Source: Candidatus Bathyarchaeota archaeon (GTDB taxonomy: Archaea; Thermoproteota; Bathyarchaeia; Bathyarchaeales; Bathycorpusculaceae). From it: 64,000 nt of DNA. Location of the stretch: the NCBI GenBank assembly GCA_963767735.1, contig CAVYES010000002.1, positions 192,001 to 256,000 of the forward strand, in the 5' to 3' direction. The position numbers and the translations under genes are program-made. The notes under the pieces are model-generated. The model was not told where the DNA came from. It was given only the letters and a program-made list of their open reading frames with translations, and did no database searches. Positions 1-64,000 of this stretch are shown here, one piece after another (position 1 is the first letter of the stretch; each line of letters starts with the position of its first letter).

Positions 1-663
1 GGCGCCAAACTGGTTTTAGTCGCCCGCTCAAAAGACAAACTTGAGCAGCTTGCCGCTGAACTGCCTGAAGCAATTGCCGTTAGGGCAGACATTTCTAAGG
101 CTGAAGATGTTAAGAACATGGTTAAGCAGGCGTATGAGCACTTTGGACAGATTGATATTCTCGTTAATAACGCAGGTCAGGGATACGATGTGCCGGTTGA
201 GAAAACGGACATTGAAATTTTCCATTACATTTTTGATTTAGATGTGGTGGGTCCACTGGTTGCCATGAAAGAAGCTATTCCACTTATGCGGCGTCAAGGC
301 AGGGGAACAATTGTCAACGTGAGTTCAGGAACAGCCCTAATGCAATTGCCTGATAACGGTCCATATTCAGCCTTAAAACGCGCGTTGGCTCAAATCAGCT
401 TAACTGCGAGAATAGAGCTGGCAAAAGACAACATCGTTGTCAGCGTCGTTTACCCCTACATTACGCTTACCGACTTCGAAAAAAACACCATCAAAGATGC
501 TTTACTGCAAAGGCAAGAAGAAGAATCGCCAGAAGCACGAGAAGCATTTAGTAAAGCTGACCCGCCTGAGTACACGGCGCAGCGAATCGTTGCGGGCATC
601 GAAAGTGGAGAAGCCGAAATCTATGGGCACGACTGGATGAAGCCTGCTCCAAAACCACGTTAG
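1..663 (+). CDS. SDR family oxidoreductase, 5' end outside window
   Basis: Frame open from base 1 (GAKLVLVARS...); NNAG, NVSS and YSALK (YxxxK) motifs. Confidence 0.9.
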   Translation, partial: GAKLVLVARSKDKLEQLAAELPEAIAVRADISKAEDVKNMVKQAYEHFGQIDILVNNAGQGYDVPVEKTDIEIFHYIFDLDVVGPLVAMKEAIPLMRRQGRGTIVNVSSGTALMQLPDNGPYSALKRALAQISLTARIELAKDNIVVSVVYPYITLTDFEKNTIKDALLQRQEEESPEAREAFSKADPPEYTAQRIVAGIESGEAEIYGHDWMKPAPKPR

Positions 664-664
664 G

Positions 665-1072
665 CTAAGAATTTTTTCTTACATGCGGCACTAAAAGATA
701 AGTTATCACCACTATACTGTATCCTATTTCGGTGGGTGCGGCAAACTTTGGGATTCCCGGAATGCTGGGCAAATTCGCAACCGTTAAGGCGTCTACGGCA
801 GTAACGAATGAGGAAACTGCTATGGTGCCTATCCATCCTGATTTTTTGCCTTGCCAAATAAACATGGCGAAAACCATCACGAGCAAGCCGAAAACCAGAG
901 TGTAAACGTTATAAGCTTCTGTCGCCTGCAAAATTGATGCTCCAAAGATAAGAAGCAGAGCCCCGATGAGAACATGAATGGCTCCAATAAACAGCTGCGC
1001 AACAGTTAAAACAAGTATGCCTATGCTTCTGCCCTTGTAAGTGACCGTTACTGGATTACGCTTGCTACTCAT
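665..1072 (-). CDS. Small multi-pass membrane protein
   Basis: 135 aa with about four hydrophobic segments. Confidence 0.7.
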   Translation of the reverse strand: MSSKRNPVTVTYKGRSIGILVLTVAQLFIGAIHVLIGALLLIFGASILQATEAYNVYTLVFGLLVMVFAMFIWQGKKSGWIGTIAVSSFVTAVDALTVANLPSIPGIPKFAAPTEIGYSIVVITYLLVPHVRKNS

Positions 1073-1119
1073 TCAATGCACAGCCAAATACCCGATTACT
1101 CAGGTCTAAAAAATGGGCG

Positions 1120-1455
1120 TTAGCTGGCCATTAATTTGGATAAGGTTGCCACAAGCACTTCAATGCGTTCTCCTGTTCTGCCGTAATCTGCCACTGAAGT
1201 AATCGTGGTTACAGGAGTCTCTCCTGAAATAGTCATCTTTGTTGTTTTTTCATCCACCTTTGACAAAGTTACTGTAAGCTTTGAAGGGTAGGCCAAGAAG
1301 GCCCCTTTAGTTTTAATCTTAACCGTATGAGTCTCTTCGTTTGATTCTGTTATTGTCCATTCAATCTTAGCGACTGCTTTTGGAATAGCCTCCCAGACAG
1401 CATTAAGCGGATATGAGACTTCCAGATTCTCTTTTTCCTCACGCAAATAGGCCAT
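1120..1455 (-). CDS. Hypothetical protein (possible helix-grip fold)
   Basis: 111-aa ORF with GGTGA SD upstream; no recognisable motif. Confidence 0.7.
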   Translation of the reverse strand: MAYLREEKENLEVSYPLNAVWEAIPKAVAKIEWTITESNEETHTVKIKTKGAFLAYPSKLTVTLSKVDEKTTKMTISGETPVTTITSVADYGRTGERIEVLVATLSKLMAS

Positions 1456-1717
1456 TTTTCTTCACCATTCTTAAGCATAACTTTTTATTAAAGACGCATG
1501 GTATCACCCCGAAATTTTCGTCATCCGAAGTGGATCCTGAAACATCATCGCCTGAATTTGCCAAAAAATGAAGAGCATGATGCCTTGGTTAATGCAGCTT
1601 TTTATTCCATGGGCATGTTACAAAAGCAGATTGGCTTTTTACCCAAAAGAGTCTTATGGTAGCAACTCAAGATGTTATGAAACCAAGCGCTTTAAAAAAA
1701 GTGGCAAGTGCCTAAGC

Positions 1718-2425
1718 ATGGAACTGTCAATTGTAATTCCCGCCTATAATGAGGAAAAGAGAATTAAATGCACTTTGCAAAGCTTGGTTGACCGATTCAA
1801 TGGGTCATGTGAAATTCTAATTGTGTCTGAAAGCATTGATAAAACCAATGATATCGTAACTGAATTCTCCAAGAAATCGGGCGTCATTAAGTTAATAACT
1901 TCAAACAGACGGCTCGGGAAAGGGGGCGCTTTCAAAAAGGGCGTAGAGAACGCGCATGGTAAAATTGTGATGCTTCTTGACTCAGACCTTCCGGTGCCCA
2001 TATCGGATGTTGAGAAAGTAGTTTCATGCGTGAGAGCGGTTGATGTTGCTGTTGCTTCAAGAGAGGTCGAGGGAACAAAGATTTTGGTTTATCCTCCGCT
2101 TGCAAGAGTATTCGCCGGCAAAGCTTTCTCCCACATATTCAATGCCATGTTCAATCTTAACGTGAAAGACACGCAATGTGGCTGTAAAGCCTTCAAAAAA
2201 GAGGTCTTAGAAAACGTTCTCTATACCGTCGAAAGCAATGGCTTCGAGTTTGACGCAGAACTTTTATTCAAATGCAAAAAAATGGGCTACAAAATTAAAG
2301 AGATACCCGTAACATGGAGTTATAAGCCAGATTCAAAGCTTAACCTCTTTAACGACACAATAAAGATGGGGCGGGGGGTTCTCAAATTATGGGTGAAAAC
2401 TTACATAGCCACGCAGAAGACTTAG
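1718..2425 (+). CDS. GT2 glycosyltransferase, dolichyl-phosphate glucose/mannose synthase-like
   Basis: MELSIVIPAYNEE, GKGGA, LDSD, DTQCGCKAF, FEFDAELL; start moved to ATG 1718. Confidence 0.9.
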   Translation: MELSIVIPAYNEEKRIKCTLQSLVDRFNGSCEILIVSESIDKTNDIVTEFSKKSGVIKLITSNRRLGKGGAFKKGVENAHGKIVMLLDSDLPVPISDVEKVVSCVRAVDVAVASREVEGTKILVYPPLARVFAGKAFSHIFNAMFNLNVKDTQCGCKAFKKEVLENVLYTVESNGFEFDAELLFKCKKMGYKIKEIPVTWSYKPDSKLNLFNDTIKMGRGVLKLWVKTYIATQKT

Positions 2426-3156
2426 AACGCATTGAAGAATCCGACTTCTGGAGCAAAGTCAAAGCCAAGCTGATCCTACGTTTAGTTGAAGGCAAACATG
2501 TCTTTGACGTTGGCTGCGGCTCGGGTCGCCTCTCAAAGATACTTTTGGACCAAGGCTTCACTGTGGTGGCAATCGATACCGACCCCAAAGCGGTTGAAAT
2601 CGCCCAAAAAAAGAAGATTACCGCTTATGTATCAGACATTAGTGACTGGGGCGGGGAGGACAAATTTGACTGCATAATCCTCGGCGACGTACTTGAACAC
2701 ATCCAAGATGACAAAGCCGCCATGCACAAGATTCACGGCATGCTAATGCCCAACGGCTGCATTGTAGTTAATGTGCCCGCTTACCAAGCCTTGTTCAGTA
2801 AACATGACTCCGCTTTGGGGCATAAACGGCGCTACTCCAACAAGGAACTAAAAGGTAAACTGCGAGATTCAGGTTTCAAAATTGAGTATTTTAGGCATTG
2901 GAACTTGCTGGCGCTGCCAATCACTGTTGGAATTAAACTTTCCCGAAAAGATTACCCCCATGAAGAGGTAGCCAACAACAAATTCTTATCTGGACTGCTT
3001 GAAAAATGGCTAATAGTTGAGTCAAAAATAAACTATTTGTTCGGAATTTCTATTTTATGCAAGGCACGAAAAGTTGAGTTAAACGCCTCAAATCCTTCGC
3101 CTAATCAATCTGTACTGGCGCTGCAGCGTAAGCGTCAACGGCACCTGTCGTCCTAA
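2389..3156 (+). CDS. Class I SAM-dependent methyltransferase
   Basis: DVGCGSG, DVLEHI, VPAYQALFSKHD..GHKRRY. Confidence 0.85.
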   Translation: MGENLHSHAEDLERIEESDFWSKVKAKLILRLVEGKHVFDVGCGSGRLSKILLDQGFTVVAIDTDPKAVEIAQKKKITAYVSDISDWGGEDKFDCIILGDVLEHIQDDKAAMHKIHGMLMPNGCIVVNVPAYQALFSKHDSALGHKRRYSNKELKGKLRDSGFKIEYFRHWNLLALPITVGIKLSRKDYPHEEVANNKFLSGLLEKWLIVESKINYLFGISILCKARKVELNASNPSPNQSVLALQRKRQRHLSS

Positions 3157-3732
3157 AGGTTGGCATTTCCCGCTTACAATTGCTTTTGCTATTGCGTCAA
3201 CGTTGGGTTCGCAGTCTATTGCCGTGTAGCCGTAGCCGATGGTTGGGCCGAAATGAGCGTCGGTCCCAGCGACTTGGGGAAGTTTAAGCTTCTGAGCTGC
3301 AGCTGTTGCTTTTTGTTTGTTGCGTCCAAATGGAAAAGCGGAGGCGTTCAAGGTTTCTATGGCGTCAAATTGGGCTTCCTCAACATGGCGCCCTAAGCTG
3401 CCTTTTAACCAAGCGTAAGGGTGAACTGCAATAGCTATCCCGCCTGCCTCATGGATTTTGTCAACTGTTTCCCTTGCGCTTAAGCCTCTCGGAATCAACT
3501 TTTGAAGGTTCAATGCAACTATGTGGCCGTCGGCGCTTGAAACCTCCATGCCTGGAATAACAAGAAAATCGGTTTCTTTTGCTATTTTTAAGCTGCCTTC
3601 AATTTGATTATGATCCGTCACGGCTACCGCGTTCAAGCCGCTTTTTTTGGCGTAAAAGATGAGTTCTTTTGGAGTTATCAGCGAATCTTTGGAGTAGTTG
3701 CTGTGAACATGTAAGTCGGCGTTGATTTGCAT
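3088..3732 (-). CDS. PHP-domain phosphoesterase
   Basis: DLHVHS, VTDHN, HP, GTDAH motifs. Confidence 0.9.
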   Translation of the reverse strand: MQINADLHVHSNYSKDSLITPKELIFYAKKSGLNAVAVTDHNQIEGSLKIAKETDFLVIPGMEVSSADGHIVALNLQKLIPRGLSARETVDKIHEAGGIAIAVHPYAWLKGSLGRHVEEAQFDAIETLNASAFPFGRNKQKATAAAQKLKLPQVAGTDAHFGPTIGYGYTAIDCEPNVDAIAKAIVSGKCQPLGRQVPLTLTLQRQYRLIRRRI

Positions 3733-3748
3733 TGATTATCCTCCGATC

Positions 3749-5464
3749 TTATTTTGGCTGGTTTGCCGTTTTAGCTCTAATCTGAGCCAACTGTTCATCT
3801 AGTTTTGCTTCGTCAGATTCGATTTTGTGGAATAGCGGTTTTGGTTTAGCTATTTTATGCCCAGCTTCAAGTGGTTTTAATGCTTCGTTCCAGTTGCTTT
3901 CGTTGACGTGCCCTGGGAGGCTGAGTGTTTGCCAAAGCTGCTCCGCCGTGTCCGGCATGAACGGCGCCGAAACCACCGCGATAGCTTTTACCACTTGGGT
4001 GGCTACATAGAATATGGTTGCTGCTTTTTCCTTATCGGTTTTCATTAGGTTCCACGGTTCTTTTTCGTTTAGGTACTGGTTTCCAATACGGCTTATTGAG
4101 ATTAGCGTGTTGGCGGCAGACTGAAGCCATGAGCTTTCGATTTCTTGGGCTGCAACTTGCACTTTCGATTTGATTACCTGTAACACGGCTTCGTCGCTGC
4201 TGTCTAATTTGGTTGGGTTTGGAATTTCGCTGTCAAATTTTGAAGCAATAAAACTTAAGGTTCGATGAATAAAGTTGCCGAAGGTGTCGTTTAAGTCAGC
4301 GTTGATTTTGTCTATAAAAGCGCTCCATGTGAAGTTGGTGTCTTTGCTTTCGGGTCTTGTAGCGATTAAGAAGAACCGCCAGTAATCCACTGGAAACATC
4401 TCAAGTGCTTCATCAATCCAGATGCCGACGCGTTGGCTTTTTGAAGCTTTTTGCCCCTTGAACTGCAAGAACTCGGTGGCGGAAACGTTCCACGGCAAAT
4501 TATAGCCTTCGCCAGAAGCCAACAGCAACGCCGGTAAAATAATGGTGTGGAATGGGATGTTGTCTTTGCCGACGAAGTAGAGAGTTTTGGCTTGATTGTT
4601 AAACCAGAATTCGCGCCATTTTTCTGGCTGTCCCATGCGTTGGCATTGCTCGATGGTTGCTGAAACGTAGCCTAAAACGGCGTCGACCCAAACATAGACT
4701 GTTTTGCCTTCTGCGCCCTTGAAAGGTGCTGGGATGCCCCATTCGACGTCGCGGGTGACGGCTCGCGGTTTTAAGCCTTCTTTTATCCAGTTTAAACTGA
4801 AGTTTTTAACGTTGACTGGAAGCTGCTGATTACCCTGCAGATACTCTGTTAATGGTTCAGAAAGCTTTGAGAGGTCGATGTACCAGTGGCGCGTAGTTTT
4901 CACTGTGGGTTTATTTTTGCAGATTACGCAGTACGGCTCAACCAGCATTGTTGGCTCCAAGAGCCTGCCGCACATGTCGCATTGGTCTCCACGAGCTTTT
5001 TCGCAACCACAATAGGGGCATTTGCCTTCCACGAAGCGGTCAGGTAAGAAACGCTGGTCATGTTCGCAGTAGAGCATCTGTGTCTCTTGCTCGAAAATGT
5101 AACCGTTCTTTTGTATTTCCAGCAGGGTTTTTTGGACGAATTCTTTGTGCACTGGGCTCTCCGTGCTGGTGTAGTTGTCAAAGGAAGCGCCCCACTTGCG
5201 GAAGAGTTCGGCTACGAGGGTGTGGTTTCGGTCAGTTAACGCTTTAGGCGTGATGCCTTGCTTTATCGCTTCAACCTCGATGGGTGTGCCATGTGTATCT
5301 GAACCGCTTACCATCAACACGTCGTCGCCACGTAACCTGTAGTATCTTGCTGTCACGTCGGCTGATAGGACTGAGCCGACAAGGTTACCCAAATGAGGCG
5401 TGACATTGATGTATGGCCAAGCGGACGTAACTAAAACCTTTTCAGGCAAATGAATCTCCAACAA
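3749..5464 (-). CDS. metG: Methionyl-tRNA synthetase (short form, no C-terminal OB domain)
   Basis: SAWPY, HLGN, Zn knuckles, YVWVDA, GKDNIPFH, KASKS; exact start uncertain. Confidence 0.95.
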   Translation of the reverse strand: MLEIHLPEKVLVTSAWPYINVTPHLGNLVGSVLSADVTARYYRLRGDDVLMVSGSDTHGTPIEVEAIKQGITPKALTDRNHTLVAELFRKWGASFDNYTSTESPVHKEFVQKTLLEIQKNGYIFEQETQMLYCEHDQRFLPDRFVEGKCPYCGCEKARGDQCDMCGRLLEPTMLVEPYCVICKNKPTVKTTRHWYIDLSKLSEPLTEYLQGNQQLPVNVKNFSLNWIKEGLKPRAVTRDVEWGIPAPFKGAEGKTVYVWVDAVLGYVSATIEQCQRMGQPEKWREFWFNNQAKTLYFVGKDNIPFHTIILPALLLASGEGYNLPWNVSATEFLQFKGQKASKSQRVGIWIDEALEMFPVDYWRFFLIATRPESKDTNFTWSAFIDKINADLNDTFGNFIHRTLSFIASKFDSEIPNPTKLDSSDEAVLQVIKSKVQVAAQEIESSWLQSAANTLISISRIGNQYLNEKEPWNLMKTDKEKAATIFYVATQVVKAIAVVSAPFMPDTAEQLWQTLSLPGHVNESNWNEALKPLEAGHKIAKPKPLFHKIESDEAKLDEQLAQIRAKTANQPK

Positions 5465-5624
5465 CCGTTTAGTAGCGCCCTTATTTAAAATTACTAGTAC
5501 CCAATTATAACCAAATCCAACATCGCAAAATAAGAGAAAACTTTGGGATCTGTCTCTAATTTTTGTTTGTAATCGTTGGGCAGAACATCAATGGTTGTGT
5601 TGCCGTTTGATGGGGCTGTAATGG

Positions 5625-5720
5625 GTTGTTTTTTTGATTTTAAGCTTGAATCGGTTGCAGGTTGTGTGCATATTTGTGTTGGTTTGTGCTGAATTGTGTG
5701 GATTTGTGTGGAATTGTATG
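5625..5720 (+). repeat. Leader + 10-bp tandem array A1 (about 5 units, GA(A/T)TTGTGTG)
   Basis: Leader gttgtttttttgattttaagcttgaatcggttgcaggttgtg, then tatttgtgtt ggtttgtgct gaattgtgtg gatttgtgtg gaattgtatg. Confidence 0.8.
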
Positions 5721-5777
5721 GATTATTGAAGAGCCGCTCTGAGTAGGTTGCGGCAAATTTTGAACAAGCCGTTCTAA

Positions 5778-5900
5778 GTTGCTTTTCTGGTTTAGGCGTT
5801 GAAACGTTTGCAGGTTGAGTGTTTTCGCGTTGTTCTGCGTGTTTCTGCGTTGTTTTGCGTGTTTCTGGGTGTTTCTGCGTTTTATCGCGTTGGTTCGCGT
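5778..5900 (+). repeat. Leader + 10-bp tandem array A2 (8 units, GTTTCTGCGT)
   Basis: Leader gttgcttttctggtttaggcgttgaaacgtttgcaggttgag, then eight 10-mers at 5821-5900. Confidence 0.9.
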
Positions 5901-6118
5901 TTCTAAAGGCTTAAGTTTAGGTTAGTTGATGGTTCTGAAGGTCAGCCTTTTAACGGTTGCTTCAATTAGAAACCGGCGTTTACAAACTTTAAATGGGCAA
6001 AAGTTCACGTTCAAGGCAGCTAGAACCTCAAGGTACCACCAAAATATTTAGAGACAGAGCCAAAATTTTGGTAAGACTTAAATTTTTCAAGTTGCAGTAC
6101 CCGTAGATTGAGGTTAAA

Positions 6119-6457
6119 TTGGATTTGCCTTACTGCCGAATTTGCGGAACGAAAATGGAAGAAAACGCTCATTTCTGCCACAGATGCGGAACGCCAGTCG
6201 CCACTTTTATGCCTGCCCCTCAAGCAAAGCCAATGGAGAAAAACTCGTTTCTGGTGCCAGTCATTATTTTGATAATCGTAGTGATTGTCGCAGTAATTGT
6301 AGGCGTCGTCGCTTTTTGGACGTTTTACTCAAGTTTTAACCAAGCAAACGGAGCAAACCAAGGCAACTTTAGTCAATTAAGCTTCATTTTTCATGACGAA
6401 GCGGCAAAAGTAACTGCGATAGCTCAAAACTTGATAGGCAAATCGAACCTTCAATAA
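6119..6457 (+). CDS. Zinc-ribbon membrane protein, possibly truncated
   Basis: YCRICG...FCHRCGT double Zn ribbon plus one TM helix. Confidence 0.75.
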   Translation: MDLPYCRICGTKMEENAHFCHRCGTPVATFMPAPQAKPMEKNSFLVPVIILIIVVIVAVIVGVVAFWTFYSSFNQANGANQGNFSQLSFIFHDEAAKVTAIAQNLIGKSNLQ

Positions 6458-6558
6458 TTCATTAAGGGTAGCAACATACGAGTCCTCAATTTCTCCAAAC
6501 ATAAAAAATTAAGCGTAAACATTTTAAATACACACTCTTGCACCTTAGTATATAAGAA

Positions 6559-6807
6559 GTGATTTCTATGTCTGAACTAAAAAAGGTTACAAAGCAAGAG
6601 CTAGAAGAAAATAACGGAAAAAATGGTAAACCAGCCTACATAGTATACAAAGGAAAAGTCTACGACGTCACGGAAAGCAGTTTCTGGATCGATGGAGACC
6701 ATTTGGGCATGCATCAAGCAGGCAAAGACTTAACTGAAGAATTAGAGATGGCTCCGCATAAGGACGAAAATTTACAGAGAGTAAAGCTGGTAGGCGAATT
6801 AGTCTAA
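6559..6807 (+). CDS. Cytochrome b5-like heme/steroid-binding protein
   Basis: GKVYDVT, HQAGKDLT, APH. Confidence 0.85.
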   Translation: MISMSELKKVTKQELEENNGKNGKPAYIVYKGKVYDVTESSFWIDGDHLGMHQAGKDLTEELEMAPHKDENLQRVKLVGELV

Positions 6808-6902
6808 GCGTTACGTGTGATTAATTAAAAAAGTAGTTTTTAAACGCTAATATCTTGAGGATATCAACTTTTTGTGTTTCTAAATGTTTCGTCGGCTAAG
6901 TG

Positions 6903-7214
6903 TTAGGCTATGTGAGCTGCGCAATCACGCATAGCATCAAAGACCGGAAGAAATGCTTTCCCCTTCTCAGTTAACGAATACTCAACCCTTGGAGGAACCT
7001 CGGGGAAAACAACTCTTTTTATGACTCCATTTTTTTCCAGCTCTCTGAGGTGTTTTGTGACGGTTTTTGAGTTAACGTCACCCATATTTTTCTGGAGCGC
7101 AGTAAATCTCAGCGTCTGATCTCTAAGGTTCCAAATGATAAACAGATTCCATTTGCTTCCGACGATTTCTACGACAGTTTTAAACTGTGCATGTACTTTA
7201 TTTTCAGATTCCAA
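6903..7214 (-). CDS. HxlR/DUF24 winged-helix regulator
   Basis: GSKW, LRELE, EVPPRVEYSLTEKG. Confidence 0.9.
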   Translation of the reverse strand: MESENKVHAQFKTVVEIVGSKWNLFIIWNLRDQTLRFTALQKNMGDVNSKTVTKHLRELEKNGVIKRVVFPEVPPRVEYSLTEKGKAFLPVFDAMRDCAAHIA

Positions 7215-7335
7215 GCCAATCTGCCTTTAGTTACTTATTGGAAATAATATTACTATTGTGCTTCTGACGTATTTTAATATTGCTGGTAGATAAAATGATT
7301 GTGTCTAAAGAGACGAGACGGATAGTGATGTAAAA

Positions 7336-8022
7336 ATGAAGGTTTTAGCGATAAACGGCAGCGCCAGAAAACAATGGAACACAGCAATTCTTCTGAACAA
7401 AGCCCTTGAAGGTGCAGCGTCGAAAGGAGCCCAGACAGAACTCATTCACCTATACGACCTTAATTTCAAAGGATGCACAAGCTGCTATGAGTGCAAGCTA
7501 AAGAATGGAGCATCATTCGGCAGATGTTCCCTTAAGGATGAATTATCAGTTGTGCTTGGCAAGATAGAAGCGGCAGATGCGTTAATTCTCGGAGCGCCCT
7601 TTTATCTGGGAACGATACCTGGCGTAATGAAGTCGTTTCTGGAGCGTTTGGCAACCCCTTATCTTGTTTTAGACGCCGATGATGAGCTGGTTTCCCTCTT
7701 CCCGAGGCAGATACAGACTGGATTCATTCATACCGCGGGAGGCGACGCAAACCATCTGAAAGCTATGAGAGTTGAAAACCACATTAGAAACAATGAGATG
7801 ACCCTGAAAATGATTTTTGGGTCGGTGGAATCCCTCGTAGTTACGGATACGCTTCACGTTGACGACTACTCAAAGTATGTTATGCCTTTTGACGCTGAAG
7901 AAAAAATGAAGAAGCGCAAGGAAGAGTTTCCTCTGGACTGCGAGAAAGCGTTTGAGATGGGCGCTAGACTTACTCAAGAAAAGTCGATCCCGACTGAAGA
8001 AGGCGGTTTACATGAGCGTTGA
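7336..8022 (+). CDS. Iron-sulfur flavoprotein / NADPH-FMN reductase family flavodoxin
   Basis: INGSARKQWNT, GCTSCYEC..C motif; divergent from HxlR. Confidence 0.85.
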   Translation: MKVLAINGSARKQWNTAILLNKALEGAASKGAQTELIHLYDLNFKGCTSCYECKLKNGASFGRCSLKDELSVVLGKIEAADALILGAPFYLGTIPGVMKSFLERLATPYLVLDADDELVSLFPRQIQTGFIHTAGGDANHLKAMRVENHIRNNEMTLKMIFGSVESLVVTDTLHVDDYSKYVMPFDAEEKMKKRKEEFPLDCEKAFEMGARLTQEKSIPTEEGGLHER

Positions 8023-8863
8023 TATCTACTATTTTTCAGGCACCGGCAACTCATTAGTTGTTGCCAGAGATATTGTAGAAAAAACCAATGGAAAACTAAT
8101 AGCAATACCTTCCGTCATGAATAAAGACAAAATAAGAACAGATGCCGAGGCGATTGGAGTTATTTTTCCCGTTCACGGAATTTTCCGCATTCCATCCATA
8201 GTTGAAAGATTTGTTGGGAAGCTAGACAATGCCAATTCAAAGTACATTTTTGCGGTCACCACATATGGAAGTATGGCTGGCGGAGCTGTCAAAAGTTTTC
8301 GCAAAGTGGTCGAATCTCGCGGCGGCAAACTTTCAGCAGGATTCGCAGTACATATGCCGATGAACAACATCACCATACCCTTCATGTACAGTGGAACAGT
8401 TGGAGATAAAGAACAAAAGTTATTCGCACACTGGCGTAAAGAAAGCGGGGTTATTTATGAATACATAAACGTTCGGAAAGAAGGCAAATTTGAAGCCACC
8501 AGCAAGTTGCTCATTTCTTTGTTTTACCCGATTGATAAAATATTTGCGCGATGGCGAATTGAAAGCAAATACAATAAACTTACAAATTCTAATCTAAACA
8601 AAGATGATCTTTGGCCTATGATGGATGTCAGCTTCCATTCTGACGAGAAATGCAACGGCTGCGGAATTTGCTCAAGAATTTGTCCCGTGAAGAACATAAA
8701 AATGGTTGATGGCACGCCTTCGTGGCAGCATCACTGCGAGCGGTGCATGGCGTGTTTGCAGTGGTGTCCGAAGGAGGCTATACAATTTGATAAGGATTCG
8801 ATTGGCAGGAAACGGTATCATCACCCAGATGTAGACCTTTCTGATATGATAAGGCAAAATTAA
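8012..8863 (+). CDS. EFR1-type flavodoxin-ferredoxin fusion
   Basis: YFSGTGNS; two CxxCxxCxxxCP motifs; RYHHP. Confidence 0.9.
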   Translation: MSVDIYYFSGTGNSLVVARDIVEKTNGKLIAIPSVMNKDKIRTDAEAIGVIFPVHGIFRIPSIVERFVGKLDNANSKYIFAVTTYGSMAGGAVKSFRKVVESRGGKLSAGFAVHMPMNNITIPFMYSGTVGDKEQKLFAHWRKESGVIYEYINVRKEGKFEATSKLLISLFYPIDKIFARWRIESKYNKLTNSNLNKDDLWPMMDVSFHSDEKCNGCGICSRICPVKNIKMVDGTPSWQHHCERCMACLQWCPKEAIQFDKDSIGRKRYHHPDVDLSDMIRQN

Positions 8864-8874
8864 ACGAATCTCTT

Positions 8875-10119
8875 CTATTGAGAGATAAATTGAAGCACCG
8901 AATCAAATTGTCCCAAATCACTCATAACATTTTTTATGTCTTTAACGCTTAATGCCTCACGTTTTTTATGCAGTTCACTGATGATTTCGTACACGCAATC
9001 GAAAGCTGTTTTCACGTCTAAATCGTTATTCATGCCCTTCTCGAAAAGAGAAAGGATGGTGCCATTGGTCCCCTCTGTTGTCTTCTCTGCATCGGAATTT
9101 GCTGGTTTTTGATTTTGTAAGTCTTGAACCATGCTTTTAAAGGAGTCCAGTTTTCGGCTAGTTTCAACTAACTTTACGAAGGTGAAGTTTAGCTTTTTTC
9201 TGTATGGTCTATATGTGAGAAAGAACCTTAATTGTTCGCCGCTGAATCCTTTCCCTAAAATATCGCTTGTGTAATACACGTTGCCAGTGCTCTTAGACAT
9301 TTTTTTGCCGTTAATAAAGAGGTGCGCCCCGTGAAGCCAATAACGCGAGAACTGTTTGCCGCTGACAGCTTCTGCAATGGCAAGCGTATAATCGTGGTGT
9401 CTAACTAAATTGTCAATTCCGCCGCAGGCAACATCAATCGTAAAGCCCAGATGCTTAGTTACTATGGCAGCATCCTGAATATTCCACGCTGGCCTACCTC
9501 CTCCAATCGGCGCCACATAGCAAACGGCGTCTTGTTTGCAGCCATCCCAAATAATAAAGTCGCCTCTGTTCCAAGGGGTCCCAGGATACGTGTCCAGATG
9601 GAAGCGGCGCTTCTTTTTTGGCCACTTGCTCATGTCCAAATGCGCCAGTTTTCCAAAACCCTTGAATTTTAGGGGGTCAAAATAAACGTTTTTTGCACCG
9701 TTGTACGTGTACCAGTAGGCGTAGCCCTTCTCTAACAGCTGCACCGTCAATTTTGCTGCTTGGTCTACAGCTGAGGATGCTCTTATCGCGTAGTCTGGAG
9801 TTTTAATTTTTAAGAGCTTGAAGTCCTCGAAGAAGATGATTTCGTTTTTTCTTGTCAGTTCTTCTATGGTGAGGTTTTCTTTTTTTGCCTCTGTTATGGC
9901 TTTGTCTTCTACATCCGTTAAGGTCATTAGGCGGGTAACTTTGTAGCCTAAGTATTCCATGTAGCGTTGAAGCATATCTTCGAAAAGGAAGGTGCGGTAG
10001 TTTCCAATATGCGCTCGCTGATACGTCGATGGACCGCAAGTGTACATTTTAACCTGCATGTCTTCGGCAGGCTCGAATGGCTCAATAGTTCGTGTGAGAG
10101 TATTGTATAAACTCAGCAA
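8875..10119 (-). CDS. Cysteinyl-tRNA synthetase-like protein, truncated, with atypical active site
   Basis: YTCGP, HIGN, KMSKS intact; WHIEC replaced by WNIQD and PHHENE by RHHDYT; 414 aa, no C-terminal anticodon domain. Confidence 0.85.
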   Translation of the reverse strand: MLSLYNTLTRTIEPFEPAEDMQVKMYTCGPSTYQRAHIGNYRTFLFEDMLQRYMEYLGYKVTRLMTLTDVEDKAITEAKKENLTIEELTRKNEIIFFEDFKLLKIKTPDYAIRASSAVDQAAKLTVQLLEKGYAYWYTYNGAKNVYFDPLKFKGFGKLAHLDMSKWPKKKRRFHLDTYPGTPWNRGDFIIWDGCKQDAVCYVAPIGGGRPAWNIQDAAIVTKHLGFTIDVACGGIDNLVRHHDYTLAIAEAVSGKQFSRYWLHGAHLFINGKKMSKSTGNVYYTSDILGKGFSGEQLRFFLTYRPYRKKLNFTFVKLVETSRKLDSFKSMVQDLQNQKPANSDAEKTTEGTNGTILSLFEKGMNNDLDVKTAFDCVYEIISELHKKREALSVKDIKNVMSDLGQFDSVLQFISQ

Positions 10120-10135
10120 TAGATGGCTTCTCCAT

Positions 10136-10612
10136 TTAAGCGGTGACTTGCCCCTCTTTTTCCAGTTCCCTTAGCGTGTTTTTGGCTTCTTCCACATGCT
10201 GTTGAGTTTGAGTTTGGGAATTGAAAATATGCCTGACAATGCCCTTCTTGTCAATTATGTACGTGACTCGACCGGGAACTATGCCCAAGTTTGAGGGAAC
10301 CCCGTATAGCTTGCGGACCTTGTTTCCCTCGTCGCTTAGCAGGATGAAGGGTAAGCTATAATGAGTTGCAAAAGACTTATGCGACTCCACACTTTGCCCA
10401 CTTACCCCAAGCACCTCAGCGCCCAAATTTGTTAGTTCCTCGTAGCTATCTCTGAAACTGCAGGCTTCTCTTACGCAGCCAGTCGTTTCATCTTTAGGAT
10501 AAAAATATAAAACTACATTCTTTTTGCCGAAGAATTCTGAAAGCGTAACATTATCCCCCATTTGAGAGGGAAGCGTGAAATCGGGCGCTTTATCGCCAAC
10601 TTTAACAGACAA
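10136..10612 (-). CDS. bcp: Peroxiredoxin (BCP/PrxQ)
   Basis: [20 protein letters not shown]. Confidence 0.92.
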
Positions 10613-10859
10613 AAAATCACCGATTAATGAAACGTCAGACAGCTATTATTCTTTTCGCATAAGGTTCCGTTAAGTCTTGAGGTGATTACTCTCAGTGTAT
10701 TAACTGACAATGATGACATACGTTTGGAAAGAAAAAAACCTGATTTGGTTTTCAGCAACCTTTTTATTTAGCAAATAGAAAAATCTGTTTATCAGTGTAG
10801 CCATAAATAGAAGAAATCTGCTAGATAGAGCGAGTCGGTTAATCCTGGAGCGATTAAAA

Positions 10860-11411
10860 ATGGATAAGGGGCAACTCGTAAGTATTTTGGCTGCGGTCAT
10901 TGCTGTTTCAATTTGCCTTAATGCCGTTCTATACTATCAAAATTACAGTATCAATCGGCAAAAGAATGATTTTACCGCTTTTTATAATGAGTTTGGAAAT
11001 GTTTCCCTTCAAAGTATAAGCTACAATTTTTCTCCACCCGTTTCAATGTACCACGCTCTTAAAATCGCGCTGGAAAACGGCGGTTGGAACAGCACTTCAC
11101 TTGAAAACATGACGGTAAAGGTTTCCTTAGGCTACTTCGAATTCTGGAACGATTCTATTATAATAAAAAATCCTTATGATAACACAACCTCAGGACCTGG
11201 TCAAGGTTCCGAATTTTTATATTCAGTTACACATCCAGTTAACGACTACTCAGCTGTTACTGCTAAAAATGCTACTTACACTATGACCTACAGGTACATC
11301 TGGACCATAATGGTCGAGCCGAGTTCAGGCGGTTTTTCCATTCCGCCTCCAGGGCTTTATTGGGTTGACGCCGCAACAGCGGAAATAATCCCGACAGGAC
11401 CGCTATTTTAA
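10860..11411 (+). CDS. Secreted or membrane-anchored hypothetical protein
   Basis: N-terminal hydrophobic helix, many NxS/T sequons, PepSY-like WVDAATAEI end. Confidence 0.7.
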   Translation: MDKGQLVSILAAVIAVSICLNAVLYYQNYSINRQKNDFTAFYNEFGNVSLQSISYNFSPPVSMYHALKIALENGGWNSTSLENMTVKVSLGYFEFWNDSIIIKNPYDNTTSGPGQGSEFLYSVTHPVNDYSAVTAKNATYTMTYRYIWTIMVEPSSGGFSIPPPGLYWVDAATAEIIPTGPLF

Positions 11412-11552
11412 CTCTCAAATAAACAGTAGCCAAAGCACAAATTAACTCGCAGCCCGAAGCTACCACCATTTCTCTACTTACATAATCAGCAGAACCCTCA
11501 TCGCATTCACAGTCAGTTAAATGTTATAAGAAACGGAAACTTAGTAGAGGTT

Positions 11553-12158
11553 ATGGAAAAAACATTATCCGCCGCCGGTCATAAATGTCCGGTTTTGTAC
11601 TTCATTGCGCCCGGGGTTCCGGTTGTTTTTTTGCATGGATTATCTTATACTTCGGATATTTGGCAGAGTATTGGGGTAACGGAGCTGTTAATTGAGAAGC
11701 AGGTGCCTTTCTTAGCTTTAGACATGCCTTACGGTTTGAGAAGCAAGTGCCAACCTAAAACCAGAAACCCAGCGGCTAACGTAGCGGTCGTGGCGGAGGC
11801 TATCAAGAGGCTATTCGGTTCTTCAGTGCCTGTTCTTGTCGGCGCCAGTATAGGCGGACACGTAGCGTTACGGTATGCCACTCAGTTTCCTGTAAAAGGC
11901 TTACTTCTGATTTCACCGGGCCGAGCGTTTGAGGAAGATTTATTGAAGTCTTATGGCAATTTTAATTTTCCAGTTAGGATAATTTGGGGTTCACAAGACA
12001 ACCTCATATCAGGCGAAGAAATGAGAACCTTATCAGATAAGCTGCCTAACGCTAAACTCTTAGTCTACTATGGCGCAGCGCATTCAGCGTATAAAGATCA
12101 GCCAGAACTGTTCAAAAAAGACCTCCTCGAACTTTACGCTACGGCTGAGCAAACATGA
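11553..12158 (+). CDS. Alpha/beta hydrolase
   Basis: FLHG, GASIGG, WGSQD, AAH. Confidence 0.85.
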   Translation: MEKTLSAAGHKCPVLYFIAPGVPVVFLHGLSYTSDIWQSIGVTELLIEKQVPFLALDMPYGLRSKCQPKTRNPAANVAVVAEAIKRLFGSSVPVLVGASIGGHVALRYATQFPVKGLLLISPGRAFEEDLLKSYGNFNFPVRIIWGSQDNLISGEEMRTLSDKLPNAKLLVYYGAAHSAYKDQPELFKKDLLELYATAEQT

Positions 12159-12168
12159 TTTTGCTCGA

Positions 12169-12723
12169 TCAAGGTTTTGCGCTAACTACGTAATGGTAGC
12201 TTCCAACATCTTTAATGCCTTCAATTTGGAAGCCTGCATTTTTAATCAAGCTTGACGCATGTTCTTCTGTAAACCTAATTTTGATCGGCGGCCCAAAAGG
12301 CATGTCTTGCTTTTTCCAATCTAAATCAACTAGCCGCCCAGCAGGTTTTATCATCCGTTTCGCGTTTAGCAGCACTTTGGCGGGATCATTAAAATCATGA
12401 AGCACCATGCTAAAGAAAACAAAATCAGCGCATTTGCTACAGAAAACCGTTTCTTCAGCCGCCCCGACTTTAGCAATTATATTTTCTAAGCCTTTTGCTT
12501 TGGCTTTGCGGTTTAGTTTTTCAATTGCCGAAGCGTCTGAGTCCACGGCGTAGACTTTTCCTTTTTCGCCTATCTTTTTGGCTGCTAAAATGCTGAAGAA
12601 GCCGTCACCGCAGCCTATGTCCATGAAAGTCATGGCTAAGTGTAAGTCTTGCAGGATAGCCTCTGGATTATACCAAGAGCGTCGTGTTGCTTCGTCAAGG
12701 GAGAAACCGCCATGGCAGCCCAT
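12169..12723 (-). CDS. Class I SAM methyltransferase (UbiE-like)
   Basis: DIGCGDG, VYAVD, VLHD, DW...GPP. Confidence 0.85.
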   Translation of the reverse strand: MGCHGGFSLDEATRRSWYNPEAILQDLHLAMTFMDIGCGDGFFSILAAKKIGEKGKVYAVDSDASAIEKLNRKAKAKGLENIIAKVGAAEETVFCSKCADFVFFSMVLHDFNDPAKVLLNAKRMIKPAGRLVDLDWKKQDMPFGPPIKIRFTEEHASSLIKNAGFQIEGIKDVGSYHYVVSAKP

Positions 12724-12738
12724 GTCTAAGACCGTCGG

Positions 12739-13041
12739 TTATGGCTGAAGCAGTTCTCTTATTTGTTTCTCATGCGTCTGTCGAGTCGTTAGCGTGTATA
12801 TTTCTCGGTCACACTCAAAAAACAATGGATCTTGTCCTATCACTTTTGAGAGTTTCTCGTCCGAATCAACATTCACAATCAGCATGCTGCCTTGCTGCCC
12901 GATAAGATGGTAGTAGACTTCAAGCGTCTTCTCCTTCTCCAATTTATCAAAATACTTGAATTGCAGTGGAAGCAGTTTAGCCCATTTCTCGATGGGAACC
13001 TCACGTTTTACTTTTTGTATGATTAAAAACTTCATGTTCAT
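12739..13041 (-). CDS. Muconolactone isomerase-like small protein
   Basis: 100 aa; IVNVDSDEKL...DPLF pattern. Confidence 0.55.
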   Translation of the reverse strand: MNMKFLIIQKVKREVPIEKWAKLLPLQFKYFDKLEKEKTLEVYYHLIGQQGSMLIVNVDSDEKLSKVIGQDPLFFECDREIYTLTTRQTHEKQIRELLQP

Positions 13042-13179
13042 CCTTAAAGAAAATATTGCGTGTTAGTATAAAATCTTTCTTTAAAAATAAAGAGTGTAAA
13101 AGCTTTAAATAATTTGATAAACAAAAGTTTTTTTTTTAAAAAAATAAGAAAAAGGTCAGTTAATTCATGGTTGAAGCGC

Positions 13180-13332
13180 TTACTCTTTCTTTTCGTTGTG
13201 CCCCTTCCACATTTCCTGCATCCTCATTGGCCACTTGGACGCTGCATCTTTCGCTAAATCCATCAGCTCTTCGTTTACTTCAACCTCTAATGTTATTTTC
13301 AATTTGCCTTTCTTCTCTGGCATCTCAGTCAT
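13180..13332 (-). CDS. 50-aa hypothetical protein (not in ORF track)
   Basis: MTEMPEKKGKLKITLEVEVNEELMDLAKDAASKWPMRMQEMWKGHNEKKE; GGAGGTGG SD; overlaps stop of upstream ORF. Confidence 0.7.
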   Translation of the reverse strand: MTEMPEKKGKLKITLEVEVNEELMDLAKDAASKWPMRMQEMWKGHNEKKE

Positions 13333-13627
13333 GGAACCACCTCCTAAACGGGCTTATTTGCTTGGGGAATAAGTTAGCTAGAAGATGAATCGCCTGCATG
13401 CCAGTTAAATCTAGATCGATTACAACACGGTAATGGAACTTGCCTAATCGTTTAGTTTTAGTTTTGTAGTTTCCAATTATGCCCGCTTCCTTGTATCTGT
13501 GCAGCTGTCGATTTAGCGCTATAGTTATGGCTGTCGGCGCTAGCGGTTCAAAAACAAAAGTAACTCTTAACAGAACACGAATTACACTTGTTATAAGAGC
13601 TTCAGATACGGACTCTTCCTCAGTCAT
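13325..13627 (-). CDS. Hypothetical protein
   Basis: 100-aa ORF coupled to the 50-aa ORF. Confidence 0.65.
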   Translation of the reverse strand: MTEEESVSEALITSVIRVLLRVTFVFEPLAPTAITIALNRQLHRYKEAGIIGNYKTKTKRLGKFHYRVVIDLDLTGMQAIHLLANLFPKQISPFRRWFHD

Positions 13628-13761
13628 TTTTCATCCTTCCAAAACATCAAAATCCTTATGTTCGCTCCTGTTAGAAAGAAGCAAAGACTTAATTATAAAC
13701 TAGGGGGCGCGATTTTTTTAAGGTTGTGTGACTGTCATAACCCAACAACAAGGCGACTATT

Positions 13762-14262
13762 TTGGCGCTTGAAGATTTAAACTTGCAAATTTACGGTTGC
13801 AGAAAATGCAGGCTTTGGCAGGGAGCAAAACATGCTGTGCCAGGTGAGGGCCCATTAGACGCGGGGGCTATGCTGGTGGGGCAGAACCCGGGCGCTGACG
13901 AGGATGAAACTGGCAGACCTTTCGTTGGCAGAGCTGGAAAATTCCTGACCAAGGCGTTAGCTGATAATGGCATAAAACGTGAAGACATCTTCATAACTAA
14001 CATTGTTAAGCACGTTTCTCCACAGAACAGAAAACCCTACCCTGACGAGGTCGCGGCATGCTTACCCTACTTAAACATGCAAATAAGCGTTATTAAACCA
14101 AAAATAATCGTGTTGCTTGGTGCGTCAGCAAAGGATACCCCGCGATTGAAGGGCATACGATACGTTGAAGTTATTCATCCTTCAGCAGCCATGCGCTTTA
14201 ATAAAATGAACGCAAAATTCCAGGAACAAATCGCTGACCTATCAAAACAGTTGAATACATAA
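13762..14262 (+). CDS. udg: Uracil-DNA glycosylase, family 4-like
   Basis: CRKC, GQNPG, GRPFVGRAG, TNIVKH, HPSA. Confidence 0.9.
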   Translation: MALEDLNLQIYGCRKCRLWQGAKHAVPGEGPLDAGAMLVGQNPGADEDETGRPFVGRAGKFLTKALADNGIKREDIFITNIVKHVSPQNRKPYPDEVAACLPYLNMQISVIKPKIIVLLGASAKDTPRLKGIRYVEVIHPSAAMRFNKMNAKFQEQIADLSKQLNT

Positions 14263-14346
14263 CAATCATGGGGCTTGATGACTATTTACGAATGCATCAG
14301 CACCGCTACTGTAAAACACAAACTGGGAATGAAAAAACTAGAAAAT

Positions 14347-14679
14347 TCAATGTTTATTTGGCAGCAGAGCACTTGACGAGCTGGAAATCATCGAGTAATC
14401 GTAACCGCAATCTATCTTTAATTTATGACTTTTGAGGTACTCTTCAAGTTCCTCTGAACATGGTTCATTCGTTACAGTTGAATCAGTTAAGATTACGTAG
14501 CCCTCTGTCTCCGTATCAAAAACACCCCATTCAATGAACCCTTTGAATATCTTTGGGTGGCACGAAGGAAATTTCTTTGAAAACTCTATAGTCTCGGCAA
14601 AATCCATAGAAAACTGACCATTTATATCTAACTTGGCTCGCGGGATACTTAAAGAATTGTGACTGCAAATAAGATACAA
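14347..14679 (-). CDS. Hypothetical protein
   Basis: 110-aa ORF, start uncertain. Confidence 0.5.
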   Translation of the reverse strand: MYLICSHNSLSIPRAKLDINGQFSMDFAETIEFSKKFPSCHPKIFKGFIEWGVFDTETEGYVILTDSTVTNEPCSEELEEYLKSHKLKIDCGYDYSMISSSSSALLPNKH

Positions 14680-14748
14680 TAACAGACATCAGGCGTCCAA
14701 AAAAAAGAAAAAAGTGCCTGGAGTTTTCAGTGTACTATAATTGGGAAG

Positions 14749-14825
14749 TGGCGCCGTCGAAAGGATTCGGACCTTTGACCGACTGGTTAACAGCCAGCCG
14801 CTCTACCGGGCTGAGCCACGACGGC
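14749..14825 (-). tRNA. tRNA-Asn(GTT), CCA encoded
   Basis: GCCGTCG TG GCTC AGCCCGGTA GAGC G GCTGG CTGTTAA CCAGT CGGTC AAAGG TCCGAAT CCTTT CGACGGC G CCA. Confidence 0.95.
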
Positions 14826-14895
14826 ACATCATAACGCTTACTGCACTTTTCAGTTCCAATATACTATTTAAGTGTGTCTTTAAGAAAAAAGAAAC

Positions 14896-16377
14896 CTATT
14901 CTATCCGTCGCACTTTGTACTTCGCTAATGCTGAGAAGCCCTTATAGAATTCTTTTGTTACGTGCTGGTACCATTTGTCGGAAAATGATAAATCAATCAG
15001 GTTGTCAACCCAGCGGAAGTCACGTTCGGCGCATTGGATCAAAAGTTTCCTGTGCAATTCATTTAGTTTGGTGTTTGTAAACCAGTCTTCACTTGTCAGA
15101 TGGCCCAGCGGAACAAAGAACAGGGGCACAATGAGGCATCGCATGTCTTTGAGGTCGTCGATTAAATCCATTGTTTTCAGGATGTCTGATTCCTGTTCTT
15201 CAGGTAACCCAACAATTATTGTGCAGGCAGGAGCAAGCATGTTGTCATGCATTGCGCCGAGGCCATCCACGACCACGTCATGCCAGTTATCAGCGCTAAA
15301 TGGGTGTGCCTTGGCGGGCATAATCTTCTTGGCAATCTCTGAAGAACCGGTTTCTATTCCTACTTCTGCACCCCACCATGCTTGATTTTGCAAAATAAGC
15401 TCCGATAACTTGGAAAGAAGCTTGGGGTTTGCTGCTACAGCAGCTAAGGAACAGTGGCTCCAACTTACGCCATTAGCCCTTTTCGTTACGGACTCATGCA
15501 GCTTTACGAGTTTTTCTTCGTTCGGTATTGTATTTTTGGAGCCGTAAAGCATGACATCTTCCGCGTGAAGACACACACCCCGGTAGTTTGCGTCAATGTT
15601 AACGCTTAATTCGCGCTCAATCTTTTCAATCGGAAACCAACGCAAAGGCCTCAACGTAACATTGCAAAATTGGCATCCCCTACAGCAGCCTCTGCCAATT
15701 TCAACCAAACCGTTAACTGAAGGCTTAACAATGTCAGGAATTTCTTCCAAAGTAGGCGCCTCATCAACTCCAGCTTCATAATGACTTGGAATCTGCGCCC
15801 CTTCGATCGCGCCCCTAAAGATTTTTCCAATAATATTTTCTGTTTCCCCTTCGACGATGCAGTCAATACCTAAATCCTTAACGGCTTTCTCTCGATAATG
15901 AAACTGCCATGCGCCAGGTCCACCGACAATAACTTTTAATCCATTTTCCTTAGCTTTTTTAATGGCTGGACTTTTTAGCAAAACTTGAAAGTATTTTGCG
16001 AGGTACGGTTCTTTTTTGAAAAGTGATGCAAGAGTGGTAGATGCAGGTCCTAAACCGAATGGATCCATTGTGTGGACGCCAAGAACTTTTGCATCTTTAA
16101 GGTGGCTGCCTAAATGTTTTGGGCTTACTGTTTCGACGTTGAAGCCATCTTTTAAAAGCTGAGCTTCAATTTTTCTGAGTCCGTAAGGTGCTTGTACTGG
16201 ATGACCCTTTTCTGTTTTTAATTGGGGAAAGAAAAGGTAGCTGTAGAGCCATTCTGGAATAAAGTTTGGAGGGGCACACGTACCGAAACCTAGGAACTCG
16301 TTATTATGATAGTTACTCATTAAAGTCCTATCAGCAGTCAACACTACCTCTGCCAATGCCCGGTCGCCCTTCTTCAT
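14896..16377 (-). CDS. B12-binding radical SAM protein
   Basis: APYGLRKIEA, IVGGPG, CCRGCQFC. Confidence 0.88.
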   Translation of the reverse strand: MKKGDRALAEVVLTADRTLMSNYHNNEFLGFGTCAPPNFIPEWLYSYLFFPQLKTEKGHPVQAPYGLRKIEAQLLKDGFNVETVSPKHLGSHLKDAKVLGVHTMDPFGLGPASTTLASLFKKEPYLAKYFQVLLKSPAIKKAKENGLKVIVGGPGAWQFHYREKAVKDLGIDCIVEGETENIIGKIFRGAIEGAQIPSHYEAGVDEAPTLEEIPDIVKPSVNGLVEIGRGCCRGCQFCNVTLRPLRWFPIEKIERELSVNIDANYRGVCLHAEDVMLYGSKNTIPNEEKLVKLHESVTKRANGVSWSHCSLAAVAANPKLLSKLSELILQNQAWWGAEVGIETGSSEIAKKIMPAKAHPFSADNWHDVVVDGLGAMHDNMLAPACTIIVGLPEEQESDILKTMDLIDDLKDMRCLIVPLFFVPLGHLTSEDWFTNTKLNELHRKLLIQCAERDFRWVDNLIDLSFSDKWYQHVTKEFYKGFSALAKYKVRRIE

Positions 16378-16618
16378 TTAAAACCTTTGAATGTTCTTCA
16401 TAAAAGTGCGTGGCAGATATAACTTTATTGCTCACTTGTTTAACCTCAAAATCCAAAAATTTTAATTAACTGAACTTAACAATATCTGTAAGGATAACTT
16501 TGTAAACTTTAAAACGCTTAATTTTTACATTAAATGGGAAATTTGATAGTTTAGGCAGAAAAATATATCAAGGTATTTGACTATTTAATGAGAAAACGCG
16601 TTCGGAGAGAAAGATTGT

Positions 16619-17182
16619 TTGAAAAAAATGATTGAGTTTAGATGGCATGGTAGAGGGGGCCAAGGTGCATGGACAGCCAGCGAGTTACTAGCAAGAACGG
16701 CCCTAGATGAAGGCAAATACATTCAATCGTTCCCTGAATTTGGTCCTGAACGAATGGGTGCGCCCGTTACTGCCTTTACAAGAATAAGTACTGAACCAAT
16801 AAGATTACATTGCGCCATCTACGAACCAGACGTTATCGTCGTTTTAGATAACACCCTGCTGAAAACAGTTCCAGTTACAGCCGGATTAAACGATGACGAA
16901 GATATCCTAATTATTAATTCCTCCGAGGAACCGACTGCCCTAAAGAAAAGCCTTAAGGTGGCAAAAGGCAAGGTGTGGACTGTTCCAGCAACTGAAATTG
17001 CCATAAGAATTTTGGGAGCGCCAATTACCAACACGGCATTGCTAGGCTGTGTCGCTAAGGCAACTGGAATAGTCACGTTAGAAGGCATAGAGAAAACGTT
17101 GAAGGGACGTTTCAGGGCAGATTTGGCCGAGAAAAACTTCGCGATTCTTAAGGAAGCGTATGAGGAGGCAAAATCCGAATGA
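16619..17182 (+). CDS. porC: Pyruvate/2-oxoacid:ferredoxin oxidoreductase gamma subunit
   Basis: WHGRGGQG, FGPERMGAPV. Confidence 0.93.
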   Translation: MKKMIEFRWHGRGGQGAWTASELLARTALDEGKYIQSFPEFGPERMGAPVTAFTRISTEPIRLHCAIYEPDVIVVLDNTLLKTVPVTAGLNDDEDILIINSSEEPTALKKSLKVAKGKVWTVPATEIAIRILGAPITNTALLGCVAKATGIVTLEGIEKTLKGRFRADLAEKNFAILKEAYEEAKSE

Positions 17183-17460
17183 GTCAAGAAAAAAGTTGGA
17201 AAGAAATCTCTATAGCGGGAGTATGCTCAAAATCCAGCGTTGGATTCATGACTGGAGATTGGAAAACTTACATGCCTATACGAGACCTAGAAAAATGCAC
17301 GCTCTGTTTAACATGCGTAATGTTCTGCCCTGAAGGAGCAATAAAATTGGCCAAAGACAAAGGTCAAATCTGGTTTGATATGAACTTCTGCAAGGGCTGC
17401 GGAATATGCGCGAACGAATGCCCAACTAAAGCGATAACCATGAAACTGGAAAAGGAGTAG
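17179..17460 (+). CDS. porD: POR delta subunit (2x[4Fe-4S])
   Basis: TGDWK, CKGCGICANECP. Confidence 0.93.
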   Translation: MSQEKSWKEISIAGVCSKSSVGFMTGDWKTYMPIRDLEKCTLCLTCVMFCPEGAIKLAKDKGQIWFDMNFCKGCGICANECPTKAITMKLEKE

Positions 17461-17466
17461 AATAAC

Positions 17467-18699
17467 ATGGAAAAACAGGTAAAACAGGAAACTTTGGCTT
17501 TAAACGGAGACGAAGCAGTTGCTTTCGCCGTTAAACAATGCGATGTTGACGTAGTTGCTGCTTACCCAATTACACCTCAAACAATCATTGTTGAAAAATT
17601 CAGCGAATACGTCGCAAACGGGGAGGTCCAAACAGAATATGTTTGCACTGAATCAGAACACAGCGCCATGACTGCCTGTCTTGCCGCTGCAGCCACAGGT
17701 GCAAGAACTTTCACCGCCAGCGCTTCCGCAGGCTTAGCGTTGATGCATGAAATGCTGTTTGTCACGTCTGGTTTTCGGATGCCAGTTGTGATGGCTGTTG
17801 CTAACCGTGCACTGTCTGCACCGCTCAACATCCATGGTGATCACTCTGATAGCATGACTGAGAGAGACAGCGGTTGGATTCACATTTATGTTGAGAACGC
17901 TCAGGAAGCTTACGACTCAATTATTCAAGCTTTCAAGATCGCGGAAGACCTTGGCGTTTCTTTGCCGATCATTGTAGGGTTAGACGGCTTCACGATCAGT
18001 CATACGCTAGAAAGGGTCGATGTGCTCTCAGAAGATGAAGTAAAACAGTACATTGGAGAGCGAAAACTACCAAACGTGCTCACCCAGGAGGGAAAAACGG
18101 TTCCTTTCAAACTTGACCCCGAAAACCCCATGACGATGGGACCAAACGCACTGCAAAACTACTATTTTGAGTTTAAACGCCAACAGGAAGAAGGCATGAA
18201 GAATGCGTTAAAGAAAATACAAGAAGTCAACAGTGAATACACTAAAATCAGCGGCAGAAGTTACGGCAACGGACTAGTAGACGCGTATAAGCTTGAGGAT
18301 GCTGAAGTTGCAGTTGTCTGCATCGGATCAACCGCGGGAACATTAAAGGTGATTGTTGACCAGTTAAGGCAAGAAGGCGTTAAAGCTGGGGTTCTACGAC
18401 TCCGAACGTTTAGGCCATTGCCAGTCGAAGAGCTTCGAAATGCACTAAAAAACGTTAAAGCCATAGCAGTCATGGATAAAAGCATGAGTTTCGGTGGCTT
18501 CGGTGGTCCAGTTTTCAATGAAACCCGACATGTTCTGTACGATGCAGCGACGCGTCCGCTAGTCGTCAATTACATTTTCGGTTTAGGCGGAAGAGACACG
18601 AGCCCACGTGACCTGCGAAGGATCTTCGAAGACTTAGTACAAATCGCTAAAACCGGGGTCGTGGATACGCAAGTGCACTATTATGGAGTAAGGGACTAA
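17467..18699 (+). CDS. porA: POR alpha subunit
   Basis: AYPITPQT, ESEHSA, GLGGRD. Confidence 0.95.
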   Translation: MEKQVKQETLALNGDEAVAFAVKQCDVDVVAAYPITPQTIIVEKFSEYVANGEVQTEYVCTESEHSAMTACLAAAATGARTFTASASAGLALMHEMLFVTSGFRMPVVMAVANRALSAPLNIHGDHSDSMTERDSGWIHIYVENAQEAYDSIIQAFKIAEDLGVSLPIIVGLDGFTISHTLERVDVLSEDEVKQYIGERKLPNVLTQEGKTVPFKLDPENPMTMGPNALQNYYFEFKRQQEEGMKNALKKIQEVNSEYTKISGRSYGNGLVDAYKLEDAEVAVVCIGSTAGTLKVIVDQLRQEGVKAGVLRLRTFRPLPVEELRNALKNVKAIAVMDKSMSFGGFGGPVFNETRHVLYDAATRPLVVNYIFGLGGRDTSPRDLRRIFEDLVQIAKTGVVDTQVHYYGVRD

Positions 18700-18713
18700 A
18701 GGAGGAAAAATAG

Positions 18714-19676
18714 TTGACAACTCAAGAATGGAAATTCACAGCAAAAGATATTGCATCTACACCAGACCTATTTCTTTCAGGCCACAGAGCATGCGCAGGC
18801 TGCGGACCAGCAACAACGCTTCGTTTAATCATGAAAGCGACTCGTGGACCCACAATTGTGACTCAGGCAACCGGCTGCATGGAAATAGTCGGGTCAATTT
18901 ACCCGTACACATCTTGGGCGCTGCCGTGGCTGCATACGGCTTTTGAGAATGCCGCTGCGAACGCTTCGGGCATCGATGCCGCTTTGAAGGCCATGAGCAA
19001 GAAGGGCAAAGTGAAAGAGCACATTGACATTATTGCGATAGCTGGTGACGGCGGAACTTACGATATTGGCTTGCAAGCTTTGTCTGGTGCTGTTGAACGT
19101 GGACATGACTTCCTGTTTATCCTCTATGATAATGAGGGTTATATGAACACTGGAATACAAAGAAGCAGTTCAACACCTTTGGGAGCAGCAACAACAACTA
19201 CTCCTGCGGGCTCAGTGAACCCAGGCAAACTTGAGAAGAAAAAACCGATCGATGAGATTATGCTGGCTCATGACATACCATACGTGGCTACTGCATCAAC
19301 CTACTACTGGAAAGATATGTTGACAAAAGTCCGGAAAGGCTTAGAAGTAGAAGGACCAGCATTCCTGCATGTCTTTGCGCCTTGCCCAAGAGGTTGGCGC
19401 TCTGAACCAGCCAAAACCATAGAGTACTCCAAGTTAGCGGTGGAATCCTGCGTGTTCCCACTTTGGGAAGCAGTAAACGGCAAACGTCAGCTTTCAATAC
19501 CAAGCAAATTGATTGCATTGGCACCGCAAAAAAAGAGGCCCGTTAAAGATTATCTTGCAGGTCAAGGCAGGTTTAGGCACCTCTTTACTCCACAAAACCA
19601 GCACATAGTAACTGAGATGCAAACCATAACCGACGAAAACTGGCAAAAGCTACTCCAAAAATGCGAGGCAGCATAA
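18714..19676 (+). CDS. porB: POR beta subunit
   Basis: GHRACAGCG, GDGG TPP motif, YMNTGIQRS. Confidence 0.95.
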   Translation: MTTQEWKFTAKDIASTPDLFLSGHRACAGCGPATTLRLIMKATRGPTIVTQATGCMEIVGSIYPYTSWALPWLHTAFENAAANASGIDAALKAMSKKGKVKEHIDIIAIAGDGGTYDIGLQALSGAVERGHDFLFILYDNEGYMNTGIQRSSSTPLGAATTTTPAGSVNPGKLEKKKPIDEIMLAHDIPYVATASTYYWKDMLTKVRKGLEVEGPAFLHVFAPCPRGWRSEPAKTIEYSKLAVESCVFPLWEAVNGKRQLSIPSKLIALAPQKKRPVKDYLAGQGRFRHLFTPQNQHIVTEMQTITDENWQKLLQKCEAA

Positions 19677-19677
19677 A

Positions 19678-19718
19678 CTCTTTTCTTTTTACTTGTTTTT
19701 TGTTTTGATTTTTGTTTG
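19678..19718 (+). terminator. Oligo-T terminator after porB
   Basis: Stacked T runs between convergent genes. Confidence 0.55.
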
Positions 19719-19739
19719 AATAAAATTAAAAAGAATGGT

Positions 19740-20963
19740 TTAGTGGATGTTGTTTTCTGGCAGGATTTTTAGTATGCGGAGGACTTTTCTGAATTCTTCT
19801 TCTTTCAATGATGCTCTTCTGCCGTTTGCGTAGATGTCTTTTACTTTTTCCACTACGATGGCTACGGTTTGGTCGTCTGGCTCATTTCCTGCAAGCTCAG
19901 TTATTTTGTGTTTGATTATGCCTTTTCCCGACTGCTTCCCAATCGTTAAACGACGCTCGTTACCGACCAGTTCAGGAGGGTAAGGCTCATAGGTCCACGG
20001 GTCATTTAAAACGCCGTGCGTGTGTATTCCCGATTCATGTGCAAACCCGTAGTCGCCGACGATTGCCTTGTTTGGCGGAACCACGTAGCCTGTTGCTTTG
20101 CCTATATAATCAGCGGTTTGCTTTAACTTCTGGGTTTTACCCTCGAACTTTTTGACGCCATAATGCAGGTACAGGTTTAGCAGTACTTTTTCGGTTTCAG
20201 CATTGCCTGCCCGTTCGCCGATACCAAGATACGTGGTGCTGGCGTAAACTTTTTCCCATACGCCTGAAGCTGCCTTAATTGCAGCCATCGTGTTTTCTAC
20301 AGCGTTCCCGAAGTCGTCGTGGGCATGAATCTCTATGGCGGCGATCTTTGTTTGTTTCTTTATGGCTACTACTTTGGCTGGCACACCGATGGGTAAAGGA
20401 GCCAGTGGGTCAGATAAGCCGATGCCGACTGTGTCGCAGATACGGTAGCATTCGGCGCCTGCATCAGCAACGGCGTTGATCAGGTTTTTTTCAAAATTCC
20501 AGTCTGCCCGCGTACTATCTTCTCCGTGAACGAAAGTTCTCAATCCGCAAGTTTTAGCTGCATATTCAACTACGTTAACGATGTTGGCTAAGATTTGTTC
20601 TTTGGTTTTTTCAGGCCACTTAGCCTTAAAATGTATGTCAGAGACAGGATGAGAAATGCCAACTTCCTTAAACCCGCATGCTACGGCGCTGTCAATGTCC
20701 TCTTTTAATGCTCTGCACCAGCCGGCGACGCGCAAATCAAGGTTCAAATCTTGGATGAGTTTTGCTGCTTTCTTGTCTGGGTCTTGATAGTGGAATAGTT
20801 CGATGCGTTCGACGCCGATTTCGCTTAGGAACTGGGCTATTTTCGCGGAGTCTTTTGGTCCAGCGGCTAAGCCTGGCATTTGAATGCCGTCACGCAAGGT
20901 AGTATCATCTATGATGGGTTCCGTTTTTAGGGGCAGTTTGAAATAGAAGTCTTGTAGGTCCAT
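19740..20963 (-). CDS. DRE-TIM acyltransferase (homocitrate/isopropylmalate/Re-citrate synthase family)
   Basis: DTTLRDG, HAHDDFG, GERAGNA, FAHESGIH; no LeuA regulatory domain. Confidence 0.9.
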   Translation of the reverse strand: MDLQDFYFKLPLKTEPIIDDTTLRDGIQMPGLAAGPKDSAKIAQFLSEIGVERIELFHYQDPDKKAAKLIQDLNLDLRVAGWCRALKEDIDSAVACGFKEVGISHPVSDIHFKAKWPEKTKEQILANIVNVVEYAAKTCGLRTFVHGEDSTRADWNFEKNLINAVADAGAECYRICDTVGIGLSDPLAPLPIGVPAKVVAIKKQTKIAAIEIHAHDDFGNAVENTMAAIKAASGVWEKVYASTTYLGIGERAGNAETEKVLLNLYLHYGVKKFEGKTQKLKQTADYIGKATGYVVPPNKAIVGDYGFAHESGIHTHGVLNDPWTYEPYPPELVGNERRLTIGKQSGKGIIKHKITELAGNEPDDQTVAIVVEKVKDIYANGRRASLKEEEFRKVLRILKILPENNIH

Positions 20964-21145
20964 TTTTATTATTCGTTCCTTTCTCTGTTTCTCTCTCTGA
21001 GTATTTTTAATTATAAAATCGCTTCTGTAAAATTAATAAACGTTTCTATAGTACTTTTGTAATTTTGTTCAAGCAAATATGTTACTTAGTAACGGTGTGT
21101 CTTGTCAAATGGGAAAAAAAACTTTACACATAAACCTAGCAAAAG

Positions 21146-21460
21146 CTATTTTGCGCGTGCGTACAGCGCTTTAAGCGTGCCCGAAACGCCCAAAACACGC
21201 ACAGCTGCTTCCCTCCCACCAACGCTGGTGATTGCAGCCAAAGAAGCTCTCACCATACTCAGCGAAGCCAATGAGACCCTAAGCACAGCAACTTTGCGTT
21301 CCACGTCAAACTCGATCAATGCTAAACCAGTTAAGCTTGCCCCCACCTCGCCGTATAGCTTGGTTACTGCTGCCCAAACTGCATCAATAAATTCGCGTTC
21401 AGCAGGCACAGCGTCGCATTCCAGTTGCAAGGCTATGTAGCGCCGTTTGACCCGCTTCAA
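21146..21460 (-). CDS. rnp2: RNase P protein Pop5/Rpp14
   Basis: KRRYI, LYGEVG, VLGVSGTLK. Confidence 0.9.
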   Translation of the reverse strand: MKRVKRRYIALQLECDAVPAEREFIDAVWAAVTKLYGEVGASLTGLALIEFDVERKVAVLRVSLASLSMVRASLAAITSVGGREAAVRVLGVSGTLKALYARAK

Positions 21461-22191
21461 GATGGCTTGCCCTCCCTGACTATGCTGATGCCCGGCGCCA
21501 CAAATCGGCTGCTGAGTTTTTCACGGTTGCGAGACACGATTGCTGCTGGGCTGGTTGAGGTTGCGTCTAAAGCTTGAGCTTCATCTAGCCCGAACAAGAA
21601 AGCTAAACTTGCCAAGTCTCTTGGCAATCGCATAAGTCGCTCCTCCGCTACGCCGCTTGAAACAACTATGGGCACTTTGAATTCCCGTGCAATTGCGATT
21701 TCTCGGAGTAAACTCGTCAGCAGCCTAACACGTGGTGGGCCTTCCAAAATCAAAAGAGGTTTAACATCCACTTCCAGGGCGGCTAGGCTGCAGCTAGCTA
21801 ATTCGGCTTCTGCGCGGTCAAAAAACCGTTTATGATAGTCAAGGCTGGGAAAGTTTAGGAGGTCAACGCGCCTGTCTTTTGCCGCTTGCCTCGCCATATC
21901 CTTGCTATCGCATAAGATGCAAATTACTTCGAATCGTCGCCTGAACTTTCGCAGAAAATGGGTTAGGTCGTTTTCCGATCTTGGATAGAAATCTGCTCGC
22001 GAAACAAAATCTAAGCCTACTTCGCTACAGGCGGCTGTAAGCTGGGTTAATTCTTCTTCGCTTAGTTTTGAAGTGAAAGGGACAGATATTTGGCGATAGC
22101 CTGAGCGTGCGGCTTTGCCGATAAGGCGGCGTGTTGCCTGTTGATCTTTAGGGTTAACACGTAAATGCAAATCTGCAAACGCACGGGTCAT
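21457..22191 (-). CDS. rnp3: RNase P protein Rpp30
   Basis: RRVDLL, PIVVSSG, R.PRDL; adjacent to Pop5. Confidence 0.88.
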   Translation of the reverse strand: MTRAFADLHLRVNPKDQQATRRLIGKAARSGYRQISVPFTSKLSEEELTQLTAACSEVGLDFVSRADFYPRSENDLTHFLRKFRRRFEVICILCDSKDMARQAAKDRRVDLLNFPSLDYHKRFFDRAEAELASCSLAALEVDVKPLLILEGPPRVRLLTSLLREIAIAREFKVPIVVSSGVAEERLMRLPRDLASLAFLFGLDEAQALDATSTSPAAIVSRNREKLSSRFVAPGISIVREGKPS

Positions 22192-22634
22192 GACAGCAAC
22201 CCAGCGCTCCTGCACAGATCAGTTATTTCCGCAGCCGATTTGTTTTTGAAGTGAATTTTGAAATGGACGGGGTCGTTTTGCGTGAACTTTATGTTTCCCA
22301 AATAGGCTGATTGCTTATCGAAGCGTAGGTACAGGTTTCCTTTTTCTAAATGGAGTTTCAAGTCACGACTAAACTCGTCCTTGTCGAGCGAATTTAACCC
22401 TGAACCAATTTTTTCAAGAGCTACCGGAAGAAGTTTTTTATCTGTAAGTTTAACGGTTAAAAGGGTGATGGGGTTTCCGTAATGCCCCGTTAAACTTGTT
22501 GTTTGGAAAATAATGGCTTGAGCCAGTTCCTCTGGTAACAGGTTGCGCACGGCTGCTTGGACTTTCTCGTTGTCCTCGGTTGCGTGAACGAAGACTCGAA
22601 TGTCAATGTAGGCTATTGGCGGTTTAGAAGACAT
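22188..22634 (-). CDS. DUF54 RNA-binding protein (exosome-superoperon type)
   Basis: HATED, GHYGNPI, LYLRFDKQSAY. Confidence 0.88.
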   Translation of the reverse strand: MSSKPPIAYIDIRVFVHATEDNEKVQAAVRNLLPEELAQAIIFQTTSLTGHYGNPITLLTVKLTDKKLLPVALEKIGSGLNSLDKDEFSRDLKLHLEKGNLYLRFDKQSAYLGNIKFTQNDPVHFKIHFKNKSAAEITDLCRSAGLLS

Positions 22635-22659
22635 TTGACACCGATTTTGTTTTGGTCTA

Positions 22660-22932
22660 CTAGCTTTTAGCTTTTTTCTTTGGTTTGGCTTCGGGCGCGA
22701 TTTTGGTAGGTTTTGGTTTTGCGGCTACCGCTGCTTTTGCTTTTTCCGCGCACTCCTTTATGCATGTGATGTTTTCGTCATGTGCCGATTTTCTTTTGAC
22801 GTCCACAGGTAACCCGATTTGTCGGGCTTGCTGCTTGTTTACTCCTGCTTTTTCCAGTTCGGTGGTGCTGAATCCTTTGCCGATGTTTGATTTCTTGTTG
22901 TGCTTCGTTATTACGACTTTGATTTGACGCAT
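22660..22932 (-). CDS. rpl13e: Ribosomal protein L13e
   Basis: GKGFS..EL..AG, GLPVD.KRKS.H.EN. Confidence 0.85.
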   Translation of the reverse strand: MRQIKVVITKHNKKSNIGKGFSTTELEKAGVNKQQARQIGLPVDVKRKSAHDENITCIKECAEKAKAAVAAKPKPTKIAPEAKPKKKAKS

Positions 22933-22937
22933 AAAAT

Positions 22938-23552
22938 CTATCTTCCCGGGTTTGGTTTTCTGCCAGTGGGTTGTGCTCGTTTTCTTGCTCCTCTGCGGTG
23001 GCTCGGTCTGGCTTTTTCTGCTCCTGCTCCGCGGTGGTGTAATCCTCTGACGTTTTTGCCTGCGCTAGTTAGGCTTCTGAAGACTCTGCTTGTGTGCTGT
23101 TTTTCTGTGATCCAGTTGACGTCTTTGTCTGTTTTTATAACAGGGCTTTTCGGGTCGAGCAGTATGACTTCGAACCATTTGTGTTTGCCGTCTTCGCCTA
23201 CCCAGTAACTGTTGAGAACTTCCATGTTTGGGAAATGCTTTGCTGTACGTTCTTCAGCGATGAGCCTTATGCTTTTGGCTGGTTTAAATTTGGCGACTCC
23301 CATGCGTTTGGGGCGTCTGCCTGAGCGCGGGCGTTTCTTTCGTAGTCCGCCTCTGCGCACTTTTGTGCGTGCCACTACGAAGCCTTGTTTGGCCTTGTAG
23401 CCTAGTTTTCTTGCACGGTCAAGCCTTGTCGGATGCTCAATGCGAAGTGTCGAGGGCTGCTTTCGCCACTGCACCAATCTTTCCCGCATGAGTTCCTCAA
23501 CGAAGGATTTTTCCGGTTGAGACCACTCTTCCGCGATGTATTTATATGCCAT
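22938..23552 (-). CDS. rpl15e: Ribosomal protein L15e
   Basis: [33 protein letters not shown]. Confidence 0.97.
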
Positions 23553-23582
23553 TTTTTCGTTTTTCCTCCTAAATGCTTCATT

Positions 23583-23636
23583 TGCTTACGGTTCAGCCTT
23601 ACGGCCACATCCCAACGGACACGATTGTCCGCCTGC
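23583..23636 (-). promoter_or_regulatory. Structured 5' leader of rpl15e (candidate eL15 r-leader)
   Basis: Hairpins GCGGACA-ATCG-TGTCCGT and GGCC-GTAA-GGCT flanked by GGGATGT and GAACC; archaeal eL15 leaders are known. Confidence 0.55.
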
Positions 23637-23773
23637 AATTTCACATCATAGCACCATGCAATGAAATAAACCTTTCCAGAAACTAAAGAGCCTTTAACAC
23701 TACTTTATTCTCTTAAACACTTGTCTTACACCCCTAATTTTTGAGCGTACGATTTCTATGTTGTCGATGTTTC

Positions 23774-24604
23774 CTATGCTTTCTTGAATACTCTTGTTAC
23801 GTCTTCGAGTTTTGAGCCGACGATTTCTATGTTGTCGATGTTTCCTAAGCCTTTTTGGGCGGCTGTTCGTATGTGTGAGATTTCGTGGGGGTCGAAGCCC
23901 ATGATTCTGGCGGTGGTCGCGTCTGTGGCAACGACGTCTTTTCCTGCGGTAATGAGGTCCATTTTGACTGGGGTGCCGCCGGTTGGTCCGTGCCCTTCCA
24001 TTGCGACGAAGCCGTCGATTACTGTTAATGCTGGTTTGATTACTGTGTTTATGTCTACTACGACTTTGCTTATGCCCTGGGCGTGATACTTGAATTTAAG
24101 CTTGTCAGGAAGGAGCCCGAACATGTTTTTCATGCCCAAAGTGACTTTGGTAGCCATGTGAGTTTTCATTTTTGCAGCACTTATCACGGCAGATTCTGTG
24201 ACGATGCGCGGCACTTTAATGCTGCCTAAAGTTTCGCAGTCGGGGATAGAAATTTTGACTTTGTCTTTTTGGTACCGCAAATTGAGGAATTCCACGCCGT
24301 TTCGTTGGCACATTTCCTTCATGCCTGTGGCTTCATAGGCTTTGTCAGCGTTAGTCATGGTTGCGTCTGATTCCACAACGAAGATTTCAAGGGGCAAATC
24401 TCCAAGCTTTTTTATTATGGCTTCAACCACTATCGGGTCGGTTGTTGCTCCTGACTCCCATATTTCAGTGCATATGAAATTGACTTTTATGAGGGCTTTC
24501 TTGTAACCCGAAAAGCATGATTTGTAATCTACTAAGTCAAGGGCCCTAAAAACAGGTTCATGCCCTCTCTCGCCCTTCACAACTGCGACCGTCGATTTCT
24601 CCGT
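23774..24604 (-). CDS. DUF362 Fe-S protein
   Basis: LIKVN, TTDP, KMKTH, TLGMKNMFG, EGHGP; frame extends to ACG at 24604. Confidence 0.85.
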   Translation of the reverse strand, partial: TEKSTVAVVKGERGHEPVFRALDLVDYKSCFSGYKKALIKVNFICTEIWESGATTDPIVVEAIIKKLGDLPLEIFVVESDATMTNADKAYEATGMKEMCQRNGVEFLNLRYQKDKVKISIPDCETLGSIKVPRIVTESAVISAAKMKTHMATKVTLGMKNMFGLLPDKLKFKYHAQGISKVVVDINTVIKPALTVIDGFVAMEGHGPTGGTPVKMDLITAGKDVVATDATTARIMGFDPHEISHIRTAAQKGLGNIDNIEIVGSKLEDVTRVFKKA

Positions 24605-24964
24605 TTAAGACACCAACCCTTATTGGCTCAATTAAGCTTTAAACGTTTACCATCACTCAACACCCACATTGGAAATACGCAAAATCAAAAAGCAACGTTT
24701 CACGTAGAAAGTGCACGGCTTTAAGTCAGTGCAGTCCAATATTGAATTATGTCTGGAACCCATTGAAACTGCGTGAAAACTTGAGATAAGCCCTGACAAA
24801 TAAGCCATCTTAGGCATAAATGCTCTATTAGAACAGTCAGTCTATGTGGCCACCGCTTGGATAGTTTTGGAAGAAGAAAAACGGTTCCATTAAGCTTCTT
24901 CTTCTCTTAAAAAAAACCGCCAATAAAATTTTGATAATCGCAATTGCTGGGGAGCGCCTATTTG

Positions 24965-25105
24965 GATCATGTAGAAAACCGGGAAGGCAGGTTGTGAGAG
25001 AGAAAGACCAATGGGTAGGCTTGAGCACATAACTGCTGCTTCCTACAGGGTACCCTAATATTTGTGCAAAAAAGCAACCGCAAAAACCAGGACTAAAAGC
25101 CCAAC
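24965..25105 (-). repeat. Dispersed 3'-flanking element, copy X
   Basis: Shares collinear blocks with 28853-28969 in inverted orientation. Confidence 0.55.
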
Positions 25106-25112
25106 TTTTAAG

Positions 25113-25643
25113 TTAGCTCGATTCGTCGATGCTTTTTTTGTACAGTGCCTTATTAATTACTCGTACATCAAGGTTTTGTTTGGCAGCCGTTTTCCTAATT
25201 ACCCCGAGCAGTTTTAGGTAATTCTGGGCTGTTAACAGGTTAGGCGGTGGATTACCAAGTAGAGCCTTCCACACTGTTGCGTCAAAGATGCAGTATTGTT
25301 TTGGGTCGAAAAAAGCGAGGATAACGCTGGCTAACATGGGGCTTACCCCTTCGAGCAGTGTGAGGCAGTTCATTCGGTAAGCGTCTTCGCATGATGGAAT
25401 GCTTAAAGCTTGGCTGGATAAGCGATTAACCGTGTCCTCATTGTTTCGGCTTACTAACTCTAAAACCCGCGTTTTCTTCTCTGAATCTTCTATGAATTTC
25501 CATTCAACCACCTGAGCTAAGTCAGCTATAGTTAATGCTTTCGCTTTTCGGAATTTAGAGCCCAACTCCCGTTCTCTCTGAGCCTGCCACCCGAAGGCTT
25601 TATCGTATTTGCGGCTCCACTTCAAAAAATCAGCTTTATCCAC
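25113..25643 (-). CDS. HhH-GPD superfamily DNA glycosylase-like protein
   Basis: VEWKF, LEGVSPMLASVILAFFDP...IFD; GTG start after GGTGA. Confidence 0.65.
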   Translation of the reverse strand: MDKADFLKWSRKYDKAFGWQAQRERELGSKFRKAKALTIADLAQVVEWKFIEDSEKKTRVLELVSRNNEDTVNRLSSQALSIPSCEDAYRMNCLTLLEGVSPMLASVILAFFDPKQYCIFDATVWKALLGNPPPNLLTAQNYLKLLGVIRKTAAKQNLDVRVINKALYKKSIDESS

Positions 25644-25735
25644 GTAATCACCATGCAATGGATAATTGATAATTAGCTTCCTTTTCTGCTTTTGCACAAA
25701 AAACTAATCAAAAATAAATTAAGAAGGGGTGAAGG

Positions 25736-25861
25736 TTAGTTTTGGTCTACTAAATGGGCTGTTCCGTCGGGGCAGTAGACTTTTTCGTCTTTGCTGACGC
25801 GTCTGTAGCGTTCACTGCACATGTGCAGGAGCGAGCATCCGTCACAATCTCTACTCAGCAT
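25736..25861 (-). CDS. 41-aa Cys/His microprotein (not in ORF track)
   Basis: MLSRDCDGCSLLHMCSERYRRVSKDEKVYCPDGTAHLVDQN; GAGGAGG SD; TTATAAG box upstream. Confidence 0.7.
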   Translation of the reverse strand: MLSRDCDGCSLLHMCSERYRRVSKDEKVYCPDGTAHLVDQN

Positions 25862-26056
25862 TTCTTCGCCTCCTCTTAGAGCGTTTAACATCGGTGAAAT
25901 CCGCTTATAAGGCTATGTAATATGCATGTATATACATACAAGAACAAATTACCTGCACTTCTTACGTGCAGTACATGTCTTGTAAGCAATGCAGTTCCCC
26001 GAGCAGGAGATGGCTACTAATAGTAAAAACGGTTGGGATTAACGCGCGGCTTTTTT

Positions 26057-26695
26057 CTAGCCGTTCTTATTAGATCTATGGGAAGGCCAGCATTTCTGGC
26101 AGTACACGGGTCGGTCAGCGTGGGGTTGAAATGGCACTTTACATTCGCAACCACAGTCGCTACAAACTGCGGTGTAAGCTGTTTCTTGATGAAACTGGCT
26201 AAACAAATGGTAGTTCTTGAGTCGCGGCCAACCTGTCTTGGCGTAGCGTAGCATATCAGGGTTATTTTTTAGCCAGCGCATCATATGAAAGAAGCTTTTA
26301 CCTCTTTTTTCTTCACGTTCAGCCAACGGTTCGTAGCCTAAGTTGCGGATTTCGTCTAGGTAAGCGATTTCTGTTAGCCTCTGCGCTTCGCCGACGACTC
26401 TTATGCGTTTAACGCGGTCTTCGCCGTAAACTTTGCGGAGCTCCTCAGCGGCTACGTCGAAGATGCAGCCTTGACAAATGTGAATTTCATCATCTGGCTT
26501 AAGGTTAAACCATGCAGCAAGTTTAGAAACGATGCGTGAGGCCTCTTGAAGGTACTCTTTTTCGCGAAAGATTTCTTGGTAGAATCTAACGTCAATCATG
26601 TCGTATTTGAAGTCGCCTGTTTCTTCCCGGTAAGCACCGATTACTACGCCGAAAAGTAAGTCACCGCTGCCTGCATCGTCAACAATAAGCGTCAA
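26057..26695 (-). CDS. RNase HII-like fold protein with C-terminal CxxC-x17-CxxC ribbon
   Basis: IVDDAGSGD resembles GIDEAGRG; CSDCG...VPFQP...PVYCQKC. Confidence 0.7.
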   Translation of the reverse strand: MTLIVDDAGSGDLLFGVVIGAYREETGDFKYDMIDVRFYQEIFREKEYLQEASRIVSKLAAWFNLKPDDEIHICQGCIFDVAAEELRKVYGEDRVKRIRVVGEAQRLTEIAYLDEIRNLGYEPLAEREEKRGKSFFHMMRWLKNNPDMLRYAKTGWPRLKNYHLFSQFHQETAYTAVCSDCGCECKVPFQPHADRPVYCQKCWPSHRSNKNG

Positions 26696-26798
26696 ATTTT
26701 TAGTGACCTCACTTCATCCAAGCAATGCTTAATTGGTATAAAAATAATCCTCCCAAAAAGAAACAGAACTGATGGAGTTTATCTACCTGTTGCCGTCG

Positions 26799-27434
26799 CT
26801 AACTGCTGCTTAATACTTCAGCAGGGCTTTGTGACGTGCTTATTACGCCTTTTTTCCCAAGACGCAGTTGCTTCTCGCCTCTAAAAACGCATATATGCGA
26901 ATTCTTTATTTCAATGTTATCTCCGACTGCGACGGCGTTTATTTGTCCTTCCCATAGGCAAAGCTTGATTTTTCCCGTTTCGTCTCCAACCAAAGCGTTA
27001 ACTACTCTGACAGTATTGCCAAATTGCGTGTGAACCTGTACCGGCTTAGGAATCTCTAGAACCTCAGCTTTAACATTAACCCTTTTCATACAAGCTCTCA
27101 AATCGTGAATCGAAGTAAAAACCGAATCAATATTTTGTTTAGCGATTTTTTTGCATATTTTATCCGTTGTCATCCAGCTTTCGAAAGGATTGTCTTTTCT
27201 CAACAGGAATTCTTCATCGACTCTGAACTGAGCCACAGCGTTATTGTCTTTTTTTATTAGAAAAATTATTTCATCTTTCACTTTACCGCGGTATTCAACT
27301 GTAAGGGTGCCGCAGACGGCTTTTTCGTTGTCTTTTGCTTTTATAAGCGCTTGGAAGACTTCAGAGGGGTAAATGTTGTGTTTTACTGAAAGAAGAGCAA
27401 TGTGCTCTCCTAAAGTTGATTTTTTCTGTCTCAC
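26799..27434 (-). CDS. OB-fold SSB/RPA-like protein with N-terminal extension
   Basis: VGDETGKIKLCLW, FRGEKQLRLG. Confidence 0.85.
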   Translation of the reverse strand: MRQKKSTLGEHIALLSVKHNIYPSEVFQALIKAKDNEKAVCGTLTVEYRGKVKDEIIFLIKKDNNAVAQFRVDEEFLLRKDNPFESWMTTDKICKKIAKQNIDSVFTSIHDLRACMKRVNVKAEVLEIPKPVQVHTQFGNTVRVVNALVGDETGKIKLCLWEGQINAVAVGDNIEIKNSHICVFRGEKQLRLGKKGVISTSQSPAEVLSSS

Positions 27435-27796
27435 ATTTCTTCTCCCATGTGTCTGTCAGAGTAAGGAGAAAAAGCAAACACAAAGTGTTCCATACTTTCT
27501 CTCAATATTTTGAATGCCTACAATATAACGAAGCGTACCTATATTAGCTTGAATGTACAAAAAACGTTTTTTTCCGAATTTTTAAGGAAATTTTAAACCT
27601 CGAGTCACAATAATAAAAAACATTCGAAATGCTCATCTTTATTTGTCTCTTTCTCTTGTAGAAAAGGTTGGGTTAATTTTTTATGGTTAAATCGAAGATA
27701 GGAAGCATTCAATTTATAAGCGTGGAAAACAAGTTAAATGGTAGTGTGTAAAAAGCAATTTTTGCACAGCAAATGTAGTAGGAGTTGAAATAGCGA

Positions 27797-27937
27797 ATGT
27801 ATAATAACCGAGAAATGCACAAGGCAACCTGCGCTGACTGCGGAAAAGAATGCGATGTTCCTTTCAAGCCAGACGGCTCCAGGCCAGTTTATTGCCGTGA
27901 GTGCTACGCAAAACGAAGACCACCAAGAAGATATTAA
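27797..27937 (+). CDS. Stand-alone CxxC-x17-CxxC protein, 46 aa (not in ORF track)
   Basis: MYNNREMHKATCADCGKECDVPFKPDGSRPVYCRECYAKRRPPRRY; TATA at 27713, T-rich terminator after. Confidence 0.92.
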   Translation: MYNNREMHKATCADCGKECDVPFKPDGSRPVYCRECYAKRRPPRRY

Positions 27938-28033
27938 GCTTATTAGCTGAACATCTTTTAGTTTGTCCTTATTAGTTTCTTTTTATTTTTTATCTTTTTA
28001 TGTTGCAGGCAACCGCAACTATTTACAATTTAA

Positions 28034-28819
28034 ATGCTAACAGAAATGAAACAGTTCCTCATTACGTCCTCAGCTGGAAAACGCTTAATCGCCAAAGCAT
28101 TAGCAAATCACCCCATAATTTTAAGCGCAATTAAAAATGGCACGCTTGTAATTGTAGCTGGAACAACGAACGGTTACGTCGCGAAAGAAATATTGAAAAC
28201 CCAAAAAATTTCATACGACTTCTCCAGAAAACGCTTTTTCCGCGGAATAACTTTGCCTCCCAACAAAACCCTAACGGTTAAAGGGCGAGTGGCTGACGAA
28301 AGCGGATTTCCCGGAGACGTAGTGATAACTAAAGGTATTTGGCAAAAAGGCAAAACGATATCCGATGTGGTTGACTCACTCAAAGAAGGCGACGTTATCT
28401 TAAAAGGCGCAAATGCCTTGGATTTAGACCGCAAACAAGCAGCTATCTTAATTGGTCACCCGAAAGCTGGAACCATAGGTTTAGCGTTGCCCACCGTTAT
28501 AGGACGCCGCGTAAACTCATAATACCCGTAGGCTTGGAGAAACGCATAAACGGCGACATATGCTTTAGCTGAAAAAGTAAATGAATCTGGCGTAGGTGGC
28601 TATCGCTTGCTACCTGTTCCTGGACAAGTGTTTACTGAGTTGGAGGCAGTGAACTTTTGGAGTGGAGCCAATGTTGAATTGTTTGCGGCTGGCGGAGTCT
28701 GCGGTGCAGAAGGGTCATGTTGGCTGGCTGTTGCGGGCACAAAAGAACAGGAAGAGGGGGCAGAAAAAATCTTTGCTTCCGTGGCTCATGAACCACAATT
28801 TAATCTTGATAGCCTTTAA
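28034..28819 (+). CDS. Conserved hypothetical protein with two compensating indels
   Basis: GTTNGYV, KGANALD; restoring 1 bp near 28514 and 2 bp near 28560 gives [19 protein letters not shown]... and joins the two ORFs. Confidence 0.7.
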
Positions 28820-28852
28820 GACCACAACCAGATTCCATCTCTTTAGTTAGCT

Positions 28853-28969
28853 GTTGGCTTTTGTTTGCTTTTTGTTACTGGATTTTGCGACAAATAGCTG
28901 GTACTCCTATAGGTCAAGCAGTTGTTTGCACTCTCTCAGCCTACTCTCGGTCCACGGATGTTCATGATC
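28853..28969 (+). repeat. Dispersed 3'-flanking element, copy Y
   Basis: Shares collinear blocks with 24965-25105. Confidence 0.55.
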
Positions 28970-28985
28970 TCCGGCAAAACTTTAC

Positions 28986-29300
28986 CTATTTACTTATTTG
29001 GGCGCTTTCAATATACTCGGTTTTCGTGTAGTAATTAAAAGAACAATCAAAAGAGTAAGTTTGATTTTCTTGCAGGTTAAGATAAAGCGGTGTATTATTT
29101 AAAATATACAATGTTTTTCCGCCCGAGAGTTCAACCATGTCTTCATTTGCGTTGATTACACTTTTTGAAACTATTAAGCCGTTTTCTCCTGAAGGGATAT
29201 TCTTTAAATTGTCAAATACAATGAGGGCGACGATGCCTATTGTCACTATTGAAATTATTATAACAACAACAATTGTTAATACGAAAGGATCAGTTTTCAT
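28986..29300 (-). CDS. Single-TM hypothetical protein
   Basis: N-terminal TM helix, 104 aa. Confidence 0.6.
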   Translation of the reverse strand: MKTDPFVLTIVVVIIISIVTIGIVALIVFDNLKNIPSGENGLIVSKSVINANEDMVELSGGKTLYILNNTPLYLNLQENQTYSFDCSFNYYTKTEYIESAQISK

Positions 29301-29404
29301 CGTTATTTCCGTTGTCTTCTTGGTTTGCTTTGTTTAAATGTCTTGCTGTTTTCACATCGCAGACTTCAGCTCTTGCCCGCAGCACCAAACCCCGTCCCTT
29401 TTGC

Positions 29405-30256
29405 CTAAGAGGAGGCAAGAATGTTCTCCTTGGCATTCCAATACCGTGCTAATGCTGTTAAGGCTTCTTCAAACAAGTAGTCCTGCGGCATCACATCAAC
29501 TTTTATGCCCATTTCCCTTAAGGCTTCGGCAGTTGTAGGTCCAATCGCAACAGTTGTAACTTTACTATTTATTAGGGCTCGGAGTGTTTCCATCGGTGCG
29601 TTTTCAGTGAGCATTTTGAAAATATTTTTGGCGCTTAATCCGCTGCCGAAAACAATTGCGTCAATTTTTCCAGAGGTTAAATCTTGAAAAAAATTGTCTT
29701 TCAATTTCTTGTCCACGGGCAAGCCTGACTCGTAAACGTAGACTTCTTCGACTTGGGCGCCCATTTCCTTGAGTTTCTCAGTTAAAGTTGGTGTTGCTCC
29801 AGTGGTTCTTGGAATGCGTATGGTTTTGCCTGAAATTTCTTTGCCCTGCAAGCACTCGATTAATCCTTCAGAACTGTACTTCAACGGGACTAAGCTCACA
29901 TGCACATGGTATTCTTCTTCCAGCGCCTGAGCAGTTCTGGGGCCAACAGCAATAACAAACGTCTTAGCCAAGCCTTCCTTCAATTGGCTGGATTGCTTTA
30001 GGGTTTCAGCAGCACTAAAAAGGTATTTCACGCCGTTAGTGCTCATAAAAATAACATAGTCAACTTGCCCCTTTAGCAGTTCACTGACAAATTTTTTGAC
30101 TGGTGAAAAATTGGTTAAACCTTTGATTTCTATGGCAGGTATAAAGTAGGGTATTCCGCCTTTTTCCTTGATTAGTTTGCCCGCTTCTTCCGCCTGACCT
30201 GCTGGGCGCGTTATGGCAACTGTTTTTCCTTTCAGGCTAGGGGTTTTTTGAACCAT
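29405..30256 (-). CDS. hemD: Uroporphyrinogen-III synthase
   Basis: AITRP, AVGPRTA, VYVY, AIGPTTA; gene context. Confidence 0.9.
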   Translation of the reverse strand: MVQKTPSLKGKTVAITRPAGQAEEAGKLIKEKGGIPYFIPAIEIKGLTNFSPVKKFVSELLKGQVDYVIFMSTNGVKYLFSAAETLKQSSQLKEGLAKTFVIAVGPRTAQALEEEYHVHVSLVPLKYSSEGLIECLQGKEISGKTIRIPRTTGATPTLTEKLKEMGAQVEEVYVYESGLPVDKKLKDNFFQDLTSGKIDAIVFGSGLSAKNIFKMLTENAPMETLRALINSKVTTVAIGPTTAEALREMGIKVDVMPQDYLFEEALTALARYWNAKENILASS

Positions 30257-30987
30257 GCGAGTTTCCTGCCTAAGTTTGCAACTTCACCTATAACTATGAC
30301 TGCCGGCGGCTTGACCTGTTTTTCTTCTGCTTCTTTTGCGAGTGTGCCTATTTTGCCAATGATTGTTCTCTGATTCTTTAGGGTGCCTGATTCGATGATG
30401 GCTGCTGGCGTTTCTGGGTTTAAGCCGCCTTCAATTAGTTTTTCCGTTATAGCTTCAAGCGATTCCACGCCCATCAAAATAACCATCGTGTCCACGGCGT
30501 CGGCTATTTTTGCCCAGTTAATTATTTTTTCCGCGTCGCCTGCCCTGTGTCCCGTAATGATTGCTACTGAAGCCGCGTAATCTCTATGCGTCAACGGTAT
30601 GCCCGCATACATTGGAGCGGCAACAGCTGAACTGACTCCAGGCACAACTTCAAATTCGATGCCTTTTTCCACAAGGGCTTCGGCTTCTTCGCCGCCTCTG
30701 CCGAAAACAAACGGGTCGCCGCCTTTGAGCCTAACAACTTTGCCGCCAAGTTGGGCTTTCTCAATTATCAACTCAGTAATTTTGTCCTGTGGAACCTCAT
30801 GTTTGCCTGTTCTTTTTCCAACATAAATTTTTTCTGCTTTTTCTGGGGCTAAGTTGAGAATTGATTCGCCAACTAGTCTATCATATATTACAACGTCAGC
30901 TTCTTTCAGCAACTCAACCGCTCTGACCGTAAGCAGTTTGGGGTCGCCGGGGCCAGCGCCTACAAGGTAAACTTTACCATGCCCCAT
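30232..30987 (-). CDS. cobA: Uroporphyrinogen-III C-methyltransferase
   Basis: VGAGPGDP, RLKGGDPFVFGRGGEE. Confidence 0.95.
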   Translation of the reverse strand: MGHGKVYLVGAGPGDPKLLTVRAVELLKEADVVIYDRLVGESILNLAPEKAEKIYVGKRTGKHEVPQDKITELIIEKAQLGGKVVRLKGGDPFVFGRGGEEAEALVEKGIEFEVVPGVSSAVAAPMYAGIPLTHRDYAASVAIITGHRAGDAEKIINWAKIADAVDTMVILMGVESLEAITEKLIEGGLNPETPAAIIESGTLKNQRTIIGKIGTLAKEAEEKQVKPPAVIVIGEVANLGRKLAWFKKPLA

Positions 30988-31910
30988 ACTTTTCTCTCCA
31001 TTCTTTCTCGAAGTCTTTGGCTCCTTGCTTTATGAGGCCTGCACCGACTTTTTCGCCGAGCATTTCAGCTTCAGCTAATGTGCCTTGTGCAGATGCGCTG
31101 ATTTTTTTTCGCTCGTTAAGTGAATAAATGCAGCCAAAAAGCGAAAGGTTGTTGCCGTTTGCTTGTCCAACCGCGCCTATTGGCACTCGGCAGCCGCCTT
31201 CCAATTCAAGCACCAGGCTGCGTTCAGCCGATAATCTCAGCCCTTGTTGCTTTATCCTCAATAGACCGCAAAAACGCTATTATTTTTTCGTTGCCTTCTT
31301 TGGCGACTACTGCTAAAGCTCCCTGTCCCGCTGCTGAAGGGAACTGGTCAAGTGGTAAGCGCTCGGTTACTTCGTTTATTAAATTCATTCTTTCAAGCCC
31401 TGCTTCAGCAATGATGACGCCTGCAAACTCGCCTTTTCTAACCTTATTGATTCGGGTGTCCACGTTGCCTCTGATGGGTTGCACGTCTAAGTCTGGGTGA
31501 ATGTACTTGATTTCCGCCATTCTTCGCAGGCTGCCTGTTCCAACAACTGAGCCTTTAGCTAACTCGTTTAGCGGCACTTTGCCCTTTGAGATGAACACGT
31601 CGTTTTGCGAATCCCTCTTGGGAATTGCAGCTAAAACCGTGCCAGTTTGCTGCTCAACGATAGGCACATCTTTTAGGCTGTGAACGGCAAAGTCGATTTC
31701 GCCGTTGATTACTTGCTGGTCGATTTCTTTTTCAAAAATGCCTTTGCAGTCAATGGAGAATAAGGGTTTGCCTTGTTCTTTGTCGCCTATGGTTTTGATG
31801 ATTTTTAAGTTAAACTCAACGTCGGGATGTGCCTGCTTGATTTGTTTTAGAACTCGGTTTGTTTGTGCAAGCGCGAGTACGCTTCCTCTGGTGCCAACAG
31901 TTAGAATCAT
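30974..31910 (-). CDS. hemC: Hydroxymethylbilane synthase with one frameshift near 31229
   Basis: GTRGS.LALAQ, VHSLKDVP, RGNVDTR, then AER...LEGGCRVPIG in the next frame. Confidence 0.9.
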
Positions 31911-33229
31911 TGAACTGGTTTTCTCCTTTGCTGCTTTAGCTAGTGCCTTGTCAAAAGCGTTTATTGTATGCTTCAAATCATCTTCCACTATGAGCTGTTG
32001 ACAAGAAGCAGGTTTCAAACTGCGACGGCGGAATAAAAACGCCTTGCCTTAAGAAGCTCATGGAAGTATGCCGTAAACATTTGCGTGTCAGATTGTTTGG
32101 CGCAGGCGTAGTCGGTGACTGGTGCCTTTGTGAAGAATATTTGGTACATTGAAGCGATATTGTAGACTTGCGCTTGCACCTTGTGAGCTTGCGCTAAGTC
32201 AGTTAGGGCTTTCTTTAATTCAACGCAGTTTTTCTCAAGTTTCGGATAAATTTCGTTCTTCTTTTTATTCAAAATATTCAGGATTGTGAAGCCTGCTGTT
32301 GCTGAAACTGGGTTGCCGCTGAAGGTTCCAGCCTGATACACTTTGCCGACTGGCGAAATGTTTTGCATGATTTCTTTTTTTCCGCCGAAAGCTGCCAGCG
32401 GGAAGCCTCCGCCAAGCACTTTGCCAAGCGTCGCCATGTCAGGTTTCACGTTGAAGTATTCTTGTGCACCGCCTAAAGCTAAACGAAAACCCGTTATGAT
32501 CTCGTCAAAAATCAAAACTGTGCCATATTCGCTTGTTATTTTTCTTAAGTAACTCAAATAATCTTTCTTGGGCAAAATAAGCCCAACATTCGCCAAAACA
32601 GGCTCAACAATCACTGCAGCAACTTCGTTGCCTTCACTGCTTCATAACTTCCTCTAAGGCTTCAAAATCGTTATAGGGCACAACAATTGTGTTCCGAGTT
32701 GTTTCCTCTGGAATCCCAAGCGAGTTTGGCGCACTAAAAGTTGTAGCTCCTGACCCTGCCTTAACCAAAACGCTGTCGTGAGAACCGTGGAAGCAGCCTT
32801 CGAACTTGATGATTTTTTTTCTTCCAGTGTAGCCTCTTGCAGCTCGGATGGCGTGCATTGTTGCTTCTGTGCCTGAGTTTACAAGCCGCAGCATTTCCAT
32901 GCAGGGTGACGATTTGGCTATTAGCTCGGCAAATTCAACTTCTCGTTCGGTTGGTGCGCCATAAAGTGAGCCTTTAGGCTAATTGATTCTTCACGGCTTC
33001 CACAATGTCTGGGTAAGCATGCCCCAGAAGCAAAGCGCCATACGCCATACAATAGTCGATGTACGTCGGCATCGTCTGCGCTGTACATTTTTGCGCCTTG
33101 GGCATGTTCCACAAAGAATGGGTAAGGCTCAAAGGCTCGGACTGGACTGTTTACGCCTCCGGGCAGAACTTTTTTGGCTCGCTCAAAAAGCGTCTTTGAT
33201 TTGGTTTCGTTCAAGTTTGATTCAACCAC
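31907..33229 (-). CDS. hemL: Glutamate-1-semialdehyde 2,1-aminomutase with multiple frameshifts
   Basis: [44 protein letters not shown] spread over several frames; extra bases near 33067, 32977, 32636, 32047, 31989. Confidence 0.88.
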
Positions 33230-34191
33230 GATTTAATGTCTTTGGCAAAGTAGGTTATGATTAGGTCGGCGCCTGCACGTTTAATGCCTGTTAAGATTTC
33301 GCGGATTACGGTTTTTTCGTCTATCCACCCGTTTTGCGCGGCAGCTTTAACCATGGAGTATTCGCCGCTGACGTTGTATGCGACAATGGGCACGTTAAAG
33401 TTTGCTTTCGCAAGACTAATAATGTCCAAGTAAGCCAAGGCGGGTTTAACCATAATCATGTCTGCGCCCTCGTTGAGGTCTAACTCCATTTCACGCAGGG
33501 CTTCCTCTTGGCTTCCTTGGCTCATCTGGTAGCTTCTGCGGTTTCCAAACTTCGGCGTGGACTCCGCTGCTTCCCTGAATGGACCATAAAAGCCTGAAGC
33601 GTATTTTGCTGAATAAGCCATAATTGGCACCTGCTCAAAACCAGCATCATCTAACGCTTCGCGGATGGCGCCAACTTGCCCGTCCATCATGGCTGAGGGC
33701 GCCACAATATCCGCGCCTGCTTCTGCTTGGCTAACCGCAACTTTACCAAGAACATCAAGGGTTTGGTCGTTTAGGACTTCGCCGTCTTTAACTAAGCCGC
33801 AGTGCCCATGACTCATATACTCACATAGGCAGACATCGCCAATAACGACAAGTTCTTCGCCATAGGTTTTTTTCAACTCGTCGATTGCCTTTTGAATAAC
33901 CCCATTTTTGGCAAAAGCGCTTGTTCCTGCTTCATCTTTTTTGGCTGGAATGCCGAAGAGAAGCACGCTTTTTACGCCTTGAGCCAACGCTTGTTTTCCT
34001 TCATCTGCAACTTGATTAATTGGCAGTCTGCTGTATCCAGGCATTGATTCGATGGCAACGGGTTTTTTGATGCCTTCGTCAACGAAGATTGGGTAAATTA
34101 GGTTGCTTGGCTGCAGATTTATCTGGTTTAGCATGTCTCGCATGGCTGCAGTCCTGCGTAGTCTTCTCATTCTAACGGTTGGAAAACTCAA
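33211..34191 (-). CDS. hemB: Porphobilinogen synthase
   Basis: DVCLCEY..HGHCG, SAMMDG, MVKPAL, YNVSGEY. Confidence 0.96.
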
Positions 34192-34192
34192 C

Positions 34193-34846
34193 TTACTTTG
34201 TCTCCTTTTTCTCTATGAGTTTCATGGCTATTTCTTGAGCCTCACAAAGCTTTCCTTCTTTTAAAACTTGTTTAATGTTATCGTTATTAAGTATCTCGTA
34301 TAACATTTTGCTTCTAACCTTCGGATCAGAAATCTGCTCTTTGAGAATACCTCGAACATGAGATTGCAGTTGAATTTCAAGCAAATCCTCAGGCGTTATC
34401 ATTTTCTCTATTCTTTCCCTTAGCGCTCTAGCCATGGCTGGGCTTTTTCCCGAAGTGGAAACCGCAATCTTCACATCGCCAACTTGCGCGACAGCTGGCA
34501 AAATGAAATCGCTCAAGGCGGGGTTATCAACTGAGTAAACCATGCATCCCGCAGACTTTGCTGCTTTAACCAGTTCAAGGTTAAGTTTAGGCTCGTTCGT
34601 AACTGCCAAAAGTATATCTGGCTTAGGATTAAGGCTGTCAACGAAAGCTTTTGCGTCTTGAATTTCAGTTTTAACCAAAGCAACTTTTTTTGCTTCGTCT
34701 AATTTTTGGATGCCGCTTGAGAAGGCTTTGCTTATAACCCAGATTTTTGCGCCTGAATCAACGAAGCTTTGGGTTTTTCGGTAGCCCTCTGAGCCTCCGC
34801 CGACTACTATGATGGTTTTTCCGTCAAGTTTGAGGTCTATGAGCAA
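34193..34846 (-). CDS. sirC: Precorrin-2 dehydrogenase (CysG N-terminal/SirC)
   Basis: VVGGG, VDNP..SDF, VSTSGKSP. Confidence 0.9.
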   Translation of the reverse strand: MLIDLKLDGKTIIVVGGGSEGYRKTQSFVDSGAKIWVISKAFSSGIQKLDEAKKVALVKTEIQDAKAFVDSLNPKPDILLAVTNEPKLNLELVKAAKSAGCMVYSVDNPALSDFILPAVAQVGDVKIAVSTSGKSPAMARALRERIEKMITPEDLLEIQLQSHVRGILKEQISDPKVRSKMLYEILNNDNIKQVLKEGKLCEAQEIAMKLIEKKETK

Positions 34847-36410
34847 TTTTGTGTTTTGCCACCTTCAGAAGCGTTAAGCTTATAGTTGGTTAGTAAATTT
34901 TTGAATTTTTCCATAAACGCTGCATAATCAACTTGGTTTAGCTTTGGAGCGTCTGCAATTCTTGTTAGAGCATCCAAGTTTATGTATTGTTCTGCTGCTT
35001 CGATGGCTTGGGCTCCGAACTCTTCATATTTTATTTCGATTTCAGGTATCATGCCTCTTCCTTCCACGTCCATCCGCGGCACAATGCCCAGCAATTCAAC
35101 GCCTGCGTTTTCGAAGGCGCGTTTCATGGTCAGCTTGATTTCGTCGGTTAGGTAGCTTATGCGCGCTTTGTTTAGGATTACACCGGTTATTTTTACTCCA
35201 AGGCTTCTGAGAATATTCACGTAATTAAGCGTGTTAATCAATGCGCCTTCTATGCCTTCTTTGTCACAGCTAACCACAACAATGGTGGATGCGCCCAAAG
35301 CCGCTGCAACCTCAGCTGTTGAAGTCGGCCTCACAACTTTATCCATTAACAGCCCAGTGAAAGCACTCATAGCTCCTTCAACGAGAAGAAAATCGTGATT
35401 TTGGCTGGCTTCCCCAACTGCTTCAGCTAAAGGTTTCCAGCCGCTTTCCCCAATTTTAATCGACGAATAAGCCTTAATCGGCTCTTTAATGAGGTAGAGT
35501 GCAGGCACGGCGTCTCGTATATCTCCGCCGACTTTAATGACTCCAACTTTGAAGCCTCTCTTTTTTAATGCGCCAGCGATTCCTGCCACGAGGAAAGTTT
35601 TTCCTGAACCGCTTCCTGTCGCCGTTACCAACAGTAGACGCGGCGTTTTTTGGTTGACTGGGTCTTGCTGATGGATGTTGGTTGAGATTCCGACTTCGCA
35701 TTTAATTCGTTCTAAAAGTTTGGCGTTGGCGCTTCGAATTGCTTCGAGCTCGATTGCGTTTATGCCCAGCGATTTAGTGATGCTTTCAATAATGGTTGGG
35801 TTTTGATCTAATAATCCGTGGATGAATATGCCGACCACATTGCCTTCCTTGTTGGCTACTCCTGAAATCAAATCCTGAGGGTCCTTGTGATAGTTGACGC
35901 GTTTGGCGTGTGAAACAAGAATGGTTTTTGCATCCTTGATGCAGCACGATTTTGCCGTAGGTGTGGCAGTGGAACCCTGAAACTTCTTTGCCGACTTCTT
36001 CTGTGATGAAGCTTTTATCAGTTATAGTGGCACTCACGCGGTCTGTGCAGATTAACGGCTTAAACTCTGCATCTAAAAGTCCTAAGCCTTCTTTAGTTAT
36101 GGGAACTGTTGATAGGCGCCCAACATCGGTTTCTTTTGCAAGTATTTGGAAGCCTGAGCAGATTCCAAGCACGAATTTGCCGCTGTCAGCCATTTTCATT
36201 ATTTCCCGCGCAACTTTCTTGTTAATGCTTTGTGATTCAACGAGGCTTCCGCCTGGGATAATTATCATGTCCAAAATTTCAGAAGCGGGTTTGCCGTCTA
36301 CAAGCGCATCGGAGCAAACTAGGTCGGTTGGCAAGTTTCCGAAGTCTTCGAAGCATGGAAGCGCTCCTGGAAGGTAAACCAAACCGATTCTATGCTTTAA
36401 ATTCGTCCAA
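34837..36410 (-). CDS. GATase + CbiA/CobB-like synthetase, permuted domain order, frameshift near 35938
   Basis: N-part IPGG, GICSGFQ, GFHCH; C-part GSGSGKT, VEGAM, STAEVA, GVILNK; start uncertain. Confidence 0.8.
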
Positions 36411-36455
36411 ACTTGCCCCCAACGCGTATTTAAGTAAAGCTTATATTTAAGCCGC

Positions 36456-37757
36456 ATGGTTTATCCAACCATGCATTCCTCGGCGAAGATAGACCACGTC
36501 ATCAACGTTAGAATAACGCATAAAACAGCCCGAGTACCGTTAATGGAGGCTGTGGCGTTTAAAGACAAGGAAAAGGCGCTTGCCGAGATTCGTTCCCTTG
36601 AAGATGTGGAAGAATGCTTACTTCTTCAGACATGTAACCGCATCGAAATCTATGTTGTTACCGAAGATGCTGAAAAAGCCGTTAATTTGGTTAAGGATTA
36701 TTGGGTGAAAAAAGCCATGGCGCACACCGAGGAAGCATCTAACGCCATGGAAACTTCGATAGACAACGATGCTTTCAATCACCTCTTACGAGTTACTTCA
36801 GGTTTAGAATCAATGGTGATAGGCGAAGACCAAGTTCTCAATCAAGTCTGGAACGCTTACTTAGAAGCAGAAAACGCCAAAACAATCGGTCCAATCATAA
36901 AGCACCTTTTTAATCGTGCAATGACCGTGGGCAGACGTGTAAGAAACGAAACAGGCATCAACAAAGGCGCAGTGTCAATTGGTTCAGCAGCGGTTGAATT
37001 AGCCGTCAATTTGCTTGGCAATTTGGAAGACAAGAAAATTTTGGTTATGGGCGCTGGGGAAATAGGAACCCTTGTAGCTAAAGCCTTGGCACGGCGCTGT
37101 CTAAGTCCAATCTTTATTGCCAATAGAACCCATGAACGTGCGGTAAAATTAGCCGAAGACCTCTCGGGGCAAGCAGTAATGTTTAATCAGTTTGAAGAAG
37201 TGCTCGTTGACGCTGACGTGGTAATTTGCTCAACTTCGGCGCCACATTACTTGTTAACCAAAGAAATGGTCACACACTTAATGAAAAAACGCACAAACAA
37301 AGATGACCTTTTAATTATTGATATCTCAAATCCGCGCAACGTGGAAAAAACTGTTCAGGAAGTCGCGAGAACAAAACTCTACAATATCGATGATTTGCAG
37401 TTAATTGCAGAAAAAAACAAGCAAGAACGAGAAAAAAGCATTGATCAAGCGGTCAAAATCTTAGATAAAGAAGTTGTCATTCTCAATCAGGACATGAAAA
37501 GCTTCTCGGTTCGCCTGATTATTTCGTCGCTGCTTTCCCAAGCCGAGGAAGTCCGGCAAAAAGAACTTGCAACCGCTTTAGGCATGATAGGTGATGTGGA
37601 TGAGAGAGAGCGGGAAATTCTTGATGATTTAACTTCTATTTTGCTAAAACAAACATTTGTGCCGATTGTTGAAAACTTAAGGTTAGCCGCCAAAAACGGC
37701 GACGAGCAACTAATCGATCTGGCAGTTAAATTGTTTGAAAAAAAGGGGAAAAACTGA
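36456..37757 (+). CDS. hemA: Glutamyl-tRNA reductase
   Basis: TCNRIE, SGLESMVIGEDQ, GAGEIG, DISNPRNVE; start may be 36471. Confidence 0.95.
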   Translation: MVYPTMHSSAKIDHVINVRITHKTARVPLMEAVAFKDKEKALAEIRSLEDVEECLLLQTCNRIEIYVVTEDAEKAVNLVKDYWVKKAMAHTEEASNAMETSIDNDAFNHLLRVTSGLESMVIGEDQVLNQVWNAYLEAENAKTIGPIIKHLFNRAMTVGRRVRNETGINKGAVSIGSAAVELAVNLLGNLEDKKILVMGAGEIGTLVAKALARRCLSPIFIANRTHERAVKLAEDLSGQAVMFNQFEEVLVDADVVICSTSAPHYLLTKEMVTHLMKKRTNKDDLLIIDISNPRNVEKTVQEVARTKLYNIDDLQLIAEKNKQEREKSIDQAVKILDKEVVILNQDMKSFSVRLIISSLLSQAEEVRQKELATALGMIGDVDEREREILDDLTSILLKQTFVPIVENLRLAAKNGDEQLIDLAVKLFEKKGKN

Positions 37758-37758
37758 T

Positions 37759-38832
37759 TTGGCGAAGGCTACGTTGGATAATGTTGGTTTAATTCTGATT
37801 GGGCATGGAAGCAAACTGCCTCATAACAGAGAAAACATTGAGAAGTTAGCTGAAATTCTGCGTCAACGGTCCAAGTTCAAGATTGTTGACATCGCGTTTA
37901 TGGTTAAGGATACACCGACGATTACTGAAGCAATAGATTCGCTTGCAGTGAGGGGCGTATCTAAGATTGTGTTGGTTCCTGCTTTTCTTGCTCCTGGCGT
38001 GCACACTACACAAGATATTCCTGAGTTGATTGGTGTGAAAGAGAAGGAGTCTCAACTTAAAGCACGTGGAATAGAACTTTTTTATGGCGAACCTTTAGGC
38101 AGCGACGAGCGAATTGCCGACATCTTAGAGGAAAAAGCCCTAAAAGCGTTGGGGCAAGATATCAAGCGAGACGGCGAGATTGTTGATGCTTACTCTATTG
38201 CTGCCTCAAGCAAGATTGTTGACAAAAGCATGATGCTTATCCGCGAAGCCATCGGTGATACTTTAGCTAACGTGCCTAAAAATCAAATTCCAATAATCGA
38301 GCGGGTAGTTCACACCACTGCCGACCCTGAATTCGCTAAACTCCTAGTCATCAGCGAAGACGCAGTGAACGCGGGTGTATCCGCGATTAAAGCTGGCGCA
38401 AAAATAGTGACTGATGTGAAGATGGTGAAGGCAGGCATCAATGAGGCTCGGCTTAAAAAGTTCAGCGGCAAAATCTCCACGTACATGAATGATGAACGTG
38501 TTGTAAAGCTGGCTAATTCTGAATCGTTAACGCGGTCTGCGGCTGCCATGCGTTTAGCAGTAAAAGACGGCTTAGATGGCGCTATCGTGCTTATTGGGAA
38601 CGCTCCAACGGCGGCCTTTGAGCTTGCTGAACAGATAAAGAAAGGCATCGTTAAGCCAGCGTTAATAGTAGCTGTACCCGTCGGTTACGTGGGCGCAGCC
38701 GAATCAAAAGAAGTAGTCGCCAAACTCCCCGTGCCATTCATCATTACCAGGGGGCGCAAAGGCGGCAGCACCATTGCAGTAGCAGTCTTCAACTCATTGC
38801 TTTCTATGGCGGAAGGCAAAGCATACGGTTAA
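37759..38832 (+). CDS. cbiX-cbiC: CbiX(S) chelatase fused to precorrin-8X methylmutase CbiC
   Basis: GHGS...GVHTTQDIP, then ERVVHTTAD, IGNAPTA, PVGYVGAAESK, GRKGGS. Confidence 0.9.
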   Translation: MAKATLDNVGLILIGHGSKLPHNRENIEKLAEILRQRSKFKIVDIAFMVKDTPTITEAIDSLAVRGVSKIVLVPAFLAPGVHTTQDIPELIGVKEKESQLKARGIELFYGEPLGSDERIADILEEKALKALGQDIKRDGEIVDAYSIAASSKIVDKSMMLIREAIGDTLANVPKNQIPIIERVVHTTADPEFAKLLVISEDAVNAGVSAIKAGAKIVTDVKMVKAGINEARLKKFSGKISTYMNDERVVKLANSESLTRSAAAMRLAVKDGLDGAIVLIGNAPTAAFELAEQIKKGIVKPALIVAVPVGYVGAAESKEVVAKLPVPFIITRGRKGGSTIAVAVFNSLLSMAEGKAYG

Positions 38833-38846
38833 CTGGGGCATGTGTT

Positions 38847-39947
38847 TTGGCGAGGTTTTTGAAATATGGCATAACAACAGGTGCATCCGCGGCAGCGGCT
38901 GCTAAAGCCGCCTTAATAGCTGTGCTTACGAAACCTGTTGACCGAGTGGTGATACCAACTCCGATTGGATTGCGCTTTGAGGTGCCTGTGAAATCGAGCA
39001 GAAAACTCGCCGCTGATACGGCAGAGGCTGTAGTTGTAAAGGATGCTGGAGAAGACATTGATGCCACCGATAAAATGGAGATAACTGCAACAGTAAAACT
39101 AACAGACGACGGCAAAATCACCATTAAAAGCGGCGAAGGCATTGGGAAAGTTACAAAGCCGGGGCTGCAAGTCGCGATTGGCGAGCCAGCGATTAACCCA
39201 GTGCCAAGAAGCATGATAACTGAAGCAGTCAAAGAAGTGTTGCCTGCGGGCAGTGGCGTCGAAGTAACAATCACGGCGCCTGAAGGAGAAAGAATCGCTA
39301 AGAAAACATGGAATGCAAAGCTGGGCGTTGTGGGCGGTGTCTCCATTTTGGGTACAACAGGCGTAGTAAAACCGTTGTCTTCGGAAGCGTGCCGACGCTC
39401 GCTGGTTCCCCAAATTGATGTCGCCCTAGCGCGTGGCTACAAGCGAATATTCTTTGTTCCGGGGAATATTGGAGAAAAAATGGCTAAACAGAAGTTTAAT
39501 GCGCCTGAGGATGCGATAGTTCAAACTGGCGATTTTGTCGGTTACATGCTTGATAAAGCCGTGGAAAAAGGTGTTAAAGAAATCATTGTTCTGGGTCATT
39601 CTGGGAAATTGGTAAAGTTGGCGGCTAACATTTTTAACACACACCATAAAGTCGGGGATGCACGCAACGAAGTTATCGCTTCTTACGCAGGCGCTGTCGG
39701 AGCCGACACCAAGACCATAAACGCACTATTGCAGGCTAACACTTCCGATGAAGCCTCAGAAATTCTTAAGCAAGCGAACCTGTTGGAAGCTGCTTATGAC
39801 AGAGTTGCTCAAAGAGTTAGTCAGCGGGTAATCGATAGGGTGGAAAGTAAAATTAAGATAAGCGTGGTAATTGTTTCCATGGATGGCAAAGTTCTTGGAA
39901 TGGACCAGAACGCGAGGTGCAACCAACCTTGGCTAAACTTAACATAG
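38847..39947 (+). CDS. cbiD: Cobalt-precorrin-5B C1-methyltransferase
   Basis: GITTGASAAAA, KDAGED.DAT, AINPVP, SILGTTG. Confidence 0.95.
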   Translation: MARFLKYGITTGASAAAAAKAALIAVLTKPVDRVVIPTPIGLRFEVPVKSSRKLAADTAEAVVVKDAGEDIDATDKMEITATVKLTDDGKITIKSGEGIGKVTKPGLQVAIGEPAINPVPRSMITEAVKEVLPAGSGVEVTITAPEGERIAKKTWNAKLGVVGGVSILGTTGVVKPLSSEACRRSLVPQIDVALARGYKRIFFVPGNIGEKMAKQKFNAPEDAIVQTGDFVGYMLDKAVEKGVKEIIVLGHSGKLVKLAANIFNTHHKVGDARNEVIASYAGAVGADTKTINALLQANTSDEASEILKQANLLEAAYDRVAQRVSQRVIDRVESKIKISVVIVSMDGKVLGMDQNARCNQPWLNLT

Positions 39948-40603
39948 TCGGCGCAGGTCCAGGTTCACCCGATTACGTGACGCCTGCAGCAAGAAAAACC
40001 GTCCAGCATGCTGAGGTTGTTATTGGCGCCCAAAGAAGCCTAAACCTATTCGCCGAGGACATTAAAGGAGAAATTGTGGTTTTAACAGCTAAAAACCTAA
40101 ACAGCGGCCTCAAGTTTGCGGCTGAATCAGCCCAGAAAGGCAAGAATGTGGTTTTGCTATCTACGGGTGACCCGGGCTTCTCAGGGCTGCTGCAAACCGT
40201 TTTAGAGAGCGGTTTGGTTACGGCAGAGGAAATTAACGTTGTGCCAGGTGTAAGCTCGATTCAAGCGTGCGCTGCCAGGCTAAGCATAAGCTGGGACGAT
40301 ACGTGCCTGTTCACCTTCCATGAAGGCAACGTGACCGCTGAAGACAAAAACCATTTAGTTTCATGCGTTAAAGAAGGAAAAAATGTAATGCTTCTTCCAG
40401 ACCAACGAGGCTTTCCGCCGAGTCAAATCGCAAGCGCTCTTCTCAACGCCGGAGTTGATAAGGAAACGGCTGTTTTTGTTTGTGAGAATTTAACCCTAGA
40501 CGATGAGCAAGTTACCTTCAGCACTCTGGAAGAAATTTCTAAACAGGTGTTTCAATCTTTATGTGTAATGGTTATCAAAGGAAACCGTAACGGGAAAGGA
40601 TAA
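39917..40603 (+). CDS. cbiE: Cobalt-precorrin-7 C5-methyltransferase
   Basis: VGAGPG, STGDPGFSG, PGVSSIQ, CENL. Confidence 0.9.
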   Translation: MQPTLAKLNIVGAGPGSPDYVTPAARKTVQHAEVVIGAQRSLNLFAEDIKGEIVVLTAKNLNSGLKFAAESAQKGKNVVLLSTGDPGFSGLLQTVLESGLVTAEEINVVPGVSSIQACAARLSISWDDTCLFTFHEGNVTAEDKNHLVSCVKEGKNVMLLPDQRGFPPSQIASALLNAGVDKETAVFVCENLTLDDEQVTFSTLEEISKQVFQSLCVMVIKGNRNGKG

Positions 40604-40608
40604 GTGGA

Positions 40609-41217
40609 TTGTGTATGGCTAAACTTTGGGCTTATAAAACTGCTGGAATACCGGACGAGTTGTTTAACCAAAATGATAAGGTGCCTGGTCCAACCAAAGA
40701 AGAAATCCGAGCAATTACAATCTCTAAAGCACGTTTATGCGAAGGCTCCATAGTTATCGACGTCGGCTGCGGCACAGGCGGCTTAACAGTTGAGGCTGCT
40801 CTGCAAGTGGCGCCAAAAGGCAAGGTTTACGCCGTTGACGAAGACCCAGCAGCAATTGACTTAACCAAGAGCAACGTGGAAAAGTTTGGCTTTAAAGAAA
40901 ATGTCGTTATCTCTCTCGGCAAAGCACCCGAGGCACTTGCCAGCCTTCCATTGACGGATGCTATCCTGATAGGGGGCAGCGGTTTCTTGAGTGACGTTCT
41001 CCTTGTAGCCAAAGCCAAGCTGAAATCGAACGGCAGAATAGCCATCAATGCAATACTTTTGGAGACGGCTTGCACGGCAGTGGATGAACTAAAAAGTTTA
41101 GGCTTCAAAGATATCGACGTCTGCCATATCTCGGTGGCGAAAGGAAAGCAAATAAACAGCGGGACTATGATGTTGGCGAGAAATCCCATTACAATAGTTT
41201 CAGCCACGAAACCTTAG
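40609..41217 (+). CDS. cbiT: Cobalt-precorrin-6B C15-methyltransferase
   Basis: GIPDELF, TKEEIR, DVGCGTG, ARNPI. Confidence 0.93.
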   Translation: MCMAKLWAYKTAGIPDELFNQNDKVPGPTKEEIRAITISKARLCEGSIVIDVGCGTGGLTVEAALQVAPKGKVYAVDEDPAAIDLTKSNVEKFGFKENVVISLGKAPEALASLPLTDAILIGGSGFLSDVLLVAKAKLKSNGRIAINAILLETACTAVDELKSLGFKDIDVCHISVAKGKQINSGTMMLARNPITIVSATKP

Positions 41218-42000
41218 GTGAAAATTGATTTGGCTGGAACATTCATAGGCATCGGCGTAGGTCCAGGCGACCCAGAACTCATCACGATAAAAGCGGCAAA
41301 AGCTCTCAAGACAGTGGACGTCATCTGCGTACCAAAATCACACGCGAGTAAACCCAGCATGGCGCTAGGCATGGTTAAGAAAATTCTAGATGAACGCCAG
41401 AAACCCGCCGAGATTTTAGAACTCATCTTTCCCATGACCAAAAACGAATTTAACAACCGCAAACTCTGGGTGGAAAACGCCGCCATAGTTGCTGCAAAAG
41501 CCAAAAAAGGCAATGTTGCCTTCATCACTTTAGGCGACCCGATGCTCTACAGCACCTTCCTCTACCTCTATGAATGTGTAAAGGAAACCTACCCCGAAGT
41601 TGAACTAGAAATCATACCTGGCGTAACCTCGGTTAGCGCCGCAGCAGCAAGCTCCAAGTTGCCCCTAGCTGAGAAAGAGGAAGTGGTTACAATTATGCCA
41701 TCAGACCTAAACCCTACATTAATAGAGAAAACCGCCAAACATGCTGACAATATTGTTTTCATGAAGTGCGCTCACCGCATTAAAGAGTTTATCCCCATTC
41801 TTTTGAAGGCAGGTTTCACGGAAAACTCAACCATCGCCCTAGTCAAACGATGCACTCTGCCTGAAGAGAAAGTTCTCGTTGGCAAACTGGGTGAAGTAAA
41901 TCAATGGGACATAACTGAAGATTACTTCTCAGTAGCCATCGTTAAGAAAAGCAAAGTTCCCATACACTGGAAACAAAACGGAAACGGTGGCAAAGCATGA
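41218..42000 (+). CDS. cbiL: Cobalt-precorrin-2 C20-methyltransferase
   Basis: GVGPGDPELIT, FPM, TLGDPMLYST. Confidence 0.92.
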   Translation: MKIDLAGTFIGIGVGPGDPELITIKAAKALKTVDVICVPKSHASKPSMALGMVKKILDERQKPAEILELIFPMTKNEFNNRKLWVENAAIVAAKAKKGNVAFITLGDPMLYSTFLYLYECVKETYPEVELEIIPGVTSVSAAAASSKLPLAEKEEVVTIMPSDLNPTLIEKTAKHADNIVFMKCAHRIKEFIPILLKAGFTENSTIALVKRCTLPEEKVLVGKLGEVNQWDITEDYFSVAIVKKSKVPIHWKQNGNGGKA

Positions 42001-42758
42001 ACAGAGTTGTTTTTATCGGCGCAGGCCCTGGAGACCCAGAGCTAATTACCCTCAAAGGAAAACGGTGCTTAGAGCAAGCTGAGGTGGTAATTTACGCTGG
42101 TTCACTTTTGAATCCACAAATCCTCAGTTACGCCAAGCCAAGCGCCCAGCTTTATGACAGCGCCAAAATGAGCCTGCCCGAAGTCCTAAAAGTCATGGTT
42201 GAAGCCGCCAGGGCAGGGAAGCTTGTGGCAAGAGTGCACGATGGAGACCCAAGCTTCTACGGAGCCATTCAAGAACAAATGGACGCGCTAGACAAAGAAA
42301 AAATAGAATACTTCCGAATTCCAGGCGTAAGCTGCCTGCAAGGAGGCGCAGGAGCCTTAAACCGCGAATTAACCTTACCTAACATTTCACAAACCGTAAT
42401 TATAACGCGTCCAGAAGGCAGAACGCCCGTGCCCGAAGCGGAAACCCTCAGCAAACTCGCCATGCACCAAGCAACCATGGTCATCTTCTTGGGTACTCCG
42501 CATATTGCGCGTGTCGTGGAGGAGCTTCTGATAGGAGGCTACCCGAAAGATACCCCCGCACAAGTTGTTTACAAAGCCACGTGGCCTGAGCAAAAAATCG
42601 TGAAGGGCACATTAAGCGATATAGTCGCAAAAGTTAAGACGGCGGGCATAACTGAGACAGCGTTGATTTTTGTGGGAAAAGTCTTGAATCCGCAATCTTA
42701 TGATTTATCAAAGCTTTATGACCCAAAGTTCACTACAGGTTTCCGTAAAGGAGAATAG
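41997..42758 (+). CDS. cbiF: Cobalt-precorrin-4 C11-methyltransferase
   Basis: YAGSL, ARVHDGDP, QTVIITR, SKLYD. Confidence 0.95.
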   Translation: MNRVVFIGAGPGDPELITLKGKRCLEQAEVVIYAGSLLNPQILSYAKPSAQLYDSAKMSLPEVLKVMVEAARAGKLVARVHDGDPSFYGAIQEQMDALDKEKIEYFRIPGVSCLQGGAGALNRELTLPNISQTVIITRPEGRTPVPEAETLSKLAMHQATMVIFLGTPHIARVVEELLIGGYPKDTPAQVVYKATWPEQKIVKGTLSDIVAKVKTAGITETALIFVGKVLNPQSYDLSKLYDPKFTTGFRKGE

Positions 42759-42762
42759 TGAA

Positions 42763-43863
42763 ATGTACACTAATGGAATAGCTGTTGTTGCAATCACAGG
42801 GCGGGGCGTAGAAACCGCATTAAAAATTAAAGAAGCATTAAACAACGCAGGCCTATCATGCATCGTTTACGCGCCAAAAAAATACGTTCAAAACGGCGTT
42901 ATCCCCTTAAATAAAAAAATAGATGAATTTGTTAAAGACACATACGATGAAGTGGACGCTTTAGTTGCGGTTATGGCAACAGGTATAACAATTCGGGCTG
43001 TAGCGCCTTATCTTGAAAGTAAGTTCACTGACCCAGCGGTCATAGGTGTTGACGCGGCTGGAAAATTTGTTATAAGCCTCTTGGCAGGCCATTATGGAGG
43101 GGCAAACGAATTAGCCAGAATAATTGCAGAAGGTATCGGCGGAACAGCAGTTATTACAACGGCATCCGACGCCACAGGTAAACAGAGCGTTGATGAGCTT
43201 GCAAGAATCCTGCATTTAACCATTCAGAACCCTGAAAGCCTCATAGCTGTTAACTCTGCTATCGTCAATGGTGGCCACTTGGTCGTGGTATTAATCGGCG
43301 ACGTTGAAATCCCAACCAGCCAGATTGGCTGCTACGAAGTTAAAAAGACAGAAAACGCCTCTCAAGCCCTGGAAATAATTAACAGTTATGACGCGGGCAT
43401 CTTGATTTCAGCCGAACCTTTGACCCCGCAAGTTTTAAGGATTGACAAGTTTGTTAAGCCATTTACCATACTTAAAACTAAACTTGTAGTTGTCGGGTTA
43501 GGAGCAAGGAAAGACTCAAGCGCAGACAGCATAGTGGAAGCTGTGGACACTTCTTTAGAACGGGTACATTTGTCTTTAGCCAGCGTTAACCGTTTCGCTA
43601 CAGTTGACATAAAACGTGATTCGCCAGCTATGCTAAAAGCCGCGGAACAGTTGGGTAAGCCGCTTGAGTTTTTAAGCGTCGATGCACTCCGTTCTCTAAG
43701 TCATAGGGATCTTTCGCCTGATTCAAAGATGGTTCAGGAAAAGATTGGTGTTGGAGGGGTATGTGAACGAGCAGCACTGATAGTAGCGGGAAAAAACTCG
43801 AAGTTAATACTCAAAAAGACCAAGCTCAACGGGGTAACTGTAGCAATAGCCGAGGGCGAATAA
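42763..43863 (+). CDS. cbiG: Cobalt-precorrin-5A hydrolase
   Basis: MATGI.IR, DPAV, GHYGGAN, VITTASD, GVCERAAL. Confidence 0.93.
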   Translation: MYTNGIAVVAITGRGVETALKIKEALNNAGLSCIVYAPKKYVQNGVIPLNKKIDEFVKDTYDEVDALVAVMATGITIRAVAPYLESKFTDPAVIGVDAAGKFVISLLAGHYGGANELARIIAEGIGGTAVITTASDATGKQSVDELARILHLTIQNPESLIAVNSAIVNGGHLVVVLIGDVEIPTSQIGCYEVKKTENASQALEIINSYDAGILISAEPLTPQVLRIDKFVKPFTILKTKLVVVGLGARKDSSADSIVEAVDTSLERVHLSLASVNRFATVDIKRDSPAMLKAAEQLGKPLEFLSVDALRSLSHRDLSPDSKMVQEKIGVGGVCERAALIVAGKNSKLILKKTKLNGVTVAIAEGE

Positions 43864-44591
43864 GCGTAGTCGGCATTGGACCCGGCAGCCTGGAACATTT
43901 AACGCCTAAAGCAAGAAACGAAATTGAAAACGCCGACGTAATAGTCGGCTACGGCACATACATAAAATTAATCCAAGCCATCATCAAACCAAACGTAGAA
44001 GTGTTTTCTGGAACCATGGGTAAAGAGGTTGAACGAGCCGAAATCGCCGTTTCAAAAGCTTTGGAGAACTATCGTGTCGTGATAGTTAGCAGCGGTGACC
44101 CAGGAGTTTACGGCATGGCTGGCATCGTTTTGGAAGTCGTTGAAATGGAAAAAGCAAATGTACCCGTTGATATTGTTCCAGGCGTTACAGCCGCAACGAC
44201 TGCTGCGTCAAAGCTTGGCGCCCCTTTGGTTAGCGATTTCGCAGTGATTAGCTTAAGTGATTTGTTGACTCCTTGGGAAAAAATTGAGCACAGGTTGGAA
44301 GCAGCCTCAGCGGCCGACTTTGCCATCGTACTGTATAATCCCCAAAGTCAAGGTAGGATTGAGCCGCTGACTAAAGCGTTCGAAATACTGCTCAAGCACA
44401 TGAGCCCTGAGACTCCGGTAGGCATTGTGAAGCAAGCTGGACGCGTAGGAGAAGAAGTCACTATTACAACGCTTAAAAACATGTTGACAGCTGAAATAGA
44501 CATGGTTACCACAATAATTGTAGGTAACTCGGCAACCAAGACAATTAACGGCAAAATGGTTACCGCTCGCGGCTACGATCTTTCAAGTTAA
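43860..44591 (+). CDS. cbiH: Cobalt-precorrin-3 C17-methyltransferase
   Basis: Frame extends upstream of the track start to ISVVGIGPG; SSGDPGVYGMAG, ISLSDLLTPW, LYNP, RGY. Confidence 0.92.
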   Translation: MSVVGIGPGSLEHLTPKARNEIENADVIVGYGTYIKLIQAIIKPNVEVFSGTMGKEVERAEIAVSKALENYRVVIVSSGDPGVYGMAGIVLEVVEMEKANVPVDIVPGVTAATTAASKLGAPLVSDFAVISLSDLLTPWEKIEHRLEAASAADFAIVLYNPQSQGRIEPLTKAFEILLKHMSPETPVGIVKQAGRVGEEVTITTLKNMLTAEIDMVTTIIVGNSATKTINGKMVTARGYDLSS

Positions 44592-44835
44592 AATTAATCC
44601 TGATATTGACCGGTCACGGACCGGGATTGTGGATAATTAGAGCTTGAACTGAGGTTGTTTTCGTTTTGTGATTGCAATCTTTACTTTTTTTCACTTGTTT
44701 CAGGAATTTAGGCAATGTCCAAGTTAAAACTAAGTTTGATTAAAACTTTGACAAACGCTCAACAAAATAAACCGGTTCTTTTTTCAACATAAATAGAATC
44801 TTTTGAATTATAAAAAAGAAAGAAAAAGAGAATTT

Positions 44836-45618
44836 TTACTTTTTAGCTTTTTTGGTGTAGGTATATGTTCCGAATGCTACTGCGACTATTGCAATGACCA
44901 TGGCAAGTGTGGTTGCAGTTGAAAACTCGTTTATTGTTGGTGTGGGTGTTGGCAATGTTAGAGTGCTGCTGGTTGGAACGAAAATTGCTTCCATAGCGCA
45001 TGTGTTTTGAGGTATGTTCAAGGTAAGGGTGCTAGAGGTGTAAGTTGAGGATGTCGATGTTACAACCATCCAAAAGAGGAAATTGAAACCGCTGGCTGGG
45101 ACTGCTGTGAATGTGGCTGATTCGCCGATTGTATAATTGGTGTAGGTTATTGGTGGAGTGGATGTTAAGGAAGATGGAACTGTTGTTCCGCCTACTGTGA
45201 AGTATAGGGCAATCGTTGCTGTTCCACTACCAGAGCTTGATTGTACAGCATTAGTGGTTGGGATGAATATTGCTTCTATAGCGCAACCCGATGCGCTAAT
45301 AGTTTCGGTTACTGTACTAGCAGCTGAGGTGACGGCTCCTGACGGGGTAACATAGATCCAACCTAAGAAGTTGAAGCCTGCACTGGCAGTCTGAGAGAAG
45401 GTAACAACATCGCCGTTAGCATAAGATAGGCTTGATCCGCCTGCTGCAGCTGTTCCGTTTGCTGAAACTGAACCACCTATGGTTGAATAAACATAGACGC
45501 TGTCTGTTGTTGCCGCTTTCGCGAGTGGCACCTGTGTATTTATAGCCGAAATTAAAAGTGCTGACGTTAGAAGAATCAAAGCTAAAACTTTAAAGTTCTT
45601 TGTTGAGTTCTTATTCAT
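44836..45618 (-). CDS. Surface protein with two Ig-like repeats and PEF-CTERM-like anchor
   Basis: Signal peptide, two ASGFNFL.W repeats, PTINEF-TM-KKAKK. Confidence 0.8.
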   Translation of the reverse strand: MNKNSTKNFKVLALILLTSALLISAINTQVPLAKAATTDSVYVYSTIGGSVSANGTAAAGGSSLSYANGDVVTFSQTASAGFNFLGWIYVTPSGAVTSAASTVTETISASGCAIEAIFIPTTNAVQSSSGSGTATIALYFTVGGTTVPSSLTSTPPITYTNYTIGESATFTAVPASGFNFLFWMVVTSTSSTYTSSTLTLNIPQNTCAMEAIFVPTSSTLTLPTPTPTINEFSTATTLAMVIAIVAVAFGTYTYTKKAKK

Positions 45619-45789
45619 TGAATCACCGAATTTTTCTGTCTTTTTATTGGATAAAAGGCGATATAAGCTTTTCTAAACCACCATGCCAGCGTTCTAACGT
45701 TAGACTCGCAAAGCCGCGTCGCTCTAAGCTTTTATCAAAACAAGCACCATAACAAGTCCACGAAAACGTGATATTATCGGAGAATTAGG

Positions 45790-45887
45790 TGGTCGGGAGA
45801 GCAGGATTTGAACCTGCGACGGCTCGGTATCTGTGGCCTGTGCAGGCTAGAATGAAGCCCACCATGGGTAGACCTCTACAGCGTCTC
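45790..45887 (-). repeat. att-like duplicate of tRNA-Tyr 3' part (98 bp)
   Basis: Identical to 46584-46681. Confidence 0.95.
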
Positions 45888-45925
45888 TACCCAAGTAAGT
45901 TAGCTCTTCTTTAGTTGGAATAAAG

Positions 45926-46186
45926 CTATTTGTAAACATTATCATGATGTTCATATCTTCTTACCGTGACAACCTTCCTCGTCTCATCTATATCGTAGAC
46001 AAGAACGAATGAACCCACATGTACCCGACGCATGTGCTGCATAGGACTCTTCAAAGGCTTAAATTGCTGAGGATTTTCCAAAATCTCGTTTATCTTTCTA
46101 GATACCGCCTCAAACTGAGGCAAATCCTTCTTTCGCAATTTCTTGAATAGTCTATCTACTTTTTCAACCACTTCTAAAGAGTACAA
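45926..46186 (-). CDS. relE: RelE/StbE family toxin
   Basis: ILENP..FKPL, RRVHVGSFVLVY, HHDNVY. Confidence 0.9.
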   Translation of the reverse strand: MYSLEVVEKVDRLFKKLRKKDLPQFEAVSRKINEILENPQQFKPLKSPMQHMRRVHVGSFVLVYDIDETRKVVTVRRYEHHDNVYK

Positions 46187-46190
46187 GCAA

Positions 46191-46421
46191 TCACTTAGAA
46201 TATCGACTGGCGAAGTCTTTGACTTTTATCGTCTTTTCGATCTCTGAGGCCTTTAGGCTTTCTATGAACTCTGGCTTTAGCTCTGGCTCCAGTACACATT
46301 CTTCAAACTGTTGAGCCATCAAATTTATTGCCTGACTCTTGTCTTTGAGACCATACTTGGCTTTAACTATGTTGAGGATTCTGTTCGTTCGTTCGTCAAT
46401 AGTTACAATCGCCTTGACCAT
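46191..46421 (-). CDS. DUF2683-type antitoxin
   Basis: NRILNIVKAKYGLKDKSQAI, EPELKPEF; directly upstream of toxin. Confidence 0.85.
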   Translation of the reverse strand: MVKAIVTIDERTNRILNIVKAKYGLKDKSQAINLMAQQFEECVLEPELKPEFIESLKASEIEKTIKVKDFASRYSK

Positions 46422-46583
46422 ATTAACACCGTATTGATAGAATATTAACTTGGAATATATATGCTAATTGCTGTCCAATAATAGATTCAGCAAATACAAA
46501 GATCATTGACGCAATCAAATAGCTCATGCTAAAGGGCAAAAATTCATCTACATATAAACCCAATTTTCAAGTTTAGATTAAAT

Positions 46584-46737
46584 TGGTCGGGAGAGCAGGA
46601 TTTGAACCTGCGACGGCTCGGTATCTGTGGCCTGTGCAGGCTAGAATGAAGCCCACCATGGGTAGACCTCTACAGCGTCTCCACCAGCTAAGCTTGTTAG
46701 CCAGCTCGAGAGCTCTGCCAGGCTGAGCTACCTCCCG
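46584..46737 (-). tRNA. tRNA-Tyr(GTA) with two introns (30/31: 46677-46706; 37/38: 46623-46669)
   Basis: Spliced: CGGGAGG TA GCTC AGCCTGGCA GAGC T CTCGG CTGTAGA CCGAG CCGTC GCAGG TTCAAAT CCTGC TCTCCCG A CCA; both introns form BHB motifs (CTCT/GGAG and CTGT/ACAG helices). Confidence 0.92.
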
Positions 46738-46858
46738 ACAAAGTCCATAAAGATTGGGGGAAAGAATTTATGTGTTTTGGCATTTTAGGCTGTGTCGAGC
46801 CATACTAAACATTTTAATCTTTTAGTAAGAGTGCTTAGGTAAAGACAGGTGTATTTAA

Positions 46859-47824
46859 TTGGCGAAAACTATCGGCATTGTAACTTCTGGTGGAGATGCG
46901 CCAGGCATGAACGCCGCCATCCGAGCTGTAACACGAATAGGCCACGCAAAGGGTTTTCAAGTTATAGGTTTCGAAAGAGGATGGGACGGACTTTTATCTA
47001 ACTCGTTTAGAAGGTTGACTCCTCGAAATGTCGGAGGCATTATTCAGTTAGGCGGCACTATACTCCACACCATTCGATGTCCAAGTTTCGAGGAAGAAGG
47101 CAGCGCCGAAAAAGCGGCAGAAACATTGTCTGTAAATAACGTTGACGGCTTAGTCGTTATCGGCGGCGACGGCTCATTTAGAGGCGCCTTAGACCTAAGC
47201 AGAGAAAGCGACGCCTTAATGGTTGGGATACCCGCCACAATTGACAATGACGTTTATGGAACAGACGAGACAATCGGCTTTGACACTGCGGTCAACACTG
47301 CGGTAGGCTCGATCGACAAAATTAGGGATACGGCGATTTCTCATGAAAGAATATTCATTGTGGAGGTGATGGGCCGGAAAAGAGGATTCTTAGCGTTGGA
47401 AGTAGGAATGTGTGTGGGCGCAGAAGTGATTTTGATTCCAGAAAACCCAATGAAAATTGAGGACATTGTAAAGTTTATGGATGAAAGCGAAAAGAAAGGC
47501 AAACGGGCTGGAATAATAGTTGCGGCAGAAGGCTTCAGTGACACAAATAAATTAGCTCAAGAAATGCAGCGGCAAACAGAATCTGAAGTCAGACTATCCA
47601 TTCTTGGCTATGCTCAGCGCGGCGGAAGCCCCACAGCACGCAGCAGGTTACTGGCAAGTTTATTCGCCGATAAAGCCGTTGAATTAATTTGCCAAGAACA
47701 GGGCAACGTAGCTGTGGGATTACAGAACGGCGCAGTTGTGGGCGTAGAGCTTGAGAAAGCCGCTAACAACAGGAAGCCGATAAACCTAAAGCTGTTAGAA
47801 GTAGCCGACATGCTTGCAACGTAA
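46859..47824 (+). CDS. pfkA: 6-phosphofructokinase, PfkA family, ATP-type
   Basis: TSGGDAPGMNAAIR, IGGDGS, PATIDND, EVMGR, QRGG. Confidence 0.93.
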   Translation: MAKTIGIVTSGGDAPGMNAAIRAVTRIGHAKGFQVIGFERGWDGLLSNSFRRLTPRNVGGIIQLGGTILHTIRCPSFEEEGSAEKAAETLSVNNVDGLVVIGGDGSFRGALDLSRESDALMVGIPATIDNDVYGTDETIGFDTAVNTAVGSIDKIRDTAISHERIFIVEVMGRKRGFLALEVGMCVGAEVILIPENPMKIEDIVKFMDESEKKGKRAGIIVAAEGFSDTNKLAQEMQRQTESEVRLSILGYAQRGGSPTARSRLLASLFADKAVELICQEQGNVAVGLQNGAVVGVELEKAANNRKPINLKLLEVADMLAT

Positions 47825-47902
47825 ACCTCCTTCTCTTCTTTTTAGGCAGTGTGATGCACGAAAAAACGCGATCAATTTCGTCTCCTGCAAAGCTTTTTCC
47901 AT

Positions 47903-48000
47903 GTTGCTTTTTGGTTTAGAGTTTAAAATGTTTGTTGGTTGCGGCTAGATTTGGTAGAAAATGGTAATATTTGGCGATTTATGGTAAAAAATGGTGAAAA
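47903..48000 (+). repeat. Leader + 10-bp tandem array C (5 units, ATGGTAAAAA)
   Basis: Leader gttgctttttggtttagagtttaaaatgtttgttggttgcg, then ttggtagaaa atggtaatat ttggcgattt atggtaaaaa atggtgaaaa. Confidence 0.75.
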
Positions 48001-48042
48001 AAGTTGTTTGCGCATTAGTCTACAAGAGTCGGCAAGGTTAGT

Positions 48043-49287
48043 TTACAGCAGTGACTCGTAGATTTTGCTTGTTTGCTCAGCAACTTTTCGCCAAGTAAAA
48101 TACTCCAGCACTCTTCGCCTGCCGTTTTCGCCCCAGTTTTTGGCTTTTTCAGGGTCACGCAGCACCGCATTTATCCCCCAAGCTATGTCCGCAGGGTCTC
48201 CCCCGTTAACGTGCACTCCGTTTTGTTCAGTACCACCGGGTATCACTTGCTCTTTGAAGCCCACCACACCTCTCGCACCGACTACCACCGGTTTCTCCAT
48301 GGCCATCGCCTCTAAACTCACAATTCCAAACGGCTCATAAGTTGACGGAAAAACGCACACATCAGAGGCAGCATAGTGGAGGATCCGTTCTTTTTCAGAC
48401 ACGAAGTCGAAGCGGTAAACGATTTTGTCCTTAATGTTCAGTCTTTCTGCTGCGTCAACGATGCTTTGCTCGTCGCCTTTGCCTAAAATAACCAGTTTAG
48501 TATTAGGGTTCTCTTTGAGAATTATAGGCATAGCCTGTAGTAAATTGTGTACGCCTTTAACCCAAGTGAGCCTTCCTACGAAAAGCAGCATGTTCCAACC
48601 GTCAGGAATGCCATATTTTGCTCTGATTTGCTCAACATCTTGTTTTTTAACTTTGATCGGGTTGTAAATATCTGGGTCTACACCATTCCAGGCTACGCTG
48701 ATTTTTGAAGATTGCCAGCCGTGCTTTATGAGGTCTTCTTGCATTGCGTAGCTGACGGTTATTATGCGGTCGGAGTTTTGAGCCATCGCGGTCTCCAAAT
48801 GGGACACTACTTCAGAGCCTTGCCCGCCGCTTCTGCCCCATTCTGTACTGTGCACATGGAAAACCACCGGTATTTTAGTTTCATTCTTAATTATTAATCC
48901 TGAAATGCTGCTTAGCCAGTCGTGAACGCAGACGACGTCAAAATTGTATTTCTCTTTTTTAATTAAGGCATTGATGAATTTGGTGGCGCTCAAGACGTTG
49001 TACATGAAGATGTCGTTGAAGAATTTGATGTTTGTACCCCATTTTTTCAGGTCATCCGTCACAAAGAAGGGCCAAACGCTGCTGGCATCAGCGACTAATG
49101 GTCTGTGAACTTCTACGCCTTTGAGGATTTCTTTTGTCTTCAACCCGCCGTTGTTGAGGGTGAATACTGAGACGTCATGCCCAATGTCAACGTATTCATG
49201 AGTGATGTATTCTGCATAAGTGCCTAAACCACCAACAATTTGAGGAGGATATTCATACACAAAAAAGCCAATTCGCAAAGCCGTCAC
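48043..49287 (-). CDS. GT4 glycosyltransferase (glycogen synthase-like)
   Basis: EYPP..VGGLG, HDW, HSTE.GR, PSTYEPFGIVSLEAMA. Confidence 0.9.
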   Translation of the reverse strand: MTALRIGFFVYEYPPQIVGGLGTYAEYITHEYVDIGHDVSVFTLNNGGLKTKEILKGVEVHRPLVADASSVWPFFVTDDLKKWGTNIKFFNDIFMYNVLSATKFINALIKKEKYNFDVVCVHDWLSSISGLIIKNETKIPVVFHVHSTEWGRSGGQGSEVVSHLETAMAQNSDRIITVSYAMQEDLIKHGWQSSKISVAWNGVDPDIYNPIKVKKQDVEQIRAKYGIPDGWNMLLFVGRLTWVKGVHNLLQAMPIILKENPNTKLVILGKGDEQSIVDAAERLNIKDKIVYRFDFVSEKERILHYAASDVCVFPSTYEPFGIVSLEAMAMEKPVVVGARGVVGFKEQVIPGGTEQNGVHVNGGDPADIAWGINAVLRDPEKAKNWGENGRRRVLEYFTWRKVAEQTSKIYESLL

Positions 49288-49408
49288 CTAAGCTCTTGCC
49301 TTAACTATGCCTTGAATGCTATTTATACTTTAAATCTGAATGAAAATTCTGCTATCTTTGCATAATTTTTCTATAGCCAATTTTAATTAGTTTTAGTTCG
49401 ATAGGATG

Positions 49409-49471
49409 CTATAATTCGCTGCCGATTAGATACTCCATTCAAGCCCATGCATCCACTACAAATCTACTCAA
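49409..49471 (-). pseudogene. Remnant of a PIN/VapC toxin N-terminus
   Basis: (TTG)SRFVVDAWA*MEYLIGSEL*, overlapping the AbrB stop. Confidence 0.6.
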
Positions 49472-49664
49472 ATGCTTTCAACTCATCGTCAACGGTGAAT
49501 GACTTCATGCCGTTGAGGGTACCGAAACCATTTTTCCGACATTTCTTCACGGTAACTTCGATGTACTCCTTCTCTCGGATGTTTTGCGTTTCAACCAACT
49601 CTTTAGGCAAAGTAACCACGATTGACCCGCCTACTTTCCTATTTTTTGTCAAACACCTTGCCAT
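49464..49664 (-). CDS. AbrB/MazE-type antitoxin
   Basis: RKVGGSIVVTLPKE. Confidence 0.85.
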   Translation of the reverse strand: MARCLTKNRKVGGSIVVTLPKELVETQNIREKEYIEVTVKKCRKNGFGTLNGMKSFTVDDELKAFE

Positions 49665-49778
49665 GTAACCACCAGTCAAATAAAATTATACAACAAGTTA
49701 TACTTAACAGTCCCTAAACAAAATAAAAAACAATCTCACGTTTTTTTCTTTGAAATTCTTATTTTTGCGAACCATTCA

Positions 49779-50303
49779 CTATTTCAGTAATGTGAAGTTC
49801 TCAATTAACCGCATAATTTCTGCATAACTCTCCAAGCTGCATCGCCAGCCAGCAGAAACCATGTCATTTATGGACTGCTTAGCTGCTTTTTTTGAAAGTA
49901 GCCCTTCAAAAACAGCTCTCACCAAAACGTAAGGTGTGCCCACATATTCGATTCCATAGACCTTCGCCGTCTTTCTTGCTACCTCATCATCAATAACTGC
50001 CAACGCTTTGTTTTCTTTGGCGAGTGACAAAACTTCTGCATCTGCTTCATGAAGACCGCGAGTCTTAGATAACTGAGAAAGAAAGACTGAATCTTTGGGC
50101 TTGCAAACCTTGAAAACGTGGTTATCAAACATTTTCTCCAATGCAATTGCGTCTGAAACCCCCTTGAGTTTGCCTTTATCCACGACTTCTGCCTTAACCA
50201 GCGGAGAAGTTAATTTTTCCTCTTCTAAATATGTGATAATTCCGCTTAAGCCAGCTTTCGTCAGATAGATCAGAGGAGTGGAATTGAACACTAACGGCTT
50301 CAC
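49779..50303 (-). CDS. DUF3368 PIN-domain toxin
   Basis: VFNSTPLIYL, LHEADAEVL, IDDEVAR, GT. Confidence 0.88.
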   Translation of the reverse strand: MKPLVFNSTPLIYLTKAGLSGIITYLEEEKLTSPLVKAEVVDKGKLKGVSDAIALEKMFDNHVFKVCKPKDSVFLSQLSKTRGLHEADAEVLSLAKENKALAVIDDEVARKTAKVYGIEYVGTPYVLVRAVFEGLLSKKAAKQSINDMVSAGWRCSLESYAEIMRLIENFTLLK

Positions 50304-50629
50304 TTATTCTTCGCCACCGATGCTTCCCTAAACTCCTTCTCTAAATCTTCAGGTTCATACCTGACCCATTCTATGTTGTGTTGTTTCACTAAATCAGCAA
50401 ATTCCCAAAGCGAAAGCTTGGCAATGTCTGCTGCTTTAGCGAAGGTTGCTTTTCCCGATTGCAAAAGCTCCAGTGAAGTTTGTTTTCTCCACTCTATAAC
50501 GCCTGTTTCTAGAAGGTTTCGTACTACCGTTGCTTTATCGAGTTTTTCTTTTTTTATTATTTCAAGAATTTCTTTTTCTAGCTCAGCGGGAACTCTGACA
50601 GCTAATGGTTTTAATGGCAACGCGACCAC
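50300..50629 (-). CDS. UPF0175 family antitoxin
   Basis: GKATFAKAADIAKLSLWEF; 4-bp overlap with the toxin. Confidence 0.88.
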   Translation of the reverse strand: MVALPLKPLAVRVPAELEKEILEIIKKEKLDKATVVRNLLETGVIEWRKQTSLELLQSGKATFAKAADIAKLSLWEFADLVKQHNIEWVRYEPEDLEKEFREASVAKNK

Positions 50630-50752
50630 TGTTTACAATAGGTGTCAAATGAATACATAAATCTTGTGTGAACATAATGCAGAAGCATTATTCAACAATC
50701 CTAAAACGTTTTATCGTTAGATGAAGAAATAGTTTGTCAGGAGTCACGAAAT

Positions 50753-51289
50753 TTGAAGTCAGCTTTAATAGTTTATTGTTCAATCACAGGAAATACCCAA
50801 AAAGTTGCTTACGCGATTAGCGAAGGCTTGAAGGACGCAGGGTTAAAGGTTGATTTGAAGAATCCTCAAGAGGCCGCCGACGTGGACTTTTTTGTTTACG
50901 ATTTGGTTTGTGTTGGTTCGCCATCGATAGAGTGGCAGCCTGCTAAGCCGATGACTGACTTTCTTAAGGCTAAATTGGCTTTTTACCGTAATCAAGGAAA
51001 AATTAAGCCGTGCGCCCCAAAATTAGCTGGCAAAAACGCGTTGGTTTTCTGCACTTATTCTGGGTCACACACAGGCATCGCAGAGGCTACTCCAGCGGGA
51101 AAAACTATGCGGCAGTATTTCGAGCATTTCGGTTTTAACGTGGTCGGTGAATGGTATGTGCCGGGCGAGTTTCATGGAAGAGAAGATTTGAGCACGCAGG
51201 GCAGGCTTGGGGACATCAGGGGAAAACCAACAGCGAAGACTTTGGCGAAAATTAAAAAGAACGCGGAACAATTAGCAGAGCATCTGTAA
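50753..51289 (+). CDS. Flavodoxin-domain protein
   Basis: VYCSITGNT, VGSP, FCTYSG. Confidence 0.85.
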   Translation: MKSALIVYCSITGNTQKVAYAISEGLKDAGLKVDLKNPQEAADVDFFVYDLVCVGSPSIEWQPAKPMTDFLKAKLAFYRNQGKIKPCAPKLAGKNALVFCTYSGSHTGIAEATPAGKTMRQYFEHFGFNVVGEWYVPGEFHGREDLSTQGRLGDIRGKPTAKTLAKIKKNAEQLAEHL

Positions 51290-51300
51290 TGGTGGTTATT

Positions 51301-51582
51301 ATGGCTAAAACAGTTAATTTGCCCGATAAAATCTATGATGATTTGGCTAAGGTTGCTGAAGAATTAACTTTTATGGCTAAAAAGCCGATTTCACAGTCAA
51401 TGGCGATAAACCTGCTGATTGAAGTTTACCATGCACACCTCAATAATCGATGTGCGCTTGACTCTTTCAGCCAGCAACTAGCCAGCTTAGACATAATGTC
51501 ACCCGAAGAATTTAACAAATACTGGGATGAACCCGCAAAACCGCAGGAAAAAAAGCGTAAAGCAAAAGCCAAGAAACAATGA
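51301..51582 (+). CDS. Hypothetical protein (RHH-like N-terminus)
   Basis: MAKTVNLPDKIYDDL. Confidence 0.65.
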   Translation: MAKTVNLPDKIYDDLAKVAEELTFMAKKPISQSMAINLLIEVYHAHLNNRCALDSFSQQLASLDIMSPEEFNKYWDEPAKPQEKKRKAKAKKQ

Positions 51583-51797
51583 ATTTAGCTGGAAAAATAT
51601 ACCGAGCGGCGCGCCTAATTGCTTCAAGCCGGGGTTTGCTGGGACTCTGGAACACTCTTTGGAGAAAAGAAAAATGCGAAGGTTGCTGAACCTATTGTTT
51701 CTTGCAAATTTGACCAGAACCTTCTCAGCCCCATATTTTTCTCAAAGATTTTAAAACTAAAAAAAGGGAAAGATGGTTTGTTTTTGTTTTGGCTTTT

Positions 51798-52050
51798 TTA
51801 GGTGTGTTTTCTGAGCATTAGCAATATTACTACGGCGAGGCCTACGATGATTACAACGAATAGGCCTGCGATTGCGGGAACAAAGTATGTGTCAGCGACG
51901 GATGTTGGGATTGCGGTTGGTGCTGCAGTGCATGCGGGTGTTGAAGTAGCGTAGAACGATGTTTCGACGTTAATTGGATAGTAAGCGTTGGAGCCTGCAA
52001 AGGTGGCGGTGACAGTGTATGAACATGGGACGTCAGGTGCCCAAGGCAGC
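51798..52050 (-). pseudogene. Orphan C-terminal fragment of a surface protein (PQQ-propeller family tail)
   Basis: LPWAPDVPCSYTVTATFAGSNAYYP...SVADTYFVPAIAGLFVVIIVGLAVVILLMLRKHT*; no in-frame ATG/GTG/TTG upstream before the stop at 52101-52103. Confidence 0.7.
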
Positions 52051-52484
52051 GCTTTAAAAATTTTAGAACAGGAACTTTCCCATAAAGGCTCCAGAATCTC
52101 TTATCAGTGTCCAAAAGAGGAGTGAAACCCAAAAAAAAATTTGCAGATGCCCTAAGCGAAATAACCAAATGCCTCGAAAAAACGGCTAGACCTGCTGGAA
52201 CATAATCTACCCTAGTGGCACGCGACGGCAAACCAGAGGTAGCTCATTTAACTCTCAGGTTTTTGGTTTGGCGGATTACCTTTTTTTCGCCGGCTATACA
52301 CATGACCCATCCAACCACCCAAATGCAAACAGCGAAAGGTAACACGAGGAGTGAAGCTATTTTATTTCGTTTTGGCATAGCAAGTGGTTACAGTAGAACT
52401 TAAAATAAGGTTTGTTGAGAAACGCACTTTGCTAAATTTGTCAATTCCTGTCTTTTTTTCCAAAATGTAATTTTGAGGACTTAC

Positions 52485-52937
52485 CTATGGATGTGCTTCG
52501 CTCACTTGGATGTCCCAAAGCGACAGGCCAGTTACAGCGTCCTTTTTCCTTGCAAGTTTGTCTCCTGTTAGTTCAGTCAGATGAACTTCAGCAGCGAAAA
52601 CTTTGCCCTCAAGCAGATGCCCAGCTTTCGCATTTCCATTTTTGTCAGCTAAAACTACGTGTGCATGAACAAAGGGTTCGCCGTCATTTATGGAAATGTT
52701 GCCAACACAACTTGCAATTTCCTGCGGAGCCGAAATCAAAGTCTCCAAATACTCATGTTTTTCTTGATCGTAAAATCCAATCTTGGCACATTTCAAAGCA
52801 CCTATCGCCGTAAAGGTCGCGGCCATAATCGCGTTCCTCTTTGCCAATTCAGTTACAAACTCAATTATTTCCGAATCATGTTTAACGCGTACAAGAAAAA
52901 TTTTCCCAACGTCAAGTTTTCTAAAGCTCATTTTCAC
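52485..52937 (-). CDS. PPC/DUF296 protein
   Basis: AIGAL, GNIS, PFVHAHVVL, AGHL. Confidence 0.9.
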   Translation of the reverse strand: MKMSFRKLDVGKIFLVRVKHDSEIIEFVTELAKRNAIMAATFTAIGALKCAKIGFYDQEKHEYLETLISAPQEIASCVGNISINDGEPFVHAHVVLADKNGNAKAGHLLEGKVFAAEVHLTELTGDKLARKKDAVTGLSLWDIQVSEAHP

Positions 52938-53148
52938 TTCTCCCCAATTCAGGTTATGCGTACCGAATAGATAATTTTAAAATTAATCAGTTATATGGAT
53001 TTTACTCTCAAATACCCTTTTCATTTCCCCTGATTCTAACTCAAAACGTTTCCTGTGAAAGCGTAGCCAAATCATCATTTAAAATTCAAAATGCATTTAC
53101 ACCATAACGACGCAAAAAGACTATTAATCGGAATATTACTCGAGAAAG

Positions 53149-53237
53149 GGGCGAATCGAGGGTTAGCTTAAATGCAGCGTGATTCTCTCTCTCTTCCTGA
53201 ATTTTTCGTTTGCGTTTAAGTTAACCTTACTTCGCTC
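53149..53237 (+). ncRNA. Candidate structured RNA hairpin
   Basis: 18-bp stem 53159-53176/53211-53228 with three G-U pairs; outer 7-bp stem; C/U-rich loop; TATA-like TATTAAT at 53122. Confidence 0.5.
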
Positions 53238-53305
53238 GAACCCGCAACTATTTCATAATTTCATCAAATAAAAACTTAATGTATTTATTTTATTTACTGG
53301 GACAA

Positions 53306-53884
53306 TCATGAATTAATCTGTAACCTTTTTGGGTTTTGCGTAGCCATCACGATTTCTAAGGCTTTATTTTTTAGTTTCTCTGGCAGATTATTTCGATTTG
53401 CTAAAGTTACGATAAAAATCTCCGCATCTTCTCTTTGTTTTGCTTGAGTTATCAGCGGGTCTTTTGCTTTCAAGTGAACAACGGATAGAACCATTTTTTG
53501 GCTGTCTAACGCTTTTATAACGGATAGTTTGAAATTTCGGGAGAAAAGCTCCATGGGACCTATCTCGTCAATGGCGATAACATCTTTTTTCTCAACCGCA
53601 TCAGCGATTGCTTTAGCCCCAATATTATCTAGGTCTTCTATGTTAACGTGGTACTTGTCCACTTGTGGACCCACTCTCTGATTGATATGTGCAAGCCAGC
53701 CGTGTTTGTTGTTGGTTAAGTCTATGATTTCAAAGCCGACCCGCGTACCGCCTTCTCTTGCTTCACGACTAATCATACCGCCGACTGTTATGCCCTAGGC
53801 TTTAAGCGAGTCAACTAATTTAATGAGCATAGTTGTTTTTCCAACGCCCGGGCTGCCAGTTAAAAGCAAAACTCGCTTCTGCAA
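53306..53884 (-). CDS. THEP1/NTPase_1 nucleoside triphosphatase with in-frame TAG at 53795-53797
   Basis: LLTGSPGVGKTT...LKA*GITVGGMISRE...RVGF...IDEIGPMEL. Confidence 0.85.
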
Positions 53885-53966
53885 TGCTTTCACGTTCCAT
53901 CTATTACCAGAAGTCTAATATGCCGATAAAATTCTTTCCATAGCAACATTCACTGGAGCGACACCG

Positions 53967-55172
53967 ATGGAAGAGTATAAGGCAGATTTCCCAAGCGAAA
54001 TAATCAAAGAAGGAAAAATCCAAGTGTTAGTGCCCAAACTCGCAGCCTACGGAGTAAACCCGTCGGATTACGCGCCGTCTAAAGCTCCAGTGTTTTACAA
54101 TCCAGTGATGGAGTTTAACCGTGACTTAACGGTTTTAGCGTTCCGAGCCTATCAACGCATGGCTGGAAGAGAAATCAGCATTTGTGACCCATTAACCAGT
54201 CAGGGCATCCGCGGCGTACGTTTTGCCGCTGAAATTTTCGGCGTGAAAAAAGTGTTAATCAGCGACATTAACGAGAGAGCATACAAACTTGCAAAGCACA
54301 ACGTGCAAATCAACGGACTCGAAAAAACGGTCACTGTTAAGCATAAGGACGCGAACTGCATTTTAAGCTGCAATGCTTCGCCTAAGAAAAGGTTTGATAT
54401 AGTTGATGTTGACCCGTTTGGCACTCCAGCCCCATACTTAGGCTCAGCTCTGCGAGCAATCCGCAACAATGGCTTATTAGCTTCAACGGCAACAGACCTG
54501 GCGCCTCTTTGTGGGGTGCACGCTAAAGCCTGCATTCGAAAGTACGGCGGCAGACCCATGCGAACAGAGTACTGCCATGAGCTTGCTGTTAGGCTTTTAG
54601 CCGGCTGCACTGCCACCTTAGCGGCAAAGCACGATATCGGCATCCAAGTCGTCTTCAGCCACAGCAGCGAACATTACATCCGACTGTATACTCAAATCTC
54701 ATATGGTGCAAAGAAAGCGGATGAAAGCCTCAAAAGCCTGGGTGATATTCTGCATTGTTTTAGCTGTTTTCACCGCGAAACCAGGCACCAACCGTTCGGA
54801 AGCCTCCAATGCCCTGAATGCGGCCAAAAAATGGATTATGCGGGTCCACTGTGGCTTGGAAGCATTTTCGACCCAGGCTTCATCGAGTCAATGATGAAAG
54901 AAAACAAAACGGTGGCTTTCAGAAACAGCGCCAGAATCACGAAGCTTCTTACTTTAACCAAAGACGAAGCCCAAGCACCCATAACATACTACATTCTTGA
55001 CAAATTAAGCGGAAAACTTGGCCTCCCATCACCATCCATACAATCCTTCATCGAAATGCTCCGCAAAAGCGGTTTTCAAGCGGTACAGACCCACTTTAAT
55101 ACCAGAGGAGTAAGAACCGATGCTCCCGTGGCAGCAATGCATAAACTGCTCAAAGAAGCAAGCGGCAGTTAG
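53967..55172 (+). CDS. trm1: tRNA (guanine26-N2) dimethyltransferase
   Basis: VFYNPVMEFNRD, GIRGVR, DVDPFGTP, TATD, GPLWLG. Confidence 0.95.
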   Translation: MEEYKADFPSEIIKEGKIQVLVPKLAAYGVNPSDYAPSKAPVFYNPVMEFNRDLTVLAFRAYQRMAGREISICDPLTSQGIRGVRFAAEIFGVKKVLISDINERAYKLAKHNVQINGLEKTVTVKHKDANCILSCNASPKKRFDIVDVDPFGTPAPYLGSALRAIRNNGLLASTATDLAPLCGVHAKACIRKYGGRPMRTEYCHELAVRLLAGCTATLAAKHDIGIQVVFSHSSEHYIRLYTQISYGAKKADESLKSLGDILHCFSCFHRETRHQPFGSLQCPECGQKMDYAGPLWLGSIFDPGFIESMMKENKTVAFRNSARITKLLTLTKDEAQAPITYYILDKLSGKLGLPSPSIQSFIEMLRKSGFQAVQTHFNTRGVRTDAPVAAMHKLLKEASGS

Positions 55173-55195
55173 ATAACAATTTATTTTCAGACAAT

Positions 55196-55469
55196 CAGCC
55201 TGTCTCTAAATTTTTTGGTAATGCAATATGGTATTGGACAAACTTAGTTACGAACTCCCCATCAATTCAGCTTGTAAAAGTGATCTCATCTGAAACGACA
55301 CCAGTAAAGGCTAACCCTTTCTAGCTAAGGGAAACTTAAACAACTCTTTTTTTCAAAAAGCCGCTTACTTTTTATTACTTTCTTTTACTTTTCTTTACTT
55401 TCTGTTACTTTCCTTTACTTTTCCTTACGCAACCTGCAAACGTTTCAAAGCCTAAACCAAAAAAGCAAC
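55196..55469 (-). repeat. Second, decayed copy of the MITE-like element with leader + array B (7 units, AAGTAAAGAA)
   Basis: Minus-strand leader gttgcttttttggtttaggctttgaaacgtttgcaggttgcg; array 55361-55430; TIR-like ctgtctctaaattttttgg at 55200-55218. Confidence 0.85.
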
Positions 55470-55582
55470 AAAACTGTTTTTATTCTACTCAAACGAATAC
55501 AGCAGTAAAATTAACGATGAAGCATTAGGCAACAAAAGTTTAAAGAGCAAAACAAGTGCTTAATGTAACAAAGTGAATAGTC

Positions 55583-56389
55583 ATGGACGATAAAATCACG
55601 GTAATTGGCACTGGCATGATGGGTGGCGCCGTAATCAAAAGTCTGCTGAAAGGCGGCTACCAAGGAAAAATAACAGCGGTAGACATCGCGATTGAACGGC
55701 TCAAGGAATTTGAAGCTCTCGGCGTAAAAACATTAACAAATAACAAAAAAGCCGCTGCTGACGCCGACATCGTTTTTATCATCGTTAAGCCTGGCGACGT
55801 TGAGAAAGTTCTCGAAGAAGTCAGCGGGGAAATTAAGGATAAACTTTTGATTTCTGTGGCTGCCACGGTTCCGTTGAAGTTTCTAAAGAAGAATGCGCCT
55901 GAGGCAAAGATAGTGCGGATTATGCCTAATCTTGGCGCGTTGGTTCAGGCAGCTTACACGGCTTATTGTTGCGAAGCAAACGTTACAGCGAAAGACAAAG
56001 AGAAGGTTAAGACTTTACTGAATATGATGGGCATCTGCGATGAAATGGATGAGAAATATATGGATGCAATAACCGCTGTTAGCGGCAGTGGACCGGGCTA
56101 CTTGTCGATTATCATTGAGGCTATGACTTACGCGGGATTAAAGGTTGGGTTGCCGCGTGACATAGCGTTAAGCTGTGCAGCGCAAACTGTCATGGGTGCA
56201 GGCAAGCTTGTTACGGATTTACACTTGGATCCCTCAAAAATCAGAGATATGACAACCACTCCAGGCGGCACAACTATCGAAGCCATATACCAGATTGAAC
56301 AAAGCCAAATTAGACCAGCAATGATGCGTGCAATCGAAGAAGCCACCAAGAAAAGCCAAGCAATCAGAGAAAAACTAAACCTAAACTAG
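55583..56389 (+). CDS. proC: Pyrroline-5-carboxylate reductase
   Basis: IGTGMMG, RIMPN, SGSGPG, TPGGTT. Confidence 0.95.
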   Translation: MDDKITVIGTGMMGGAVIKSLLKGGYQGKITAVDIAIERLKEFEALGVKTLTNNKKAAADADIVFIIVKPGDVEKVLEEVSGEIKDKLLISVAATVPLKFLKKNAPEAKIVRIMPNLGALVQAAYTAYCCEANVTAKDKEKVKTLLNMMGICDEMDEKYMDAITAVSGSGPGYLSIIIEAMTYAGLKVGLPRDIALSCAAQTVMGAGKLVTDLHLDPSKIRDMTTTPGGTTIEAIYQIEQSQIRPAMMRAIEEATKKSQAIREKLNLN

Positions 56390-56400
56390 CACGATCAGCC

Positions 56401-57057
56401 ATGTTTGAAGCAGTTATTTTTGACTGGGACGGAACCTTAGGCGACACGCGGAAAGTAATTGTTATCGCGTTTCAAGCCACGTTAAGCGAAATAAACTGCA
56501 GAGTCAGTGACGAATACATTGAACGCCGCATCGGAATTGGGGCAGCAGACACCTTCCGAGACATATTGCGGTCAGCTAAAACCCAATTCAACGAAAAATT
56601 AATCCAGCGGTTAGTCGAGCGCAAGAGTCAATTTGAAATCGAGCTGACAGACCAAGTGAAACTGTTTCCGGGAGCCAGAGAACTTCTTGAAATGTTACAT
56701 GGCAAAAAGAAAATGGGTTTGGCATCGATGAATAACCGCTCAGTAATCATGCACTTGCTCAAAGCAAAAGACATAGAAAAATGCTTTGAAACAGTTCTTA
56801 CCGCTGAGTCAATTTCACATTCAAAACCAAACCCAGAAATTTTCTTAAAAATTGCATCCAAACTATGTGCGAACCCTGAAAAATGCGTGGTTATCGAGGA
56901 TTCGATTTTCGGTGTCAAAGCTGCAAAAGCAGCAAACATGAGCTGTATTGCCGTTGTTACAGGCGTATATTCTAAGGTGGAGCTCGAAAAAGAAAAGCCT
57001 AATTTGACAGTTGAAACGTTAAAAGATAAGCAAATCATTCCTTTTATTCTGCAGTAA
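56401..57057 (+). CDS. HAD family phosphatase
   Basis: FDWDGTL, KPNPEIF, IEDS..G. Confidence 0.9.
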   Translation: MFEAVIFDWDGTLGDTRKVIVIAFQATLSEINCRVSDEYIERRIGIGAADTFRDILRSAKTQFNEKLIQRLVERKSQFEIELTDQVKLFPGARELLEMLHGKKKMGLASMNNRSVIMHLLKAKDIEKCFETVLTAESISHSKPNPEIFLKIASKLCANPEKCVVIEDSIFGVKAAKAANMSCIAVVTGVYSKVELEKEKPNLTVETLKDKQIIPFILQ

Positions 57058-57134
57058 TATAATCTTGTGGTAGTCTGTTAACAATCACATAGCTTTAAGA
57101 ATTGTTCAAATTAAATATAATTTAGTCTCAAATT

Positions 57135-57425
57135 GTGGAAAGGGAATTATTTTTGAGCAACCTTTTTTCAAACAAAAAAACAAGGATTTCGCTATTCCAG
57201 GTTCTACTGCTAGACAACAACAACAGCGAAGACGTGGAAGTTCAAGAAGCGAAACAAGTGGACTTTTGCCAAGTCAAAAAACACCTGAAAAACGGCGGAT
57301 CAGTCTTCATCACAAGCAAAAAATCCCAAAAAATAGTCTACCCCAAAGCCAAAGCGCAAATAAACTACAGCAAATCAAGACAAAAATATGGAGCCCTCTT
57401 CCGACAACACTTGAGAAGTTCATAA
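57135..57425 (+). CDS. Hypothetical protein
   Basis: 96-aa ORF, start uncertain. Confidence 0.6.
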   Translation: MERELFLSNLFSNKKTRISLFQVLLLDNNNSEDVEVQEAKQVDFCQVKKHLKNGGSVFITSKKSQKIVYPKAKAQINYSKSRQKYGALFRQHLRSS

Positions 57426-57433
57426 ACGTGCGA

Positions 57434-57492
57434 CGTGCATCCAAATAAATTAGCTTACCCCCTCTCTCTTCCACACATTTTTTGGATGCACG
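57434..57492 (+). other. 3' hairpin with CTCTCTCTTCC loop
   Basis: Perfect 12-bp stem CGTGCATCCAAA/TTTGGATGCACG. Confidence 0.6.
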
Positions 57493-57596
57493 CCAGCTCC
57501 CACTCATAAATGAAGTTTTTCATGCACTTTAGGTTAAGAAGCCGATTTAATTTTCAAAGAAAGTTAAGAATAAGTTGGTCTTTGAACGGTGACCGC

Positions 57597-58667
57597 TTAC
57601 TCTTTTTGCCTTTGCGCTTTTGGAATGTAGGCGCATCTTGGGTCTGAACCTAAAATGTCTCCCGTGTAAAACAGTGCTGAGGAACGGCAGCCGCCACAAA
57701 TGTCCTTGTATTCGCAGATGCCGCATTTGCCTTTTATGTTGTTTTTGTCTTTTACTTTGGTGAAGAACTCTGAGTTTTGCATTTCACTCCAGATTTCTTT
57801 AAGCGATTTATCTTTGATGTTTCCTATTCTGTAGGAGTCGTTGTAGCTGCATGGTATGGCTTCGCCGTTTTCTGCGATACTCATGAATTTGCCGAAGAAG
57901 CACCTGCCCAGAAAGAAGTTGTTGTACCAGTTGTCAAAATCAGGCATTCCCCGCTGCTTTGCAACTCGCGCGTAGAAGGGAATGTACACGTTAATGGCTG
58001 GTTTCCCTTTGTACTCTGTCGTTAAATCGTAGAGTTTGTTGCAAACCCATTCGTACTGTTGCGGTTTGAGGTCGGCTTTGAGGCTTTTTTTGTCTTTGCT
58101 GTATGGGATGAAGCCGTGAAACACCACCCAGCGAGCGTCATATTTGCGGGCTAAATCAAGCACATGACGCATATCTGCCTCGTTAGCGTTTGTAACAGAG
58201 CCGCCAGCGTTGGCAAAAGTGTAAACAAGACAGTTCAACAGTTTCTTTTCTGAAAACTTTTCAATCGCTGAAACCGCGGCTGCATAAGCGCCTTTGCCTC
58301 GAATAGCATCATTTGTTTTCTCTGCACCGTCGATGCTTACGGAAATTTTAACTTCATTTTTGAGGATGTTTTCAAAAACCGCCTGGTCCATGAGGCGCCC
58401 ATCTGTTATGATGCTTGCGTTCAAACCAAGCTTTCTAGCATAACCTATTACTTCAAAAAGGTCCTTTCTCAGAAACGGTTGCCCACCAGTAATCCCGAAA
58501 AAGCTCGCGCCGAAATCGTAAACTTCATCAACAATTTTCATGGCGCCCACCGTGTCAACTTCGTCTGCAACAGAGGGTTTGCCTGCAGAAGTACAGTGCA
58601 CACAAGTGCTGCCGCATTCGAAAGTGCATCGCCAAGGAACAATAAACAAGGGCCCCTTACTCTTCAA
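57597..58667 (-). CDS. Radical SAM/SPASM protein (NirJ/Ahb-like)
   Basis: CTFECGSTCVHC, TGGQP, SIDG, SPASM GKCGIC...CGGCRS...DPRC. Confidence 0.88.
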   Translation of the reverse strand: MKSKGPLFIVPWRCTFECGSTCVHCTSAGKPSVADEVDTVGAMKIVDEVYDFGASFFGITGGQPFLRKDLFEVIGYARKLGLNASIITDGRLMDQAVFENILKNEVKISVSIDGAEKTNDAIRGKGAYAAAVSAIEKFSEKKLLNCLVYTFANAGGSVTNANEADMRHVLDLARKYDARWVVFHGFIPYSKDKKSLKADLKPQQYEWVCNKLYDLTTEYKGKPAINVYIPFYARVAKQRGMPDFDNWYNNFFLGRCFFGKFMSIAENGEAIPCSYNDSYRIGNIKDKSLKEIWSEMQNSEFFTKVKDKNNIKGKCGICEYKDICGGCRSSALFYTGDILGSDPRCAYIPKAQRQKE

Positions 58668-58849
58668 CCTTAACTCCCCACTAGATATCCTAATCCAAAA
58701 CAAATATGCTATTTAACACTTCACATTTTTTCTTAATTTTTCCAGGTTTAATTAAGTGATTAGATATTTAAGCGGGTTATATCTAACAACGTTGGATTCC
58801 AAAAGAGTTATTACTTTTATTTTACCTGATACTAGTTGAGGAAAGGAGA

Positions 58850-59023
58850 ATGGATGAGGAGAAGCTAGTGGAGACTAGCCGGCTTAATTGTGACCATGGA
58901 AATCAAAGATTGTACACGGACAGGCGCTTTGATATCGTTAATGGTTTTGAATTGAATTATACTCGCTGCATCAACTGCCACAAAATTGTCAGCTTAGAAG
59001 CAAAGAAATTTAGCAGTGAGTAA
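58850..59023 (+). CDS. 57-aa zinc-ribbon microprotein (not in ORF track)
   Basis: MDEEKLVETSRLNCDHGNQR...TRCINCHKIVSLEAKKFSSE; AGGAG SD. Confidence 0.65.
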   Translation: MDEEKLVETSRLNCDHGNQRLYTDRRFDIVNGFELNYTRCINCHKIVSLEAKKFSSE

Positions 59024-59037
59024 ATTCTTAGCTGTGC

Positions 59038-59445
59038 CTAACGTTTTTTGTGGTAAAGATAAAGCGGTCCCTGTTTTAGCAGATCCAAAATTCGCTGCGT
59101 TTGACCAGTTGAAAGTTTGCATGTTTTTGGCTCAGATAGGAACGGGAGCTTTTCTGGTGCGTTTTGAATGATGTGAAGGTCTTCCCATGTTACTTTGATG
59201 TCGTCGTAGGGGTATTGGTGTTCTTCATTTTCAACCCATGCGCCTGCATCTAATTCGTCGCCTTCAGGCAGCGAGGTGAAAGGCCCCACCAAACTCTTGT
59301 CATCGATGTTAAAGAGAAAGATCACAGAATTTGCTTTAATATCCTCTAAAGACTTCGATTCCTTGTCTGCGCAAGTATAGCGTTTTTCACTTAAACATTG
59401 CTGCTGAGACACTTTATTGCAGAACAGCACATATCCATCGTACAT
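59038..59445 (-). CDS. DCD-like domain protein
   Basis: GYVLFCN...C...IFLFN....LVGPF......LDAGAW...YP pattern. Confidence 0.6.
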   Translation of the reverse strand: MYDGYVLFCNKVSQQQCLSEKRYTCADKESKSLEDIKANSVIFLFNIDDKSLVGPFTSLPEGDELDAGAWVENEEHQYPYDDIKVTWEDLHIIQNAPEKLPFLSEPKTCKLSTGQTQRILDLLKQGPLYLYHKKR

Positions 59446-59517
59446 ACCTAGTAAAACCTACCTTCGACTAATTGGGTGTCTCTCGGCGTTTATTTCCTTT
59501 TCTGCTTTGAATCAAAA

Positions 59518-60708
59518 TTAGATGGGTCGTTTTTTGACTGACAGCGCAACGGTATACAAAGTCACAGCCGCCACTGCTGTCAGCACTAAAATGAGGTCTG
59601 GACTGCCGAACTCCGGCACAGTTGGGCTTGGCGATGCAGATGATGTGGGACTGGGAGTTATAGAAGGGAGAGGGGAATCTGATATCACCGAAACTGTATT
59701 GTTGGAAGGATTAGTTACGAATATTTCGCTCTTGAAAGAATCATAAGCTAAGCTTTGAAGTGCACTATTTGCTACAGTCACGTTTGCTATCACTGTGTTG
59801 TTGCCATCTGATATTACTGAGACAGTATTGCTGTAACCTGCGTAGGTTGCGAATATCTCGCCTTGTTTAGAATCATAAGCTAGGCGTACGGTAGTGGTCG
59901 GCATAGGGACAGATGCTACCACGGTATTAGTTTGGTCCGAAATCACTAAGACAGCGACAGTAGGATTAACCAACTGGTCTAGTTCGGGGTTCGGAACGCT
60001 TGCCACAAATATTTCTCCTTTGCCCGAGTCATAAGCCAAACCAAGGGGAATATTTTCCACAGTTACATTCGCAACTACGGTATTGGAGATATCTGAAATT
60101 ACAGATACCCAAGAGCTCGTATCTCCCTCAATAGACACGAACATTTCACCCAAGCCAGAATCATAAACTATCCCTTGAGGATGACCTCCGACAAGAACAG
60201 TTGAAACCACGCTGTTACTCGCATCTGATATAATGGAAACGGGTCCTCCCGGGTACTGGCTTGCTACGAACATTTCTCCATTGGCTGAATCATAAGAAAT
60301 GCCAACGACGCTGTTGAATCCCAAGGTTATGGTTGCTACTATGGCATTAGTGCTATCAGATATTACGGAGATGGTGCTGCTGCTAAACGAAAGCTCGCCA
60401 GGGTTATTTACTACAAATATTTCTCCTTTGCCGGAATCATAGGCTAAATCACTTGGGTTCAAAGCTCCAGATGACAAAGGTATGGTTGCAACTACAGAAT
60501 TGTTAGCATCGGAAATGACCGAGACGCTGTTGGAATCAGAATTGGCAACGAATACCTCTGCCTTGCCTGAATCATACACGGCACCCATTGGGCCCGACCC
60601 CACCGGTATCGTGGCGGTCACTTCAATCGCGTGAACCGCGTTGACCACTGATAATGCAAAAATAATAATGAAAAACATGCCCAAAACCTTCCAAGAAGTA
60701 TTATTCAT
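59518..60708 (-). CDS. YncE/YVTN beta-propeller surface protein with PEFG-CTERM
   Basis: About seven YDSGKGEIFV...VSVISD repeats; VPEFG-TM-KKR. Confidence 0.92.
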   Translation of the reverse strand: MNNTSWKVLGMFFIIIFALSVVNAVHAIEVTATIPVGSGPMGAVYDSGKAEVFVANSDSNSVSVISDANNSVVATIPLSSGALNPSDLAYDSGKGEIFVVNNPGELSFSSSTISVISDSTNAIVATITLGFNSVVGISYDSANGEMFVASQYPGGPVSIISDASNSVVSTVLVGGHPQGIVYDSGLGEMFVSIEGDTSSWVSVISDISNTVVANVTVENIPLGLAYDSGKGEIFVASVPNPELDQLVNPTVAVLVISDQTNTVVASVPMPTTTVRLAYDSKQGEIFATYAGYSNTVSVISDGNNTVIANVTVANSALQSLAYDSFKSEIFVTNPSNNTVSVISDSPLPSITPSPTSSASPSPTVPEFGSPDLILVLTAVAAVTLYTVALSVKKRPI

Positions 60709-60850
60709 TTCCGCTTCACCCGTATAATACTATGGCGCCGCATTGGTAATAACGTTTAAGTTTAGGGAAAAATCCATCACCGAATCGTAAGATGATTTAA
60801 ATTATGAATATTGCAATAGCGGAAGATTTAGAAAATTATTTAAAGCTAGT

Positions 60851-62263
60851 TTGATTGCTAACTCGTGTAAGGTGGAATGTGCTTTCAAAGCTCTTTCAGT
60901 AGCAAAATTCGGCGGCAGCCTCTTAGATGTGGAAGGTAAGGGAATCCCTAAAATCATCAAGCAGATAAAAGAAATCAGCAAAAAAGACGGCTTTGGCCCA
61001 ATCGTTGTTTTTTCTGCGCCCATGGGCTGTACTGATGCGCTTATACGGATAGGTGAATCTTACGCCCAATCATGCCAGCTTCCTCTTGAGCCGGTGTTTG
61101 AGGTTTATGAGCGGCTGGCGAATGCGCATGTTAAAGGAGAATGGCATAAACAAGCGTTAAGGGAATTGTCGAATTACAAGGCGTTGACGCAAGCTGCTTT
61201 GAACTCGGTTAACAAGCGTTTCAGCGGCCACATTAAAGCAAAAATCCTAACTTTAGGAGGAGAACTTGCCATGTCCACTTTGGCAGATTACATTTTGAAG
61301 AGCAACGGTTTAGACTCTTGCCGACTCCCGCTGGAAGAGTGGCCCATTGTTACTGACGACAACTTTGAGGATGCCATTCCGAATTATGAGTTAAGCAAAA
61401 AAAGAATCCACACATTACTCGAACCGTTGGAAGACGGCAAAATAGTTTCTATGGCAGGCTTCTTAGGCGTCACAGCTGATGGTCTTGAAACCATATTGGG
61501 CAGAGGCGGCTCAGATTTAACTGCAGTTTTCACTTCCTGCCTCTTAAAAGACCTCTACAATACTGAAACATTATTGTACAAAGATGTGCCAGTTCAAAGC
61601 GCTGACCCCAAAGTAGTGCGCGGACAAAAAACCGAGCGCGTGAAGGCGCTTACTTATAATGAAGCCCATAAAGCTTCAATGATGGGCATGAAAATAGTGC
61701 AGAGCCCAGCAATCGCCATGGCCAGACGCTTCACGCAGCCCCTACGGGTGGTGCCGATTGATGAGACAAAAATGTACTCGAAAATTGAGGCAGAAACAAG
61801 CGACGGAGAAATCGTCAAGTGCTTAACAGGCAAATCAGGCTGCGCGATCCTGTCGATGAACGATGAGAAAAGCAGGTCGCTGGAGGATTCTCTGAGAATA
61901 TGGGAAAAAAGAAATGACTTCATGGATTTAGGCGCTGAAACCATGGAGACAGGAGATCGGATTCGTGATTTTCTCTTCTTAGACGCTGATTACCTAAAGC
62001 GGAATGAGGAAAAAATCAAGGGCTTTGATGAAAACATGAAAATAGAATACGGTTTAGGCGTAGTCACACTCATCGGCGACCGAATGAAGGATTCTCCGGG
62101 CGTTGCATCATTGGCTATTAGCGCAATTTCTGGAATCAACATTAAACGCGGAATCTTTGCACCGCACACGTCACAAATAATAATAGTTGTCCAAGAAAAA
62201 AACGTCCACACCACCGTCGCAGCCATACACCATAAGAAACAAGAAATGAACAAACCTGTTTAA
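60851..62263 (+). CDS. Aspartate kinase family protein
   Basis: KFGGS, LGRGGSD, ADP, C-terminal ACT (IGDRMKDSPGV); start uncertain. Confidence 0.85.
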   Translation: MIANSCKVECAFKALSVAKFGGSLLDVEGKGIPKIIKQIKEISKKDGFGPIVVFSAPMGCTDALIRIGESYAQSCQLPLEPVFEVYERLANAHVKGEWHKQALRELSNYKALTQAALNSVNKRFSGHIKAKILTLGGELAMSTLADYILKSNGLDSCRLPLEEWPIVTDDNFEDAIPNYELSKKRIHTLLEPLEDGKIVSMAGFLGVTADGLETILGRGGSDLTAVFTSCLLKDLYNTETLLYKDVPVQSADPKVVRGQKTERVKALTYNEAHKASMMGMKIVQSPAIAMARRFTQPLRVVPIDETKMYSKIEAETSDGEIVKCLTGKSGCAILSMNDEKSRSLEDSLRIWEKRNDFMDLGAETMETGDRIRDFLFLDADYLKRNEEKIKGFDENMKIEYGLGVVTLIGDRMKDSPGVASLAISAISGINIKRGIFAPHTSQIIIVVQEKNVHTTVAAIHHKKQEMNKPV

Positions 62264-62374
62264 AAGCAAAGACGGCTTGTTTGAACTCTAACTTAGTTAA
62301 GCCTTAGCAGAAAAAGAATATAACTTCGTTGTGACAATATCATTGATTTCAGATTTTACTAGGAGTGGCTATAA

Positions 62375-63535
62375 TTGTCTTTAGCAAAATACTTCTCAAT
62401 CAAAAGGTCACTTCTTGTCATGATTGCAGGCTTGATAGTTTTCGGCATATACCTGTATTTCTTCATCGGCATCCACCAGATTTTCTCAGTTCTTGAACAC
62501 GTAAACTCTGTGCAATACACATTATTCTATTCCCTTGCACTAATAGGAGTATTATCCTCAGTATTTTTTTGGTCGGCAGCCTGGAACAGCATCCTGAGAA
62601 GTCTCTCCATCAAAATTCCCTATAGACGCGCTTACCTGTATTACTGGGTCAGCTACTTTGTAGATTTAGTTATTCCCTGCGCAACAGTGTGCGGTGAATT
62701 AACGCGATTGTACCTTGTCCAAAGTGAGACAAAAGAAAACTATGGCGCTCTTGGAGCGGTAGCGGTAACTAACCGCATAGTTGCCTACACAGTGGTAACC
62801 GTCGGATTATACAGCGGAGCATTTCTTATATTTTTGAAACCCGGAATCCCATCAATCGTAACAAATCTTTTCATTTTATTTTTGGTGGGCGTAACAATTT
62901 ACATGGGGGTTCTTCTTTACTTGGCGTTTGGTAAACAAGCGGCAAGAAACATCACAAATCTATACCTTAAATTGCTCAAAATTTTCAGACCAAAACGTTA
63001 CCATGTAAACAAAATAGAAGAAACCCAAAAATCCCTGGCACATTTCTACGAAGGATTTCAAACATTCCGCAAAAAACCGAAACTGCTAGTAAAACCCTTC
63101 ATCCTCCACTCGATTTCGTACCTGCTAGGCTTATCTGTTTTCGTGTTTATTTTCTATGCACTGGGAATACCCGCGTCAACCCCAGAGTTCTACATAGTCG
63201 TTTTCTTCATAACAACAGCATTTCAAGATGCAACAGCAAGCTTCTCAGTTGGCTCACTTGAAATTTTTCTGGCAACTATTTTGGTGCTCTATGGAATAAG
63301 CCCTGGCTTCAGCGGGGTCGCAGCGATAGTATTGAGAAGTGCTTTCTTCTGGTTTCCATTATTAGTAGGCTTTATCTGCGTGCAAATTGTTGGAGCAAAG
63401 AACCTGCTTGCCCCCAAACCTGAAACCCCAAAAACTGATTTAAAACCTACTGAGAAAAAAATTGAAACTACAACGGAAAAGCAAAAAAATGAACCGAGAA
63501 TTGAACCCGAAAGCTCAACTGAACAGCCGAGATAG
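62375..63535 (+). CDS. Flippase-like protein (LPG synthase TM / AglD2 family)
   Basis: Multi-TM; GELTR, R..FFWFP. Confidence 0.8.
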   Translation: MSLAKYFSIKRSLLVMIAGLIVFGIYLYFFIGIHQIFSVLEHVNSVQYTLFYSLALIGVLSSVFFWSAAWNSILRSLSIKIPYRRAYLYYWVSYFVDLVIPCATVCGELTRLYLVQSETKENYGALGAVAVTNRIVAYTVVTVGLYSGAFLIFLKPGIPSIVTNLFILFLVGVTIYMGVLLYLAFGKQAARNITNLYLKLLKIFRPKRYHVNKIEETQKSLAHFYEGFQTFRKKPKLLVKPFILHSISYLLGLSVFVFIFYALGIPASTPEFYIVVFFITTAFQDATASFSVGSLEIFLATILVLYGISPGFSGVAAIVLRSAFFWFPLLVGFICVQIVGAKNLLAPKPETPKTDLKPTEKKIETTTEKQKNEPRIEPESSTEQPR

Positions 63536-64000
63536 CTATGATTGCCTTGAAAGCGTCCTATTTTGAACGGCAATGGTCTGGTTTTTGTTTTTGCGTGAAT
63601 GATAAAGATTATCAGAATGCTTCCTAATACGGCGATAATTACCGTTATTATTAGGTAGCTTTGGGATACTCCTGCTGGGTTGATGCCCTGGATCACTGGG
63701 TTTGTCACATACGAAAATGTGACCTGAATCGAGTTGGACATGTCGTTTTCGAAATTCAACATGTATGTTCCTTTTTGCGTCGCAACGAAACTGAATGTGG
63801 TGGTTTTATCAATTATGCCTAAGTTAACGATTTCAGCATTGTTGGGGGCGCTCACCCAAAACTGAAGGGGTCCAGTGGTAGCGATAGTACCGTTAAATGT
63901 GGCTCCTTGGGGTAGCGTATACTGTAATTGGTTTGATGATGCGGAAAGAGTGAAGGCGGGAACTGTAGTAGCAAACGCTTCAACCGCCATCAATGACGCT
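63289..64000 (-). CDS. GOLD/emp24-like membrane-anchored protein, 5' end outside window
   Basis: FSFVATQKGTYMLNFEN plus C-terminal TM; true end probably near 63535. Confidence 0.6.
   Translation of the reverse strand, partial: ASLMAVEAFATTVPAFTLSASSNQLQYTLPQGATFNGTIATTGPLQFWVSAPNNAEIVNLGIIDKTTTFSFVATQKGTYMLNFENDMSNSIQVTFSYVTNPVIQGINPAGVSQSYLIITVIIAVLGSILIIFIIHAKTKTRPLPFKIGRFQGNHSYLGCSVELSGSILGSFFCFSVVVSIFFSVGFKSVFGVSGLGASRFFAPTICTQIKPTNNGNQKKALLNTIAATPLKPGLIP

What the first reader, a model, noticed from the sequence alone, without database searches (positions are those of the whole stretch)
8875..10612. Truncated CysRS paralogue with rebuilt amino-acid pocket, co-oriented with a peroxiredoxin
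Seen: HIGN and KMSKS are intact, but GWHIEC is AWNIQD and PHHENE is RHHDYT; the protein stops at 414 aa after the helical bundle; the gene starts 16 bp after bcp. Established: E. coli CysRS selects cysteine through Zn bound by Cys28, Cys209, His234 and Glu238 and has a C-terminal anticodon domain; MshC is a similarly shortened paralogue that ligates Cys in mycothiol synthesis. Here two of four ligands change (Cys to Asp, Glu to Thr). Inference: an adenylating ligase with a different metal or substrate, possibly tRNA-independent and linked to redox or small-thiol metabolism.
Basis: partly seen in the sequence, partly recalled or inferred. Interest (0 to 1): 0.8.

Follow-up and report, generated by a model that had tools for sequence, protein, structure and literature searches.

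The report
Stress-linked cysteinyl-tRNA synthetase paralogue family
This gene is an intact, well-conserved extra copy of the enzyme that loads cysteine onto tRNA, with a rebuilt substrate pocket and no anticodon-reading domain; it belongs to an unstudied family found in anaerobic archaea and bacteria, usually next to antioxidant genes.

Summary
ORF 8875-10119(-) encodes a 414-aa CysRS-like protein with HIGN and KMSKS kept, AWNIQD for GWHIEC and RHHDYT for PHHENE. It has no C-terminal anticodon domain and starts 16 nt after a BCP peroxiredoxin gene.

It is not decay. dN/dS is 0.08-0.11 and the motifs are conserved across the family. It is not the housekeeping enzyme either: the same genome holds a canonical CysRS.

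The gene belongs to a separate clade (100% SH-aLRT support in the tree) that is not confined to Bathyarchaeia. All 116 further relatives retrieved carry RHHDY, and 113 carry WN[IVL]QD. Some of them are named by NCBI from Desulfoferrobacter, Desulforhabdus, Nitrospirota and Spirochaetales.

Neighbours differ by lineage but recur as stress genes: BCP, an OsmC fusion, superoxide dismutase, DinB, a hibernation factor and a CorC transporter.

The protein fails the curated cut-offs and defining features of CysRS, MshC and CysRS*. No paper on it was found.

My best reading (0.4) is an adenylate-forming ligase on a Cys/Asp/His metal site. It would put cysteine, or a near analogue, on a non-tRNA-Cys acceptor as part of oxidative-stress defence. 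An RNA acceptor (0.25) and persulfide synthesis (0.12) remain open.

The parts
8875..10119 (-). CysRS-sister paralogue, 414 aa (TTG start)
   Evidence: The ORF is listed. It matches PF01406 at 1.9e-72. Its TIGR00435 score is 304.5, below the cut-off of 340. The AlphaFold2 model has pLDDT 94.2. Foldseek gives TMq 0.87 to CysRS structures.
10136..10612 (-). BCP/PrxQ-type peroxiredoxin, 158 aa, with C46 and C51
   Evidence: It matches PF00578 at 2.4e-39. C46 and C51 are invariant in 21 orthologues. It is a third, specialised copy, because two other BCP-like hits in the genome are only 40-49% identical.
10120..10135 (-). 16-nt spacer with a GGAG ribosome-binding-like motif; no room for a promoter
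   Evidence: The sequence is shown. No terminator-like site lies on the minus strand between the two genes. Co-transcription is inferred, not shown.
10642..10658 (-). Conserved BRE/TATA-like element upstream of bcp
   Evidence: It stands out as a conserved block in the alignment of 19 upstream regions. The promoter function is inferred.
10021..10044 (-). YTCGPSTY loop holding C28 (a kept metal ligand) and G29/S31 (positions that bind the alpha-amino group)
   Evidence: C28, G29, P30 and S31 are invariant in alignment A1. The role of the equivalent residues in MshC comes from PMC9736012 (passages).
10000..10011 (-). HIGN, the HIGH-type ATP motif
   Evidence: H37, G39 and N40 are invariant.
9547..9642 (-). 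Rebuilt, basic CP1 loop HLDMSKWPKKKRRFHLDTYPGTPWNRGDFIIW
   Evidence: The family-specific conserved residues are W166, P167, R171, H174, T177, G180 (an insertion) and W183. This region has lower pLDDT, 80-88. The CP1 motif at about this place reads the first tRNA base pair in CysRS (PMC5389517, passages). That the two motifs correspond exactly is my inference.
9472..9489 (-). AWNIQD in place of GWHIEC (H206>N, E208>Q, C209>D)
   Evidence: N213, Q215 and D216 are present in 100% of 81 family rows.
9385..9402 (-). RHHDYT in place of PHHENE (P233>R, E236>D, N237>Y, E238>T)
   Evidence: R240, D243 and Y244 are present in 100% of family rows. The sixth residue varies across the family.
9289..9303 (-). 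KMSKS loop
   Evidence: K273, M274, S275 and K276 are invariant in A1.
8878..8922 (-). C-terminal end of the helical bundle, with no alpha/beta anticodon domain after it

Best explanation
The gene belongs to a widespread, uncharacterised sister family of cysteinyl-tRNA synthetase. The family is defined by WN[IV]QD and RHHDY, the lack of a C-terminal anticodon domain, and a rebuilt basic CP1 loop. It is an accessory gene that sits alongside a normal CysRS.

Shown here: the ATP motifs, the residues that hold the alpha-amino group, the Trp lid and two of the metal ligands (C28, H241) are strictly conserved. C209 is always Asp and the E238 position is free to vary. The gene is under purifying selection. 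In different lineages it lies next to different stress-defence genes.

Inferred: the enzyme still makes an aminoacyl-adenylate. The amino acid is most likely cysteine or a close sulfur analogue, held on a Cys/Asp/His metal site. The acyl group then goes to an acceptor recognised by the new CP1 loop rather than through an anticodon. I commit to a tRNA-independent, MshC-like ligation that yields a protective cysteine-derived compound used during oxidative stress. In this window the gene is expressed from the bcp promoter as a two-gene cassette.
For: Active enzyme rather than decay. dN/dS is 0.08-0.11 in the 4 of 6 pairs where dS was not saturated. There are 63 invariant columns across 14 members of 41-83% identity to the window protein, including C28, G29, S31, H37, G39, N40, T68, D69, W212, H241, H242 and KMSK.

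Not the housekeeping enzyme. A canonical CysRS is present in the same genome. All 12 holders among 201 class genomes have a further match.

A separate family. The clade has 100% SH-aLRT support against canonical CysRS, including Bathyarchaeia's own. With the family profile, members score 614 bits or more and canonical enzymes 417 or less. All 5 members tested fall below the cysS cut-off.

A rebuilt pocket and acceptor site, both strictly conserved.

The stress link recurs in different lineages. BCP lies directly upstream in 67 of 80 species loci, and is adjacent in 25 of 29 holders in the genus sample. DinB lies directly downstream in 5 of 6 distant archaeal loci. Among 80 same-strand partners in 76 metagenome loci there are AhpC/TSA 9, CorC/CNNM 8-9, DinB 5, OsmC 3, SOD 2 and hibernation factor 2. 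The SOD gene overlaps the paralogue by 4 nt in L193 and L194. The hydrolase-OsmC fusion lies 43 nt upstream in L182.

There is a precedent for a CysRS-derived, tRNA-free ligase of the same length, MshC (PMC9736012, passages). No tRNA gene lies consistently nearby in 85 loci.
Against: No assay exists, and the amino acid and the acceptor are both inferred.

The family is basic. Median pI is 9.13 over 17 rows, against 6.12 for the own canonical enzyme. The CP1 loop carries KKKRR. Both features fit an RNA acceptor at least as well as a small molecule.

No biosynthetic partner genes (glycosyltransferase, deacetylase, acetyltransferase) recur next to the gene.

MshC keeps the canonical Cys/Cys/His site, so if cysteine were the substrate the reason for the rebuilt site is unexplained.

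Either gene of the cassette can occur alone. G102 has bcp without the paralogue. Of the 80 species loci, 13 have the paralogue without an adjacent bcp.

Broken or partial copies occur in 4 of 29 genus holders: three (G175, G559, G564) carry internal stops and one (G558) matches only residues 1-196. This means dispensability, assembly error, or both.

The neighbours look like a stress regulon, which says when the enzyme acts but not what it does.
Confidence: 0.4

Rival explanations
1. The acceptor is RNA. The enzyme would aminoacylate tRNA-Cys or another tRNA through the acceptor stem alone, as a specialised or back-up synthetase like CysRS*. Alternatively it would add the amino acid to a modified nucleoside, as the truncated GluRS paralogue GluQRS does.
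For: CysRS* likewise lacks the anticodon domain and has a changed CP1 motif, and is proposed to charge its own tRNA (shown with an engineered mimic, not the native enzyme) (PMC5389517, passages). The same CP1 area is rebuilt here into a conserved KKKRR-rich loop. The family is basic, with median pI 9.13 against 6.12 for the own canonical enzyme. Other short CysRS-like groups with a canonical pocket are also basic, pI 9.7-10.3, and two of them pass the cysS cut-off. A ribosome hibernation factor lies two genes upstream in some loci. The SC-fold and helical bundle are kept.
Against: No tRNA gene lies consistently near the gene in 85 loci. Nothing in the genome reaches the Rfam tRNA-Sec cut-off. 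ARAGORN found only one tRNA-Cys. MshC keeps the same domains without binding tRNA. Bathyarchaeia canonical CysRSs are themselves fairly basic, median pI 8.13 over 5 rows. Canonical CysRS works in aerobes, so the need for an oxidation-proof back-up is not obvious (established knowledge, not tested here).
Confidence: 0.25
2. It is a dedicated cysteine persulfide synthase. The PLP-dependent CPERS side activity reported for CysRS would have become the main function, giving antioxidant persulfides.
For: E. coli CysRS C28D and C28/209D mutants keep persulfide production while translation activity is strongly attenuated (PMC5660078, passages). Here Asp at position 209 is natural and invariant. Three of the four lysines implicated in that activity are kept: K73, and K273 and K276, which correspond to K266 and K269. 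The antioxidant neighbours fit this role.
Against: The fourth lysine, K76, is not conserved in the family (alignment), and each single Lys mutant greatly reduced the activity in E. coli (PMC5660078, passages). Strict conservation of HIGN and of the alpha-amino-binding residues points to ATP chemistry, which CPERS is not reported to need. The CPERS mechanism itself is unresolved (PMC12926118, passages).
Confidence: 0.12
3. It is a signalling or regulatory enzyme. It would form an aminoacyl-adenylate only to make dinucleotide alarmones of the Ap4A type, or it would act as a cysteine or redox sensor.
For: It is a stand-alone gene in stress contexts without pathway partners. Alarmone synthesis by synthetases under stress is established knowledge (recalled, not tested here).
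Against: Nothing in the sequence points specifically to this. It does not explain the conserved rebuilt CP1 loop.
Confidence: 0.08
4. It is a decaying or catalytically dead duplicate.
For: Broken or partial copies occur in 4 of 29 holders in the genus sample: three with internal stops and one partial match. Distribution is patchy, with 12 of 201 class genomes holding it.
Against: dN/dS is 0.08-0.11. The catalytic motifs are invariant across archaeal and bacterial members. The AlphaFold2 model has pLDDT 94.2.
Confidence: 0.05
5. It is an ordinary CysRS and the cell's normal route to Cys-tRNA.
For: The best family and structure matches are CysRS.
Against: A canonical CysRS over the cut-off is present in the same genome. 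The paralogue scores below the cut-off. It lacks the anticodon domain, and C209 and E238 are changed. It was cleanly deleted in G102.
Confidence: 0.03

Closest known systems
Canonical cysteinyl-tRNA synthetase (CysRS; TIGR00435; E. coli 1LI5/1U0B)
   Same: It shares the fold, with TMq 0.84-0.87. It keeps HIGN, KMSKS, C28, W205, H234, T68 and the alpha-amino-binding loop. It is 38% identical to the genome's own CysRS.
   Different: The differences are C209>D, E238 variable, H206>N, E208>Q, P233>R and N237>Y. It has no C-terminal anticodon domain and its CP1 loop is rebuilt. It scores below the curated cut-off. It forms a separate clade.
MshC (cysteine:GlcN-Ins ligase of mycothiol synthesis; TIGR03447; 3C8Z/8HFM)
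   Same: It has the same length and the same domain loss, with TMq 0.82-0.84. MshC is the precedent for a tRNA-free CysRS derivative in thiol and redox defence.
   Different: It scores 166 bits against a cut-off of 485 and is only 21-23% identical. MshC keeps the Cys/Cys/His zinc site (PMC9736012, passages), whereas here the second Cys is Asp. MshA, MshB and MshD are not over cut-off in the genome. The family is found in anaerobic archaea and bacteria by NCBI record names, not in Actinomycetota.
CysRS* of Desulfobacterales (Mukai et al., NAR 2017, PMC5389517)
   Same: Both lack the anticodon-binding domain and both are changed in the CP1 motif that reads the first acceptor-stem base pair.
   Different: CysRS* lies beside selC* tRNA-Cys(UCA) and selB*. 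Here no tRNA is adjacent in 85 loci and no tRNA-Sec-like gene is over cut-off. Whether CysRS* keeps the canonical pocket is shown in a supplementary figure that I could not see.
GluQRS/YadB (truncated GluRS paralogue that glutamylates queuosine of tRNA-Asp)
   Same: [quoted passage not shown]
   Different: It derives from a different parent synthetase. This is an analogy only. No modified-nucleoside target is known or tested here.

Membership tests
CysRS (cysS equivalog, TIGR00435) | Score over the curated cut-off of 340 bits | tested here: not met
   The window protein scores 304.5 bits. Four other family members score 270-316. The own canonical CysRS scores 505.5.
CysRS (cysS equivalog, TIGR00435) | HIGH-type and KMSKS ATP motifs | tested here: met
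   HIGN at residues 37-40 and KMSKS at 273-277.
CysRS (cysS equivalog, TIGR00435) | Zinc ligands C28, C209, H234 and E238 (E. coli numbering) | tested here: not met
C28 and H234 are kept. C209 is Asp and E238 is Thr. The MshC ligands C43, C231 and H256 come from PMC9736012 (passages).
CysRS (cysS equivalog, TIGR00435) | C-terminal anticodon-binding domain | tested here: not met
   The match ends at model position 399 of 466. The canonical enzyme has 58 residues beyond the paralogue's end.
CysRS (cysS equivalog, TIGR00435) | Charges tRNA-Cys | not testable with these tools
   This needs an aminoacylation assay.
MshC (TIGR03447) | Score over the curated cut-off of 485.1 bits | tested here: not met
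   166.4 bits.
MshC (TIGR03447) | Cys/Cys/His zinc site that binds the cysteine thiol | tested here: not met
   The equivalent of the second Cys (C231 in MshC, C209 in E. coli) is D216 (PMC9736012, passages).
MshC (TIGR03447) | Mycothiol pathway partners MshA, MshB and MshD in the genome | tested here: not met
   No hit is over cut-off. MshA's best hit is 137.5 bits against 462.5, MshB has none, and MshD scores 27.6 against 163.1. The genome is 94.9% complete.
MshC (TIGR03447) | About 410 aa, lacking the anticodon domain | tested here: met
   414 aa.
CysRS* (Mukai 2017) | No anticodon domain and a changed CP1 motif | tested here: met
   The new CP1 sequence differs from the PTVS of CysRS* (PMC5389517, passages).
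CysRS* (Mukai 2017) | Genetic linkage to selC* tRNA-Cys(UCA) and selB* | tested here: not met
   No adjacent tRNA in 85 loci. No tRNA-Sec over cut-off. The ARAGORN 'tRNA-SeC' kb away is an artefact. I did not search for selB*.
CPERS-type CysRS activity (Akaike 2017) | The four lysines of KIIK (K73, K76) and KMSK (K266, K269) | tested here: inconclusive
   K73, K273 and K276 are invariant. Position 76 is T/A/I/L and the like, not Lys.

The most novel reading that the evidence does not exclude
This would be the third functional branch to come out of CysRS, after MshC and CysRS*. It is an ancient family spanning both domains, in which a Cys/Asp/His metal site and a new basic acceptor loop make a previously unknown cysteine-derived protectant or modification. 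That product could be a new low-molecular-weight thiol, a persulfide carrier or an aminoacylated macromolecule. Strict anaerobes such as Bathyarchaeia, Syntrophobacteria, Nitrospirota and spirochaetes would deploy it together with peroxiredoxin, OsmC and superoxide dismutase when they meet oxygen.
Probability: 0.3. Interest if true: 0.85.

Novelty: new variant of a known kind. Interest (0 to 1): 0.68.

Why it matters
Synthetase paralogues that left translation, such as MshC, GluQRS, PoxA and the cyclodipeptide synthases, have each revealed new chemistry. This family is large. The profile search returned 4088 proteins at E<=1e-80, a count that also includes canonical enzymes. All 116 of the newly listed proteins checked carry the family motifs. 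NCBI names it only 'class I tRNA ligase family protein'. It is strictly conserved at a rebuilt active site. It sits beside antioxidant genes in anaerobes whose major thiols and oxygen-defence chemistry are largely unknown. By its NCBI record name, one holder is Desulfoferrobacter suflitae, and that record does not carry the 'MAG' tag. I recall this organism as cultured but did not check it. If it is, the question is directly testable at the bench.

Tried and rejected
1. Direct binding of the paralogue to BCP. Complex prediction on alignments A2 and A3 gave no verdict (score 0.00 against a mark of 0.32). This is not evidence either way.

2. A dedicated tRNA partner. ARAGORN with introns called a 'tRNA-SeC(tca)' at G000:C2:181623-181728. 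The Rfam general tRNA model matches it at 41.8 bits with a 39-nt insert. Reading it by hand gives tRNA-Gly(GCC) with a 28-nt intron between positions 29 and 30, so I rejected it as a partner. No tRNA recurs near the gene. The Rfam tRNA scan of the genome found 41 matches and none beside the gene. Introns make the tRNA list incomplete, so a distant partner is not excluded.

3. Fused forms. Among proteins of 726-2070 aa, the 120 best listed hits are at most 39% identical. They are canonical CysRS fused to a PALP domain or to a GT2 glycosyltransferase, with canonical pockets in the four I checked. I found no fusion of this family. The tool warns that this is weak evidence.

4. A Bathyarchaeia-specific family. 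This was my reading up, where family-level hits in a 401-genome phylum sample lay only inside the class. Searches overturned it.

5. The ESM Atlas returned only other short CysRS-like clusters and MshC, with no functional lead.

6. Expression. RNA-library contigs 95-99% alike cover 9249-9414 and 9501-9769 in the paralogue and 10319-10556 in bcp, but none bridges the junction. The tool warns that DNA can be present in such libraries. This is a weak hint only.

7. Literature. Searches found no paper on this family in the held library. Subscription journals are mostly not held. Supplementary Fig. S14 of PMC5389517 (the CysRS* alignment) and Fig. 14 of PMC5660078 could bear on the pocket comparison.

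8. An oxidation-proof back-up CysRS. I considered this and ranked it below the ligase reading, because canonical CysRS serves aerobes. It survives inside the RNA-acceptor rival.

Caveats on counts. The 98 'canonical' rows were chosen with a regular expression that requires the canonical motifs, so their 100% figures at 213-216 and part of 240-245 are circular. The family figures are not. My ORF caller takes the first start codon and prunes overlaps. It lost the paralogue ORF in 4 of 80 metagenome loci, for example L181, where an antisense ORF won. Related genomes are not independent samples. Four of the 80 GTDB loci carry record names other than Bathyarchaeota or 'uncultured archaeon': two Acidobacteriota-type names, one Methanocella, and one more. 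I did not test whether these are binning errors. The trees are 'quick' searches with SH-aLRT support only.
Full report
**What is there.** The window's minus strand carries a 158-aa AhpC/TSA (BCP/PrxQ-type) peroxiredoxin at 10136-10612. Sixteen bases later comes a 414-aa ORF at 8875-10119. The ORF matches the CysRS catalytic domain, PF01406, at 1.9e-72. Its best NCBIfam hit is cysS (TIGR00435) at 304.5 bits, under the curated cut-off of 340. MshC scores 166.4 against 485.1.

Aligned to E. coli CysRS 1LI5, C28, W205, H234, H235, T68 and KMSKS are kept. The changed residues are G204>A, H206>N, E208>Q, C209>D, H224>A, P233>R, E236>D, N237>Y and E238>T. HIGN is normal for this group: the genome's own CysRS and most representatives read HIGN too. 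The protein ends where the helical bundle ends. The own canonical enzyme has 58 more residues. An AlphaFold2 model is confident (pLDDT 94.2, pTM 0.93) and is weakest in the CP insertion at 160-200. Foldseek places it with CysRS structures (TMq 0.84-0.87, 28-30% identity), just ahead of MshC (0.82-0.84, 21-23%).

**Not the housekeeping enzyme, and not decay.** The same genome is 94.9% complete and has a canonical CysRS at C7:334753-336138, scoring 505.5 bits. It has no SepRS or SepCysS over cut-off. In a 201-genome sample of the class, 12 genomes hold the paralogue, and each has at least one further CysRS-level match. Ten of those 12 further matches are listed individually. Pairwise dN/dS against four close orthologues is 0.08-0.11; two further pairs had saturated dS. 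Of the 120 closest clusters, 107 show CGP/HIGN/WNIQD/HHDYT/KMSKS exactly.

**A family of its own, in both domains.** Among 150 representatives at 50% clustering, 16 carry both WN[IV]QD and RHHDY. None of them is longer than 424 aa. In trees the family is one clade with 100% SH-aLRT support, apart from canonical CysRS including Bathyarchaeia's own.

I first thought the family was confined to Bathyarchaeia. All 80 best GTDB loci came from that group, or from records that I suspect are mis-binned. In a 401-genome sample of the phylum, family-level hits of 614 bits or more lay only inside the class, and canonical enzymes scored 417 or less. A profile of the four most divergent members overturned this. 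All 116 further proteins carry CGP, H[ILV]GN and RHHDY, and 113 carry WN[IVL]QD. NCBI names some of them as coming from Desulfoferrobacter suflitae, Desulforhabdus, Nitrospirota and Spirochaetales. In the tree the archaeal members form two separate clades among the bacterial ones, and the branching order between the clades is unresolved. The residue at the E238 position varies (V, T, N, S, I, A, L), so that ligand is simply gone.

**What changed and what did not.** The positions that are conserved in both groups but with different residues are S31 (canonical T), S115 (T), F155 (Y), N213 (H), Q215 (E), D216 (C), R240 (P), D243 (E) and Y244 (N). The family also has a one-residue insertion at G180 and a set of family-only residues in the CP1 loop: W166, P167, R171, H174, T177 and W183. 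Note that the canonical rows in that comparison were pre-selected by motif.

In MshC the cysteine thiol plus C43, C231 and H256 bind Zn, and the alpha-amino group is held by T46, T83 and the G44 carbonyl (PMC9736012, passages). The equivalents here are C28, D216 and H241, and S31, T68 and G29. The alpha-amino-acid and ATP sites are therefore intact, and one thiolate ligand has become a carboxylate. Three full-length CysRS-like representatives also have Asp at position 209 and pass the cysS cut-off at 428-487 bits. Asp there does not by itself exclude cysteine chemistry. Conversely, in E. coli the C28D and C28/209D mutants lose most translation activity (PMC5660078, passages).

The CP1 segment that is rebuilt here lies about where CysRS reads the first acceptor-stem base pair, and CysRS* is also mutated there (PMC5389517, passages). 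That the two places correspond exactly is my inference. The family is basic, with median pI 9.13 in 17 rows. The own canonical enzyme has pI 6.12, five Bathyarchaeia canonical enzymes have a median of 8.13, and 33 other full-length enzymes have a median of 5.85.

**Neighbourhoods.** In the window's clade, bcp lies directly upstream on the same strand in 67 of 80 species loci, usually 0-31 nt away. In a 41-genome sample of the genus:

| Paralogue | bcp orthologue | Genomes |
|---|---|---|
| present | present, adjacent | 25 |
| present | absent | 4 (one has bcp fragments) |
| absent | present | 1 (G102, a clean deletion of the paralogue) |
| absent | absent | 11 |

In total 29 genomes hold the paralogue and 26 hold the bcp orthologue. 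This bcp is a specialised third copy: the genome's two other BCP-like hits are 40-49% identical to it. Upstream of bcp lies a conserved BRE/TATA-like element, at 10642-10658 in the window. The 16-nt spacer leaves no room for a second promoter, so co-transcription is likely but not shown.

More distant archaeal members have a Y-family polymerase (DinB) directly downstream in 5 of 6 loci, and carA in the sixth.

In 80 metagenome loci chosen with bacterial-type members, I recognised the ORF in 76, and 49 of those have a same-strand neighbour within 150 nt. The 80 such partner ORFs include:
- AhpC/TSA: 9 (8 of them belong to the Bathyarchaeia cassette)
- CorC/CNNM transporter: 8-9
- DinB: 5
- OsmC: 3
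- Fe/Mn superoxide dismutase: 2
- hibernation factor: 2

The SOD gene overlaps the paralogue by 4 nt in L193 and L194. An alpha/beta-hydrolase-OsmC fusion lies 43 nt upstream in L182. A further group of loci reads hydrolase-OsmC, then hibernation factor with a cold-shock domain, then CorC, then the paralogue.

Different lineages have thus parked the gene beside different antioxidant or damage-tolerance genes. This is better evidence for a stress role than the bcp linkage alone. It does not show what the enzyme makes.

**Explanations.** I rank first (0.4) an MshC-like, tRNA-independent ligase. It would activate cysteine or a near analogue on a Cys/Asp/His metal site and make a protective compound. 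The RNA-acceptor reading (0.25) is kept alive by the basic CP1 loop, the high pI and the CysRS* precedent. It is weakened by the absence of any linked tRNA. A dedicated persulfide synthase (0.12) fits the neighbours and the Cys-to-Asp mutant data, but lacks K76 and does not explain the conserved ATP motifs. Signalling (0.08), decay (0.05) and an ordinary CysRS (0.03) follow.

**Limits.** No biochemical data exist. The structure tools return no coordinates, so I could not inspect the pocket geometry. I did not check the bacterial holders for a canonical cysS. The complex prediction gave no verdict.

Noticed in passing
L130:5627-5729 (= G000:C2:181626-181728, about 10 kb before the window's start): This is an intron-bearing tRNA that ARAGORN with introns mislabels as tRNA-SeC(tca). 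Rfam's tRNA model matches it at 41.8 bits with a 39-nt insert. Hand splicing gives tRNA-Gly(GCC) with a 28-nt intron at the non-canonical 29/30 position. An intron-less tRNA-Gly(GCC) lies 2.5 kb away.
   Followed up: partly
window 6903-8863: An HxlR-family regulator (6903-7214, minus strand), an FMN-reductase-like flavoprotein (7336-8022) and a protein with a 4Fe-4S dicluster domain in its C-terminal part (7952-8863) lie between the paralogue and the cytochrome b5-like gene (6559-6807). In related loci the b5-like gene directly follows the paralogue, so this looks like a redox-gene insertion.
   Followed up: partly
P0286, P0389, P0271 and others: There are long CysRS fusions with canonical pockets. 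In the many PALP-domain fusions (about 770 aa), the CysRS motifs of the one I checked (P0271) start near residue 326. In two others, the CysRS part is followed by a family-2 glycosyltransferase (741 and 803 aa).
   Followed up: partly
P0170, P0179, P0245; P0154; P0202: Other short (399-417 aa) CysRS-like groups have differently altered pockets. Examples are G[NT][AH][IS]YC in place of GWHIEC, WNVQCA with FNHHENTR, and WHIQDT with HHSAQ. The first three form their own clade with 100% SH-aLRT support.
   Followed up: no
P0167, P0251, P0261: These full-length (458-462 aa) proteins read WHIEDT, with Asp at the C209 position, and HHE[CA]EI. They pass the cysS cut-off at 428-487 bits. They may be natural CysRSs with an Asp zinc ligand.
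   Followed up: partly
G175:C14:55410-56638; G559:C6:14382-15377; G564:C2:214787-215968; G558:C7:9930-10517: These copies of the paralogue have internal stop codons or only a partial match in otherwise syntenic loci. This could be pseudogenisation or long-read assembly error.
   Followed up: no
window 9520-9540 and 9538-9540 region (residues C194 and C200): Two cysteines in the CP domain (GC....VC) are invariant in the 21-member main-clade alignment but not in distant members. They may form a clade-specific redox or metal feature.
   Followed up: no
L186, L187, L202, L208, L214 and others: A CorC/CNNM-type transporter with CBS domains lies directly upstream of the paralogue in about 10 metagenome loci, often preceded by a hibernation-factor/cold-shock fusion. 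The link to metal transport is unexplained.
   Followed up: partly
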